A DNA stretch of 63,620 nt, filler included, from Asterionella formosa (taxonomy: Eukaryota): the NCBI GenBank assembly GCA_002256025.1. It is 18 parts of 18 records of this genome, joined end to end, with 100 filler letters (N's around TTAATTAATTAA, not from the genome) between each part and the next. Parts side by side here need not be neighbours in the genome. Positions count along the whole stretch, not along the records: positions 33,246 to 53,983 come from NKIB01003262.1; 17 more parts are not named here. One strand, given 5' to 3'. A program made the position numbers and the translations under genes. Position 1 is the stretch's first letter. Each line of letters starts with the position of its first letter. Under the pieces are notes generated by a model. That model saw nothing but the letters and a program-made list of their open reading frames with translations, was not told where the DNA came from and searched no databases. Below, piece after piece: positions 1 through 63,620 of this stretch.

Positions 1-216
1 GTTCTAAAGTCACTATCGCCCTGGACGGTGCCTTTGTCCGTGGCACCCTTGATGTGGATTCTGATTTTGATTGGCTTTTTATTCGGCGCAACTCCGCTGG
101 CCAAATTATTCACCAACACAGCCTTGTTGACCTCCCTTACACCTGGCGGCAACGCCTTCACGAAGAAACCCTCCTGACTGGGTGGAACACTCTTCCCTCC
201 CCGGGCCCTCCCACTA
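1..216 (+). mobile_element. Probable Ty1/copia pol fragment (integrase-RT linker region), cut by the CATCTAAGACGC element
   Basis: Open frame SKVTIALDGAFVRGTLDVDSDFDWLF...DLPYTWRQRLHEETLLTGW resembles the linker of diatom copia polyproteins (from memory); composition changes abruptly at 217. Confidence 0.45.
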
Positions 217-760
217 CATCTAAGACGCCGTTTACGGCACTTTTTCGAATTTATGTGTAAAGTGACGTATTTATGCTACTTTTTTAAAATATTATGTTAC
301 TTTTCTAAAATATTATGTTACTTTTTTGAAATATTATGCTACTTTTTCCCTAATTTATTCGGGTTAAACAAAAATTTATTTCACTTATCGAATAATTATG
401 TGATCACACCAATAATTATGTGTGTTCGTGACAATATATGTTGACCAACTAGCCATCGCAACAGTTTAAAAGCGAAATTATGCTGCTCTGCCGCAATATT
501 ATGCTGCTTTCACCATATAATGAACGAAAGAGTCGCCAATTCCGATACACTTATTATTTTTTCCGCTCCGACATATCACTTTGATCTGAACTGGCAAAGA
601 AAAACACATGCAAGAGGAAGATTCACACTGTAGAATTCAGCACACGTAGTAGTAGTAGTTGATGTTGTAGACACATAATTAAGTCATTGTTGATTGTAGA
701 GATTACAATAGCCTGCCAGATTGGAAATAAAGCACTGTTGGTCCTCGTTGAGCATCGTTT
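217..760 (+). mobile_element. Unclassified dispersed element, family A terminus (CATCTAAGACGCCGTTTACGGCAC) with ~21-bp subterminal tandem repeats
   Basis: Reverse-complement copies at 59593-60050 and ~61050-61376 share the same end; TTTTCTAAAATATTATGTTAC-like unit is repeated at ~270-345 and its copy number differs between copies. Confidence 0.75.
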
Positions 761-766
761 AGCATT

Positions 767-1279
767 GCATGTCGCCGTAGCTAGTGAGTCAAAATTGAGA
801 TGCGCCGCAATGGCCTTCTCCGTTTCGGAGCAGCTACAAATAGTCTGCAGCAATAAGTCGAGCAAGTACAATATAGAAAAAGAAGGAAAGGATGCTGAGT
901 AGCTCACAATAAGGAATTGAATCCGTTATTTCGTTAAGAAACAGCTGTTGCATATTTCAACCTTGGATGTCGCCGTAGTGAGTCAAAATTGAGATGTGCC
1001 GCAATGGCCTTCTCCGTTTCGGAGCAGCTACAAATAGTCTACAGCGATAACTCTAGCAAGTACAATATAGAAAAAGAAGGAAAGGATGCTGAGTAGCTGA
1101 CAATAAGGAATTGAATCCGTTATTTCGTTCAGAAACAGCTGTTGCATATTTTAACCTTGCATGTCGCCGTAGTGAGTCAAAATTGAGATGTGCCGCAATG
1201 GCCTTCTCCGTTTCGGAGCAGCTACAAATAGTCTACAGCAATAAGTCGAGCAAGTACAATATAGAAATAGAAGGAAAGG
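767..1279 (+). repeat. Tandem repeat, ~194-bp monomer, ~2.6 copies running into the contig end
   Basis: GTCGCCGTAG..TGAGTCAAAATTGAGATG recurs at 771, 969 and 1163 with near-identical sequence between. Confidence 0.92.
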
Positions 1280-1379
1280 NNNNNNNNNNNNNNNNNNNNN
1301 NNNNNNNNNNNNNNNNNNNNNNNTTAATTAATTAANNNNNNNNNNNNNNNNNNNNNNNNNNNNNNNNNNNNNNNNNNNN
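1280..1379. other. Artificial contig linker (first of 17; others start at 22122, 23500, 24878, 26256, 27634, 29012, 30390, 31768, 33146, 53984, 55362, 56739, 58116, 59493, 60869, 62245)
   Basis: Identical 44N-TTAATTAATTAA-44N block with stops in all six frames; flanking contigs have near-identical sizes (1276-1279 or ~20740 nt). Confidence 0.98.
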
Positions 1380-2142
1380 ACCACAACCGGTATTGTCGCC
1401 AAGAATAGCTTTGTGCACTGTCCTGGAGTAGTAGTAAACTACTAGTGCTAGCTTCCACTACGGGTTTAACTGGGAGTTTAATTTTTTACGACTACGTTCC
1501 CGGTATATAAATATGTTTTTATGCATCCGATACGTATGTATGTGCCATCTTTTGCACACATGGATTTATGACAGACAGTATACTGCTACAAGTAACAGTA
1601 AAGAACTAATGTGACCCACTAAGAATATTTGGAACCAATGTGACCCAATGAACAGGAGAAAAACACGGTTTGACCCCACCAAATACCAATATGTAAATTT
1701 TAAAATCTCGACCCAAATACGTGTTTGATTAGTCTGACGAAGCATTATCTTTTTAACCCTACCTCGAGCTAGGGGTTCAAATGCAGCAACCTTAAGGATA
1801 TGCCATTATTTTAAGTTTATAGCAATTTGTCTCTCCTCAAATATGGGTTGAAAAGTGCAATCGGCGAAAATATTACCAGAACACGGATTAGCCCATGTTT
1901 TCAGGTTTCATTGTTTTATGATATACGCAAGTATATACAAATATATCGCATGCAATTCATTTTGCGAATGATTCTTGTCATAAACCTATCCCTATCCCCT
2001 GACATTGCTAAAGTAACTTGAGAATGCATAATCGGGCACACCAAGGTCGACCCACATACCATCAGCCTCCATACAACAATGCAAAGAAAGTGTGTACCAC
2101 CTAAAAACTGAGAGTCATACAAACTTTCAGTTTTGTACTGAT

Positions 2143-2850
2143 TCCGTTTTGTCGACTTCAGCATGACAATCTCGCCAATCAACCCGTGAACAAACACATT
2201 CTACTGGTACTTGTTCTCGTTGAAATTTTCAATTCTCACATGATACTACGGGCACATCTACTATTGAGATTCAGCATAGAAGGAGATACGAAAATGTGCG
2301 TAACAGACTACTGTCCACATAGCTATAGTCATAGAATGATGCTGATTACAGTTTCATTTTCATATCGCTCGTTTCTGCATTTGGCATACTGTACTTGTAT
2401 TTACTATTGAACTTGTCCGCATCTTTGATACCATCAAGAGAGCGAAAGCAAGTGGCTCTTTCCATTGTTGTTTGCTCGTAGGAAAAATTTGATATCCGTA
2501 TCGTCACTTGCTTGTTGGAACTGTCCGTTGCCTCAAACCTGCTTGGCATGTGCGTACACACACTGTCAACTTGTTTTCATTGGTATGTTGTTCTTGTATT
2601 CACTGTTGAACTTGTCCGCATCTTTGTTACCATCAATAGAGCGACAAGTGGGTCTCTTCACTGTTGTTTGCTCCTGGAAAAGTCGGTGTCCATGTCATCC
2701 TCATCAATAGAGGGACAAGTTTCCTTCATCATTGCGGTTTGCCGCTGGAAAATTTGGTACCCGTGGTATTGTCATTCACTCGTTGGAACCACTGTCCGTT
2801 GCCTCAAACCTGATTAGTGTGTGTGAATGTGCACTGTCGACTTGTGTACA
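2143..2850 (+). repeat. Dispersed repeat family R1 with degenerate internal repeats
   Basis: 2143-2526 matches 31384-31767 (same strand) and 32810-33145 (reverse). Confidence 0.85.
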
Positions 2851-3624
2851 TTACAGGAGTGACTTAGCTACTAAAATGCGTGTTATAATATCATACTCCA
2901 TAGTACAATGCAGAATACAGTTGCTTCCCAATCATCTCATCATGATTGATAAGATGATAATGTGATATCACGATAGGGTTACATCGATGCATACATCACC
3001 AAAGTATGATACGTAATATTGAATAAAGTATATCACATAGTTATGACGCATTGATCATAGAACTGTGATGATTTCTTAAAATGTTTATGATATAATTTTG
3101 ATCAAAATATGATTATGTTAAAATAATACAATGATAATAAAATACGATAAAATATGTACGCAAGCGTTATCAAGACATCAAAAAAAAATAATCAATCATA
3201 AAGTATGTTAATTAATATATATATATTCGTCTTTTAATGTATACAGCAAAAGCCAACTGTTAATATGATAGTATTATATGGTGGATAGGATCTAAGTATA
3301 TGGATGCGTTGATATGTACATCACTATAATATGATTTGTGACATGGACTGATTCATATCACATAACGGTATCCTCAACAACCAGCCATCACATTCATGGT
3401 CGTGTCGTTTTTCCTTGTTATAGCTATATACCGGTACATGCCGGCATATGTATTGTGTAAACACTACGCTGGCGGAACATGCATATTACACTGTGCTCTG
3501 TTCAACAATTACTACACTCGGTTAACATCACACCAGTTGCATCTCCACAAGCGCCGCAATAAGCTCCGCGTTTCCCTTCCACTGTTTTACATCATAGCCT
3601 TCTGGTCCTTTGACAACTTTCCAA

Positions 3625-5820
3625 ATGGCATTTCACGGATTTCATAAGAGAGGATCAGTCAAACAAGAAACGAGACTCCCTTCCATTGTTTACACTACAC
3701 GACTTTATGTTTTCGAAAAAGAAGATGAAGAAAATATGAAATCAATCGAAGATTCCTTTGAATACACTCAAAGATCAAATGAATTTGAACAGATTCATAA
3801 TACTCCAGAAAAAAATAATGAAGCATGCCGATACAATAGTTGCTGAGATTGTAAAGAAGAGAAGATTGCTTTCGAAGAGCCAAGGAAACCCAAACAGTTG
3901 TTCTTCGTGGATGAAGACTCTATTCGTACAGAGTCACAGTTCCATCCAGTGTCGTATTTTACTCCTCATTCTCCTGAAATCGCTGATAGAGAAGAAGAAC
4001 TCAGTGATTCTCATTCATTTGATGAAAAAAATCATGCGATGAATGAAAATACCGGCGAAAATGTGGCAGACATCACTTCAGAAGTAGAAATGGTTAAAAG
4101 GTTGCAAAACCAAGAAATATATCTCACTATCCGTCCAGAACATCAAGATGAACATCATGAAAGCAGAGAAACTATTGTATTTCTAAAAAAACCGATATTC
4201 AAGAAAAAGTCTGAGCTAGATCAAGACCTCGAATTCAAGAAGATCAATGCAGACAGAGATGTGATGACCGCACTGGCTAAGGCAGTTGATGCTCTGAATA
4301 GGGAACGAAGTCAGAAACACAAAATTGAATCTTTTTTCAAATCATACATGGAAGAAAAAGAATTTCTTTGTAAAATCATTGAAAACAATCCAGAAGGCAG
4401 CTACTTATGTGAAGTCAGCATGTGAAATGTGTAGAGTTATTATGCCAAAGCAAACTGCATTTTCCTTGAGTTTGCCGAAATCGCATGGACAACTAAAATT
4501 GTGGAAAGAGTTGTACACTCGTACCCCACAAGATATATGCAATTACGCCTCTGTATTTTATGGAGTCAAAGGTATCAAAAAATCATCTTCAGATTTTAAA
4601 GATCTTGCATATTGGGACCTTGAAACAATTACTATTACCTTTATGATCCATTATATAATTCATGAACTTCATCCAACTGATGTAAAGGTTAGCTATATTT
4701 GATCTTGATGAGAACCCAGAAAAGGGAAATAACAATCCATATATATACCAAGGTGATTGTCATCCACTTCATCACGAAAGTAATTATGTGCTAATTGTGT
4801 ATTGCAAAAGGTCAGATGAGGAGGAAAACAATCATTTTGTGCATTATCTTTTTGCTATAAATGATGGATTATGTCAAGTCCGTGATCCAGGAAAAGATGC
4901 AAGTGTGGATGAACATTATGATCAAGTATTTCACCTTGCCCGTAAGTACTGCATCATCCCTGGATGCAGAAAAGAATTGGAATTGTTATGCACCGATACA
5001 GGATATCTTCCACAAGCATTCCATATACCTGGCCACCTGAAGAAATTGGGTTCTCGGAATCTTTCTATACTGGCACCAAAGCACGGCACCATTGCAGATC
5101 AGTATGGCCACTGAATATGCATGATTCCAGGTTGTTTTATTTCAACCAGAAGATGACAGTGGATGGTCATGTGGACTTTTTACAATTGTGAAAGTGTTAG
5201 AAACTCTATTGTGAAAGTAATGGCAAAACCAAATTTATTGGCAAACGGGCACAATTCCGTTTGAAGACGGAGTCCTGGAAAGTTTTAAAATATCAGGTGG
5301 TAGCAACAGATCGAACAGACGATTTTTTATCTGTTACATCTGACCCACCAACCAAGTCAACATATTTTCATCTTGGAACAAATTCTCGTGAGGATATGTT
5401 TCAGTTGGAAATAACTGTTCTTCAATTTTGAATCGACAAAATTTTGAGCTCCTATTTAGATTTAAAAATGTTGAACGAAGTATTTGGAGGAGTTCCTTGC
5501 AATTCATCTTTCAAAAAGGATGATGTTGTCTAAGTAAAATCCATGATACAACAAAGTAATGAAAAACTTACTCCCTTCAAATGGTATCATCATGCACCTC
5601 TTGGCCACATTTCTGGATGCATAAAAATTGACAAAAAGTTGAAAAAACATTTTTTTTAACTGATGATTGCCCTTCTGGAATCAAATTGAAAAAGTTGACA
5701 GACTCATATCGAACTGCAGTTGAAAAGTTGAGAAGCAAAATTTCGGACGAAACGAGAAGGACCATCTTAGGTTCTTTGGGAGTGAAAAAGAACAAGACAA
5801 ATAATGGACCATTGGGATAA
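3625..5820 (+). pseudogene. Disrupted ORF with a possible Ulp1/C48-like cysteine protease domain
   Basis: Consecutive frames 3610-3846, 3898-4425, 4325-4702, 4788-5114 and on to TAA 5818-5820; motifs WDLETITITFM, NNHFVHYLFAINDGLCQVRD and Q-x5-C (DQYGH*IC) occur in C48 order; TGA stops and frameshifts. Confidence 0.45.
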
Positions 5821-5922
5821 TCCAATGTCCTCATTTGTTAGGAAATTGTAGTTTGTGAAAACCTCATAATAACCAATATAGTATGTGAAACTATATTGTT
5901 ACCATTATCATTTATATTTTTC

Positions 5923-7137
5923 TTAAATGTTTATCAACGTTTGCTTGTTAGTTTTTGGTCCCACCCGATTGATTTCCATAAAATATGTGGAGGCATGGCA
6001 ACATAAAAAATTATCTTTCCGTATCTGATCCAAAACTTCTTGTGGTTTCAGAGATTTCTTTGATTCCTGTGGTTTCAAAGCAGGAACAACAAATTCAACA
6101 ACGCTCAATTCAGTTGTATCATTGCATAAGGTGTCTCCTATTGCGAAAAGCATACATTTATGAATTTTCATTTCAGTTGAAATTTTCAAGGAGCGAACAC
6201 ACGCTAAGAGAATGGTTGTTGTGTTGGAGAAAATAACATTTCCCCAAAGAAGTAGTTTTGCAGGAACTGAAGTGTGTAGGAACTTGATCCATCTCCCTTC
6301 TCCCAGTTCACTTCGACCCAGTCAAACCATTTACGACCAGAGATTCCTGCATTTGAATCATTATTCCATTTCGGATGGCATCTGAAAATAGTAGTTTGGC
6401 CGGGAACATTACTTTCAATTTTAACATGATAATAAAGTCAATCCTTACAATGGAAACAGGCCCAATCCCATCTTCAAGACTTTTAATTCTTGTTATTTCT
6501 ATCGCTGAATTCGCAATGCTCTTTACGTAGTTGGCCCCCTTCGGTAAATCAGGATGAACCAATTGAGACAAGGGTGCATCCTTTTTCCGTTATACATGCC
6601 CAATCTTATTAGGGACACCTGCTATTGTCCATAGACCATTTGATGATGAAGCAGAGAATTGAACTTTAACAGAAAGGGATGGTGAATGGATCTTGGTAGT
6701 AGGCAACATTCCCAAATTATCATGCGACCTACTAGGCAGCATCATTGTATCCGGAATCATTCCTTCGAAATCAATTTCTGTTGAAATACCCTCAGTTACA
6801 TTGAGGGTATCATGTCGTCCATCTGCATCCGGGAGTTGGTATTAATGCTGTCATCGACAGGAGCCATTTTTCATGTATCAATAACTGAAAAAGAAACGTC
6901 ATCATCACTGTCAGTATCAATTACGGGATCCTTTGTCCTAGTAGCTGATGGTGTCCCCATCAACGATGGGGTATTACCCCCAACGTCTCCCAATCGCCGA
7001 TTGGGGTGCTTTGGATAATCGCCTATTCACTTTTTCTTTGTTAACTCATTTTGGTACTTGCTTCTTTGTCCCATACCGCCAGTATTTGCCACATGTCGCT
7101 TGTTTCCATGAACCTCTTTATGGTTTCTTGAAGACAT
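5923..7137 (-). pseudogene. Disrupted ORF with a Plavaka-transposase C-terminal-like motif
   Basis: Manual translation: ATG 7137 MSSRNHKEV...; at 6400-6260 TIFRCHPKW...GRKWFDWVEVNWE, then a frameshift, then VPAKLLLWG; internal TGA stops. Confidence 0.55.
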
Positions 7138-7544
7138 TGTACTACTAGATTACTGTTGTCGTTGTCTTCCTTAAAGTCCGATGATCTTAAATTCAGGTGT
7201 TGCTACTTCTGCAAATAAAAAGTATTGTACATATAAGATCAGGGATATTGTACGATAGCTGGCACAGAATGTTTCTGTGCATGATACGCGTTTGTTATTT
7301 GTGTTACAGGTACATACTTTATATATGAATATTTGATAAGCATGTTTATACTTATAATATTTGATCATATTGTTCTAATATTGATCCATAACTAGTAGTT
7401 ACAATGAAATGAATCATCAGCCACTGCAAATAATATTTTACGCTGTCTAGATATGATGATACCATAAGACCAACAGTGCTATTTACATTATCATATACAA
7501 AATCAGAACCGAGTTTGAGTAATAGCATATCTTGTTTTCAATTA

Positions 7545-8535
7545 TACGATTATAGTACAATCCTAAAACTATGATGCTTTACTGTCCCACGGTAGTAGCA
7601 ACAGTCCTGAACATATGGTGTTCTATTGCTCGCTTACTACTCCGATTATCCCTTTTCAATTTTACAATCATACAATCCTGAAACTATGATGATTTACTGT
7701 CCCGCTGCAGTAGCAGCAGTCATGAACATACGGTGTTCTGTTGCTCGCTTACTACTCCGACTATCTTTTTTCAGTTTTACGATCATATGATCCTAAAACC
7801 ATGATGATTTACTGTCCCACTGCAGTAGGAAAAGTCCTGAACATATGGTGTTCTGTTGCTTGCTTACTACTCCGACTACCCCCAGTATATCACTTCCTAC
7901 CTGCTATTGGTACTCTGTGTATATATATGATATAATGTTATTGTCATATGATGTACCAGTACACATGAAGAACTCCCGCCCAAAAAAGGGGCTTAAACAA
8001 TTTGCTACCAAAATCCTTGCGGTTATGACTTACTCCAATTGAATGGTCTAAATAATTAGTTTCAACGGGCGGACGTAGAAAATATCGATGCAAAAAAATT
8101 TCAGAAACAATACCGGTACACGTAGTCATGGAAAACAATGGACATATAGTGCATTGAATATTTTCGAATTATGTATATGCAAATATGATCATCTCAACAA
8201 TATCAGATGTTCCATATCGAGAGTGCCTTTGAATTTTATAAATGTACAACACTTGATATTTATATATATTTACAAATTTTATAACTATATACATGGCAAA
8301 TATATTTGAAATTGTTCTGTCATGTTTACAAACAATGCCTGCTAATTGAAAAGACACGTCGTAGTAAAGAACATGACAAGAAAAGAAAGTTTACGCAATA
8401 CATAATGAAAAACATTGTTGCTACGACACATTGCGCATTCGAAGGATGGAGTATGTTTAAGGTAATGAAGCCATCAATGTGGTACTTGGATGAAAATCGT
8501 TGGGAGGCAGGACAACAACAAATTGTAAAACTAAA
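7545..8535 (+). repeat. Dispersed repeat family R2 with ~116-bp internal tandem units
   Basis: ATGATG.TTTACTGTCCC recurs at ~7570, 7685 and 7800; the block matches 55797-56738, where the units are ~92 bp. Confidence 0.85.
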
Positions 8536-9570
8536 CTCACATTTCCTTTTTTATCAATTGATTCAACAGCTCTTTTCGCTTGTTGGGGAGCACCAATGTA
8601 AAACAAAACAAAATTGGTAAATGCTCTAATCGTTGGACCTATTCACTTCTGATGGAACATAAGTGATGAACACGCCATGTTTACCTTCTCTCAAAGTTTA
8701 GCTAACAAAAATGAATCGGTAAGTTTTATTCGATAAGCAACATTGGAAATCTGAAACTTTTTTTTTCAAGAATTTCCTTACAACTTACTATTACAGACTT
8801 ATGCACCATTTGCTTTGATTTGTGGTAAGTGAAGGAAACAAGAGGATACAATGGAATGGCGTGTTGTTGTGTCAGCGTAACATTTCTAGCTAACATGTCA
8901 TTCCTTCTCATTGTTACTGTAACTGCATGCATAGGACAATAAAAACAATCAAACAACGGAATAGTCGGCAAGTTCAGAATGACACTTACAGTAGGGAAAG
9001 GGACGCAGCATTAGTAAGGCACTGCTTTGCACAAGATTCAGAACAGAGGAAGAAAAGGGCGAGACAGGAATATACATTGAGATGAGTGGATAGGTGAGAA
9101 ACATTCCTCGGGTAGCTGTCAAAACAGAAATATCATTGTTAACTTTGTTAATAAAATACGATCTATTCCAATCCTTTTTGAACAATGCTTGTGATTAGAA
9201 TTATGATCATGTTTAAGATAGATTTACAATTAAAAAATTCACATGATACCATAGAGTTGAGCTGATTTTAGGATGTGTTGTAGTAATGATTTACATTGGG
9301 CGATCACGAGAAGTGAAAATAATATGAGAAGGTTTATGATATTGATGAGAAATGTTTTTGATCAGTTTATATACATTGTGTGATGATTATGTTCTTATTA
9401 TCATTATATTTCATCAAGGTTGGTAAAATATTAATAAATCATCATAGTTACAAGATACCTTGATCATATTTTTGATCCATAAATTATCATATATACAAAA
9501 ATCCTGTGTCACTTAGCGTATGATACCCTTGATCCTATATGCATGATACTTTTTATTTACAGACACAGTG

Positions 9571-10790
9571 AGAGAAGATGAAGCAATGGTGAGTGGTGGA
9601 GCAGGACTGAACTGATGAAGAACAGCATGTGCACCATGATAGCCTGCTGTTTTAGCAGTTAAAGATCATAGATAATCTTTTTCGCCATGAGTGAAATACA
9701 GACCAAAACTCGCCCAAATACGATCATGTTCAGGATGATCACGCCAGGTGCATATGCTGTGAGTGTACACCCCTGTCTGTTCTAAAGCAGATAATGTCAA
9801 TCGCATGACGGTGCTATTGGATAAAGGTTCTCCGCCAGCAATTGCAACAGCACGGAGGTGTTTAACATGGATCCATAAGTTTTTTAGGGATTTCTTCGGG
9901 ATTCCATATGTCTGCAAGGCGCATATGATTCAATTCTAAATTGTTGGCCCTCAAAGTAGCATATGTTGTCTTCAAATGAGTAAGGAGGGTAAGAACAACG
10001 ACATTGGCATAGCCAAATGTTTCATCCTCAAGGACATTGTAGTATGGAGTATCAATGGCAAGAAGAATTTGTTGGCGAAGTGCCTCACAGACTTGAGTGT
10101 ATCGACGAAAAGATTCAAGGAGATTATCATACTGGCGATTTGCTGCAGTGATTTGGGATTGAGTAGCAGTTGGAAGATGATTGGGCTGGTTGCCAGGATG
10201 AGTGGGGGGAACAAAAGCTTCACTGGCACGCAAGATGTATGGCGCAGGGGCCATGACAATCCCAAGGAAACAATTTTCACCACCACCACTGGTGCAGTGG
10301 ACTGAGCGGGCATTGGCAAATATCTCTTTTTTCAACTGGGTGACGGTGAGGACCATCGGTTTTCCAACAATCGGCGTTAGAAGCGGATGAGGGAAAGAAA
10401 GATCTGATGAAGCCAAGAGAGCCGCCATTCGGATGGAGGAGTCAGCGGTTGAAAGGTGCTGGAGAGGATGCAGCAGGAAAACCGGCGATTGTTAGGAATC
10501 GGGCGTTTGATCGAATGCTTGTGTGCACTGTGGTGGCTTTGCTTGCTATGGATGAGCCAAGAGAAGAAGCCGCAACGTCGAGGGAGACGAAGGGAGGAAG
10601 AACAGAAATTGAAGCTCTGTTGAGGGGAACCTTGTCAATAACAAAGGTGAGCTACAATATTATGACTATTCTATTGCTTTCATTGGGGCATGATTGCCGG
10701 TGTACCTGGATGTACCTAATCTTGTGGTTACACTGGTCTGGTCTGCACTGCGCTCGTGCGGTGCTTTGCTTTTGTGTATGAAGGAATCAA
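9571..10790 (-). mobile_element. Ty1/copia (CoDi-like) 5' fragment: partial LTR ending TCAACA at 10618 and degraded gag
   Basis: gag motifs FPHPLLTPIVGKP, ANARSVHC..GGG, VLEDETFGYANV, LTAKTAGYHGAHA with frameshift and stop; 10618-10678 matches the LTR end at 16598-16657. Confidence 0.85.
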
Positions 10791-10993
10791 ATGCTAAGAA
10801 CATTTTGTGCCCAGTTTGGATTTTGGAATTGATTTGGTCGTGGAAAAATTATGCTAGCCTTTAAATGTTTCCAAGTCCATACAGAGAGAATTGTATATCT
10901 CTGGTACCTGGTACCTGGTACTGCTATGTTACAATAAACTGTGCATACCCCACTTTTTGTAGACTAACTGCAAATACTCCGGAAAAAAACTTC

Positions 10994-11626
10994 TGGTATC
11001 ATTATTGTATCTCTGTTTCGAATTGTCCAAAGCTTTGGCAAAGCTTTGGATGATTTGAAACGGAAATACCTCTAGCTTCATCGTGTTATTCTACGAGAGG
11101 TGCGTTGAAACATTTGGACAGATATTTGCCAAAGCTTTGGCAAAGCTTTGGCAAAGAAGCTTTGGCAAATCTTTTTTGAGACCAACTTCATCATGGCCTA
11201 TTTCACAAACAAATCACGGTTTTCGTAAAGTAGTCCACAAATATCCTTTACCGTATACTTTAACTGCAATATTACGCCTTTATAAATTGTCGTTCACGCA
11301 TTTTCCAGGTTGTGGCATTGATTCAAAATAGGAAATTCGTATGATTCATCCAAAGCTTTGGATATTTGGTACCATGTCGAAAGAACTAAAAGGACGCCTC
11401 GTTTCCGTTGGTAGCAAATCTTTATAGCTGCTGAACTCTTCTTTCAAGCTTCTTCTTTCAAGCTTTGCTAAAAATAGGAAGCTTTAGTTCAGGTTGAGTC
11501 TCAGCCTAGGTGATTTCGAAATTTTTTCGAAATGGAATTCCAAATCTTTTTAGTCAAAATATGTCCAAATCTATCACAAAGCTCTGCCAAAGCTTTGGCA
11601 TAGCTTTGGTAGCTTTCATGATACCA
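10994..11626. mobile_element. Possible MITE-like element with repeated CCAAAGCTTTGG palindromes
   Basis: 9-bp inverted ends TGGTATCAT/ATGATACCA; several CCAAAGCTTTGG motifs near both ends; no TSD seen. Confidence 0.35.
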
Positions 11627-12684
11627 ATTGGTGGTGGTGACAGTGGTGTCGGTGGTACCTGGTATTAAATTTCTGACTACAGCATGTACATACGTAGTTC
11701 CTGTACCGGTATTCACATTTGTCATCAATCATGACAAGTATACATAAAATATGTGGCATCTACACAGGAGACACAATGATCTTACCGGTCCCGGGTACCG
11801 GTACCTGGTACCTGGTACTGTACCGTTGTTACTCTACCGGTATATACGGAACAGTCAAAAATTCTTTACAGCATCATTGTAACGGTTACCGGTTTGTACC
11901 AGGTACCTGTTACCATGATAAATAGGAGTGGATAACGTCGGACACATTACCATAGTTATCTACCGGGAGACTTTGGGCCCCTTACCGGACCGGCATGTAG
12001 ACCGTATGTATGTACCAACCTGGATACCAGGTTTCCTTTCATCATCACTGTAACTGGTACCATATTTTAGTGCGTGGTTTGGCTGGTATTGAGATACGAC
12101 CGGGTAGTGTACATGTACATACTGGCACAGTATATACTATTGAGCAATACATGTCATACCTATTATTATTATCGTACATAGAGAAAGTATCTACCAACGA
12201 CAATCAATGATTTATATATATATATAAATATATGATAATTTTTGGCTTGATTTAGAAACCGTACTCATGACGATGATGACGACGAAACCAAAACGAGAAC
12301 CACAGGGGGAACGAAAGACAACACACAAGGGCATCATGGGCGGGCGGAGTGATCGTGCACCCAGCATGCTGTGCGTGAGTTGAGGACATGATGTCTTGCT
12401 TCTACGATATATCTAATATCATATTAGATCCTATAAGATCCTACTACATCTGTACGTACGTAGATGGCAACGAGTTCTTCTGGTATAAAAAAGATGAGAA
12501 TCATGGAGTACGATGATAGCTACGATAGATTTCATATGTGTGTGAATATCTTTTGTGTCTGCTGGAACACAAACAGCCATCGTGCCGCTTTCAGTTTCAG
12601 TCAAGAATTACAAATGTATATCTTTGATACCGGCGGTAGACTACCACTTTCTTCTCTTCAAAACGAACCAAAAGGAGCATCATC

Positions 12685-14492
12685 ATGACCACTACTACTA
12701 CTGAAGAACCATGCCCTCCTTCTTCAACTGCACAACAAGTCGAACAAGAAGAAGCGTTGAAAGAAATCAACGCCATGTTGGCCACAAGTCGTCCAAAGAA
12801 TTTACGAGCTGGTGTTGGATCTGGTTTAAGTAACATTGTCCAGGGTGCTGTTGGTGCTGTTGGTATTGCAGTTTTGGCACCCACTGTGGGATTGGCTGTT
12901 GGTGTCAAGCATGGTGGGATTCTTGGTGCTGCAGTTGGTGTAGCTGGTGGAGCAGTCATTGGAGTCTTGGGCGCTGGTGCCATGGCTGTGGGTGGTACGT
13001 AACAAATCACTTCTTATTATTACAACAACAACACATTCACACATTCACTATCATAGGTGCACTCTCGGGAGTGTCACAGATTGTCCGTGGTGTTGCAGCT
13101 ACGCCTGCAGCCATTATGAGTCCATCACAAGGCAAGTGGTGGAATGAAGCAGATGGCAAATGGGTACTTACAGACCTTTCCAAGGATGGTGATACATTCC
13201 TTAACGGTGTTCCAGATGATGATGCTGATTTGCTTGGAGGTATTCAAAAGGATCTAGACAAGGAAGCTACTGCCACGCCCACTGGACAAGTTATGGAAAC
13301 ATTCTACTATGACGCACTAGAACTACCACCCCAAGCGGACCAATCAACCATTAAACGCAAATACTATGTTCTGGCTCGAAAGTACCATCCAGACAAAGTT
13401 GATAAGGATGATGTGGAAGCTCATGATAAGTTTAAGGAAATTGCTGAAGCGTACCAAGTATTGAGTGACCCGGAATTGAGAGCCAAGTACGATAAAGAAG
13501 GGCGGGGAGGATTGAGTGCAGATAAGACTTGTGTTGCTACAGATGTGCCAAAGTTGGATCCGTCTATCCTTTTTGCATTTTTGTTTGGTTCTGACAAGTT
13601 CAATGACTATATTGGACGCTTGGCTGTGGCAACATCTGCCTCGATTGGAGATTCACCCAAGATTAGTCTTGCTGATGCGCGGGAATTGCAGAAGCGTCGT
13701 GTCTTGAGATTGGCATTGAAACTGGCAAGCAAATTAGAACTATGGGTGGCTGGAGACTATGATGCTTGCAAGGCCATGTGGATTACTGAAGCGGAAGTCC
13801 TATCAACTGCCAGTTATGGTATTCCATTGATCCATTTACTTGGAAAGGTATGTATGTACATTTGTTTTGTTCTTAAAACCCATTTTTGTCACAACCAAAT
13901 TTCTGCCACTGTCATTATTAACCTTCATTTGTATACTCGTGCTTTTTAGGTTTACAACTTGGCTGCAGTCAAGTTCTTGGGATCAGCCGAATCTGGTATT
14001 GGCATGCCATCTATTGCAGATTGGGCCGCAAGACAGCAGGCCAATATTCAGAAGAAGAAAGATGCTCAGGACGCCAAGATGGATACTCTCAAAACTGGAT
14101 TTGACATGTTGAGGGTCCAGCAGAAGCTACAGAAGGACTTGGAGACTGCCACAACGGATGAAGAGAGAAAAGCGATTGAGGATAAGTTGGAAGCCACCAT
14201 GTCATCCACCTTATTGAGTGTCTTGTGGACTCAAACAACAGTGGACATTACTACTACCATTTATGAAGTCGTCAAGATGGTGTGCTTTGATCATGCTGTC
14301 AGTAAAGATGATCGTGAAAAACGTGCCTATGGTATCAAGAACTTGGGTGAAATCTTTATGGAAATTGAGGGCCCCCTTGATGGAGGAAGTGAATCTTCAG
14401 ATGCAAAGAAGTTGTACGAGGAAGCTGCATTTGCGGCCATGCTTGAGACGATTAAGAGGAAGGAAGAAGCAACTCAAAGTGCCAAAGAGTAG
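12685..14492 (+). CDS. DnaJ/Hsp40 protein with J-domain and DnaJ-X domain (ATJ10/Caj1-like), 3 exons (12685-12994, 13057-13847, 13950-14492), ~547 aa
   Basis: YYDALE...KYHPDK...AEAYQVLSDPELRAKYD J-domain; LFGSDKFNDYIG X-domain start; GT-AG introns 12995-13056 and 13848-13949 join the ORFs in frame. Confidence 0.92.
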
Positions 14493-14774
14493 GGAATATG
14501 ATTCGGTGTTAGCCCTTTTTTAGGTTGTGCTTTGTCAATTCATAATACATGGCAGTAGGTATAATTCATTAAATACATATTTCATTAAAGTACTACGTCA
14601 GAATCATCATTAGCAAAAATACATAAATTGTTGACCATTTGTTTGATGTTGTGGGTGTCTATTTATTACTTACTATTGATTATAATCATATAGAAACTAT
14701 GTGCTTGATATTTTTTAGTAGTAGTGGTTGTATTTTAGAAAGATGATTTCTTGGCGCTCCTGAAGTCAAGGTTA

Positions 14775-14961
14775 GCCTAGCCAAGCCAAGCCAAGCCAAG
14801 CCAAGCCTAGCCTAGTCTAGTCTAGTCTAGTCTAGTCTAGTCTAGTCTAGTCTAGTCTAGTCTAGTCTAGTCTAGTCTAGTCTAGTCTAGTCTAGTCTAG
14901 TCTAGTCTAGTCTAGTCTAGTCTAGTCTAGTCTAGTCTAGTCTAGTCTAGTCTAGTCTAGT
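14775..14961. repeat. Compound pentanucleotide microsatellite (CCAAG)n-(CCTAG)-(TCTAG)~29
   Basis: Read directly from the sequence. Confidence 0.97.
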
Positions 14962-15384
14962 GGTTCATTGCAAATTTTATTTTGACATGGCTTTATCAAA
15001 CTTTTCCTTATTGTTCTTGTCTAGTGAAATATTATTGTTTGTTGTATTATGATTAATAATTGTCAATGTTACATAATGTCGAGTTGTCTCCCAATGATCC
15101 AGCCTGAAAAGTCACAAGTGTTTGGGCATGGGAGTGCATTTTTTAATAGCCCTACGAATAGTCAACGTGAGGTTGTGATGGTGTGCTGTCCATCTACATG
15201 TTGATGAATCCTTCAAATTTGGTGTAATGCAAACCAACAAGTTTACAGAAAGAGCATCAACCTGTCTGTATCTATAAAGGAAAAAGTTGAATAAAGAAGC
15301 ACATAATAAATGAAGTTTCCAAGTCGAAGTTAAACAAAATGAACACTAAATGATTATTAGCTTGTAACAGTTACATATTGATCC

Positions 15385-16138
15385 TTACATAGATAACCAT
15401 AATGAATATTTCCAAGGTTGGGCCAAAATGCGAAGTGCTCCATTACCTTTTTCTTGAACACCAGCACTGGAAGAGTGATTTCGCATAACAGACTCAATTG
15501 CGCCTTTTCCACCAGCATCGGCAATTGCCGCATTGTTGTTGCCATTATCCAAAGCCAAGTTCCAAAGTACTCCACAACCATAGTATTGCACATTAGCATC
15601 TGAAGAATGAGTCTTCATCGCAGACAGAATAATAGGGATACCTCCTTCATCAGCAATTGCTACCTCGTTGTTGTCCTTAAAAGCCAAGTCCCAAAGTGCT
15701 GAAACCCTTCTTTTTGAATATCAGCATTCCGCTCATTCCTTTTCATCTTTGAAAGACTTGCATCAATCTGAGACGAAATGATTGAAGTGGTTGGACTTTG
15801 GGTTGAATGTAAGGAGGAAGCTGAGGTATTGGAATCGTGGGAGCAATAGGCCCTCGGGTATTCATACGATGATGATAACATACATGAAGGAAGCAAGCGA
15901 TACATATGATGATCGTGAGCACTAGCATATTCCTACGTTCATGATCGCATTTAGGGCAGCTCTCTTTCACAGTCTTCCAAATTCCAAATCTCTTCTTTTT
16001 GCGAAGCTGAATGTCTGCATGATGAGGACAGAATCCATTCCTAATGAGCTCAACTTGTACGGCATACTCACTCGTAATTGGAGCATCATGGTGGGTAGGG
16101 GCGAATGAAGCCTGGAGTGTTGGTGCGATACTCGCCAT
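15385..16138 (-). pseudogene. Frameshifted short paralog of the ARM-repeat gene (Cys/His N-terminal motif, hydrophobic insert, 2 ARM units + cap)
   Basis: Pieces in three frames (15743-16177, 15660-15905, 15385-15687) align to the protein at 19900-21477. Confidence 0.8.
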
Positions 16139-16597
16139 GTTTGATTTGTTCTCGTTGATTTGGTTGTTTAATCGCACGTGTGTTAAATAAGCCTTTTTCT
16201 TTGTTGTGTTACGTTTTGTATATAATTCTAGAGTCCTGCCTTTTTTAAGGGAAATAGTTCCGCTTCCACCTCATGTCGTTCAATTCTACATGCAATTTCC
16301 AAATTCATTCAGTCATACCGGAACTTTTGTCCATCATCCCCCAATTTATGTATAAAAAGTAATAAATCAGCTATATAAATTCATATAGAATGTAAAGGAT
16401 GGTTCTTGTGTAAAATCGATGCATGACTGATGAGGACAGCTTGAGAAAGAATTATGTGGTACATACGAGCTATATACATAACCAAAGAAAACAGATATCA
16501 GTTACATCTGTACAATACCTATGTATACCGGTAGGTACCGGTATATTGGAAAGATACCGGTATGGAATAATCTACCGGTAGAGAAGGTGGTTCAATG

Positions 16598-17622
16598 TGT
16601 TGAGGGGAACCTTACAATAAAGGTGAACTACATACAATATTATGACTATTCTATTGCAGTTTCGAGTAGGTACATTAGAAAGGGGAGAACAAAGAACAGA
16701 AACATGGGTGGAGGTGGTAGCAGAATCAGAAGCCAAGCAAGCAAAATAGTTTGGAGTAACAGGGAGGGATGGAGGGCAATGGAGATAGTGCGGTTGCATC
16801 AAAGTATGATGGGAAGCGGGATGGTGTTTAGTGACCTTTTTCCAAGAAACAAGAAATTGGCCTTGGCGAACCCGATTGCGTACCCAGTAATAATGCATAT
16901 CCATAGCTTTGGAGCGTTTTAGTCAGACGTTATCATTGGCGATGCCGCTGGCAGTGCTATTATCGGTGGCAATACGGGTAGAGGGTTGGGGATGACCAAG
17001 CTCAGCAAGAATGCTGCGAATAGCATATGCCTCTTTGCCATTGTGGAACAAGGCGGCTAGTAGTTCAGCCTCATTGACAATACTGGATAACATTTCCTTA
17101 AGAATTTGACAGTGTACGTAAATAGCACCATTAAGAGGAGGGATGGACGTAGTGAGGCAAGGCAGAGACAGGGGTTAACAGCTGAGAAAGTGAATGCCGG
17201 CAGCATGAAAGCGGCCACGCGTTTCAGAAAGATAGGAGGCATCGCTTTCAACATGTAGGACCATGTCACTGGCAGTAAATCGGAGTGTGGCTTCAGGATG
17301 GGTGGCACAATAATTGAGAAGGTGAGTAATAGAATCGAGAAGGTGAGTAATAGCAGTTAAGGTGGCCACAGAGGGGGTTGTTTGCTGTGTAGCCAAGGTA
17401 CCAAGGGTGGGTAACATAATACAGTCAATAGCATGGGCATTATACAGTAAGGTACAAAGAACCTCCTGCAACCGTTTTTTATCATGGAGGTCGAGGACGG
17501 GAGTGACATCAGGAACAACAAATTGTTGTCGAGTGCCATAACTAGGTGCAGACCAGGCATGGAGGGCATGTTGGGGGCGTGTTGGGGTGGAGTGGGTGAA
17601 TCGTTGTAGGGCCCAAACAATG
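16598..17622 (-). mobile_element. Ty1/copia (CoDi-like) 3' fragment: RT C-terminus, RNase H and LTR end (TCAACA at 16598)
   Basis: Motifs QEVL.TLLY, LLNYCATHP, ASDMVLHVESDASYLSE, MDMHYYWVRNRVRQGQF, TKHHPASHH; frameshifts and stops. Confidence 0.9.
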
Positions 17623-17908
17623 TAGAACGGAAATCACCAAACTGGAGAACAACTACTAAGTATTGCTACAAAAGAAGGGAATTAAGGAATGTGAATCTTC
17701 AACAGAAGTAGATACTTATTCATTGTACCAAATTCAAAGACTTGGGACTGAGCAACAACATCCTATGAGACAAGAACTAATCATTTTTGACTTGTCTCCC
17801 TGAAATCACCCATACCTAGTATAGCAACAGCAACATCCAGCAACAAGCAAAAACATGTTTGGACTTCACTGAAGCCAAGAGACTTTGCCCGTTTGAATTC
17901 ACCAAGAA

Positions 17909-19132
17909 ATCCTGCTATCCTTTTTGCATTTTTGTTTCGTTCTGAAAAGTTCAATGATTATATCGGACGCTTGGCTGTGGCAAGCAACATCTGCCTCAAT
18001 TGGAGATTCACCCAAGATTAGTCTTGCTGATGCGCGGGAATTGCAGAAGCGTCGTATCTTGAGATTGGCATTGAAACTGGCAAGCAAATTAAAACCATGG
18101 GTGGCTGGGAGAATTTGATTTTTGCAGGGCCATGTGGATTACAGAAGCGGAAGTCCTATAAACTGCTAGCTACTAGTTATGATATTCTACTGATCCATTT
18201 ATTTGGAAAGGTATGTATGTACATTTTTTTTGTTCTTAAAACCCATTTTTGTCACAACCAAATGTCTGCCACTGTCATTATTAACTTACATTTGTATACT
18301 AGTACTTTTTAGGTATACAACTTGGCTGCGGTCAAGTTCTTGGGATCAGCCGAATCTGGCTGGTATTGGCATGCAATCTGTTGCAGATTGGGCCGCAAGA
18401 CAGCAGGCCAATATTCAGAAGAAGAAAGATGCTCAGGACGCCAAGATGGATACTCTCAAAACTGGATTTGACATGTTGAGGGTCCAGCAGAAGCTACAGA
18501 AGGACTTGGAGACTGCCACAACGGATGAAGAGAGGAAAGCGATTGAGGATAAGTTGGAAGCCACCATATCATCCACCTTATTGAGTGTCTTGTGGACTCA
18601 AACAACAGTGGACATTGGACAGGGATTGAAAAATCGATTCCTCCCCAGAACTTCCCCACCCAGTTATACCAAAGTCTTCCCATGCTCCCAACCGTTCCAG
18701 CAATTCTTTTGCATCTGCTGCCGCTGTTTCAATATGGCCGACGAAATTGATGGTTTCCCAAAATCGTCGCTCCATGCGATTCGATTGCGGCATCCAATGT
18801 GGATCTACACATTGTTGCATCACACCACTACTACCATTTATGAAGCTGTCAAGATGGTGTTCTTTGATCATGCTGTGAGTAAAGAAGATCGTGAAAAAAT
18901 TGCCAACAGTATCAGGAACTTGGGTGAAATCTTTGCTGTCAGTAAAGATGATCGTGAAAAACGTGCCTATGGTATCAAGAACTTGGGTGAAATCTTTATG
19001 GAAATTGAGGGCCCCCTTGATGGAGGAAGTGAATCTATAGATGCAATGAAGTTGTACGAGGAAGCTGCATTTGCGGCCATGCTTGAGACGATTAAGAGGA
19101 AGGACGGAGCAACTCAAAGTGCCAAAGAGTAA
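17909..19132 (+). pseudogene. 5'-truncated duplicate of the DnaJ-X gene (no J-domain) with frameshifts, a 210-bp foreign insert and a 63-bp internal duplication
   Basis: Close match to 13558-14492 including intron 2; insert at 18617-18826; duplicated unit 18872-18934/18935-18997. Confidence 0.9.
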
Positions 19133-19899
19133 ATCAAGAATTGTATTTTACTCGGGAATATGATTCGGTGTTAGCCCTTTTTTAGGTTGAGCTTTGTCAA
19201 TTCATAATACATGGCAGTAGGTGTATTTCATTAAATATGTATTTCATTGAAGTACTACTATACAAGAAACATGATTCATTGGCAAAAATATATAAATTAA
19301 TATCCATTTGTTTGATTTTGTCTTACTATTGATTATAATCATATAGAAACAATGTGATGTTTATTTTTCAATGGCAGTGGTTGTATTTGAAAAAGATGAT
19401 TTCTTGGAGCAGTCAAGCCTAGCCAAAAATATGAGCTGTGGTTGATAAGCCTTTATCAAACTTGTTCACATTGTTCTTGTCTAGTGAGATGTTATTGTTT
19501 GTTGTATTATGATTACTAATTGTCAATGTAACATGATGTTGAGTTGTCTACCAATGATCCAGCCTGAAAAGTCACAAGTGTTTGGGCATGGGAGTGCATT
19601 TTAGCACCATACCTAAGTCCTACTAGGAACCGTCAAGGTGAGGTTGTGGTGGTGTGCTATCCATCTCCTTGTTGATGAATCCCTCTTTATTGGTGTAATA
19701 CAAACCAACAAGTTAACAAAAAGACCATCAACATATTTTTATCAATCAGGAAAATTTTTAATAAAGAATCACATTAATTACAAGTCAAAGTTAAAAGAAG
19801 AAGAACTCTAATTAATTGTCAAAATGTAAAAGTTACATATGAACTAAAAAAGATACCAATTGATCCTCATACATAAAATAATAATGACTATTTCAAAAG

Positions 19900-21477
19900 T
19901 TAGGTCAATACGCGAAGTGCTCCATTACCTCTTTCTTGAATACCAACATTGGATGGGTGATGTCGAATAGCAGATTCAATTGCAGCTTTTCCGCCGGAAT
20001 CGGATATGGTCACTTTGTTGTTGCCATTATTCATTGCCAAGTTCCAAAGTGCTGCACAACCATAGTGTTGTACATAAGCATTGGAAGAGTGAGTCTTCAT
20101 CGCAGACAGAATCGTAGTGATACCTTCTGCTTCAGCAATTGTCACCCTGTTGTTTTCATTCAAAGCCAAGTTCTGAAGTGCTGCACAACCATAGTTTTGC
20201 ACATTAGCATTGAAGGAATGAGTCTTCAATGCAGAAAGAATTGTAGCGATACCTCCAGCTGCAGCAATCGTCACCCTGTTGTTGTCATTCAAAGCCAAGT
20301 TCCGAAGTGCTCCACAACCATGCTCTTGCACCTTAGCATTGGATGAATGATTCTCCATCGCAGACAGAATCGTCGTGATACCTCCTGCTTCAGCAATCGT
20401 CACCATGTTTGTTTCATTCAAAGCCAAGTTCCAAAGTGCTCCACAACCATAGCGTTGCACATTAGCATTCTATGAATGAGGCTTCATTGCAGACAGAATC
20501 GTGGTGATACCTTCTGCTTCAGCAATCGTCACCCTGTTGCTGTCATTCAAAGCCAAGCTCCAAAGTGCTGCACAACCATAGTGTTGTACATCAGCAATGG
20601 AGGAATGATTCTTCATCGCAGACAGAATCAAAGTGATACCTCCTGCTTCAACTATCGTCACCTTGCTGTTGGCATTATTCTCAAGCAAGTTTTTAAGTGC
20701 TGCACAACCATAGTGTTGTACATTGGCATTGGAGGAATGATTCTTCATCGCAGAAAGAATTGTAGTGATACCTCCTTCTTCAGCAATCGTCTCCCTGTTG
20801 TTGTCATTTAAAGCCAAGTTCCAAAGTGCTCCACAACCATGCTCTTGCACCTTAGCATTGTACAAATGAATCTTCATCGCAGAAAGAATTGTAGTGATAC
20901 CTCCTTCTTCCGCAATCGCCTCCCTGTTATTGTCATTTAAAGCCAAGTTCCAAAGTGCTCCACAACCATACTCTTGCACATTAGCATTGGAGGAATGATT
21001 CTTCACTGAATACAGAATCGTAGTGATACCTCCTGCTTCAACAATCTTCACCTTGTTGTTGTCAATTAAAGCCAAGTCCCAAAGTGCTGAACAACCTTCT
21101 ATTTGAATGTCAGCATTCTGTTCATTCATTTTCATCTTTGAAAGAATCGCAGCAATCGGAGAAGAAATTGATGTGGCTGGAAATGGGGTTGAAGGCTGAG
21201 ATTGGGTTGCTGGCGAAGGAGGTTGCTCAGGCATTGGAGTCATTGGAGCAGTAGGACCTTGAATGTTCATGCGGTCGCACTTAGGGCAGCTGTCTAGCAC
21301 AGTCGTCCAACCTCCAAATCTCTTCTTTTGGCGAAGCTGAATGTCGCCGTGATAAGGACAGAGTCCACTCTTAATGAGCTCAACTTGTACGGCATACTCA
21401 CTCGTAATTGGAGCATCATGCTGAATATTGGTACGGGCGTATGAAGCATGGAGTCTAGGTGCGAGAATCTTCTCCAT
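19900..21477 (-). CDS. Armadillo-repeat protein: Cys/His N-terminal motif, Pro/Ser linker, nine ~43-aa ARM units + cap; one in-frame TAG at 20470-20472
   Basis: Repeated GGITTILSAMKxHSSNAxVQxYGCxALxNLALNDxN; the two predicted ORFs share one frame (CAT TCA TAG AAT GCT AAT GTG). Confidence 0.85.
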
Positions 21478-23341
21478 GTTTGATTTCTTGTTCTCTTTGA
21501 TTTGGTTGTTTAATCGCACGTGTGTTTTCAATACGCCTTTTTCTTTGTTGTGGCTCGTTCTTGTGTTTCGTAATTCTTGAGTCCTGCCCTTTATGGAAAA
21601 TAGTTTCTCGAATTACCTCATGTCGTTCAAAATTCTACATGCAAGCCCCAAATTCATTCAGTCATACCGGAACTTTTGTCCATCATCTATGTATGTATGT
21701 ACCGGTTATTTGTGTATGCATGCATTATATCATACACACATTTTAAGTAATATGCCGGTAGTGATGAAAGGGCTTTTGTGATAATTGAATATTTGTGTAT
21801 AAAAAGTATAAATTAGCTACCTGTACATAAACTCATTTAGAATAGAGGATGGATCTTGTGTAAAATCGTTGCATGACTTATTTATGAGGACAGCTTGAGA
21901 AATTAGGTGGTACGAGCCATTCAGTTACATCAGTACAATACCTGTATCGGTAGGTATATTGGAAAGGTATCGATCGGTACCAGTAACTGGTATGTCGATT
22001 GCGAGACGACCAATTCGAACCAACTGTACTACAGGTGTACGAACATACTTCTGTAAGTCGACCGAATGTCCGGAGTCGTGATCGAGCATTGCTGCAGCAA
22101 TAGCTCAGGTCGGCTTCTTAANNNNNNNNNNNNNNNNNNNNNNNNNNNNNNNNNNNNNNNNNNNNTTAATTAATTAANNNNNNNNNNNNNNNNNNNNNNN
22201 NNNNNNNNNNNNNNNNNNNNNCAGTATTTCCGCCACAGTCATTCCTCTCCGCTGCCCACCAAACAAGCAAGAACCCTGATCATTCCATTCTGAGCAAGCG
22301 TGATCGCCACGCTGCTCCAGAACTATTGACTCTCTCTAGCTGAGTATTAGTCATGTAGCTTCTGATACGAACTCGTTGTAGAAATGTAGCAAAGCGCGTT
22401 AGTACAAGAAAAGCACTGCTTGGCAGCAATATTGACATCATTGTCAATGACACCAATACAAATCAACAAATGCAATCAACAACGGCACAATACCACATCT
22501 TCAATGAGTAGTCATTGATAAATGCATTGGTTCTTATGTAGATATGTAAAATCAAAACAAAACGACAGTGCGTAATAACAAACAACGATGGAAGCGATCA
22601 AAACAAACCACGGAAGCAATCAAATCGGAAAGTCGATAAATACGATCTACAATCCACATTCAGTGTTTCACTGTTGTACTTACCGATCCTCTTCAACTAG
22701 CATAACAAGCAGCAGACTATGGGATAAAAGAAAGACGAACGTTGCCTATTGCAAGCCCGAATAGAGCAAAGGCAGGCAAGATAGAGTGAGAACTATATTG
22801 GTGAGGACGAAATCGGGCATACGGTACATAAAATCAATGAATATGTGAATGATATAATTCAACATTTCAGGTATCGTAAAAATAATACCGAGTCTACAGA
22901 GATAATATTATAACGTGTTCAAAGTAAGCGTTAAAGCATAGCTTAAACCATGCATGGTTGTTTTTAGTACCATGTACGTATGTAGACTAGATGACTGCCG
23001 GTAACCAGTAGAATATCCGTTAAGCATCATTACATACATGACCGGAGCAAAAACTTGCCACCAACATCAGATGTATCGATATCATCGTTCGTCCGACGAA
23101 AAATGGACGATGCGACTACATGAATGCCTCGAGAAGACAAGCAATCCAACAATCAACTGCATCCGTTAGGCAAAGAATCGCTACTGGCGTCATCGTGGAA
23201 CTGATTTCGCTTCAAACCGGTCATGATTGACGACGATTGGCATGGTGAAAGATGAATTTCCGGAGTCCACTTTTCAGGAGACGAACGAAAACAAGGTGAA
23301 TTCTAGATATAAATTATTAAAATCTGTATAGTATATACAAT

Positions 23342-23403
23342 GGTTTCCTTAAGTAGACCCCTTGCCGATTTCGGTTTCCTTAAGTAGACCCCTTGCCGAT
23401 TTC
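23342..23403. repeat. 31-bp direct tandem duplication
   Basis: GGTTTCCTTAAGTAGACCCCTTGCCGATTTC twice. Confidence 0.9.
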
Positions 23404-23599
23404 GGCAATCCCAGGGCTGGAAAACCGAGGGGCAATTGGCGTCTGTTGTCTTGCCAAAATGCGAACATATGAAATATACAAAATATCTTTTTTAATGATN
23501 NNNNNNNNNNNNNNNNNNNNNNNNNNNNNNNNNNNNNNNNNNNTTAATTAATTAANNNNNNNNNNNNNNNNNNNNNNNNNNNNNNNNNNNNNNNNNNNN

Positions 23600-24452
23600 T
23601 TATGATTCACAGACACTGAAATCCTTGTTAAATTGTCCATTTGATCAGCCAATGTTCTATAGGCTAACTAACATGCAAAGTGCTGAGGTAAGTTTTTGGA
23701 GTGGCGAAAATCCCAGTAAACCCAAGGCATCCTTCTTCAAAAGGAAGAATCTAAAGCAACCAAATCATCAAGAATTTTGTTCTCAAACAATGACGACCTG
23801 CTCATCTGGAAGCGCCTCCTGAACATTGCTGTCGAGTAAATCGGATTTTCACCAAAATAATCCTTTTTCAAAAGCTTATCATAATAATCTGTCCAAAAAC
23901 AATTGAGATTGGATGTCTTTCCCACCTTTGATCCTCCTCCCTTATTTTTTTCTTTTTTGGCCTTGTTCTCACTTTGCTTCCGCATATTACTAGCTATGGA
24001 AGTGGAAGAAGAAATTGTCATCTGACAAGTTGCTATCATTGTTCTTTTTTGCATGTGTATAAATAAAAGTCATATGTATTGGCAATAAAGAACAAGTTAT
24101 AACTCTCTACGAACAATATTCAAGTACATAGTCGTAGTATTTTTTGATGGGCAGTGTAGCAGTACCAGACAAGCGTAATGCTAGCTGTGTAAGAATAAGG
24201 TATGTATGCGGCTACTTCAAGGAATTAAAAGCGATACACACGTAACTAAAGTCTCGCTTTTTTTCTATTGGCTAAAACTTTAGGCGCGAAATTTTTCTAT
24301 TACAGGATTTGGTCGATGCGGTTGGGAAAAAATTGAAAATTTCGACTATACATACAGTATTGATAAGAAATTTCTCGACCAAGTGACTTGAATTGATATT
24401 TTCAACTTCAACAATTGTCTTTGGTATTTTGTTGATGCGGTGGCGATGCCCT
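23600..24452 (-). mobile_element. PIF/Harbinger transposon left end: TIR and degraded transposase N-terminus
   Basis: DYFGENPIYSTAMFRRRFQMSR...KKDALGLLGFSPLQKLTSA matches the PIF/Harbinger transposase N-terminus; minus-strand end TTA/TAA + (A)GGGCATCGCCA is a Tourist-like TIR. Confidence 0.85.
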
Positions 24453-24977
24453 TAATTAAAAATGGTGAACACATCATAGTACTGCTATGCTATCTATCGT
24501 ATGTAGCTGTATATGTACATAGGATATCCCTGCCTGTGTTCCCAGTCATGATTTCTCTGAAGTACGGAACACACACAAGAGAGTGGTTTTTCTGTGTACC
24601 ACAATGATAATAATCACTTCTGCTCACCGACGCCTTCGAGCGACTTTTGGTACCCTGGTACTTTCTTTGTTCACGCCCTTTTATGTGTTTCACACATATT
24701 TTCTGATGTATTCGGAGTATACGGGTATACCGGTATACATTTGCTTTTTACCAAAAAAAAAGCAAACATGTAAAAAAAATATCAAACCAGACAGGACCAC
24801 GACCAGGCAGAGTGGTGGAAGGTAAGTACAGTATGAGAACCATCGCGGGGTATCTGTTACCTGGTACCAGGGTACCGNNNNNNNNNNNNNNNNNNNNNNN
24901 NNNNNNNNNNNNNNNNNNNNNTTAATTAATTAANNNNNNNNNNNNNNNNNNNNNNNNNNNNNNNNNNNNNNNNNNNN

Positions 24978-25531
24978 CCAGATAGCTAGCCCAGAGTTCA
25001 ATGTTTCAGTCAGTTGAGTGCATAACATGATGTATGCAATCTCCAGGAGATGCAGACGCTGACAAACTTGTCCTGGTAACTGGCTGTACCTTCTATTAAA
25101 AACTATTCTGAATTGAATGGTAAAAAATGAAATGTTTTCTAACATTACCAAACTTGCCATAGAAATTGGCACAGCATTTTTCTTTAAATTTTTTCTTTTG
25201 GAAAAAATGGTGACTGAATCCACACCTATTATATACCAGTTACTCCCAAGTACTTTGAATCTCAATGACCCTAAACATAAAATAATTTGACAGCAGAACA
25301 ATGAAATTGTTTTGTTGATTGCTTGTTTTATAATCTCAACTGCTGGGATGTTGTTGATGGAAACGTTAGAATAGAAGGCCAGTTCAAAGCAAATCGGGGT
25401 GGCTAGCTGCTCATCAACCTCAAGCAATGAAATGTGGAAACACAATTTTTGGTAATGGGCGCCATGCCTTCTAAATTTATTGAGCTCTTCATTTTTCTTA
25501 TGATCGATTGATATTCATTTGAGGTGTGACA
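24978..25531 (-). pseudogene. Unknown ORF with an early TGA, running off the contig
   Basis: MSHLK*ISIDHKK... continues in frame into the predicted 171-aa ORF; no recognisable motif. Confidence 0.3.
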
Positions 25532-25804
25532 TTCTTCTTCATAAGTTCTGAGCGACGTACCAGGTACTACCTGGTACCGGTGCCGTATGGATAATGTTAG
25601 GAAAAATCTGATTGTAAGGGTCTCTTCCTTCTGTATTGAAAAAATGCCGATTTGGATACCGGTATCAGAATGTTGATGTAAGCGTGTTGTAATGTAAGGG
25701 AAATCAAAGAGGTGAAAGCATTTTACAGAAGCACAATCAATATGTATGCATGGAGGGATTCCTTCTTATCATATCCTTTTGGGGTTGCAAAACCCGGCTA
25801 AAGA

Positions 25805-26255
25805 TTATGCATATGTAGCGCATCCCCGTTCAGAAATAGATTTAACTCTCGTAATCTCACATTCTGAATCAACTTTGAGCTTGACAAAATTTTCGATGCT
25901 GCCTGACGCACGTCCGTTAAAAATGCGGAACCTTTCATCGGAAATATCTACCAGTAGCCCCATAGAATTTTGTTTCAGAAGACGGTTGGCTTCACGTCTC
26001 CTGTAGTTGAACCATGCATTCGAGATAGTACGTACAGATTGAAGAATGACTTGGGTAGCCTTCATTGTTGCGATGCGCTCGCGAACATCAGCTCCAGATA
26101 CTGGAGAAGCTGTAGTCGCAACACGTAACATGCTATGAGTTCGATCTGTACTGTAACCTAGATATCCAAGGGAAATCGCGGGGAAGAATTTCTGAACATT
26201 GGTACCAAGCTCGTGGAACATTACTGTCATGGCGACAAATCTCTCCAACGAGGCT
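25805..26255 (-). CDS. 3' part of a hypothetical protein (5' end off contig)
   Basis: Open from the contig edge; AMTVMFH...RVATTASPVSGADVR resembles a conserved algal protein of unknown function (from memory). Confidence 0.65.
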
Positions 26256-26596
26256 NNNNNNNNNNNNNNNNNNNNNNNNNNNNNNNNNNNNNNNNNNNNT
26301 TAATTAATTAANNNNNNNNNNNNNNNNNNNNNNNNNNNNNNNNNNNNNNNNNNNNCTGCTTTCCTGAGGATGGCTGATTACCTGATGGTCGTTCATACAA
26401 AATGCATCCTCACAAACGGTCTAACGGTACATACGACGGCGGAACCAAAAACACTTGACTGTTACCGGTATATTTATGCTGGTACCGGGTATGATACATG
26501 ATAAAAATGTGGCAAAGATGACACTGAATTCAATTAGTATCACACAATCATTTTAACTATGTAGTTAGCCTAAACGTTAGACTATATCTAGTAGAT

Positions 26597-27633
26597 TTAA
26601 AATGTAGGTCGCTCTCGACCTCTCATTTGGGAATAGAAAAAAATGCCCAAGATGGCAAGTGCACTGGTGGCTGCAACTAGAGCGTACATGGCCCAGTCAG
26701 TGCCAGTCTCATGGGGTGTTACAGTATTGCCACGCCTACTTAATGCAACCATTGACCCTTTTTCTCCATTGTCTCCTTTTTCTCCTTCATCAGCCATCAT
26801 AGTTTCTGTTGAATTGGCAGGGGCCATCTTATTTCCATCAAAACAGTGAGTGACGACCATGCCGAGGTCTTTAGGAACATTGACAAAACTGCCTTCATTA
26901 TTGGAGGGTGCATTGCTTGCTAATTCATCACCAGATTTAGCAAGTTCATAACTAGTTGATTCATCGAAAGATCCAGTGTAGGCATGTACATCTGTTTCAA
27001 CAACATTAGAAGAAGGATTGACGGTTGAAACCTCAACATTTCCGGGAGAAGGGAAAACTTTTAATGTGTCCTCCATTGGAGGCAAATTGATGGATGGTGC
27101 GCTATTGTTGTGGAGTGCAGGAATGTCGACTTGACAATTTTCTGTTGCCGGGATTAAAAAGTCTGCATCGCTCAGGAGAAGGCAATTTTGGCAAACAATA
27201 CTACTGGTTTCTGCATCATAGACCTTTGTCTCGTTTTGACCAATTTGGATATCAACGAAATCATTCGTTCTTTCGAACTGGTAAGTAAGTGAATCCTGTG
27301 TTGCTAACAGCGACTTCCTGGGGCCATCGAATGGGTTCGGCTCCTCAAGGCTACCTTGATTTGGCATCACAGTATTGATTGCATCAGTAGCAGCTTCTTG
27401 GCAACCATTAGCAAAAATACAAATTGGCTCTTGCTGATAGACCGCCACATAATTTACATCTGGATTATCATTCTCGTGGTCTTCAACGACCCCATTATTT
27501 AAAGGAGAGCTCATGTATTTTTTTGTCACATTCATGTACTCCACTTGTTGATCCTCCTCCATCTTCGACATCGTGGCAACAGCTGCCATACTTGCTCCAA
27601 CAATGGCAGCACCAGTGGCTCCTGCAATCACTC
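26597..27633 (-). CDS. 3' part of a low-complexity acidic protein with a C-terminal membrane anchor
   Basis: 344-aa open frame from the contig edge; hydrophobic WAMYALVAATSALAILGIFFY followed by a short basic tail. Confidence 0.7.
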
Positions 27634-28879
27634 NNNNNNNNNNNNNNNNNNNNNNNNNNNNNNNNNNNNNNNNNNNNTTAATTAATTAANNNNNNNNNNN
27701 NNNNNNNNNNNNNNNNNNNNNNNNNNNNNNNNNCGAGACTTTTCAGCATACGGCTACCTTCTTTGCAAATGCTTGCCTACGGGGATACATGTGGTGGGCG
27801 TTGACATGATTGATTGCCCAATTTTATTGTCGCCCATTCCAGGAGGTACTGCCACTGGCCTATTTGGAAGTGGCCACATTGGCAATGGGAAGTGTGACAT
27901 TTCTAGTGAGTGCTTCAGCATGTATGGTGGTGTTGGTACCGAATATTGTAGTGGAACTTCCCAGGCCCCAAGTGCAAAGCCAGACCTCCCAGCAGTCTTG
28001 CTCCATTAATTATTGCAACTAGGTAGCACTGGTCCAACAAGTTCCAGTGGTACTGCATCATTTTTGCTTTCTACTGCATTTGTTGTGATGATCCAGACCA
28101 TTATAGCACTGCACATTCAGTGACCAAACACACACAAACACCCATCATGACTCTATTTGTTGTTCAGTTGCCAGCCTACTCCTACAGTACCAATGAGTGG
28201 CCAGGGGTGAAACTTGAGATGAATTGAGTTCGATTTTTTTGGTGCACTCTCTGGGCAACAAGGAATCCATGTTATTTGTTTTCACAAGTAAGTAAAATTA
28301 GCAACATTATTACAAGTGTATTTATGTTGGAAATGGAGATCAAACCAAAATGAAACAAATAGCCTTCATTGCAATTTTCATCATGGTCAGATTGAGGGAA
28401 ATTCTTTTGAGATAATTTCAAATAAAACAACTATGTAATATAATGACTATATGTCAATACTGTGCTTGATAGAGTACAGCTACAGAAATTACATTTAACA
28501 CCACCACCAATACAAGAACTATTCCGTAAATGATGGAGAATGGATACTACCCTATAATATCATTGGCAAATTCAAACTCATGGAAAAATGAGTTCTAAAT
28601 AACCATTAGGATAGTAAAAGCGAATTTTAGTGTAGAAGGACTAATAATTTCCAAGTCATTCGTGAATATCGGTAAAATGTGCGTGTTGCTCTCACCACCG
28701 TCATCATCGGTCTTCCTCAACCAAATTAAGTTTATTCTATGAAATTTTGTGTTGAGTTGCATTTCAATTTACCGGACAATTCGACATTTATGTAGGTGAG
28801 ATATGAACAGGCCACTTATAATGAATTCTACACACAAATGTGCCACAGCACGGAATCCAGAATCCGTTCGTAAGCCATA

Positions 28880-29011
28880 CATCTAAGACGCGAAATACGC
28901 CACTTTTCGAAATTTCGTCTACGTATGAGTGTTAATTATGTGGTACTTCACATGCATTAATGCCACTCTTCACGTAAAAAAGATTACTTTTAACGGTTTC
29001 ATGTGAAGTGT
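28880..29011 (+). mobile_element. CATCTAAGACGC element, family B terminus
   Basis: Reverse complement of 58503-58634; shares the first 12 nt with family A. Confidence 0.75.
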
Positions 29012-29111
29012 NNNNNNNNNNNNNNNNNNNNNNNNNNNNNNNNNNNNNNNNNNNNTTAATTAATTAANNNNNNNNNNNNNNNNNNNNNNNNNNNNNNNNN
29101 NNNNNNNNNNN

Positions 29112-29560
29112 AGGTGTGGAAAATGGCAATTCGCAGATGGATTGTTTGGAGATCAATTTTTAGAAATGTTATTGCATGCAAATAGCCTAGCAAATCATGG
29201 CCTTCAGATCCATCAGATTGTCAAAATGCCCCAAAACAAATATTAGTATCTAATTATTAATTCCTATAGTTTGTTATCATTTTACCTACTATTTATTAGT
29301 TTGCTAACGCAAAAAGAGCACCATCATTGCTAATCAACTGGTTGATTTGACATTGCTATAGTACTGTTCTCAAGGAGTGCATATCTTCATGGCCGATTTT
29401 TCAAAAAATAAGCAAAGAGAAACATAAAGTATTTGTTCAGAAGCTCTCCCAAAACTTCGGTGAAACTCGAAACAGAAGTTTCACCTATAGAAAAACAGGC
29501 AAAAACAACCTGGATAATGATGCAAACATGTGACTACAGTGAAGGTTGCATATGGGAACA
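29112..29560 (+). repeat. Dispersed repeat family R3
   Basis: Diverged copies at ~39820-40190 and ~58960-59430; all end near GAC..C..(G/A)AAGGTTGCAT. Confidence 0.7.
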
Positions 29561-31923
29561 AGGAGTTTGTCTCTGTGAATTCCCATGATTCCTCAAGCAG
29601 CTGTTTGTTTGAATATTTAAATTGAGTAGTAATTGGCGCCAGATTAATATAGTTTCATTTCAAACTATCAAAAATGATATTTAAATGTTTATATTAAATC
29701 TTCGTTAGTTTATGTGAATGTAATATTACTCAACGCCAAAACAAATATATGAATCAGGTGTATACCAGCCAGTATGAATAATAATGTATCATGCTCAAAA
29801 ACATGAAATGAAATGATATTCCTACTATACTCAGAAAGGTTTCTTGTGTATGATTTTTGATGAGACACCCACCAGAAAGTGCTTATCATTGTTGATTTGA
29901 GTGAGAACTAAGTTTGCTGCACCAAAATAATGTTACTGATTTCTTGTAGCAGCAGAGTTGCAAGGAATTTGCAGCCTGAAGAACAAGACATGTCTTTAGT
30001 TGTGGCATCTGAATCCTATTTCTACACCACAACAGCTCTTTTTGGAAAGGAATACATGGTGAGAAATGGGCAGATGGAGAATGTCAAGACTAGCTACTAT
30101 ACTGAGTAGTACATTTAAAAGTGTTTCAAAAGTCATTGTGTAAAATCCCTTGAGATGCAACTGTTTGGCTACAAATGGACACAAATAGTACCAGTTTGAT
30201 TTGTCTGTACAGCAGCAACAATGGGACCTGTTTCTTTGTCAGCCTCACCCCTACAACCCTAGTAGGGACTAAGTACATAAAAGAAAGACAGGTGAAGAAT
30301 GCAGGAATCAAGCCTGCCACCTCATGAGGTGTGCTGACCATGCACCTACTGCTTGGATATATTCAGGAGTATATAACAAGCTTTATACTNNNNNNNNNNN
30401 NNNNNNNNNNNNNNNNNNNNNNNNNNNNNNNNNTTAATTAATTAANNNNNNNNNNNNNNNNNNNNNNNNNNNNNNNNNNNNNNNNNNNNACACTTCCAGT
30501 TCTTGTTGTTAACCGAAGGTGCCAGCAGCTTGTGGTCGTTGTGTCGATATTCTCATTGAAGGTCACCGCCGTCCTGAGATTTGAACATTTTGCTTTTGGT
30601 GGGTATAATTTGCAGGTACTAAGGCCGTTGCTAACGGTGGACCAAAATGCAAACCAAACAGTGTTTTGGTTTTGGTAACCCTAAAAAACGATGCTAACGG
30701 GAGTGAAAAACCCAACGCAAACGCATTACGTTTAGGGGATTCCGTGCCCATATCCCAATAAGTTACCCAAACGCATTACGTTTAGGTTTTTTTCCAAAGT
30801 TACCTAAACGTAGGATTCCATATTGACTACTTTGAATGTAGTCACTAGAAACCCAATTAATATCGTCGCAGAATCACTACATATAGGACACATCATATGC
30901 CAGTACCAGTATATCATATCTATAAACAACAATAGCTATACAGTACTGTTATTGGTAAAATTCAACCCAAGTTGTATTTTTCTGTAGACCCCTGGTATTG
31001 TCCTACTCGGGACATGATGGTACCTTGACAGTATTGACAACATTTTACCGTGGTAAAATTAGGTACTGACCTCCAAGAATTTCAACCTGGTTGCATTGGC
31101 GGTTGAATTTTTCCTCTTCTTTTGGTTGAATTTTCAACTCAGATTAGTCGTATATTGTTGTAACCTCTTGGGAAATTCAACCACTGCACCATCATAAATG
31201 ACAAGCGAAATGAATGTTTGCGATAACGTCTTCAATTTTTTGGTCAAGTGATCTTTATATCTTCGAGTATTCGTCATGTGCAGTGAACCTTTGTTCATAA
31301 TCATTCAATTAAGAGTTTACAGGAGAGAAGAAACCATTCGAACTCGTAATGTTTCCGCACAGCACCACAGCGCACAAAGTATATCCGTTTCGTCCACTTC
31401 AGCATGACAATCTCGCCAATCAATCCATAAACAAACACATTCTACTTGTTCTCGTTGAAATTTTCAATTCTCACATGATACTACATCTACTATTGAGATT
31501 CAGCATAGAAAGAGATACGAAAATGTGCGTAACAGACTACTGTCCACATAGCTATAGTTATAGAATGATTCTGATTAGAACGCATTTCATTTTCATATCG
31601 CTCGCTCGTTTCTGCATTTGGTATACTGTACTTGAATTAACTATTGAACTTGTCCGCATCTTTGATACCATCAAGCAAGAGAGCGAAAGCAAGTGGCTCT
31701 TTTCATTGTTGTTTGCTCGTAGGAAGAATTTGATATCTGTATCGTCATTTGCTTGTTGGAATTGTCCNNNNNNNNNNNNNNNNNNNNNNNNNNNNNNNNN
31801 NNNNNNNNNNNTTAATTAATTAANNNNNNNNNNNNNNNNNNNNNNNNNNNNNNNNNNNNNNNNNNNNTATTTGATCAGAGTATCATGCATGCATTCCTGA
31901 TCATCACTATATTACGTGATCAC

Positions 31924-31994
31924 CTTCACATAATTATTTGAAATACTTCACATAATTATTTGAAATACTTCACATAATTATTTGAAATACTTCA
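31924..31994. repeat. 22-bp minisatellite, 3 copies
   Basis: CTTCACATAATTATTTGAAATA repeated. Confidence 0.9.
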
Positions 31995-34900
31995 ATTAAT
32001 TCTGTAATTCAGTTCACATTGCCTTAAATTTTTGTTCACGTAATTCTATAATATAGTTCACGTAATGTATTAAATTTTTTTACGTAATTTAAAAGTACTA
32101 TCAAATAATGTTGATTACTAATTCAACAACCGGTATTTCACATTACATGGGAAACAAATCTCGATATGCAATCAAACAAAGCTGTTCTATCAGAATGGCA
32201 TCTTCAGTCTTGAGAAGGCAGGCATTATTAGACATCTGTAAGGACATTGCAAGACGAGGAGAAGCCATTCATTCAGAAGGGGGAAATTATTCACTCTTGA
32301 ACAGGCATCATTCTACGAAGTTGCAACATGAATGCATCCTCACACACTGATTTCCTTCTTGTACTTGAAATGACTTCTTCATTGACCTGCAGAGATTTTC
32401 ATAACAACAGTGTGTCAGTAATGTATATGATAGAACTAGCAACAGCAGAAAGCAACACACAGTTCATTCCGGACCTCATTGTCCCTGCCTGTTGTCAACA
32501 ACAATGCGTGAGCTGACAAGCCATACTAGCATTTAGGTAAACAACAAGAACACACTCACCATTCAACTGTATTGCAGAGTTCTTTTATTTGAGTCGAGGA
32601 TTCAATTGACATTGCAGCAAACCCTTTCAATTCAGGAGCATTCGGATGAAATCCAGGATTGAGTATTGTTGCTTTCTGATTCTGTGTTAATGTCATATGA
32701 TAACAGGGCTCCGTAAATCATGAGTTGTTAGTGTGCCTTGGCGTGCTGTTTGTCATGCTGCCAGCTGCTGCTGTATTTATAATGAATAATTGAACAACTG
32801 GCACATAAAGATTCGCATAGTCGTTCAATAATTCAGTAGAGGAGTTTCGTATCTCCTTCTATGCTGAATCGAAATAGTAGATGTAGTATCATGTGAGAAT
32901 TGAAGTATGCCAAATGCAGAAACGAGCAAGCGATATGAAAATGAAATGCGTTCTAATCAGAATCATTCTATAACTATAGCTATGTGGACAGTAGTCTGTT
33001 ACGCACATTTTCGTATCTCCTTCTATGCTGAATCGAAATAGTAGATGTAGTATCATGTGAGAATTGAAAATTTCAACGAGAACAAGTACCGGTAGAATGT
33101 GTCTGTTTACGGGTTGATTGGCGAGATTGTCATGCTGAAGTGGACNNNNNNNNNNNNNNNNNNNNNNNNNNNNNNNNNNNNNNNNNNNNTTAATTAATTA
33201 ANNNNNNNNNNNNNNNNNNNNNNNNNNNNNNNNNNNNNNNNNNNNGAAACCCATCAGACATTTTAATACCACAGCCTCACCATCACACGTACGTCAAACA
33301 TTGGAATACCCAATGGCACTGCACCCCTGGCACCAGGGAGCAAGGGCACATGAGAAATGCATAATTCTCACAAAAGGTTTTCAAGATTACCGGTATGAAT
33401 TCGTTACTTCTAAGCAGGACTATTTCGTTATGAGTTGTGCCATGTCACCACCACCATGGGCGCATTCCTCACATCTAGCTGGTTATAATAGCGGTCGAAT
33501 GTCTCAAGCCTACTAGAGAAGCAACACAGCAGGCAAAAGCCGAGGGCCGGGGCCCGGCGGGGCAACATGTTGTGCTTCAAATTAGATGCGACTAAAAGGG
33601 CAATTGATTTTGATGGTAAAAAGAATTCAAATTTCTTCGGATTGTTTAACAGCTAATTTAATTTCGTTTCGTCGCTGCAATCAAGAGAAAGGAAATGAGG
33701 GGTCGATCGAAAACGATTTCTTTCATTTGTCAGCCAATCTTGGCCACATTTTAGACTTGAGCTAATACACATACGGCGAGCTTAAGCTTGAAATGTGGCC
33801 AAGATTGGCTGAAAGATGAAGAAGTTGAAAATCGCGAAGTATCAACAATAATTTTTTTCGGAGTTTTAGCGCTGGTATGTTTCCTCGTAGAAACGTCATG
33901 TAGAAGTAGCTTCATTACGATGAAGCTAGACAAAACTACTGGAACTCATTAATACGAAGGATTGTCACGACGATGGGCTTGATTTGTTCAAGCGACACTT
34001 ACTCTACTACTAACTGGGATGTTTTGCTCCGCTTTTCCACAGGGCTGTTGACCTCAAAGAACGCTAACATCGTGCCATGAGTGATACCATTTTATAGAAA
34101 TAATCGAAGAGTTGTCTGTATTTGAATGCAGCTAGTGGAAACGACAATTAACAGGTTGATGCAAGGACCTCACCACTGACTTCATCCAACAACTAATAAG
34201 TGCCACCATGGAAATGTCACCCACCGAAGCATCAAATCCTATCACAAGCGCCACAACAGGAATGAACGACATCTACAAAATCAAGAACATGAGGACAGTT
34301 TTCAGTACACACAAAAGTGACAACAAGCGCCCATAACAAGCAACAACCAACCACAAGCACGCAAGCAACGAAGTGAAAATGATACCGGAAGATCTCACTG
34401 CCAGGAATCAAGACAATGCATAATGACAGCCGCAACAGCAATGAAATCTACGAAATCAAGAACAAGACTGTTTTCACAACGCACAACCGCCCACAACAAA
34501 CACTAACCTCATAACCAACAACAAGCACAATGGCACCGGAAGATAGCACTGCCAAGAACCAACACAAGGCATCATAATGATAATCAAATCTACGATTTCA
34601 TTAAAAAATAGATTGTTAGCATAAAAATACTCCTTCAGATTGTAAGCTTCAATGGCGATTTGATTGTTTGATTGGTTTTCGACTAGAAATAGTAAGCGTT
34701 GCTAGCGAATACGCGACGAAGCTAGTAAATTCTGGTTCCACTGTACTGTCCCTATTTTTGTATAGAACAACTAAACCATTTACTCTAACAGTCATACATA
34801 GTCTCCAATGAATCCAAATAGACAGGCCTGTTGCCTTTAAAGGTTGTTTTTAGATCCGTAGTGGTCTTAAAAGTTACCGCCATGGTCGTTTGAAAGTCAC

Positions 34901-35160
34901 TAGCTTTGTCGTGTTAATTGATTTTTCGGGGTGTCAAATCAATTTTGACAGATGATTACTATGAACTAGTCTTAAAAAGTACTTAAGGGTTTTATTGACA
35001 AGCCTCTTCAAAAAACTCGGGGAAACTAGCAAAACAAGTTTTAGCTTTAACAACTACCGGTACGGGCATTGTTGCATGTCGTTAATATAAATATTTGCCG
35101 ACATTATATTTTTACGCTTACCGGTACCTGGTACTTTCATTGAACAATAGTACCAGGTAG

Positions 35161-35420
35161 AGGAAAATGATATTTCGTCCCCTTATACATCGTATACCCG
35201 GTGGCATTTCGATACCCCTAACCCTAACACTAACCCTTTACTCTTGCAAGCATCTAAAGATAAGGGTTAGGTTGGGTTAGGATGGGTTAGGGTGGGTTAG
35301 GGTGGGTTAGGGTGGGTTAGGGTGAGTTAGGGTGAGTTAGGGTTAGGATTAGGGTTAGGATTAGGGGGACGAAACATCGAAATACCACCGTAAGGGAGGA
35401 AATACCGGTATCATTTTCCT
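35161..35420. mobile_element. Fold-back element carrying telomere-like repeats
   Basis: 12-bp inverted ends AGGAAAATGATA/TATCATTTTCCT; inner IR CGGTGGCATTTCGAT/ATCGAAATACCACCG; CCCTAA repeats on the left arm, TTAGGG and GGTGGGTTAG repeats on the right. Confidence 0.65.
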
Positions 35421-35675
35421 TCATACGCGGTGCTACACATTATAAAAAATACAGGGAAACTTTAACTACGGTAATATAAATTGATCACAATTCTGGCTGA
35501 TTGGGCGGATGCATTGGCTACGTGATATGAAAACATTTTGCGGCTCCAGGGTACTCCTCCTGTTGGAATACTCTTCGCTACTGCTGTCGACCAATTTTTC
35601 GGTTGGCTGTGCTGCTTCTAAAACCGAAGCAACAACAACTCCCTGCTCCTTTCTCTTACTTTTAGTAGACCAGAC

Positions 35676-36950
35676 ATGATGGCAATTCGCAGTTACTCAT
35701 TCAAGAATGAATTACTAGCACTCGCCTTTTTGACTGCTCTGCTTCATTTGGGCAATCAGAAACTAGCGACTCAGTTATCCTCTTTGACGGTGAAATCCAG
35801 TAGCACTGGCAATCAGACAGCAAAAGGGAAAGAGTTTGTGTCCAGAAGCACTGGCAATCAGACAGCAAAAGTGAAAGAGTTTGTGACCATGAATCAGACA
35901 GCAGCAGTATTTACCAACCCGAACACTTGCCAAAGTCTTGGCAGAACTAAGCCTAATCAAGTATGCTCGTCATGGGATGTGAACATGGATTCGTGGTGGA
36001 CCCATCATCCAGAATGGGAGGTTTCGTTTGAAAATGACGTTTGCTTTTGCTTCAGAAAGATGGCGAACCATACACCAAAGTTCAAGTTTCTTCGTGAAAT
36101 TTACAATCTACAGTTTTCCAATTCAACGAATTGTTCGGAAGTCTACAGTAGAAAAATGCTTTCTCTTGGTTTTGGATTTGACACATCAAGGCTGGCTGAT
36201 AGACTTCTTTACGGCTACCAGAACAATCGACCGTTTCAACTTATAAGAAATGAATGGAAGTATGCCGTTTCGCTGGACAAAACAGTTAAAGTGTGTCCGG
36301 ATGCATCTGCACTTTGTTACTTTTTACCTCTCGGAAGTTGCCCAGCAGGAAAGGACCAAGTCGGTGTCAAGGGAGACTGGTATATGGACTCAAGTGGAAG
36401 GATTCAAACAAAGCAACTCCAACTAGCATGGTTACGGGTACATGCCACGCGACCTCAGCAATGGTTCCGTAAGCGCCTGTATGAGTATATGAACGAGCGC
36501 TTCCCCTGGGAGGTGCGAACACCATGTGTAGCCATGCATGTTCGTCGATCTGATGTTGTCAAAGAATCTCGAAGGTATACTTCAATTACCAAATATCTAG
36601 AAAAAGTGCCGGTTCTCAAATCAAGGAGAATTATGAACATTATGCTCTTCACTGACGATGCTCACGCTATTGGTGAAACAGTCGAGCTTCACCCAGACTA
36701 CAACTGGATGTACATGAATAAGAGAAGGTATCGTGGAACAGAAGGGAAACAGGGAGTTTATATGCCATCGCATGATCCTGTGATGGAGGTTTTGGATATA
36801 TATTCAACCTTTCGGCTCGCCATGCATTGTGACATTCTGGTTCATTCCAAGAGCACCTTCGCTGATGCAATTTACGCCTACATGGTTTCAACAGGACGTA
36901 AAATCAAGCGTATCATGATTGACACAGGCCAAGGGAACCTTCCTGATTAA
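35676..36950 (+). CDS. GT23/alpha-1,6-fucosyltransferase-like type II membrane glycosyltransferase, paralog 1
   Basis: N-terminal hydrophobic anchor; HVRRSD and LFTDD motifs typical of GDP-fucose transferases; aligns along its length to 41827-43104. Confidence 0.75.
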   Translation: MMAIRSYSFKNELLALAFLTALLHLGNQKLATQLSSLTVKSSSTGNQTAKGKEFVSRSTGNQTAKVKEFVTMNQTAAVFTNPNTCQSLGRTKPNQVCSSWDVNMDSWWTHHPEWEVSFENDVCFCFRKMANHTPKFKFLREIYNLQFSNSTNCSEVYSRKMLSLGFGFDTSRLADRLLYGYQNNRPFQLIRNEWKYAVSLDKTVKVCPDASALCYFLPLGSCPAGKDQVGVKGDWYMDSSGRIQTKQLQLAWLRVHATRPQQWFRKRLYEYMNERFPWEVRTPCVAMHVRRSDVVKESRRYTSITKYLEKVPVLKSRRIMNIMLFTDDAHAIGETVELHPDYNWMYMNKRRYRGTEGKQGVYMPSHDPVMEVLDIYSTFRLAMHCDILVHSKSTFADAIYAYMVSTGRKIKRIMIDTGQGNLPD

Positions 36951-37109
36951 AAATATTCAGGCTCGAATGAGATTTTTGCCAATAAATAGGAGGTGCCGAG
37001 AAAGAAGAATAGGAGCTAATTATAGTATCGATTCGCTCGTTTCAAGCATAGATTTTGATGTTTTCATTTCGTATCCATGATTGCAATTCCTATCCTGAAG
37101 ATTATATAT

Positions 37110-38621
37110 TTAATTTGTTAACCTAGCATTATTTCGTCTATGAGTCATGCAAGAACCACCATCATGTGCGCATTCCTCGCAACAGGGTGAGTTGTCACTT
37201 CCAGGATTTGATTGGAGCTCTTTACAACGTGCCTTATAAAATGTGTGCAATGCCCGATCCTTGATCACAAAGCTAAAGAGAAAATCAAAGCAAAATTTCA
37301 CGTCACGATCTTGTTGTTTAAATGGCTTTGGAGAAGCAAGGCGTGCCGAGTTGGTAACAAGCGCGACACTAGCAGGACGATGAGAAGTGAGAACGGAAAT
37401 AAGGTGCGAGTGAGTGATTGGCACAATAGTTATGAAGGGACAAGAAAGCAACAAAATCTGTGTAAAAAGAAAATTATTCACGTACCAGAACCGAACCCAT
37501 GCACTAATCTTGTCATAGTTGATGGTTGCCGAGTGTTGTCGAAACTCGATTGTAGGTTGACGACCACTCACAAGATTTTGTAAGTTTAATTTGTAATACC
37601 GGCCTGAACGGTTCATCAATTTGGCCAAGGATGCGATATCCTGACAATCAGCCAACGCGGTATGCCTTTTCTTGTTGCTGCTGATCCCCCCAACATGCTG
37701 GTCCACTGAGGCTTTGTTGCTCTGAAAGTATCGATCACTTTCGGGACTTCCAGTGCGACGAGAAGGAGGCATGAACGAATCCATGACATCCTCGTACTTG
37801 ATAAAGTTCTGACAAACCTTGATGAGTTGCTGCAAAGATTTGCCCGATACATCGACATGGACATGAAACCCCATACTCTTGTTTACCTTTAGCTTGGGAT
37901 TGAATTTCGACAAGGCCCTGGTGACGTCGGTAACCTCCGAGAGGCCCTTGCCGCCTTCCAGGACTCGCGACACCAACTCAAATGTATTACAATTTGGCAA
38001 AGTGGAGCTGCACACAATGCTGCTGTCGGGAACAATTTTCCATCCCCCTTTGTAAGGGTCTCGTCCTTCAGTGTAACTGTCGACAACCTTGACCTTACCA
38101 GCGTTTCGGGGCATTTTATCGGCAATCGCTTCAGGGAGAACTCCGACAGCTGAGGTCAACTCCAGTTCAATACCAAATTTCTGCGTTTCCGGAATCTTGA
38201 GCATTCGAAGCTGTCCATCTCCCGAGTCGATCAGGGTGCGCACTTGCGATTCTTTTCTCGAAGCACCTTCCTCGTCCAGCACTATTTCATGCTCAACTTC
38301 CATTTGAGAGCCGCCGATACCTCGAATCTTGAGGGTGGCCACCACAGATCCATACGTTTCTTGTCGCGTGCTGAAACGCCACACAAGCTGACCATCGGGT
38401 CGCCTGACAGGGATTGGCGCATGGCAAACAAACGTCTGAGGATGAAAGGAGGGCCCTAAATCAAAAGTCACTCGTTCCACGACATTCGATTTCCCGCGAA
38501 GCACATCTAGGTAGAGAGTCCAGTTATGAATCTTCTTGTATTGTCTGCTGCGATCCAGCTTGGCTACGAGGACAGGAATCCTCGTGTACGTGTTGCCGAC
38601 GACGAAATCAACTCTCACCAT
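37110..38621 (-). CDS. YEATS-like domain fused to a COOH-NH2 ligase (Amidoligase_2-type); one 117-bp in-frame intron (37369-37485); ~464 aa
   Basis: YEATS-like HNWTLYL...VERVTFDLGPSF...QETYG; ligase motifs FGIELE, WKIVPDSSI, FELVS, GFHVHV, RYYKLN, TIEFRQH; removing GTACGT...CTAG gives VRFCVALV. Confidence 0.85.
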   Translation of the reverse strand: MVRVDFVVGNTYTRIPVLVAKLDRSRQYKKIHNWTLYLDVLRGKSNVVERVTFDLGPSFHPQTFVCHAPIPVRRPDGQLVWRFSTRQETYGSVVATLKIRGIGGSQMEVEHEIVLDEEGASRKESQVRTLIDSGDGQLRMLKIPETQKFGIELELTSAVGVLPEAIADKMPRNAGKVKVVDSYTEGRDPYKGGWKIVPDSSIVCSSTLPNCNTFELVSRVLEGGKGLSEVTDVTRALSKFNPKLKVNKSMGFHVHVDVSGKSLQQLIKVCQNFIKYEDVMDSFMPPSRRTGSPESDRYFQSNKASVDQHVGGISSNKKRHTALADCQDIASLAKLMNRSGRYYKLNLQNLVSGRQPTIEFRQHSATINYDKISAWVRFWYVNNFLFTQILLLSCPFITIVPITHSHLISVLTSHRPASVALVTNSARLASPKPFKQQDRDVKFCFDFLFSFVIKDRALHTFYKARCKELQSNPGSDNSPCCEECAHDGGSCMTHRRNNARLTN

Positions 38622-40233
38622 GCTCACTTCGTTAAAACTGAACTGGACAATAGCAACTACCGGTATATAGACTACCTGGTACCGGCACTAGAGATTGTTT
38701 GATGATCGCCAGCTTTATTATCGGTAGACTAGTGGAGGAGATGTGATAGTTCTTCTGCTCAAAAATACAGATTTCGCTCGAGGATTAAAAACAGGAACAT
38801 GGCTAAAAATGCAGAACAAAGCAAAGGGACAACCAATTTGGATACAGGCAGTATGACATACGTAAAGTAATTCAAAGTGACACGTGTAACAATTTGATAC
38901 CGGTATACTGGTATGTAGGGGCTATAATACAGCATATGTTCTGGACTCGAAGCACCCTCCACACGCAAGCTTTTGTGCTTCAAACGTTCGTTGATAAAAT
39001 GGGCAATTGAAAGTCATTGTAAAAAGAATCCTAATCATTCTCATGTTTTCTTAGCTGAATAAATATTGTTTTCATCATGCCGATTGACGAAAGTGACATG
39101 AGGGTGGGTCGATCGCTGATGAGAAAGCTTAAGTCTGGAATGCTGCCAAGATTTGCTGAGAAAGGAAGAAGTCGAAAATCATAAATTGCAGTGATTTGAT
39201 AATTTCGGAGAATCATTACTTTTCTGCTCATAGAACCCTTTGTAGGCGTTGTTCTCCCTGTGATCACAACACAATAAAGCTAGCATAGTAGTGAACAATA
39301 CAACTTCACCATAAATATTACATCATTACACAACTTCAGAATCGTGATCCTTGTCCTCCTCCATTTGTCTTGATTGCTTCGTTTTTTTGTCTTGCAGAAC
39401 CTCACAGGTTGATTGTAGTATTTACTAGGCAGTTGTGAGGGAATTGTGCGCAGTGTCCCCACTGTGAAAATCAAAAAAGAAGAACTTTCCAACAGTTGTT
39501 AGTAGTGATGAGCAACAGAGGACCGGTTATTGTCACACAAATTTTTGCACCAGCATCTCACTCAGTTGTCCATTTTAATTCCTGTTCTTTCTTGTGGAAG
39601 TAGCGATAACGATGATATGAGGATTGCATTGATTTGAATGAGCGATAAGTGGCGAAATAAAAGTTGGTGTAATATTCTTCAAGTCGGACATTGTACATTG
39701 GCAACCACACAAGGAGCGGATTGGCGAAGGTTTCAAGCAACAACACAACAATCAGCAGATCATCAGGGACAAGGGAAGCAACAAATATGTCATTCTATTT
39801 ACAGCTGTAGCAATTTTTATTCGGAAATTGCATACAAATTATCAAGCAAATGTCATCAAAGTGCTGCCCCAAAACATATAATGATAGCTACTAGCTAATC
39901 ATTATTTCCTATAGTTTGCTATCATTTACCCTGTATGTGAGGTCACCAACACTACCAAAAGCACACCATTGTCAATCAATTGATTGATTTAGCATTGCTA
40001 GTGGTTTTGTCATTGTAAATTGTGCTTGAGGGGTATTTCAATGGGCGATTTTTCCAAAATAAGCAAGTAGCCAGCAACATAAAGTACCATAAGTATTTGT
40101 TGAGAGACTCCTTTTACCTATTATAGGAAAAACAGACTAAAACATCCTGGAAAATACAAATGTTTGACCACGTCAAAGGTTGCATGTGTGTAATGGGAAC
40201 GAATGAACATCTGAATGTATGAACTTATGAACG

Positions 40234-40918
40234 TGTGACAATGGAGGTGAATTTACTGGTATTCCTTTCATACACATGATGTTAGTGTTGAATGGAATTA
40301 AAAATAGGACCATTACAGTCAAGAGTCCACAAACAAATGCTATCTGTGAACGTTTACATCAATCTATCAGCAACAGTCCACAAATTATGTTAAACGCTCA
40401 TCCTCCAATCACGGAATTTCAAGCTTAGAATATCGTGGATACCCTGTTTGCTGGTGCATCATATGCAAATTGAGCTACTATTTATAGCACATTGCCTATT
40501 TCATTGGGAATATGGCTGGGTTTTCCAACATGATATGATATTAAATATTCCTTTGATTACAGATATGCAAATTGATATTGGGATATCAATGTCGATAAGT
40601 GATAATTGACAAATGTCTACGTCGTGATAGTTTCCATCGTCATTCTTGTGATTACAAAGTTGGTGATGAGATTTTAATCCTATTGGATAATCCTACTACC
40701 TTGGATGACCATGCGTGGACGAGGTCCTTATTCTATTATTCAAGTATATGCCAATGGTACAGTTACTTTTCAACCTATCATATTTATCAGAACTCAATAA
40801 TGAGAGAAATCGACTAACCCTTATTGTATATTTTGGTGTCGACTTAGAGAACGAGTTACACACAAGGATTAACAAATAAGCTCATACATTCAACAAATAC
40901 TCCTACTTCTAGTTTTCA
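40234..40918 (+). mobile_element. Ty3/gypsy integrase relic with partial 3' LTR
   Basis: DNGGEFTG, GIKNRTITVKSPQTNAICERLHQ, DYKVGDEIL, QVYANGTVT; 40776-40918 is the reverse complement of the LTR part at 53363-53513. Confidence 0.85.
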
Positions 40919-41826
40919 CTTGGTACCAGTAGCACAGTTCAAAATACCGGTTGCGGTTATTGAAGCACAGGGCGGGAGCTCGACGACCGGGACATGGACT
41001 ATCGCTACTGGCACTCTAATATACATACATATGATACGCACGAAAGGTGCACAGTGTATGATTTTTATCGGAGTATCAAGTCTCATACATTTGATTTTTT
41101 TCATTTTGTATTTAAATTGCCAGTTATACCAGTAACAGGTGCTCCTACCTGGTACTCTACCACAACTGGTTGCAACTGTCGTACTGGCATGTACATTGAG
41201 TACCACGTACCACATTTCTATGTAGAGAGAACTTGTTCAGTATTCTTCATTGCGTGCGTGGTACTGGTACCAGGGTTCCTGTTGCCGGCAGGCAAAATGC
41301 GTTACTTCGCTCGTGCTTCTCGCAAACTCTATGTAGCTCCTACCAGTAGTACTCTCGGTATACGACATACTACCTGGTATGGTAAATACCTGTAGAAATG
41401 TTACAATCATTCATATGAATAAGAAAAAATGAGGTGGGATCGCTCGTCGGCCGGGCGGCTCTTCCTCACGATTTAAATTGTGTTCTTGGCTGGCTGTCTT
41501 CAACTTGTTTGGCTGAACAAAGAAGAAGGCATCGAGCAATGATGCGTGTTTGATTTCTCGAGACGCAAGTTCGTCATTTTATACTCCTCCTTTTAACAAT
41601 CTAAACTACCCTGACTAGTATTGTCTAGTGTTAACCCACAACATACTTTCTTGCGAACCCCCCTCATCTGAACGACGACCCATTTGGAATTACTTCCATT
41701 GACGACATATCCATGGTTTGAAATCGGATCCCGACACAACGGAATACAAATTAACGTGAGGAAAGGGCGAACTCGAAAATTGCATATCAAAGCAGCCACA
41801 TTGCTAATTTCCTACTACAGTGGATC

Positions 41827-43104
41827 ATGAAGGCCGTGATCACTCTCTTATTCAAGAAGGAAACCTTCATCGTTGCCGTCCTTTCGTATGCTTTGTTTCG
41901 ATTAGGCAATCAGAAACTATCGAATCAGTTATCCAGTTCATCGGTGGCATCCAGCACCCCTTGCAATCAGTCAGCAACAGTCATTAGCGACTTGGACGTC
42001 TGCCGAAGTTATGGAATATCCGCGGATCAACTATGCGCTTCATGGGATGTTGAAATGGATTCGTGGTGGACGCATCATCCCGAATGGGAGATTTCGTTCG
42101 AAAATGATGCTTGCTTTTGCTTCAGAAAGATGGCGAACCATACTCCTCAGTACGCATTTCTTCGTGAAATCTACAATCTGCAGTTTTCGGAGTCGACGGA
42201 TTGTTCGAAAGTATACAGCAAGAATATGGTCTCTTATGGTTTTGGTCTCGACACGTTAACGTTGGCTGATAGGCTACTGTACGGCTACCAGAACAAAAGA
42301 CCATTCCAACTCATAAGAAATGAATGGAAATATGCAGTCTCACCAGACAAGACATTTAAAGTCTGTCCGAATGCTTCTGCATTTTGTTTCTTTTTACCTA
42401 TCGGAAAGTGCCCAGCTGGAGTACACCAGATCAATCCAGACGGAGAATGGAGTTTGGATGCAAAAATAAAAAATCCAGCGCAGCGACAATGGTTACGGGT
42501 ACATGTCACGAGACCTCAGCAGTGGTTTCGTAAGCGCCTGTATGAATATATGAAAGAGCGCTTCCCCTGGGAGGTGCATACACCATGTGTAGCCATGCAT
42601 GTACGTCGATCTGATGTTGTCAAAGATGGTTTTACTCGAAAGTATTTTGCCATTGCCGAATATCTAGAAAAAGTACCAGATCTCAAGTCAAGAAAAATCA
42701 AGAATATTATGCTCTTCACTGACGATGCTAATGCTATCGATGAAGCTCTCGAGTTTCACTGTGACTACAACTGGATGTACATGAACAGGACAAGGTATCG
42801 TGGGGCAGAAGGGAAATGGGGAGTGCATATGCCATCAAATGATCCAGTGATGGAGGTTCTGGCTATATATGCCACCTTTCGGCTCGCCATGCATTGTGAC
42901 ATCCTGGTTCATTCCAAGAGCGCCTTTTCCCCAGCAATTTATGACTACATGGCTTCAACCCGACGTAACATCACACGTATCGAGATTGATAAAGACGAAG
43001 GGAAACGCCCTAACCAAAAATATGCAGGCTCGAATAAATTGCTTGAGAGTAAGTTGGACGAGCTGAGAAAGAAGAAAGGAAGCAATGTTAGTATCAATTC
43101 GTAA
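41827..43104 (+). CDS. GT23/alpha-1,6-fucosyltransferase-like glycosyltransferase, paralog 2
   Basis: 425-aa intact ORF; N-terminal anchor; HVRRSD and LFTDD motifs. Confidence 0.78.
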   Translation: MKAVITLLFKKETFIVAVLSYALFRLGNQKLSNQLSSSSVASSTPCNQSATVISDLDVCRSYGISADQLCASWDVEMDSWWTHHPEWEISFENDACFCFRKMANHTPQYAFLREIYNLQFSESTDCSKVYSKNMVSYGFGLDTLTLADRLLYGYQNKRPFQLIRNEWKYAVSPDKTFKVCPNASAFCFFLPIGKCPAGVHQINPDGEWSLDAKIKNPAQRQWLRVHVTRPQQWFRKRLYEYMKERFPWEVHTPCVAMHVRRSDVVKDGFTRKYFAIAEYLEKVPDLKSRKIKNIMLFTDDANAIDEALEFHCDYNWMYMNRTRYRGAEGKWGVHMPSNDPVMEVLAIYATFRLAMHCDILVHSKSAFSPAIYDYMASTRRNITRIEIDKDEGKRPNQKYAGSNKLLESKLDELRKKKGSNVSINS

Positions 43105-43613
43105 ATTTCGAGTTCATGTACCGTATTTATTTCCACATTTCTTGTCAATGAGACCTGCCATTTCCTTAAGCCGATGCTTATTATTGTAAGAAATAATATT
43201 TTCTATAATATATGTAGACTATTACTATGTTAACAGCACTGATAAATTCTTTTTCAATTCAAATTAAAGAATTCATGGATGGTTATACACACCATGCATG
43301 TGGTGGTACGTGAGGATTTATCCTTTTTAATTGTAGGGAATAATATCTTATCATGCTGTAAGTCAAAGATCATGTCTCTCGCGTAATTCCATAGCCAACA
43401 GAATGGTGTGGCATTACAGGTCATTCATTTGGAATATAGTGTAATTCTATTCTCAGTGTTCAATTCATCTGTCGCTTGAATTTTTCAATATTTGTTTGGA
43501 GCCTTTTCAATAGAAATGGGAGTCGATGGGAAACTTCTTCTTGAGATGCCCTATCAAACAGACCCATTGTAGTCAATCCACTTTTGTCGCTGTCATCGTA
43601 TACCAATCTTCAT

Positions 43614-45162
43614 TTATTGGACCCGTTCTGGTGCAACGGTTTCTTTCTTATCATGTTTGTCCGCATCTTCATTTTCCTGAAAGGCATTGACACTTAAAAA
43701 TCCATCATCATCATCTGTAAATACAATTTGTTGAGTAATGTTAACAAGAACACGATCTCCTACCAGCAACGGCGTAGGTTCGTCCGTCCGTTTCTGTGGT
43801 GTCAAGCGTTGCCGACGACGTGCTTCTCGATCCAGTAATGGATCTTCATCGTCTTCAGTATCCATTGCTTTGGATATAACATGATATCCCCTCCGTACTG
43901 CATCTTCTTTTGACACATCTGACACAATGACAACACCATTTCCCCGTTCATCCCACCCAACTACAGCCAACGTATGTGGTTGATCTGGTACAAACGCACA
44001 AGCGGTAGGATGTGCCAATCCACGAACTTGAGAAATGGACTTTGGTAAATCTCCACTTTTAGATACCATGGTTAAGAATCGTGAGGACAAGGATGGCTTG
44101 TTTGTAGTAGTAGTAGTAGTATTTGTATTCCCCGAGGCTGCTCGATGCAAACCAAACACGTGAGCTGTCCCCTTGTCCGAACAACACGCCAAGTAGGAAT
44201 GGTCCCATGACCATACCAATCCTGTCATGTCAACCCGTTCCACACCACGACGGAATTCATGCAACAATGTTGAGGTGTGACAACAAAATACCCGAACGAT
44301 GGTACCTTTAATGCTACAGGTAGCCAATTTCTTTCCATCTTCTGTCAAAGCCAATTGTCTGAGGGATGTGTTATGGGCTTCCATGAGCTGTATTTTGGTA
44401 AAATTATATGAAGGTAAATCAATAGTGAGAAATGGTGAGTCATCCTAAAGTCAAGTGACAATCATCATATCATCAATTGTGGTCCAACTAAGGAATGCCC
44501 AGAGCACCGATACGTACCACTGTCTTTCTCAATCCATACAATTCCACTCTCACATGTCCCTCTGTTGTACTTGGGCATGCCAGTACCATATCTTGTACGG
44601 CAGTACTCAACGCCATCAAACCATGAGGGTTGTCGGTGGTGTATACTTTATCTCTCAACGACAAGTCTGCCAAGTGGTACACGTAGATCCTATCTCTCAG
44701 CGCCACAGCAATGGAATCTCTCCTCAACTTGACAGCCAGTACACTTTGCCGGAAGGACAACTCTCCAATGGCCTTTTGAACATGATCATCCCACACTAGT
44801 ACAACATGTGGAGCTGCCTTGGGTGTCACTCCTCCTCCCACAATGGCCAATAGGTTGCATCTGAATAGCATTTCCACATGTGCCAGCCCCCCACCAATAT
44901 CTCTAGAAATAGACAATTGGTATTGCGGTGTCAAGTTAAACAACGAAAATCCATTTTGTGTCCCAATAGCCAAACATGTCCCATCTTGATTGAAGGAAGC
45001 ACAGAGCATGGGCGATGTGCAGGACAATGATGCCGCTGTGTTGGAGGTGAGCCATCCAGCAGACGAATGCCGTGCAGCGCTTGTTGCAGTAGTAGTAGTA
45101 AGTGTAGTAGTAGTTGACGTCGACTCATGAGGAGGAGGATCAGTACCGGTTTCTTGCATCAT
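43614..45162 (-). CDS. ATG18: PROPPIN WD40 autophagy protein (ATG18/WIPI3-4-like), 2 exons (45162-44518, 44387-43614), ~472 aa
   Basis: SFNQDGTCLA, EMLFRCNLLAIVGGG, ATCSIKGTIVRVF, FRRG phosphoinositide-binding motif, SDKGTAHVF; GT-AG intron 44388-44517. Confidence 0.93.
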
Positions 45163-46069
45163 TGTTGGATAGTAGTTACGGTAGTAGCAATAGCCTGGTA
45201 ACTGTAGAAGCCAAGGAACACGGGCAGACTAAAAGCAGTCTAGTCTAGTCCAGTCCACACAGTCGAGTCAACCTAGGTGGAAGTTTCGTGATTGCGACAC
45301 GAAGAAGATGCTGCAATCCTTGTCAAAGGTTGATCAGTCAATGGAGGTAGGCAGCAGAATAATGTACAAGCAATGGGGTTACAGTGATGTTTGTGTCTTC
45401 CAGCGAATGATTAAAGGACGAGCAATAGAAGTAACGAACAAAACTGAATACCAGTACCCTGTGTGCGGCGTGCATATTTTCTTTGTTCCGAAAGAAGAAA
45501 CGCACATCCACGGACTGTTTTTCGATATATGTATGTAATTAGGACGGGAAGTAGACCCTTGTTCTTGTTCAGATGACAGACAATATGTACTAGATTATAA
45601 CAGTAGCCCAATGGATACAGTAGACCAGTAGGAACATTGTAAGAAAACAACAATAGGTACCAGAACTAGACTACGGTACTGGTAAAGGCACACACATACG
45701 TACGTGGTTTTTGTGATGACACCAAGAAACAAGGCACAAAAATGTGTGTATTCTTTCTTGTACACCTGGTACCGCAGTTGCCGTACGTAGTCTGTTGGAC
45801 CTCGCCCTCGTCGGAACGAAGAATGTGAAGAAAATCTGCTGCCGACAAACAGTATTTTTGATGAGATCATTGGCTTGTTGTGTTGTGCTGTGCTGTGCTT
45901 CGCTTATATTGCAGCGCTTTGCAGCATAGATTATAGTTGTAGACAGACAGAACCTACTTCACCAACCATCCTCAACCTCCAATCGAACCTATTCTAATAC
46001 TACCGGTATACTACCGGGTATACTACTATACTGTGTTGATCAGGAACACCACAATCCCTTCTAATCATC

Positions 46070-49006
46070 ATGTTAGCACAACGAAATGTCGCTCCATTGT
46101 ATTTGTTGAACCTACAAGGACTTTTTGGTCACGTTGTTCTGATAGTAGTTGTAGCAGTTGCAGTAGTGCTGGATTCCACTACAACGACGAATGCATTCTC
46201 ACCTATTTCGCCAACAACAACCATGACAACTCCACCACATCATCTCGGCATGACAGCAGCAGCAGCAACAACAACGTTTTCTACTGACTCCATGAATCAA
46301 AATCAACCACAAGTATTTGCCAATGGATATTCGACTAAATTGACATTATTGGAAGCCCTAGAAGAAGCAACGACGATGGCATTTCAAAACATCCCACCAT
46401 CAAGCAAGAATATTGACTTGTGTATGGTTTCTGTTTCTAGTTTATATGATGGTCAAGCATCACCAACGATTGTTATTCCGACCATTTTGGCGACTGCCAA
46501 GAACCTGTATAACGATGATATTACTATTCATCATATACTTGGTTGTACAGCTGCTGGATTGATTAGCAGCAGCAGCAACAACAACAACAAGTCGACAACA
46601 TCCACTACAAATACTGCTGCCGCTGCTACAATTATTGTACCGGTAGAATCGGAAGGGATTGCTGGAGTTTCCATTACCTTTTGCATATTACCTGATGTTC
46701 ATGTTCAAACCTTTCATGTTTTGGTGGATGATGTTCCAGATGACATTGGTAGGATCCCTCCAGATACATGGAAACGTGCCATTGGATTATCCACAATGGA
46801 ATCATTGACTGATACGAAACCCATTGTCATGTTGTTGTCATCACCGTCATTTGATACATTAGATGATTTATTGACAGGATTCGATGCTTGTTATCCATCC
46901 AATACAATGGTGGGTGGGATAGCCAGCACTGTAAGTTCCTTGTCACGAGCTAGATTATTTAGATACAATCGGAATGGCGGGATCATGGACACGTTGGCTG
47001 AGGGGTGTGTAGGTGTGGTCCTTCGGGGGGATATTGAAGCCAAGGTTATCATGGCACAAGGAACTAAACCTGTGGGTGGGATTTATCGTGTCGTTAAAGG
47101 CGTGGCATCCACCATTCAAGCCATTTGCTTGGATGAAACTGCTACTCAACAAATTATGGAGGAGGATAATGATAACAACTTTTCTGCGGATGACAATACT
47201 AATGATGATGATTCCACAAAGAATATGAGTGAAGCTGCTGCAGCCTATGCCAAGGCTGCCATTCCGAAACCTATTTTAGCAGAAGCAAACTTTTTACTTC
47301 GAACGTTGTCTGACGATGATCAAGCATCGATGCGAAAGGCCATTTTAGTTGGATTGGAACGATCTGGTGGGATGCCTCGAACTCCGAATGAACTGGCACG
47401 ATTGGCTGCAGGCCAAGGACATCGATTTGTTGTCCAACAAGTAGCAAGTGCTGGAATGAAAGATGGGTCTGTAACATTGCCCCGTGGTGCAGTCAGTGTT
47501 GGACGTCGTTTGAGATTCTTTGTCCGAGAAGCGGAATTTGCAAAACGAGAACTCACGGCCCTTTGGATGGGGTATAAGAAGCAAGTCTTGGAAGGAACGT
47601 TTACTGGTAAACCAGCTTTCACGCCGTCGGCATGTATGATCCTAACAACTGTGGATCGAGGGACTAAATTTTTTGGTGGCAAGCAAGGATATGAAAGTAG
47701 TACGGCGGCAGAATTCGTACCTACCGTGCCATGCATATCTGGCTTTTTTACCAATGGTGTAGTCGGGCCCTTGGATGATGTTGGCATCAATGACAGCCAA
47801 GTCCATTCTAGTGCGGCTGCATTTGTTTTATTCGGAAGCGTGTCACGTCGACCAATCTATACGCCAGCAGTAATTAAGGATACTATAGACATTGACGAAC
47901 TGGAATCAGGCGACACCGCCGACTCTGGTTCCAAGGCCGAGACAACAACAACAAAGAACGTTTCTTCGACTGAAAAGGCGCCTCGCGCTGAGAATGGGGA
48001 ACTGATTCTTAAACGTCGCGAAATTCATGCCGGTCGTGCTTTGACGGTATCGACCGTAGAATGGAGTGTTGCCGACAAGGCGGCAACGCCTACATCGACC
48101 CTCGAAGGATTCATGTGGGACAAGGAAACCGAAGTCGATCGATTTCGAGAACGAGTGCCACTTTCCAACTTGGTCAGTCAATGCAAACTTTCCATTATGG
48201 ACCCCACCATGCCAAAGCCACGAGATTTCACTGGACCAATCCTACGTGCCAATGACTTTGTTATTATTCCAGAGTGCAAGCGCATGGAGCCAGTGACAGG
48301 AAGTCTTCGCAAGCGATACGATGTGGCGTCGCTAGTGAAACAATATGTCGCTGCTGGTGTAACGGCCTTGAGTATCAATTGCGATCCAGTTTTGTTTGGT
48401 GGTGTACTTGACGATATCACGAAGGCCCGAGAAGCAGCGGCATCGGCTGCCGCTGAACTCTCCTCGGAGGATGGAATGGTCGTCCCTCCGATTCTTGCGT
48501 CTGACTTGATCTTGTACCCATACCAATTGTACAAACTTCAATTAGCTGGAGCCGATGCTGTAAATTTGTTGGCAGGTGCTCTTGCTGGTAAAGACTTGAG
48601 TTACCTGACAAAAATCGCGTCTAGCTTGAAACTTCAAGTGTTGGTAACAGTAACGTCTACTGCTCAGATAGAAACGGTATGCAGTCTCCCCAAGGGAAGT
48701 ATTCACGGTTTGATTGTTTCTAATCGAGAATTGGAAGACTTTAGCTTTGACAATACGGGTGAGCAAGTTTTAAGTCTTTTGAAGAGTTCGAGTCTTTCCA
48801 AATTGCGTTCGATTCATGGCGAAAGTCTTCCCGTTTTGGCAGAAGGGCGTGTTGGAATGATTGAACGAACGGGTGGGGATAGATCTGCCTACTTGAAAGA
48901 ACTAAAAGACGCTGGTGCTACAGGCGCCATTGTTGGCGCAGGTATGGTAGTAGATTCTTTGGAAGGAATCAAGGGTCGATTGGAGGAGCTACGAGATAAG
49001 GCGTGA
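46070..49006 (+). CDS. Probably plastid-targeted FIST-N/FIST-C protein fused to an indole-3-glycerol-phosphate-synthase-like TIM barrel
   Basis: Hydrophobic leader then TNAFSP; FIST motifs GCTAAG, GGIAS, AQGTKPVG, RLRFFVR, RG..FFG, GFFTNG; IGPS-like ECKRMEP, DPVLFGG, PYQ, GADAV, NRELEDF, GATGAIVG. Confidence 0.85.
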   Translation: MLAQRNVAPLYLLNLQGLFGHVVLIVVVAVAVVLDSTTTTNAFSPISPTTTMTTPPHHLGMTAAAATTTFSTDSMNQNQPQVFANGYSTKLTLLEALEEATTMAFQNIPPSSKNIDLCMVSVSSLYDGQASPTIVIPTILATAKNLYNDDITIHHILGCTAAGLISSSSNNNNKSTTSTTNTAAAATIIVPVESEGIAGVSITFCILPDVHVQTFHVLVDDVPDDIGRIPPDTWKRAIGLSTMESLTDTKPIVMLLSSPSFDTLDDLLTGFDACYPSNTMVGGIASTVSSLSRARLFRYNRNGGIMDTLAEGCVGVVLRGDIEAKVIMAQGTKPVGGIYRVVKGVASTIQAICLDETATQQIMEEDNDNNFSADDNTNDDDSTKNMSEAAAAYAKAAIPKPILAEANFLLRTLSDDDQASMRKAILVGLERSGGMPRTPNELARLAAGQGHRFVVQQVASAGMKDGSVTLPRGAVSVGRRLRFFVREAEFAKRELTALWMGYKKQVLEGTFTGKPAFTPSACMILTTVDRGTKFFGGKQGYESSTAAEFVPTVPCISGFFTNGVVGPLDDVGINDSQVHSSAAAFVLFGSVSRRPIYTPAVIKDTIDIDELESGDTADSGSKAETTTTKNVSSTEKAPRAENGELILKRREIHAGRALTVSTVEWSVADKAATPTSTLEGFMWDKETEVDRFRERVPLSNLVSQCKLSIMDPTMPKPRDFTGPILRANDFVIIPECKRMEPVTGSLRKRYDVASLVKQYVAAGVTALSINCDPVLFGGVLDDITKAREAAASAAAELSSEDGMVVPPILASDLILYPYQLYKLQLAGADAVNLLAGALAGKDLSYLTKIASSLKLQVLVTVTSTAQIETVCSLPKGSIHGLIVSNRELEDFSFDNTGEQVLSLLKSSSLSKLRSIHGESLPVLAEGRVGMIERTGGDRSAYLKELKDAGATGAIVGAGMVVDSLEGIKGRLEELRDKA

Positions 49007-49351
49007 TCGTGACAAACCTAATTGCAGTGTACCAAGAAATGCAGAGTTTCTGTGTGATGACAGAGCTTCTTCATCAAGGAGGCCGAATTACTAAATAGTA
49101 TACCGGTAGTGCATGCATTTTGCTGCGTTAGAGCCCTATATTTAAACGTAGACTATCAATACTCGCTGTAGTGTTAGCGATTTATTACTATTTTAACCAG
49201 CGTTAAATCTCCTTTCGTCTCAACTGGCTCGATCGCTAACTCACTCACTTTCATGACATTAAAAAATTAATCGTTTGCTCTCCTGATGCATGTCATGGTG
49301 GAATGATGACCAAACTAAACCAAAACAAGCCATGCATTTCCGTTTGTATAG

Positions 49352-50344
49352 TTATAAAAAATATTCTGGTGTCCGCCTTCCAACATGTGGTTCTCCTCGT
49401 CGTGGTGCAGGGTCAAATTGTAAAAATGTCTTATTCAACTGCTCATCGACTTCCATAATGCCGGCTTGATTTCCACATCGATAGCAGTAATTGGGAGCAC
49501 TAAAGATGGTGACAACCGATTGCTCATGTGACCAATTGTATCCATCCATAACCAGTTGATGCGCCCTGGCCACCAATGTGAGTGCATTTCTTTCATTGAA
49601 TTGACTGGAGATATCTTGACCAAAGGTAAATCCTGCCCCACGAGGTGAAATGCCCCATCCCGATCGATCGTCTGGGTCACTCCATAGCAAATCACACATG
49701 GGTCCTTCATGTGGAACTTCTTGCACTCTATCCAGCTGTCGAACATGATCTAGGGTATCAATGGACGGAGACAGTCCTCCGTGCAAACAGAAAATACTGT
49801 GCTCCACCAACGCTGTGAGTGGGAAGTAATCAAACAAATCCGTAAATAACTTCCACACATTGGCCGATCCATACTTTCGAACGCACTCATCGTAAAATCC
49901 GTACACTTGCGTAATTTGACGACTCTCATGATTTCCTCTGAGAATATGAATCCTATCTGGGTATCGCACCTTCCAGCACACGAGCATACTGACCGTCTCG
50001 ACACTGTAATATCCTCGGTCCACATAATCTCCCATGAACAAGTAGTTGGTGTCTGGTGGGTCCCCTCCAATACGGAATAATTCCATCAGATCATGCCATT
50101 GGCCGTGCACGTCGCCGCAGACAGTGACGGGGGCAGAGACGGGCTGGACGTTGGACTCTTGCAAGAGTGTCTCTCGTGCCATGTCGGTCAGTTGCTTGAC
50201 TTCAGATTCTGCCAAGGGAGTACCAGACCCCAATTTGGCCAACCACCCGTCCATGTCACTGTACGTGCTGGTGTTGATGCTTCCTGTGCTGAAGTTGTTG
50301 CTGCTGCTGCTTGATGCAGAAGCTGGGACACTACCGGTAATCAT
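49352..50344 (-). CDS. PP2A-C: Serine/threonine protein phosphatase 2A catalytic subunit (no intron)
   Basis: [29 protein letters not shown] and C-terminal RRTPEYFL. Confidence 0.96.
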
Positions 50345-51136
50345 GGTGGAAGGAGAGATTTCGATAATGAGTTTTGTTGTGATTCTTCGTTTTCCTTTCG
50401 TTTGCTTTTGCTATCTTTGTTTTCTTTTTAGTTATCCTTTCGTTCTCTTTGTTTGCTCTTGCTTTCAACAGTTGGCTTTGTTGTTTGGGCAATGGCTGCA
50501 GCAAAGAGGCAGTCTCAAATAAATGATCGGAATGAAATAATTATTAAATAAATGATTGCCGGTCGCAAGCAAACAAAGCCATGAGATGAGAATGGCAGCG
50601 AATTGAGACTGCTGTGTGGGTACCGGTAATCCACATATGGACTACCGGTACGGCTAAAAAGTACTTACTCTGTACTCTGTACTGGTACATACGGTATATC
50701 CATGCATTTTGCTTGGTGTTTGTGCAGAATATATACAATATTCAGTTACAGATATATTATTTCTTAAGCGAAATCGTCGTGTCATGCATGTTCCTTGTTA
50801 CACCATGTACCGGCACACGTCATACGAATGCTGGTACTCTATATGTCTATGAATGTACGAATGCGGGTCCGTAATTTGGCAATTTCGCTAAGTTTTAATG
50901 ATAGTAAAAACCGTCTTCTAAACCAAGACAATCCCGACCGCCGTAGTGGGAAAGGAAAACCCGGAAATCAAACATGAGTGGAGTCGTATTTTTCTACCAC
51001 CTTCATGTGGAATACCAGTACGAGTGCATTTTTATTTGTTTCATTCATTGTTGCATTCTCCAGAAAATAGTTAAATTCATTATTCATCTGATTTACATTG
51101 ATTCCTGCATTGTTCAGGTCCAGCATCTATACCACC

Positions 51137-51350
51137 ATGAAGAGTAAAGTGATGCGGGATCTCAAAGGAGAACCAGGAACGCACAACGACGATTGCGACG
51201 ATGACGACGATGACGATGACGATGAAAAGGAAGGCGATGAGATCCTTCCGCCCATTCAAATCAAACGAGAATGCCAGCAGGATCATGAAGATGGTGTGGA
51301 CCTGAGCGATTCCACCATTGACAAGAATAATGAGGAGTTGGTAAGTTTTT

Positions 51351-51381
<31 letters not shown>

Positions 51382-52884
51382 CCCTGACATGTATCAACTT
51401 TTATTTCTATTGTCGGATAAATAACTCATCCATCTTGGCTTCCGTTTTTCGAAATGCAGAGCAAGGCAGATGATGCGCTCTTTAAGTTGCTTAATTTAGA
51501 TCCTCACAACGACTTTGACGCCAAGGAAAAATTCAAATACAAGGAAGAGGCCGTTCTTGTTTTGACGCAATTCTTCCCTTCGGCATTTAGAAAAATGTAC
51601 ACATTCCACGGATATTTCGACGATCCAGAGTTAAAGACATATCCATTGACTGCGGCGTGTGCATTAGGTGCATCCATATCCACCATTCGCAAGATTTTCG
51701 AATTGTACCCCAAGGCTAGCTTTGATGCGCTCTGTGAGAGTTGCGTTAGTAAATTTTCCATGGACATTGTGGAGTTCCTGGTGGAATCCAGACCGGAAGC
51801 ACTGGAGGAACACGATGACCTGCATGCCAACGTGTTTCATCATGCTGCCAGAAGTGGGGACCCACCCTTTGAAATACTGCAATACCTCGTAGAGAAGCGA
51901 CATCGTCAACTACTAGAGACGGATGTAAATAAGTGTACTCCGCTTCACTTTGCCTGTGAGAATGGATTGCCACTAAGTACCTTCAGACTCTTTGTGGACA
52001 ATAAAGGCATTGTTCTGAAGAAGAAAAATTCCGATGGTCAAACACCGTTGCATAATGCATGTAGCGTCATCGACACATCACTAGATGTAATTGAATTCAT
52101 GGTGAAAAATTGTCACACGGCCTTGGAAATTCCGGATGAGTTTGGAAATGTTCCATTGCATGCAGCTGTTCGGAGCATGTCTGCCAGAGTTGTTCATTTT
52201 CTCATAGCAAGCAATAAAAACATGCTAACGTCCAAGGCAAATTTGATGGAGTGGACTCCCCTACATATGGCTTGTGCTGAACGAGATCGGTCCAGTATCG
52301 TTCAAATTGTGGCAAAAGGAAATCCTTCGATCTTGATTGATCCAGATGCCAATGGCCGAACACCACTTCATCTCGCATCTGCCATGTCGGATGTGGAAAC
52401 AGTCAAGATATTGGTTGGATTGAACCAAGGAGCACTTGAAATGAGAACTAAAGACAAGTATACTCCTTTTGTCGAAGCATGCATGGCAGAAAATGTTCCT
52501 GTCATCAAGTACTTGGCAGACAAGTACCCCGATGTGCTGCAAATCCAAATTGAGAACGATCACTGGTCTCCATTGCATGTTGTGTGCGCCAATGGGAAAA
52601 AGAAAGCACCTCAAATTCTTCTCGAAATTCATCCTCTGCTAGCCAAGCTTTTGGATAAAAAGAGTCGAACGCCGCTAGCATTATTCGCGAGTAACTGTTC
52701 TGGTGATGATGAAGAAAACATGGAAGTCATTCAAGCATTGCTTCATGTGTACCCAGATGCCAGAAAAATGGTGGATGATGATGGTAATCCTCCATTGAAC
52801 CAATCCCAGACAGAAGCTTTGATTGATGGTTTTTTGACCAGTGATCGTCGAAGATCTGTCAAGAAACCCCGAACCTCTTCATAA
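51137..52884 (+). CDS. Ankyrin-repeat protein, 2 exons (51137-51340, 51460-52884), ~542 aa
   Basis: Several TPLH-type ankyrin units; acidic N-terminus; GTAAGT...GCAG intron 51341-51459 containing (CTGC)n. Confidence 0.9.
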
Positions 52885-53362
52885 AGATAGTGGATCTCAT
52901 CTGGTTTTGCATTATTACATGTACTGCGCATTAAATTTCTTGTTAACATTCTATATATAATGGCACATGGATATGCAAGCAACTCATTTTCTCCATTCCA
53001 CAACAATATATTCAAATAATCACTTCAACATACATGTAACCTGTGTATTGCATAACAGTTTCGCATTGATATTCCATCCAAATTGGTTAACATAATCCTG
53101 CTCGTTAACAAGGTTGTCCTGAGTTTTGCAATATTAGATTATTCCATGATGCTGTGCCTAATTCCTCCTATAGGTTTCTTGTTACTATTACCAGAAAGAT
53201 CTTGACTGGTCATTCCTCCTCCAGTAGGGCAGGATTGGAGCGCGCCATGCAAAAGAAGAAGCGCCTCTGCTACATATGATAATTTTCACAAAATTATGAA
53301 TGATCTTATCATTGTGCATTTTAGTACCAGGTACCTGATGGTCCATGGTACCTGGTACCAGG

Positions 53363-53983
53363 TGAAGTATCTAACTAGAAGTAGTAGTATTTGTTGAATA
53401 TATGAGCTTATTTGTTAATCCTTGTGTGTAACTCGTTCTCCAAGTCGACACCAAAGTATACAATGAGGGTTAGTCGAGTTCTCTCATTATTGAGTTCTGA
53501 TACATATATGATATAACACTAACCCTATATACATCTGTATTGATGCGCAAGATCGCTCACTCTCCCACACCAAGGGAAAACCTTTTACCTTTGAAAAGGT
53601 TTGATGTAATGGATATTAATTCGTTCCGTTGTATGCATAGTTTGTTGAAAAGTAACTGTACCATAGGATTCGATAGTGATGTAGGAATAACAATACGTCA
53701 AGTATCTCCTGGATTCTTTACAAAATACATGAAATGTATATGATGAAAATTGATAGAGGGAAAATTTAACAGATGTGTTTGGTTTGTTGATTGAGAATGA
53801 GATGAGTTGTTTGATTGAGGATCAATTGTATATCCAGCAATTGTCTATCATGTATTGAGTAATATTCCAGAGGATATTGAATATTGTCTGCCAAAATTGG
53901 ATGATTGAGGGAACAGGTAAACAAAGGTTCATCATCTACTTCAATTGAGAAAGTAGAAATGGATGTTGATGCTGAAGATTTCG
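53363..53983 (-). mobile_element. Internally deleted Ty3/gypsy 3' end: pol remnant, PPT (53560-53566) and 197-bp LTR (53363-53559)
   Basis: GTVTFQQTMHTTERINIHYIKPF integrase tail; GGGAGAG PPT directly before a TGAGC...CTTCA LTR. Confidence 0.8.
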
Positions 53984-54083
53984 NNNNNNNNNNNNNNNNN
54001 NNNNNNNNNNNNNNNNNNNNNNNNNNNTTAATTAATTAANNNNNNNNNNNNNNNNNNNNNNNNNNNNNNNNNNNNNNNNNNNN

Positions 54084-55361
54084 GTTTTCTACCAATTGAT
54101 ATTCCATAACTTTACAACTATGAGACCTTTCCATGATGTTGAACATCTCAATTGACTGGGAAGAAGTTGTATAGAATGAGATTTTTTCCTTATCTCGATA
54201 TTGGAACAATGACTTACACCATAGAATGGTCATCATGTCATGTTGCTGCAATAATACACAAACATCAAATTATAGTTTTCTACCTCTGGATATTCCATAA
54301 CTTTACAACTATGCGACCATTCCATGATGTTGGACATCTCAATTGACTGGGAGGCTGTATAGAATCAGATAGTATACAAATCTAAATTTTGGAAAAATGA
54401 CTAACGCCATAGAATGGTCATCATGTCATGTTGCAGCAATAACACACAAAATTCAAATGATAGTTTTCTACAACTGGATATTCCATAACTTTACAACTAT
54501 GAGACCTCTCCATGATGTTCGACATCTCGATTGACTGGGAGGCTGTATAGAATGAGACGTTGCCTTGCTTTTCTACGTGCCCTTTATCGCAGCAGTACAA
54601 TCAGGGTCCGAGTGGGCGGGGGGTGGCTTGACTGCCCTTTACTCGGACCCCTGCAGACTGTTGCGAGGTGTGCGGCAGGGTTGCCCTCTTTCGCCTATAC
54701 TGTTCAACATCTTCATTGATGACTTGGCAGTGGGGACGGAGGAGAGCGGTGCTCTGGTACCAACTGGGGAACAATGACTTACACCATAGAATGGTCATCA
54801 TGTCATGTTAAAACAATAATACACAGAAAACAAGCCAAATGTTGGGTTTCTACTACCGGATATTCCATAACTTTACAACTATGAGACCTTTCCATGATAA
54901 TGGACATCTCTATTGACTGGGAGGCTGTATAGAATCAGATTGTATCCTTATCTCGATATTGGAAAAATGACTAACGCCATAGAATGGTCATCATGTCATG
55001 TTGCAGCAATAACACACAAAATTCAAATGATAGTTTTCTACCACTGGATATTCCATAACTTTACAACTATGAGACCTTTCCATGATGTTGAACATCTCAA
55101 TTGACTGGGAAGAAGTTGTATAGAATGAGATTTTTTCCTTATCTCGATATTGGAAAAATGACTAACGCCATAGAATGGTCATCATGTCATGTTGCAGCAA
55201 TAACACACAAAATTCAAATGATAGTTTTCTACCACTGGATATTCCATAACTTAACAGTTATGAGACCTCTTCATGATGTTGGACATCTCAATTGTCTGGG
55301 TAGCTGTATGGAATGAGATTGTATCCACATCTCAAAATGGGAAAAATGACTAACGCCATAG
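54084..55361. repeat. Satellite, 188-191-bp monomer, ~6 units filling the contig
   Basis: GATATTCCATAACTTTACAACTATG-type motif recurs; units start near 54084, 54275, 54463, 54846, 55033 and 55224. Confidence 0.95.
54556..54770 (+). mobile_element. LINE reverse-transcriptase fragment inserted in satellite unit 3
   Basis: Near-identical to the reverse complement of 62349-62559 (RCLAFLRALY...RGVRQGCPLSPILFNIFIDDL...VPTG), with a few substitutions and a 4-nt insertion. Confidence 0.95.
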
Positions 55362-55461
55362 NNNNNNNNNNNNNNNNNNNNNNNNNNNNNNNNNNNNNNN
55401 NNNNNTTAATTAATTAANNNNNNNNNNNNNNNNNNNNNNNNNNNNNNNNNNNNNNNNNNNN

Positions 55462-55669
55462 TCCTTGGGACTTCGTCATGTTGTGGCGTTCTACCCCCTG
55501 CTCCATAACCACAGCCACCCTGTCGCGGGCCGTTGCAACGCACGATAATGGGTGATGTACCAAATTTTTCCGGTATAATAGAGGGGGGGCGGGGGGCAGC
55601 GCTTTGACTTTCACAGCCTCTGTACAGAGCTGCGACAGAAAATAATAGGGAAAAACATAGTACCACCAT
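55462..55669 (-). CDS. Possible 5' end of a secreted protein
   Basis: MVVLCFSLLFSVAALYRGCES signal-like start; frame open to the contig edge. Confidence 0.3.
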
Positions 55670-55796
55670 AACCGTAGGTGCTGATAAAAGATGTAGACGT
55701 ACTACCTGGTACCGGTAGTAACTCGTCAGCCTGGCTAATTATCGCGCCAGTTAAATTCATAAAAGCAATATCATGATAACTACCGGGTAGGTATGC

Positions 55797-56738
55797 CAGA
55801 ACATATGGTGTTCTGTTGCTCGCTTATTACTCCGACTATTGGTTTTTAGTTTTACGATCATACAATCCTAGAACTATGATGATTTATTGTCCCACGGTAG
55901 TAGCAACAGTCCTGAATATTTGGTATTCCATTGGTTTTTAGTTTTACGATCATACGATCCTAAAATTATGATGATTTACTGTCCCGCTGCAGTAGCAGCA
56001 GTCATAGACATTTCGTGTTCTATTTGTTTTTAGTTTTACGATCATATGATCCTAAAACTATGATGATTTACTGTCCCACTGCAGTAGCAACAGTCCTGAA
56101 CATATGGTGTTCTGTTGCTAGTTTACTACTCCGACTACCCCCACCAGCATATCACTTACTACCTGCTACTGGTACCCTGTATGTATAAATGATATATTGT
56201 TATTGTCATATGATGTACCGGTACACATGAAGAGCTCCCGCCCAAAAAGGGGGCTTAAACAATTTGCCACCATAACCCTGGCGGTTATGACTTACACGGT
56301 TCACGTAGTCGTGGAAAACAATGGACATATAGTGCATTGAGTATTTTCGAATTATGTATATGCGAGTATGATCATCTCAACCATATCAGATGTTCCATAT
56401 CGAGAGCGCCTTTGAATTTTATAAAATGTATTACGCTATATATATATATATATTTACAAATTTTATTACTATATTCATGGCCAATATATTTTTCAAATCG
56501 TTCTGTCACGTTAACAATCAATGCCTGCTGCTTCATGAAAAGATACGTCGTAGTAAAGCACATGACAGCAAAGAAAGTTTACGCAATACATAACGAAAAA
56601 CATTGTGACTTCGACACATTGCGCATTCGAAGGATGGAGAATGTTTAAGGTAATGAAGCCATCAATGTGCGTGGTACTTGGATGACAATCGTTGGGAGGC
56701 AGGCAGGCAGCACAACAACAAATTGTTAACTAAACGCA
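55797..56738 (+). repeat. Repeat family R2 copy with ~92-bp tandem units
   Basis: Matches 7545-8535. Confidence 0.85.
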
Positions 56739-56838
56739 NNNNNNNNNNNNNNNNNNNNNNNNNNNNNNNNNNNNNNNNNNNNTTAATTAATTAANNNNNN
56801 NNNNNNNNNNNNNNNNNNNNNNNNNNNNNNNNNNNNNN

Positions 56839-56959
56839 GCGAGAAACTGCAGAAAGGAACTTCGGTTTTTTAACTATGCTGAAAATAGTGGATTTTACCG
56901 GGCTAACTCGTTTATTTGGCCTAGTAAAAAAACCGAAGTTCCTTTCTGCAGTTTCTCGC
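56839..56959. repeat. Perfect 33-bp inverted repeat with a 55-nt loop at the contig start
   Basis: GCGAGAAACTGCAGAAAGGAACTTCGGTTTTTT at 56839-56871 and its reverse complement at 56927-56959. Confidence 0.93.
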
Positions 56960-57324
56960 CGAAAGTTAACTTCTGGGGCTATATGAAGATTACCTATGTA
57001 CTTAACTCTTCTTCAAACCCTGCCAACGTTGAGCTATCGTCGTCCAAAAATTCGACAATATCGGCCTTTTCAACGGTCACCCAAACGTCGGAATCAGAAT
57101 CACTAATCGCCGAAACGTCATCATCGGAATGGTAGTCTTGTGCTAAAATTTGTAGTCGTAAAATCTACTGTACAAAAAGTTCCAATGTAATTGCCCGCTG
57201 TAATAATCATATTCTGATTGGTTATCCTTACATCCGTTCGATTGGCACGGTTTGCGAGGTCTTGCAATCCCACGCCGGCCACACTGGATACACATGAAGC
57301 ATTTTCTTGGGTGTTGGCCGATCC

Positions 57325-57427
57325 TACCCGTATACCGGTATCCGTACGGAGTGGGAATATCGAGTACCGGGTAGGTTTACCCGTATACCGGAATCCGTAC
57401 GGAGTAGGAATACCGAGTACCGGGTAG
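57325..57427. repeat. 53-bp tandem duplication; each unit bounded by TACCCG...CGGGTA
   Basis: Units start at 57325 and 57378. Confidence 0.85.
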
Positions 57428-58215
57428 ACCTACCGGCTCCAGGTAACTGATCATCATTCGTCATAGTAAATGGTAGTGCACGCTAACCAGTACCTTAGTA
57501 CCGATAGTTTGCAAATTCAAATATGTTTTGCAGCCGCCGGGTCGTGCATGTGAAACATATTTATGATACGAGTAGGCATACTATCGGTAGAGTAGCAATA
57601 TAAAACATTCAGCGATGAAGAATCTATCTTTACATATTTTATGCATTTGAAATGGAATCTATATACGTACGCGCAAATTTCCACTCATTTGAATTTTTCA
57701 AACGGAATCATTGATATTCAAATTAGCACATAAAAGTTCTTAGTTCCAGGGAATTTCGGCAACCCTAAGCAATTTTTTAATTTTTGCCTAGGGGTTCAAA
57801 TGCAGGAACCTTTAAATATCTGATCGTGAGTTTGCATGTACATACAAGGCATTTGTTTCGGGAAATCGCATGTATCAGAATGAACCGGTGATATTCATTG
57901 CATGCATGCATTGTTTGCATGACTACCTGGTACCTGGTACCTGGTAATCTGGTAATCTGGTACTGGGCTCAGTATAAAATTCATTAAGAGCCTCTGTGCA
58001 CAAATATAAGGACAATGTCCTGCAACATCGTAGACAAATCTGCTATGAGTATACGTAGTGCTGCACGTCGGTTAATTTTTACAGCTACACATAAAAAGAA
58101 TAGACATAATAAGTGNNNNNNNNNNNNNNNNNNNNNNNNNNNNNNNNNNNNNNNNNNNNTTAATTAATTAANNNNNNNNNNNNNNNNNNNNNNNNNNNNN
58201 NNNNNNNNNNNNNNN

Positions 58216-58634
58216 AGCAGGATCTTATTTGAACTTTCAAATGAATTATTTGAAACATCAACTAATTCAGTCTTGCGTTCAAAATTCATTGTGAAAACTT
58301 CACATGAAACAGTTAAAACTTCACATGAAACCGTTAAAAGTAACCTTTTTACGTGAAGAGTGGCATTAATGGATGTGAAGTACCACATAATTAACACTCG
58401 TACGTAAACGAAATTTCGAAAAGTCAAATGAATTATTTGAAACATCAACTAATTCAGTCTTGCGTTCAAAATTCATTGTGAAAACTTCACATGAAGCAGT
58501 TAAAACTTCACATGAAACCGTTAAAAGTAATCTTTTTTACGTGAAGAGTGGCATTAATGCATGTGAAGTACCACATAATTAACACTCATACGTAGACGAA
58601 ATTTCGAAAAGTGGCGTATTTCGCGTCTTAGATG
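58216..58634 (-). mobile_element. CATCTAAGACGC element, family B end with a 187-bp tandem duplication
   Basis: TCAAATGAATTATTTGAAACATC at 58237 and 58424; ends GCGTCTTAGATG at 58634. Confidence 0.8.
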
Positions 58635-59592
58635 CATCTTGCGGAAGCAACTGTAACAACAGTACGAGGAATGGCTTGCTTACAAGAAAACTGGCATATT
58701 CTTGAAAGTCCAAGAAACATCGCTCCTGCAGGGCGGACATCAGCAATCAGGCAAGGAACCAAATTGCGGAGATATCAAGAAACATTTCACACAATGGAGC
58801 ATCAAGGGCAGGACAGGGGAAGGAACTTGCTGGGCGAACATCAGCAATCAGACAAGGAACCAAATGGTGGAGATTTCAAGAAAAACTACAACCAGATGAG
58901 CATCAAGGACAGGGGAACGAACAACCAGGTATTTCAATGTACAGGTGTAGTGATGGAGGTGTCATGGGGAATTGCAATTGTCAGATGGATTGTTTGGGGA
59001 TCATGTTTTGAAACTGCCATTGCATGCGAATTGCTGCCTAGCAAATGGCCTACAGATCTTTCAGATCATCAAAGTGCTGCTAAACATATGCTGCTAGCTA
59101 GTATCAAATCATTAATGCCTATTGGTTTTCATCATTTTACCTGTTGTTCATTAGCTAGTTCACCAATGCTGCCAAAAGCACTACCACCCTTGTCAATCAG
59201 CTGCTTGATATCATATCATTGCTTGTGGTTTTCTCCAGCTATATTGTTCTTGTGTGACATCTTAGTGGCCAAATTTAGAAAGGAGTGGTTATATAAGGGA
59301 CTATGGGCATTTGTTGATAGACCCTAATGAAAATTCGGTGAAACTCGAAAAAGCATTTTTTATCTATTTGGAAAAACAGGCTTAAACACCCCAAAAAGCA
59401 ACAACGTTTGACTACGCCGAAGGTTGCATGTAATTTGAACCGGAAAATGTCGTGGGAGTCAAAATGCCCACGGAGAAATGTTCTTAAGAATCNNNNNNNN
59501 NNNNNNNNNNNNNNNNNNNNNNNNNNNNNNNNNNNNTTAATTAATTAANNNNNNNNNNNNNNNNNNNNNNNNNNNNNNNNNNNNNNNNNNNN

Positions 59593-60050
59593 ATGCTCAA
59601 CGATGCTCAACGAGTACCAACGGTGCTTTATTTCCAATCTGGCAGGCTATTGTAATCTCTACAATCAACAATGACTTAATAATGTGTCTACAACATCAAC
59701 TACTACTACGTGTGCTGAAATCTACTGTGTGAATCTTCCTCTTGCATGTGTTATTCTTTGCCAGTTCAGATCAAAGAAATATGTCGGAGCGGAAGAAAAA
59801 ATAGGTGAATCGGAATCGGCGACTCTTTCGTTCATTATATGGTGAAAGCAGCATAATATTGCGGCAGAGCAGCATTATTTCGCTTTTAAACTGTTGTGAT
59901 GGCTAGTTGGTCAACATATATTGTCACGAACACACATAATTATTGGTATGATCACATAATTATTCGATAAGTGAAATAAATTTTTGTTTAACCCGAATAA
60001 ATTAGGGAAAAAGTAGATTCGAAAAAGTGCCGTAAACGGCGTCTTAGATG
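59593..60050 (-). mobile_element. CATCTAAGACGC element, family A copy
   Basis: Reverse complement of ~217-760, lacking most of the 21-bp minisatellite. Confidence 0.85.
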
Positions 60051-60660
60051 TAGATGATCAAAGTAAACTGGTGGAAGATAATTCTCGTTGAGGAATAACA
60101 TGAGTTCTAATTCAATTGGATGCATGTTCAGAGAATGTTTACTTGGTAGTTGAAATTGAGGAGGAAGGGGCATTTTCATTGCATTTTCAGGGAGAAAGCC
60201 GGCGCGATCTTGAAAATCTGAATATTGCATGGTTTCTGAATTCAACCCTTAGACAGTTTTTAGTCTCAATTGTTTGTCCTGTTGTGACTGAATATTGTTA
60301 TAAACTGAATCGTCGATGTCATCATGACGTGGATGATTGTGGTCACTTGATTCAAGGACAGGACACATAATCTCTTCTTGTCTAATCTCCCTAAATGCTG
60401 TAGCAGTTACACTGCCATCATTAACTTCTTTCCTTGAATGATTAGATGCACTACCGCAATACATAGTTTCACTATGTATTCCAGGAACTCGATGTTCCTG
60501 CATGCAATGTCGACAGTGACCATATGCATAAAAAACACGGTTGCTACAATTTCGATTGTAAGACTCAGATGGGGATTTGTTCTTGCGAAATTTGTAGTTA
60601 CACAGATAACACCATTGCAATGTGCGCAAAGACATTGCAAATTGCAAATGATGACCAAGT
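60051..60660 (-). pseudogene. Cys-rich ORF with one in-frame stop, cut by the family A element; possibly a Plavaka-like transposase N-terminus
   Basis: ORFs 60249-60647 and 59988-60245 share a frame; CYLC and CRHC motifs; ELELMLFLNENYLPPVYFD resembles a Plavaka N-terminal motif (from memory). Confidence 0.35.
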
Positions 60661-61049
60661 CAGGATATGAAAAGGATAGAATGAAAATGAATTAATATAT
60701 AATAATAAATTGAGCGCCACTTCGAACATGCTGTGCTGGAAAATACAGAGTCGTGAAATTATCACTCCACCATAGTAGTAGAAATGGAGGTATACCGCTA
60801 CATGTAGTACAGGCGGCACTAATAGTAATAGTAGTATAGAGCAGAATCAATGTTTTCCTATCATCTATNNNNNNNNNNNNNNNNNNNNNNNNNNNNNNNN
60901 NNNNNNNNNNNNTTAATTAATTAANNNNNNNNNNNNNNNNNNNNNNNNNNNNNNNNNNNNNNNNNNNNTTTGTGGATGCGGATATCGGCGCCAACAACTG
61001 CTTGTGCTGTTTGTTCTTTGGCAGTCGATATCAAGGGAAAATGTGATAG

Positions 61050-61376
61050 AGGAAAAAATAATAATTGAATCGAAATTAGTTACTCTTTACTTAATTATGT
61101 GGTGAGACCAGCATAATATTGCCGTGAAGTCGCGTAATTTCGCCATTATACCGTTATGAGGGCTAGTTGGAAAAAAATATTGTTGCGAACTCACATAATT
61201 ATTGGTTTGATCACATAATTATTAGATAAGTAGAATAAATTTTGTTTTAGAACACATAAATTTTGGTTTGACCCAAATAAATTCCCAAAAAAGTAGCATA
61301 ATATTTTAGAAAAGTAGCATAAATACGTCACTTTAGACATAAATTTGAAAAAGTGCCGTAAACGGCGTCTTAGATG
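61050..61376 (-). mobile_element. CATCTAAGACGC element, diverged family A copy
   Basis: Same terminus and subterminal minisatellite as 217-560. Confidence 0.8.
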
Positions 61377-62344
61377 CATTTTGACAAAAATGATGATGCA
61401 AAATCAATGCATTAGCATTGCTTGATATCTATCTACATGTACCCAATGTATAAATATATTTTAATTTGGTTTCGATTAACTTATTTAGATGCTAAATATT
61501 TAATTACTAAAACAGAGTATATGTTCACGTCTATGTAACTCATAAAAAACGCATTTTTTCGAGTAAGCCGACCCTCACATAGAAATTTGCTATGTTTGCT
61601 ACATAATCTTTCATATGTGAACAGTAAAGACACTGGTGGTGCCGGCAAATCGATGCAACTGTTACTAGACAGAGGGAGTATCAATCAGTAACCATCAAAT
61701 GATGACTGCATAACACAAGTTGGTGTAGTATGTGCATGAGGACACTGTAGGCCAGCAGTATACTACATGATCACCAGGGTACCAGGTACCCATTACAGTA
61801 CTGCTATCGTGACAAGCTAACTGCTACAAGGGTACTAAATCATAGTACCTGGTAACAGGTACTGGTACACACAGTTTATACCACCTGGTACCTGGTACCG
61901 TTATGCATCTGGATGCCAAATTCCGTGCAAGGTAGGGTACCGTACCACATGGGAGAACCTCGTACAGGGTACCTGGTACCAGGTACATAGATGTGGAATA
62001 GTACACCGGTAATATCATTAGCACTATTTTTATATTTTCTCAACAACTCTAAATTCAGGAACGACCATACCATGATGACAATACCGCTTCCCGTCTGCTC
62101 AGCGAAGTCAAGCATCATCGGGCCCGGTTAGTACTACGGTGGGGGACCACGTTGGAATCCCGGGTGTTGTTCTTTTGCTCTTTTGTTCCTTTTGGTTTCC
62201 AGCATTTCTCCACTTTTTTCATGGCCTTGCCTGTTTTGTTCACCNNNNNNNNNNNNNNNNNNNNNNNNNNNNNNNNNNNNNNNNNNNNTTAATTAATTAA
62301 NNNNNNNNNNNNNNNNNNNNNNNNNNNNNNNNNNNNNNNNNNNN

Positions 62345-63620
62345 ACTGTCCCCAGTTGGTACCAGGGCACCGCTCTCCTCCGTCCCCACTGCCAAGTCAT
62401 CAATGAAGATGTTGAACAGTATAGGCGAAAGAGGGCAACCCTGCCGCACACCTCGCAACAGTCTGCAGGGGTCCGAGTACAGGGCAGTCAAGCCACCCCC
62501 CACTCGTACCCTGATTGTACTGCTGCGATAAAGGGCACGTAGAAAAGCAAGGCAACGTCCCCTGATCCCAAACCTGGATAGCTTCGCAAAGAGCGCCTCG
62601 TGGGGCACCGTATCATATGCCTTCTTGAGGTCTACGAATACCACGTAGGTCGGCTCTCCCACTATCCTCCGGCGTTGTATGATTTCCATGACACAGGCTA
62701 CCTGGGTTACACATTCCTCTCTCTGGCGAAAGCCAGCCTGGGCTCGGCTAAACAGCCCTCGAGATTCCGCTTCCACATTTATCCTGGTACCAAGGATCAC
62801 ACACACCACCTTGAGGACAGTGGCCATGAGCGAAATCCCCCGATAGTTGTTCATATCAGCCAAGTCCCCTTTCTTAGGTATTGAGACGACCAGTGACTCA
62901 GCCCACGACTGGGCCACCAGTCCCCTCTCATACGCAAAGTTGAGTAGGGTTCCTAGTGAGTCCGTCATTGGAGCGGATGGTGGCGGGGTGGGCTCCTCTT
63001 CCCGATAGTTTTGAAGGTGGGAAAGTAGGGCCCGTTCCTCCGCCAAACATGCCTGTAGCAGTTCAGTGGGTATCCCGTCACCGCCCGGAGCACGATGGCT
63101 CTTCATCTTCCTCAGGGCAGTCCAAATATCGGAGGTTGTGAAGGGTTCGTCCAGCGAACGGATCCCCTCATTTGCCTGTGGGTGCGGGTCAAATTTCTCC
63201 CAATATTGGGCCTCCTGGCTATGACCGGTTTCATCTGCTGCTAGAGAGGCATAGTGCGCTCCCCAGGCCTGATGAATATCAGTCAAAGCTGTCAGCAGGC
63301 GTCCGTCCGGGCCAAGGACCGGTTGGACACCTGCGATGCTGCTCTTCTGGCGCCATCCTGCCGTCGCTGAGGCCCACCGCCAATAGTGGCGAGGTTTCTC
63401 GCGCATATTGACGTGAGCCTCCTTAATTGCCTTATACCATGCCCGCCTACCGGAGAGGCGGATCACCTTCCGCGCCCTCTCTTTGGCAGCCTTGTACATG
63501 TCCCCAAGCCGTGCTACATCTTCACGGTCTCCTCGCGACTCCGCCCTCCGGGTTTCCCGGAAGATCCTCCTTCGGGTCTCAATCGCCCGACGTACCTGTC
63601 CTGTCACTCTTGGTGGGTTT
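62345..63620 (-). mobile_element. Non-LTR retrotransposon (LINE) ORF2, RT region, open across the whole contig
   Basis: APGGDGIP, IPKKGD..NYRGISL, QAGFR, FVDLKKAYDTV, GVRQGCPLSPILFNIFIDDL; no stops; visibly more GC-rich than host DNA. Confidence 0.96.

Follow-up and report, generated by a model that had tools for sequence, protein, structure and literature searches.

Gene structure at the locus

The window analyzed here is a stretch of 63,620 nucleotides, filler included, from the genome of the diatom Asterionella formosa (GCA_002256025.1). Its minus strand carries an open reading frame (ORF) of 503 aa that occupies exactly 37110..38621, in a frame limited on its 5' side at 38687 by an upstream in-frame stop. 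An earlier note on this DNA had described the ORF as one gene joining a YEATS-like domain to a COOH-NH2 ligase. The coordinates are exact and the gene is a single one, but an intron had been missed. The features of the locus are as follows:

37110..38621, minus strand: entire gene (ATG to TAA), made of two exons separated by an in-frame intron and encoding 464 aa
37486..38621, minus strand: exon 1, from codon 1 to the second nucleotide of codon 379, with the entire YEATS-like domain and most of the ligase
37369..37485, minus strand: in-frame intron of 117 nt, GTACGT...CTAG, from the alignment of homologues and a splice check
37110..37368, minus strand: exon 2, which encodes the C-terminal ligase helices, an acidic stretch and the Cys4 tail and ends with TAA at 37110-37112
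38217..38621, minus strand: YEATS-fold domain, aa 1-135, eight beta strands, from the AF2 model, structure comparison and Foldseek (sub-threshold in Pfam)
37197..38189, minus strand: Amidoligase_2 / COOH-NH2 ligase domain (GS/GCL fold), aa 145 to about 436, from Pfam and structure comparison, split by the intron
37149..37184, minus strand: CCxxC-x6-C motif, aa 441-452, from conservation in homologues, preceded by an acidic run

The neighboring genes are unrelated (FUT8-like, found twice, PROPPIN, and FIST-IGPS).

When the intron is read through, it yields 39 spurious residues (WYVNNF...HRPAS). These are missing in all nine aligned homologues, where RF-C-V runs across the junction with the Cys at the junction itself. 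Hence, the real product has 464 aa and not 503. The intron has a GC content of 39%, for 49% and 42% in the exons. Splicing the coding sequence at 37369..37485 results in a protein with four mismatches to the database protein P0001, one of them at residue 464, and the C-terminus of P0001 is five residues longer. We looked for a second intron in 3' that might account for this longer end, saw no usable splice sites, and treated the difference as allelic or species divergence.

As the raw ORF includes residues of non-coding origin, one might suspect that two adjacent genes, or a pseudogene, were read as a single ORF. We regard this as extremely improbable: a single uninterrupted exon holds both domains, the intron begins and ends with the canonical GT..AG, the family consensus is exactly recovered once it is spliced out, and both domains are present in 73 of the 150 cluster representatives. 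The earlier note had named separate transcription of the two domains as a point against its reading. They share one exon here and one transcript-derived ORF in relatives, since homologues of equal length and coverage are found in seven MMETSP-labelled entries, three of which were aligned and have both domains (P0051, P0056, P0076). Judging by sequence, this is a diatom nuclear gene that encodes a two-domain enzyme of 464 aa.

The N-terminal domain has a YEATS fold

The AF2 model (pLDDT 91.3, pTM 0.90) has eight N-terminal beta strands, at residues 2-14, 32-42, 48-54, 63-66, 70-73, 79-89, 94-101, and 106-112. When compared with known structures, residues 1-134 of the model matched the YEATS domain of GAS41 (Z 13.6, rmsd 2.2 A over 113 aa), then YEATS2 (Z 12.7) and AF9 (Z 12.4). 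Foldseek also returned YEATS matches, with a probability of 1.00 and a TM (target) of up to 0.73. The prediction that the N-terminus folds as YEATS is thus supported by the structure models.

Pfam profiles had been proposed as a check on the fusion, and their outcome is mixed. Amidoligase_2 is well above its cut-off (see below), whereas the two YEATS models, both aligned to aa 30-115, are just under theirs in the A. formosa protein: 20.3 bits (E=5.2e-4, cut-off 22) for YEATS (PF03366) and 19.7 bits (E=8.1e-4, cut-off 26.9) for pYEATS (PF20305). Relatives do pass. Among the 100 homologues scanned, 56 matched pYEATS (best E-value 6.7e-9) and 37 matched YEATS (best 1.4e-7) at E<=0.01, and the relative P0215, which has a canonical MHPSF / SWG pocket, scored 38.4 bits, above the YEATS cut-off. 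A search of the PDB with a profile of the family gave YEATS proteins in 20 of 21 matches, with a best E-value of only 0.031. For comparison, the search of the PDB with the single N-domain sequence retrieved no YEATS protein, and gave a chance match to hyaluronidase-1 (E=0.48). Hence, the recognition of this domain requires a profile or a structure. The search for stand-alone copies of the domain among proteins shorter than 276 aa gave one match only, a probable fragment of 201 aa. Across the family the domain is basic, with a median net charge of +5 and a median pI of 9.6.

A remodeled reader pocket

The most conserved part of the domain is its four pocket loops, which contain K30, H32, and D33; G56, S58, and F59; T85, R86, Q87, Y90, and G91; and G101, G103, and G104. 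Across 107 homologues, H32 and Q87 are invariant, and the others are kept in most proteins: K30 in 103, Ser or Thr at position 58 in 96, F59 in 97 (with Trp in six others), T85 in 101, R86 in 102, Y90 in 80 (with Phe in seven others), and G91 in 94. To establish the equivalence of pocket residues we used profile alignments to AF9 and pYEATS. In the family profile, FDLGSSF is aligned to FHLHESF of AF9, and Y90 is aligned to the sandwich Trp of the bacterial pYEATS 'GWG'. The sandwich aromatics and the Ser of YEATS domains (AF9 F59, Y78, and S58) are kept as F59, Y90, and S58, whereas the wall His (AF9 H56) and Gly (AF9 G77) are not. The position of His56 is occupied by Gly in 86 of the 107 homologues and by His in 3, that of Gly77, just before the second aromatic, by Ser, Thr, or Val in 99, and that of Phe28 by Lys in 103. 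In other words, the aligned pocket is half canonical, with the Phe59/Tyr90 sandwich and Ser58 kept and the equivalents of His56, Gly77, and Phe28 changed.

According to the literature on AF9, acyl-lysine is sandwiched by F59 and Y78, binding is abolished by H56A and by G77A, F28R makes a polar gate with E75 that favors lactyl-lysine, and the surface that binds H3 is described as acidic. In the diatom family, the pair Lys30/Gln87 occupies the site of the 'polar gate' of this engineered mutant. Because His56 is replaced by Gly, Gly77 by Ser, Thr, or Val, and Phe28 by Lys, the ligand is probably not plain acetyl-lysine. Since H56A and G77A abolish binding in AF9, the same changes may even reflect the loss of any acyl-lysine binding. 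The earlier note had seen the aromatics and the Gly in place of the His of LHxSF, from which it suspected a different ligand. Both observations hold across the family, and the suspicion is sharpened by the substitutions at Phe28 and Gly77.

An intact ligase with a cysteine-rich tail

The second domain is a clear member of Amidoligase_2 (PF12224), with 110.4 bits on the 503-aa ORF (E=1.8e-31, cut-off 22, aa 145-378) and 116.9 bits on the spliced P0001, where the match spans positions 1-245 of the 245 of the profile. All the ligase motifs listed in the earlier note are present: FGIELE (149-154), PDSS (198-201), FELVS (214-218), HVHVD (253-257), RYYKLN (341-346), and TIEFRQH (357-363), followed by the tail CCEECAH..C (441-452 in the numbering of the spliced protein). 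The ligase motifs are nearly invariant in the 107 homologues. D199, S201, E215, H253, H255, N346, E359, R361, and H363 are kept in all of them, E152, E154, and K344 in 106, and R341 in 102. These residues form the ExE, D..S, E, HxH, R/K/N, and ExR sets that we take to be catalytic. By its motifs, the ligase is complete, catalytically intact, and strongly constrained.

The structure comparison of residues 137-446 gave the YbdK-like protein 1tt4 (Z 14.0, rmsd 3.6 A over 232 aa), the 1-naphthylamine GS (8wwv, Z 14.0), YbdK 1r8g (Z 13.2), GmaS (Z 12.7), and the depupylase Dop (Z 12.6), the latter tied with many chains of GS fold. The best Foldseek matches of the ligase are GshF and YbdK (E between 6e-6 and 1e-5), and the only NCBIfam match was a weak one, to YbdK, whose E-value of 0.009 falls well short of the cut-off of that model. 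From the chemistry of these enzymes, we infer that the ligase makes amide bonds in an ATP-dependent manner.

The C-terminal tail had been described as a Cys/His motif. It is a Cys4 motif instead: of the 107 homologues, 100 have CCxxC and 95 have the fourth Cys, but the His that follows is present in only 17. This motif is possibly a Zn-binding knuckle. The AF2 model has pLDDT <50 in residues 438-469.

Distribution and origin of the fusion

The fusion of the two domains in one gene, as claimed at the outset, is confirmed and recurrent: it is widespread in diatoms and present in one haptophyte. As Amidoligase_2 is present in 100 of the 100 homologues scanned, together with pYEATS in 56 and YEATS in 37, these profiles indicate that the fusion is not a product of chance. 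The family is large and divergent, with 140 representatives at E<=1e-30, and it includes two entries from one scaffold of Cylindrotheca fusiformis and two from Seminavis robusta. Elsewhere in this ligase group, proteins have gained RING (P0056), IBR (P0214), DnaJ (P0166), or SelR/MsrB (P0146, P0211) domains, or CCCH, BMT5-like methyltransferase, and helicase modules, and one relative (P0250) has a GATase fusion.

Among the prokaryotic relatives of the ligase, four of the five bacterial loci examined lie in prophages or conjugative elements, next to genes for integrase, holin, the portal and F proteins of Mu, TraG, or ParA. Such relatives are also frequent on contigs of viruses, which hold 495 of the 501 candidate stretches. 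The N-domain profile, run to look for an inherited pairing, had 0 matches near the ligase, be it in 80 bacterial loci (up to 6 kb away) or in 80 viral loci (up to 3 kb away). Hence, judging by the loci scanned, the pairing was not inherited from a prokaryotic system, and we rejected such an origin. The ligases of eukaryotic type stand apart: in the phylogenetic tree, all 43 fusions lie on one side of a branch (SH-like support 87) and all 60 of the bacterial and viral ligases sampled on the other.

Possible functions of the enzyme

In canonical YEATS domains, the aromatic sandwich and the Ser clamp the amide of an acylated lysine. By analogy with enzymes of the GS/GCL fold, the ligase would use ATP to activate a carboxylate as an acyl phosphate and then join it to an amine. 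The YEATS-like module would dock the enzyme on a lysine bearing a bulkier, or a polar or anionic, acyl or aminoacyl group, quite possibly the very amide made by the ligase, in a read-write arrangement. We tentatively favor, with a confidence a little short of even, a protein-directed amide (isopeptide) ligase steered by a remodeled pocket of the acyl-lysine type. We do so because the sandwich and Ser58 are kept, Gly replaces the wall His, and Lys30/Gln87 lie at the site of the polar gate. The RING, IBR, DnaJ, and SelR fusions in the ligase group also point to protein substrates. On the other hand, the CCCH, methyltransferase, and helicase modules point to RNA, and the small-molecule gamma-glutamyl-amine synthetases have a Z with the ligase that equals that of any protein ligase. 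A link to the lysine modifications of diatom silaffins and long-chain polyamines was also considered. It was dropped because the protein begins with strand 1 of the YEATS domain, which leaves no room for a signal peptide, and because those modifications are not amides.

Alternatively, the enzyme might serve the biosynthesis of small molecules, with GmaS, PuuA, and the 1-naphthylamine GS as examples of such a gamma-glutamyl-amine or amino-acid ligase. The YEATS fold would then replace the N-terminal domain of GS as a substrate lid, oligomerization, or regulatory module. This would fit the closest structures of the ligase (YbdK-like ligase, gamma-glutamyl-arylamine synthetase, GS, and GmaS, with Z of 12.7-14.0), the weak NCBIfam match to YbdK, the GATase fusion of P0250, the rigid packing of both domains suggested by the pTM of 0.90, and a pocket whose changes suit a ligand other than lysine. 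We nevertheless think it unlikely, since sandwich aromatics and a Ser58 kept across the family are hard to explain if the domain is purely structural, the fusions to RING, IBR, DnaJ, and SelR suggest protein substrates, and a conserved Cys4 tail with an acidic linker is unusual in a metabolic enzyme. A different role would be in conflict or immunity, with a ligand sensor of the pYEATS type coupled to a ligase effector of phage or mobile-element origin, whose expansion in microalgae would serve conflicts with viruses or between genomes. The prophage and conjugative settings of prokaryotic relatives, their frequency on viral contigs, and the size and divergence of the family, including its paired entries in C. 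fusiformis and S. robusta, are in line with this role. So is the inclusion of pYEATS among the ligand-binding domains of conflict systems in a preprint (bioRxiv 10.64898/2026.10.19.760177). Yet the 80 bacterial and 80 viral loci scanned had no YEATS-like domain near the ligase, the PADLOC library of defense systems gave no match, and an arms-race diversification at the catalytic and pocket sites is hard to reconcile with how strictly these are conserved. Such a role seems very unlikely to us.

The earlier note, like the published prediction, went further than a protein-directed ligase and proposed a chromatin reader-writer. In its strict form, the enzyme would be nuclear and add an amino acid or acyl group to lysines of histones or chromatin proteins, with the YEATS domain reading histone acylation or the new mark. 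The characterized structural matches of the YEATS fold are all histone readers, 17 of 100 relatives have a K/R-rich tail beyond the Cys motif (at about 13 times the density of the protein body), and no residues precede the first YEATS strand, which leaves no room for a targeting peptide. However, the A. formosa protein and the other 83 relatives have no such NLS-like motif, for which we took K[KR]x[KR] downstream of the cysteines, and only those 17 of 100 relatives have it. Furthermore, the reader domain is basic whereas the face of AF9 that binds H3 is described as acidic, the equivalents of His56 and Gly77 are lost, the prokaryotic pYEATS model matches slightly more members than the eukaryotic one, and the accessory domains seen in the group (RING, IBR, DnaJ, SelR, CCCH) are not chromatin domains. 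A role in chromatin is thus possible but unsupported by these data, and we rate the strict form as rather unlikely. A bolder version of the favored protein-directed ligase would have the enzyme write a new mark on lysines of proteins, nuclear or not, such as epsilon-(gamma-glutamyl)-lysine or some other aminoacyl-lysine, and read the same amide with the remodeled pocket, through Gly in place of His and the Lys30/Gln87 polar gate. This would make it a self-reinforcing reader-writer in a single polypeptide of diatoms and haptophytes, put together by joining a YEATS domain to a ligase of phage type. We put it forward as a speculation that is more probably wrong than right by a wide measure.

Prior work and significance

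The idea of a YEATS-ligase reader-writer is not new, as it was predicted earlier (Iyer et al.). In the literature searched, including for amidoligases with YEATS, diatoms, chromatin, and histones, we found no experimental characterization of any member of the family, so the statement of the earlier note that there is no characterized example stands to that extent. The same searches gave no biochemical characterization of phage COOH-NH2 ligases. If the ligase acts on proteins, it would represent a new class of post-translational 'writer', an enzyme of GS fold making protein amide bonds in eukaryotes and hard-wired to a reader fold, in hosts that are among the main primary producers of the ocean. 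The protein is small and soluble-looking, with one intron in its gene, and would offer a clean test of a prediction that is about 15 years old. Its family also contains natural variants of the pocket, from the canonical His/Trp to Gly/Tyr/Lys, that could reveal how YEATS pockets adapt to acyl groups of other kinds, a question relevant to anyone engineering readers of acyl-lysine.

Comparison with known systems

The canonical YEATS readers (AF9, ENL, GAS41/YEATS4, YEATS2, Taf14, Yaf9, and Sas5) have the same eight-stranded beta-sandwich as the diatom domain (Z of 12.4-13.6, rmsd of 2.2-2.6 A over 112-115 residues). The HDW-type motif of strand 2, the V-F-x-L-x-x-S-F loop, and the positions of Cys66 and Pro69 can be aligned between them. 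The diatom domain differs by an extra hairpin (residues 70-81) and by the invariant motifs T85-R86-Q87 and G101-x-G103-G104 of its own family, and it is basic and fused to an enzyme instead of being part of HAT or elongation complexes. The bacterial pYEATS (PF20305), whose model has the slight advantage in matches mentioned above (56 vs 37 of 100), are rare, with copies in 9 of 301 genomes of Bacteroidota. They align end to end with the diatom profile (domain E-values 1.9e-4 and 3.8e-4, with 174 ORFs searched), and one copy has a Lys at the position of K30, like the diatom domain. Unlike the latter, with its Gly and Tyr, the copies examined have a wall His or Asp and the Trp of 'GWG'.

The COOH-NH2 ligases of phages and mobile elements belong to the same family as the diatom ligase and share its motifs, with 29-39% identity across the whole ligase domain. 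The prokaryotic and viral ones examined stand alone, measure about 300 aa, and occur in prophages or ICEs, whereas the eukaryotic type gained N- and C-terminal modules. These phage and mobile-element ligases were reportedly covered by Iyer et al. in 2009. In another study, phage ligases are described as often adjoining a glutamine amidotransferase (PMC10580990). YbdK/GCS2, GS, GmaS, and the 1-naphthylamine GS have the same catalytic fold (Z of 12.7-14.0 over 219-241 residues) and probably, by analogy, the same ATP/acyl-phosphate chemistry. However, their identity to the diatom ligase is only 7-13%, and there is no sequence-level match to the ligase in the PDB. YbdK/GCS2 and the gamma-glutamyl-amine synthetases also act on small molecules and are devoid of a YEATS domain. 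PafA and Dop have the GS fold as well, with no sequence match to the diatom ligase in the profile search of the PDB and a resemblance at the level of the fold only (Z 12.6 for Dop). No Pup-like tag or proteasome link came to light either, and the likeness is used here as a mechanistic analogy. PafA, the relative of Dop, ligates the gamma-carboxylate of Glu to protein lysines through an isopeptide bond. By this analogy, it would be the closest mechanistic precedent for a GS-fold ligase making isopeptide bonds on protein lysines.

Structure of the fusion gene

The minus-strand open reading frame reported in the earlier note is present and encodes 503 aa. Its stop-to-stop frame starts at 38687, and the in-frame stop directly upstream, shortly 5' of the ATG, places the start at 38621. 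The DNA sequence and the alignment of homologues revealed an intron within the frame:

37110-38621, minus strand: ORF of the fusion gene
37369-37485, minus strand: in-frame intron, GTACGT...CTAG, 117 nt

Given its length of 117 nt, the reading frame is kept through the element. The 39 residues that it would encode are missing, exactly, from 9/9 homologues in a 10-sequence alignment, all of which read ...VRF-C-V... over the gap. The GC content is 39% in the intron vs 49% and 42% in the exons. Scripted splicing gives a product of 464 aa with a single stop, at its end, differing at four positions from the database protein P0001 (469 aa, from a 1.7-kb contig), which stood in for the spliced product in folding and searches. 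Exon 1 holds both the YEATS-like and the ligase domains, hence the fusion is independent of the splice.

The window has these neighbouring open frames:

35676-36950, plus strand: 424 aa, FUT8_N_cat at 21.3 bits (cut-off 27.6)
41755-43104, plus strand: 449 aa, FUT8_N_cat at 23.3 bits (cut-off 27.6)
43614-44444 and 44488-45228, minus strand: adjacent ORFs, consecutive PROPPIN (Atg18/WIPI) profile positions 3-167 and 166-258
46040-49006, plus strand: 988 aa, FIST N (aa 165-354) and indole-3-glycerol-phosphate synthase (aa 691-913)

The first two are paralogues on either side of the fusion gene, and their sub-threshold matches concern the catalytic part of alpha-1,6-fucosyltransferase. The PROPPIN pair looks like a single gene with a short intron between its ORFs. 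The last frame is an unusual sensor-plus-enzyme pairing.

Domain assignment

The earlier note had proposed a Pfam check of both domains. On the ORF, Amidoligase_2 was recovered with 110.4 bits (cut-off 22), while YEATS (20.3 bits, cut-off 22) and pYEATS (19.7 bits, cut-off 26.9) stayed below threshold. Among 100 homologues (E<=0.01), Amidoligase_2 matched all, pYEATS 56 (best E 6.7e-9), and YEATS 37 (best E 1.4e-7); P0215, a more remote fusion protein, clears the YEATS cut-off with 38.4 bits. A profile of 107 homologues matched 21 distinct PDB sequences at E<=10 (8 AF9, 10 ENL, 1 YEATS2, 1 TAF14b, and 1 ribosomal protein L6), a result that is consistent with a YEATS identity rather than significant, since the best E is only 0.031. 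The ligase domain matched no PDB sequence in this search, and the N-domain alone, as a single-sequence query, found no YEATS protein. An ESM-Atlas feature search with residues 1-135 pointed to pYEATS/YEATS clusters (0.85), taken as a lead only.

The AlphaFold2 model, built with the 107-sequence alignment, has a mean pLDDT of 91.3 and a pTM of 0.90, with low confidence restricted to the tail (438-469). Using Foldseek against the PDB, the N-domain matched GAS41, Sas5, YEATS2, ENL, Taf14, and Yaf9 (E 7e-5 to 6e-4, probability 1.00) and the ligase matched GshF and YbdK (E 6e-6 to 1e-5). With VIA-align, residues 1-134 superpose on GAS41 (Z 13.6, rmsd 2.2 A, 113 residues), YEATS2 (Z 12.7), and AF9 (Z 12.4), in agreement with the YEATS N-terminus first proposed. 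Residues 137-446 superpose on YbdK-like 1tt4 and 1-naphthylamine GS (Z 14.0 each), glutamine synthetases (12.3-13.4), GmaS (12.7), and the depupylase Dop (12.6); these neighbours are tied and thus do not discriminate the substrate class. Both predicted fold assignments are solid.

Conservation of the ligase and of the YEATS-like pocket

The ligase motif residues named in the earlier note proved near-invariant (102-107 of 107 sequences): E152, E154, and K344 occur in 106 each, R341 in 102, and D199, S201, E215, H253, H255, N346, E359, R361, and H363 in all. The linker residues F130 and E132 occur in 97 and 102. Of the Cys/His tail described in the earlier note, the Cys part stands, with CCxxC downstream of an acidic stretch in 100/107 and a fourth Cys in 95/107, and the His part does not, His being variable. 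Past the Cys motif, 17/100 relatives have K[KR]x[KR], which is absent from the A. formosa protein.

In the PDB profile alignment, K-x-H-D-W of the family aligns with AF9 F28-T-H-D-W (R28 in 9im4, the F28R mutant), F-D-L-G-S-S-F with F-H-L-H56-E-S58-F59, and C66 and P69 with AF9 C66 and P69. The family's L-G-S-S-F thus sits on L-H56-E-S58-F59, which bears out the Gly originally read in place of the usual His. The diatom N-domain profile also spans pYEATS copies from Bacteroidota genomes full-length (domain E 1.9e-4 and 3.8e-4, 174 ORFs), aligning Q-S-Y-G-S-V with G-W-G-E/T-F and L-G-S-S-F with L-H-P-T-F or L-D-P-S-F. From these alignments, Tyr90 is the second sandwich aromatic (AF9 Y78), with Gly91 next. 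We take position 89 to correspond to AF9 G77 and Gln87 to E75, a last mapping step based on AF9 numbering and on passages of the AF9 paper cited below.

Among the 107 sequences, K30 is found in 103, H32 in 107, D33 in 102, R82 in 106, T85 in 101, R86 in 102, and Q87 in 107. G56 occurs in 86 (Asp in 7, His in 3), S/T58 in 96, F59 in 97 (Trp in 6 more), Y90 in 80 (Phe in 7 more), and G91 in 94; G101, G103, and G104 each occur in at least 102. Position 89 is Ser (37), Thr (33), or Val (29). With a median net charge of +5 and a median pI of 9.6, the N-domain is basic, and 87% of the sequences lie above pI 8. According to passages of the AF9 paper, the acyl-lysine is held between F59 and Y78, binding is lost in the H56A, F59A, G77A, and D103A mutants, and F28R with E75 forms a polar gate favouring lactyl- over acetyl-lysine (bioRxiv 10.1101/2025.06.18.660498). 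Thus the amide clamp (sandwich aromatics and S58) is kept in the family and the wall His and Gly are lost. P0215 retains M-H-P-S-F and S-W-G, and a haptophyte-type fusion group has D-N-T-F and A-W-G. Given these His or Asp and Trp forms in remoter fusions, the Gly/Tyr pocket is probably a derived state inside the fusion family.

Distribution, architectures, and origin

Of 7,998 candidates scored in a word-index search, 338 proteins reached E<=0.001. Among the 120 of these matches listed, 11 name an organism, and all are diatoms: Synedropsis, Mayamaea, Seminavis (2), Cylindrotheca (3), Chaetoceros, Fragilaria, Bacillariaceae sp., and Amphora; one is titled 'YEATS domain-containing protein' in UniRef. 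Exhaustive phmmer through 1.84 billion cluster representatives yielded 4,184 matches at E<=0.001; the count falls to 1,680 at E<=1e-10 and to 140 at E<=1e-30. Two in-house profiles found both domains in 73 of the best 150 representatives; the remaining 77 comprise 32 fragments without the ligase start, 28 with a short N-terminus, and 17 with at least 100 aa of other N-terminal sequence. P0219, from the haptophyte Pavlovales sp. CCMP2436, is a divergent two-domain member. The same ligase group carries other domains:

P0156: CCCH and BMT5-like methyltransferase
P0157: CCCH, BMT5-like methyltransferase, and DEAD-type helicase
P0146, P0211: SelR
P0214: IBR
P0250: GATase
P0166: YEATS and DnaJ
P0056: YEATS and RING

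The P0156 and P0157 fusions suggest that one branch of the ligase family is directed at RNA or RNPs. Their BMT5-like part resembles rRNA uridine-N3 methyltransferases, and the extra module of P0157 is DEAD/Helicase_C. Ten further ligases (P0160, P0178, P0184, P0194, P0196, P0201, P0222, P0230, P0244, and P0259) have 260-500 aa of N-terminal sequence matching no Pfam family at E<=0.001, which may hide further targeting domains.

Prokaryotic relatives were confirmed for 140/145 candidate stretches, the best 80 at 29-38% identity, and relatives on viral contigs for 495/501, in both cases over the ligase portion only. The N-domain profile had no match in 80 bacterial and 80 viral loci. Four of the five bacterial loci examined (L001, L008, L011, and L027) lie within prophage or conjugative-element gene sets, next to genes for integrase; holin with a chitinase-like lysin; Mu portal and F protein; and TraG with ParA. 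pYEATS itself is rare, being found in 9/301 Bacteroidota genomes, seven of them above the cut-off. One Bacteroidota ORF of 253 aa (locus L082, 592-1350, plus strand) has two tandem pYEATS domains, with Asp at the pocket-wall position in one and His in the other.

A FastTree phylogeny of 145 ligase domains (43 fusions, 42 other representatives, and a random 30 from each best-80 bacterial and viral set) has one branch (SH-like support 87) separating 43/43 fusions and 41/42 other representatives from 60/60 bacterial and viral sequences. This quick, sampled, and unrooted tree is compatible with, rather than proof of, a scenario in which a mobile-element ligase was acquired once and domains were then shuffled in eukaryotes.

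Possible function and comparison with AF9

Three lines of evidence speak for two functional halves: the predicted fold, the conserved motifs, and the conservation seen in each of the four pocket loops. As an amide clamp is retained beside an amide-forming enzyme, the most economical reading would be a read-write or product-guided arrangement. RING, IBR, DnaJ, and SelR domains all work on proteins, and we offer these additions in favour of a protein-directed enzyme.

A histone-specific role, as in the chromatin reader-writer first envisaged, seems unlikely: the protein is without an NLS, the N-domain is basic, the family fits the prokaryotic pYEATS model slightly better, two AF9-essential residues are lost, and sister architectures are RNA-flavoured. 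That the fusion is a small-molecule biosynthetic enzyme appears rather improbable, and we give little credence to a module of a conflict system.

The concept of this fusion was reportedly put in print as a prediction by Iyer et al. in 2009; it is thus already a published prediction, and public databases carry annotations of the proteins. Full-text searches turned up neither a paper pairing YEATS with an amidoligase nor a characterised enzyme of this kind. Within the reach of our searches, what is new is the gene with its intron corrected, a confident model of both domains, the remodelling of the pocket and how it varies across the family, the four-Cys motif of the tail, the member from a haptophyte, the range of accessory domains, and the absence of the YEATS-ligase pairing from the bacterial and viral loci scanned. 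Compared with AF9, the family shares the amide clamp but lacks the counterparts of H56 and G77, with Lys and Gln replacing F28 and E75 at both gate positions.
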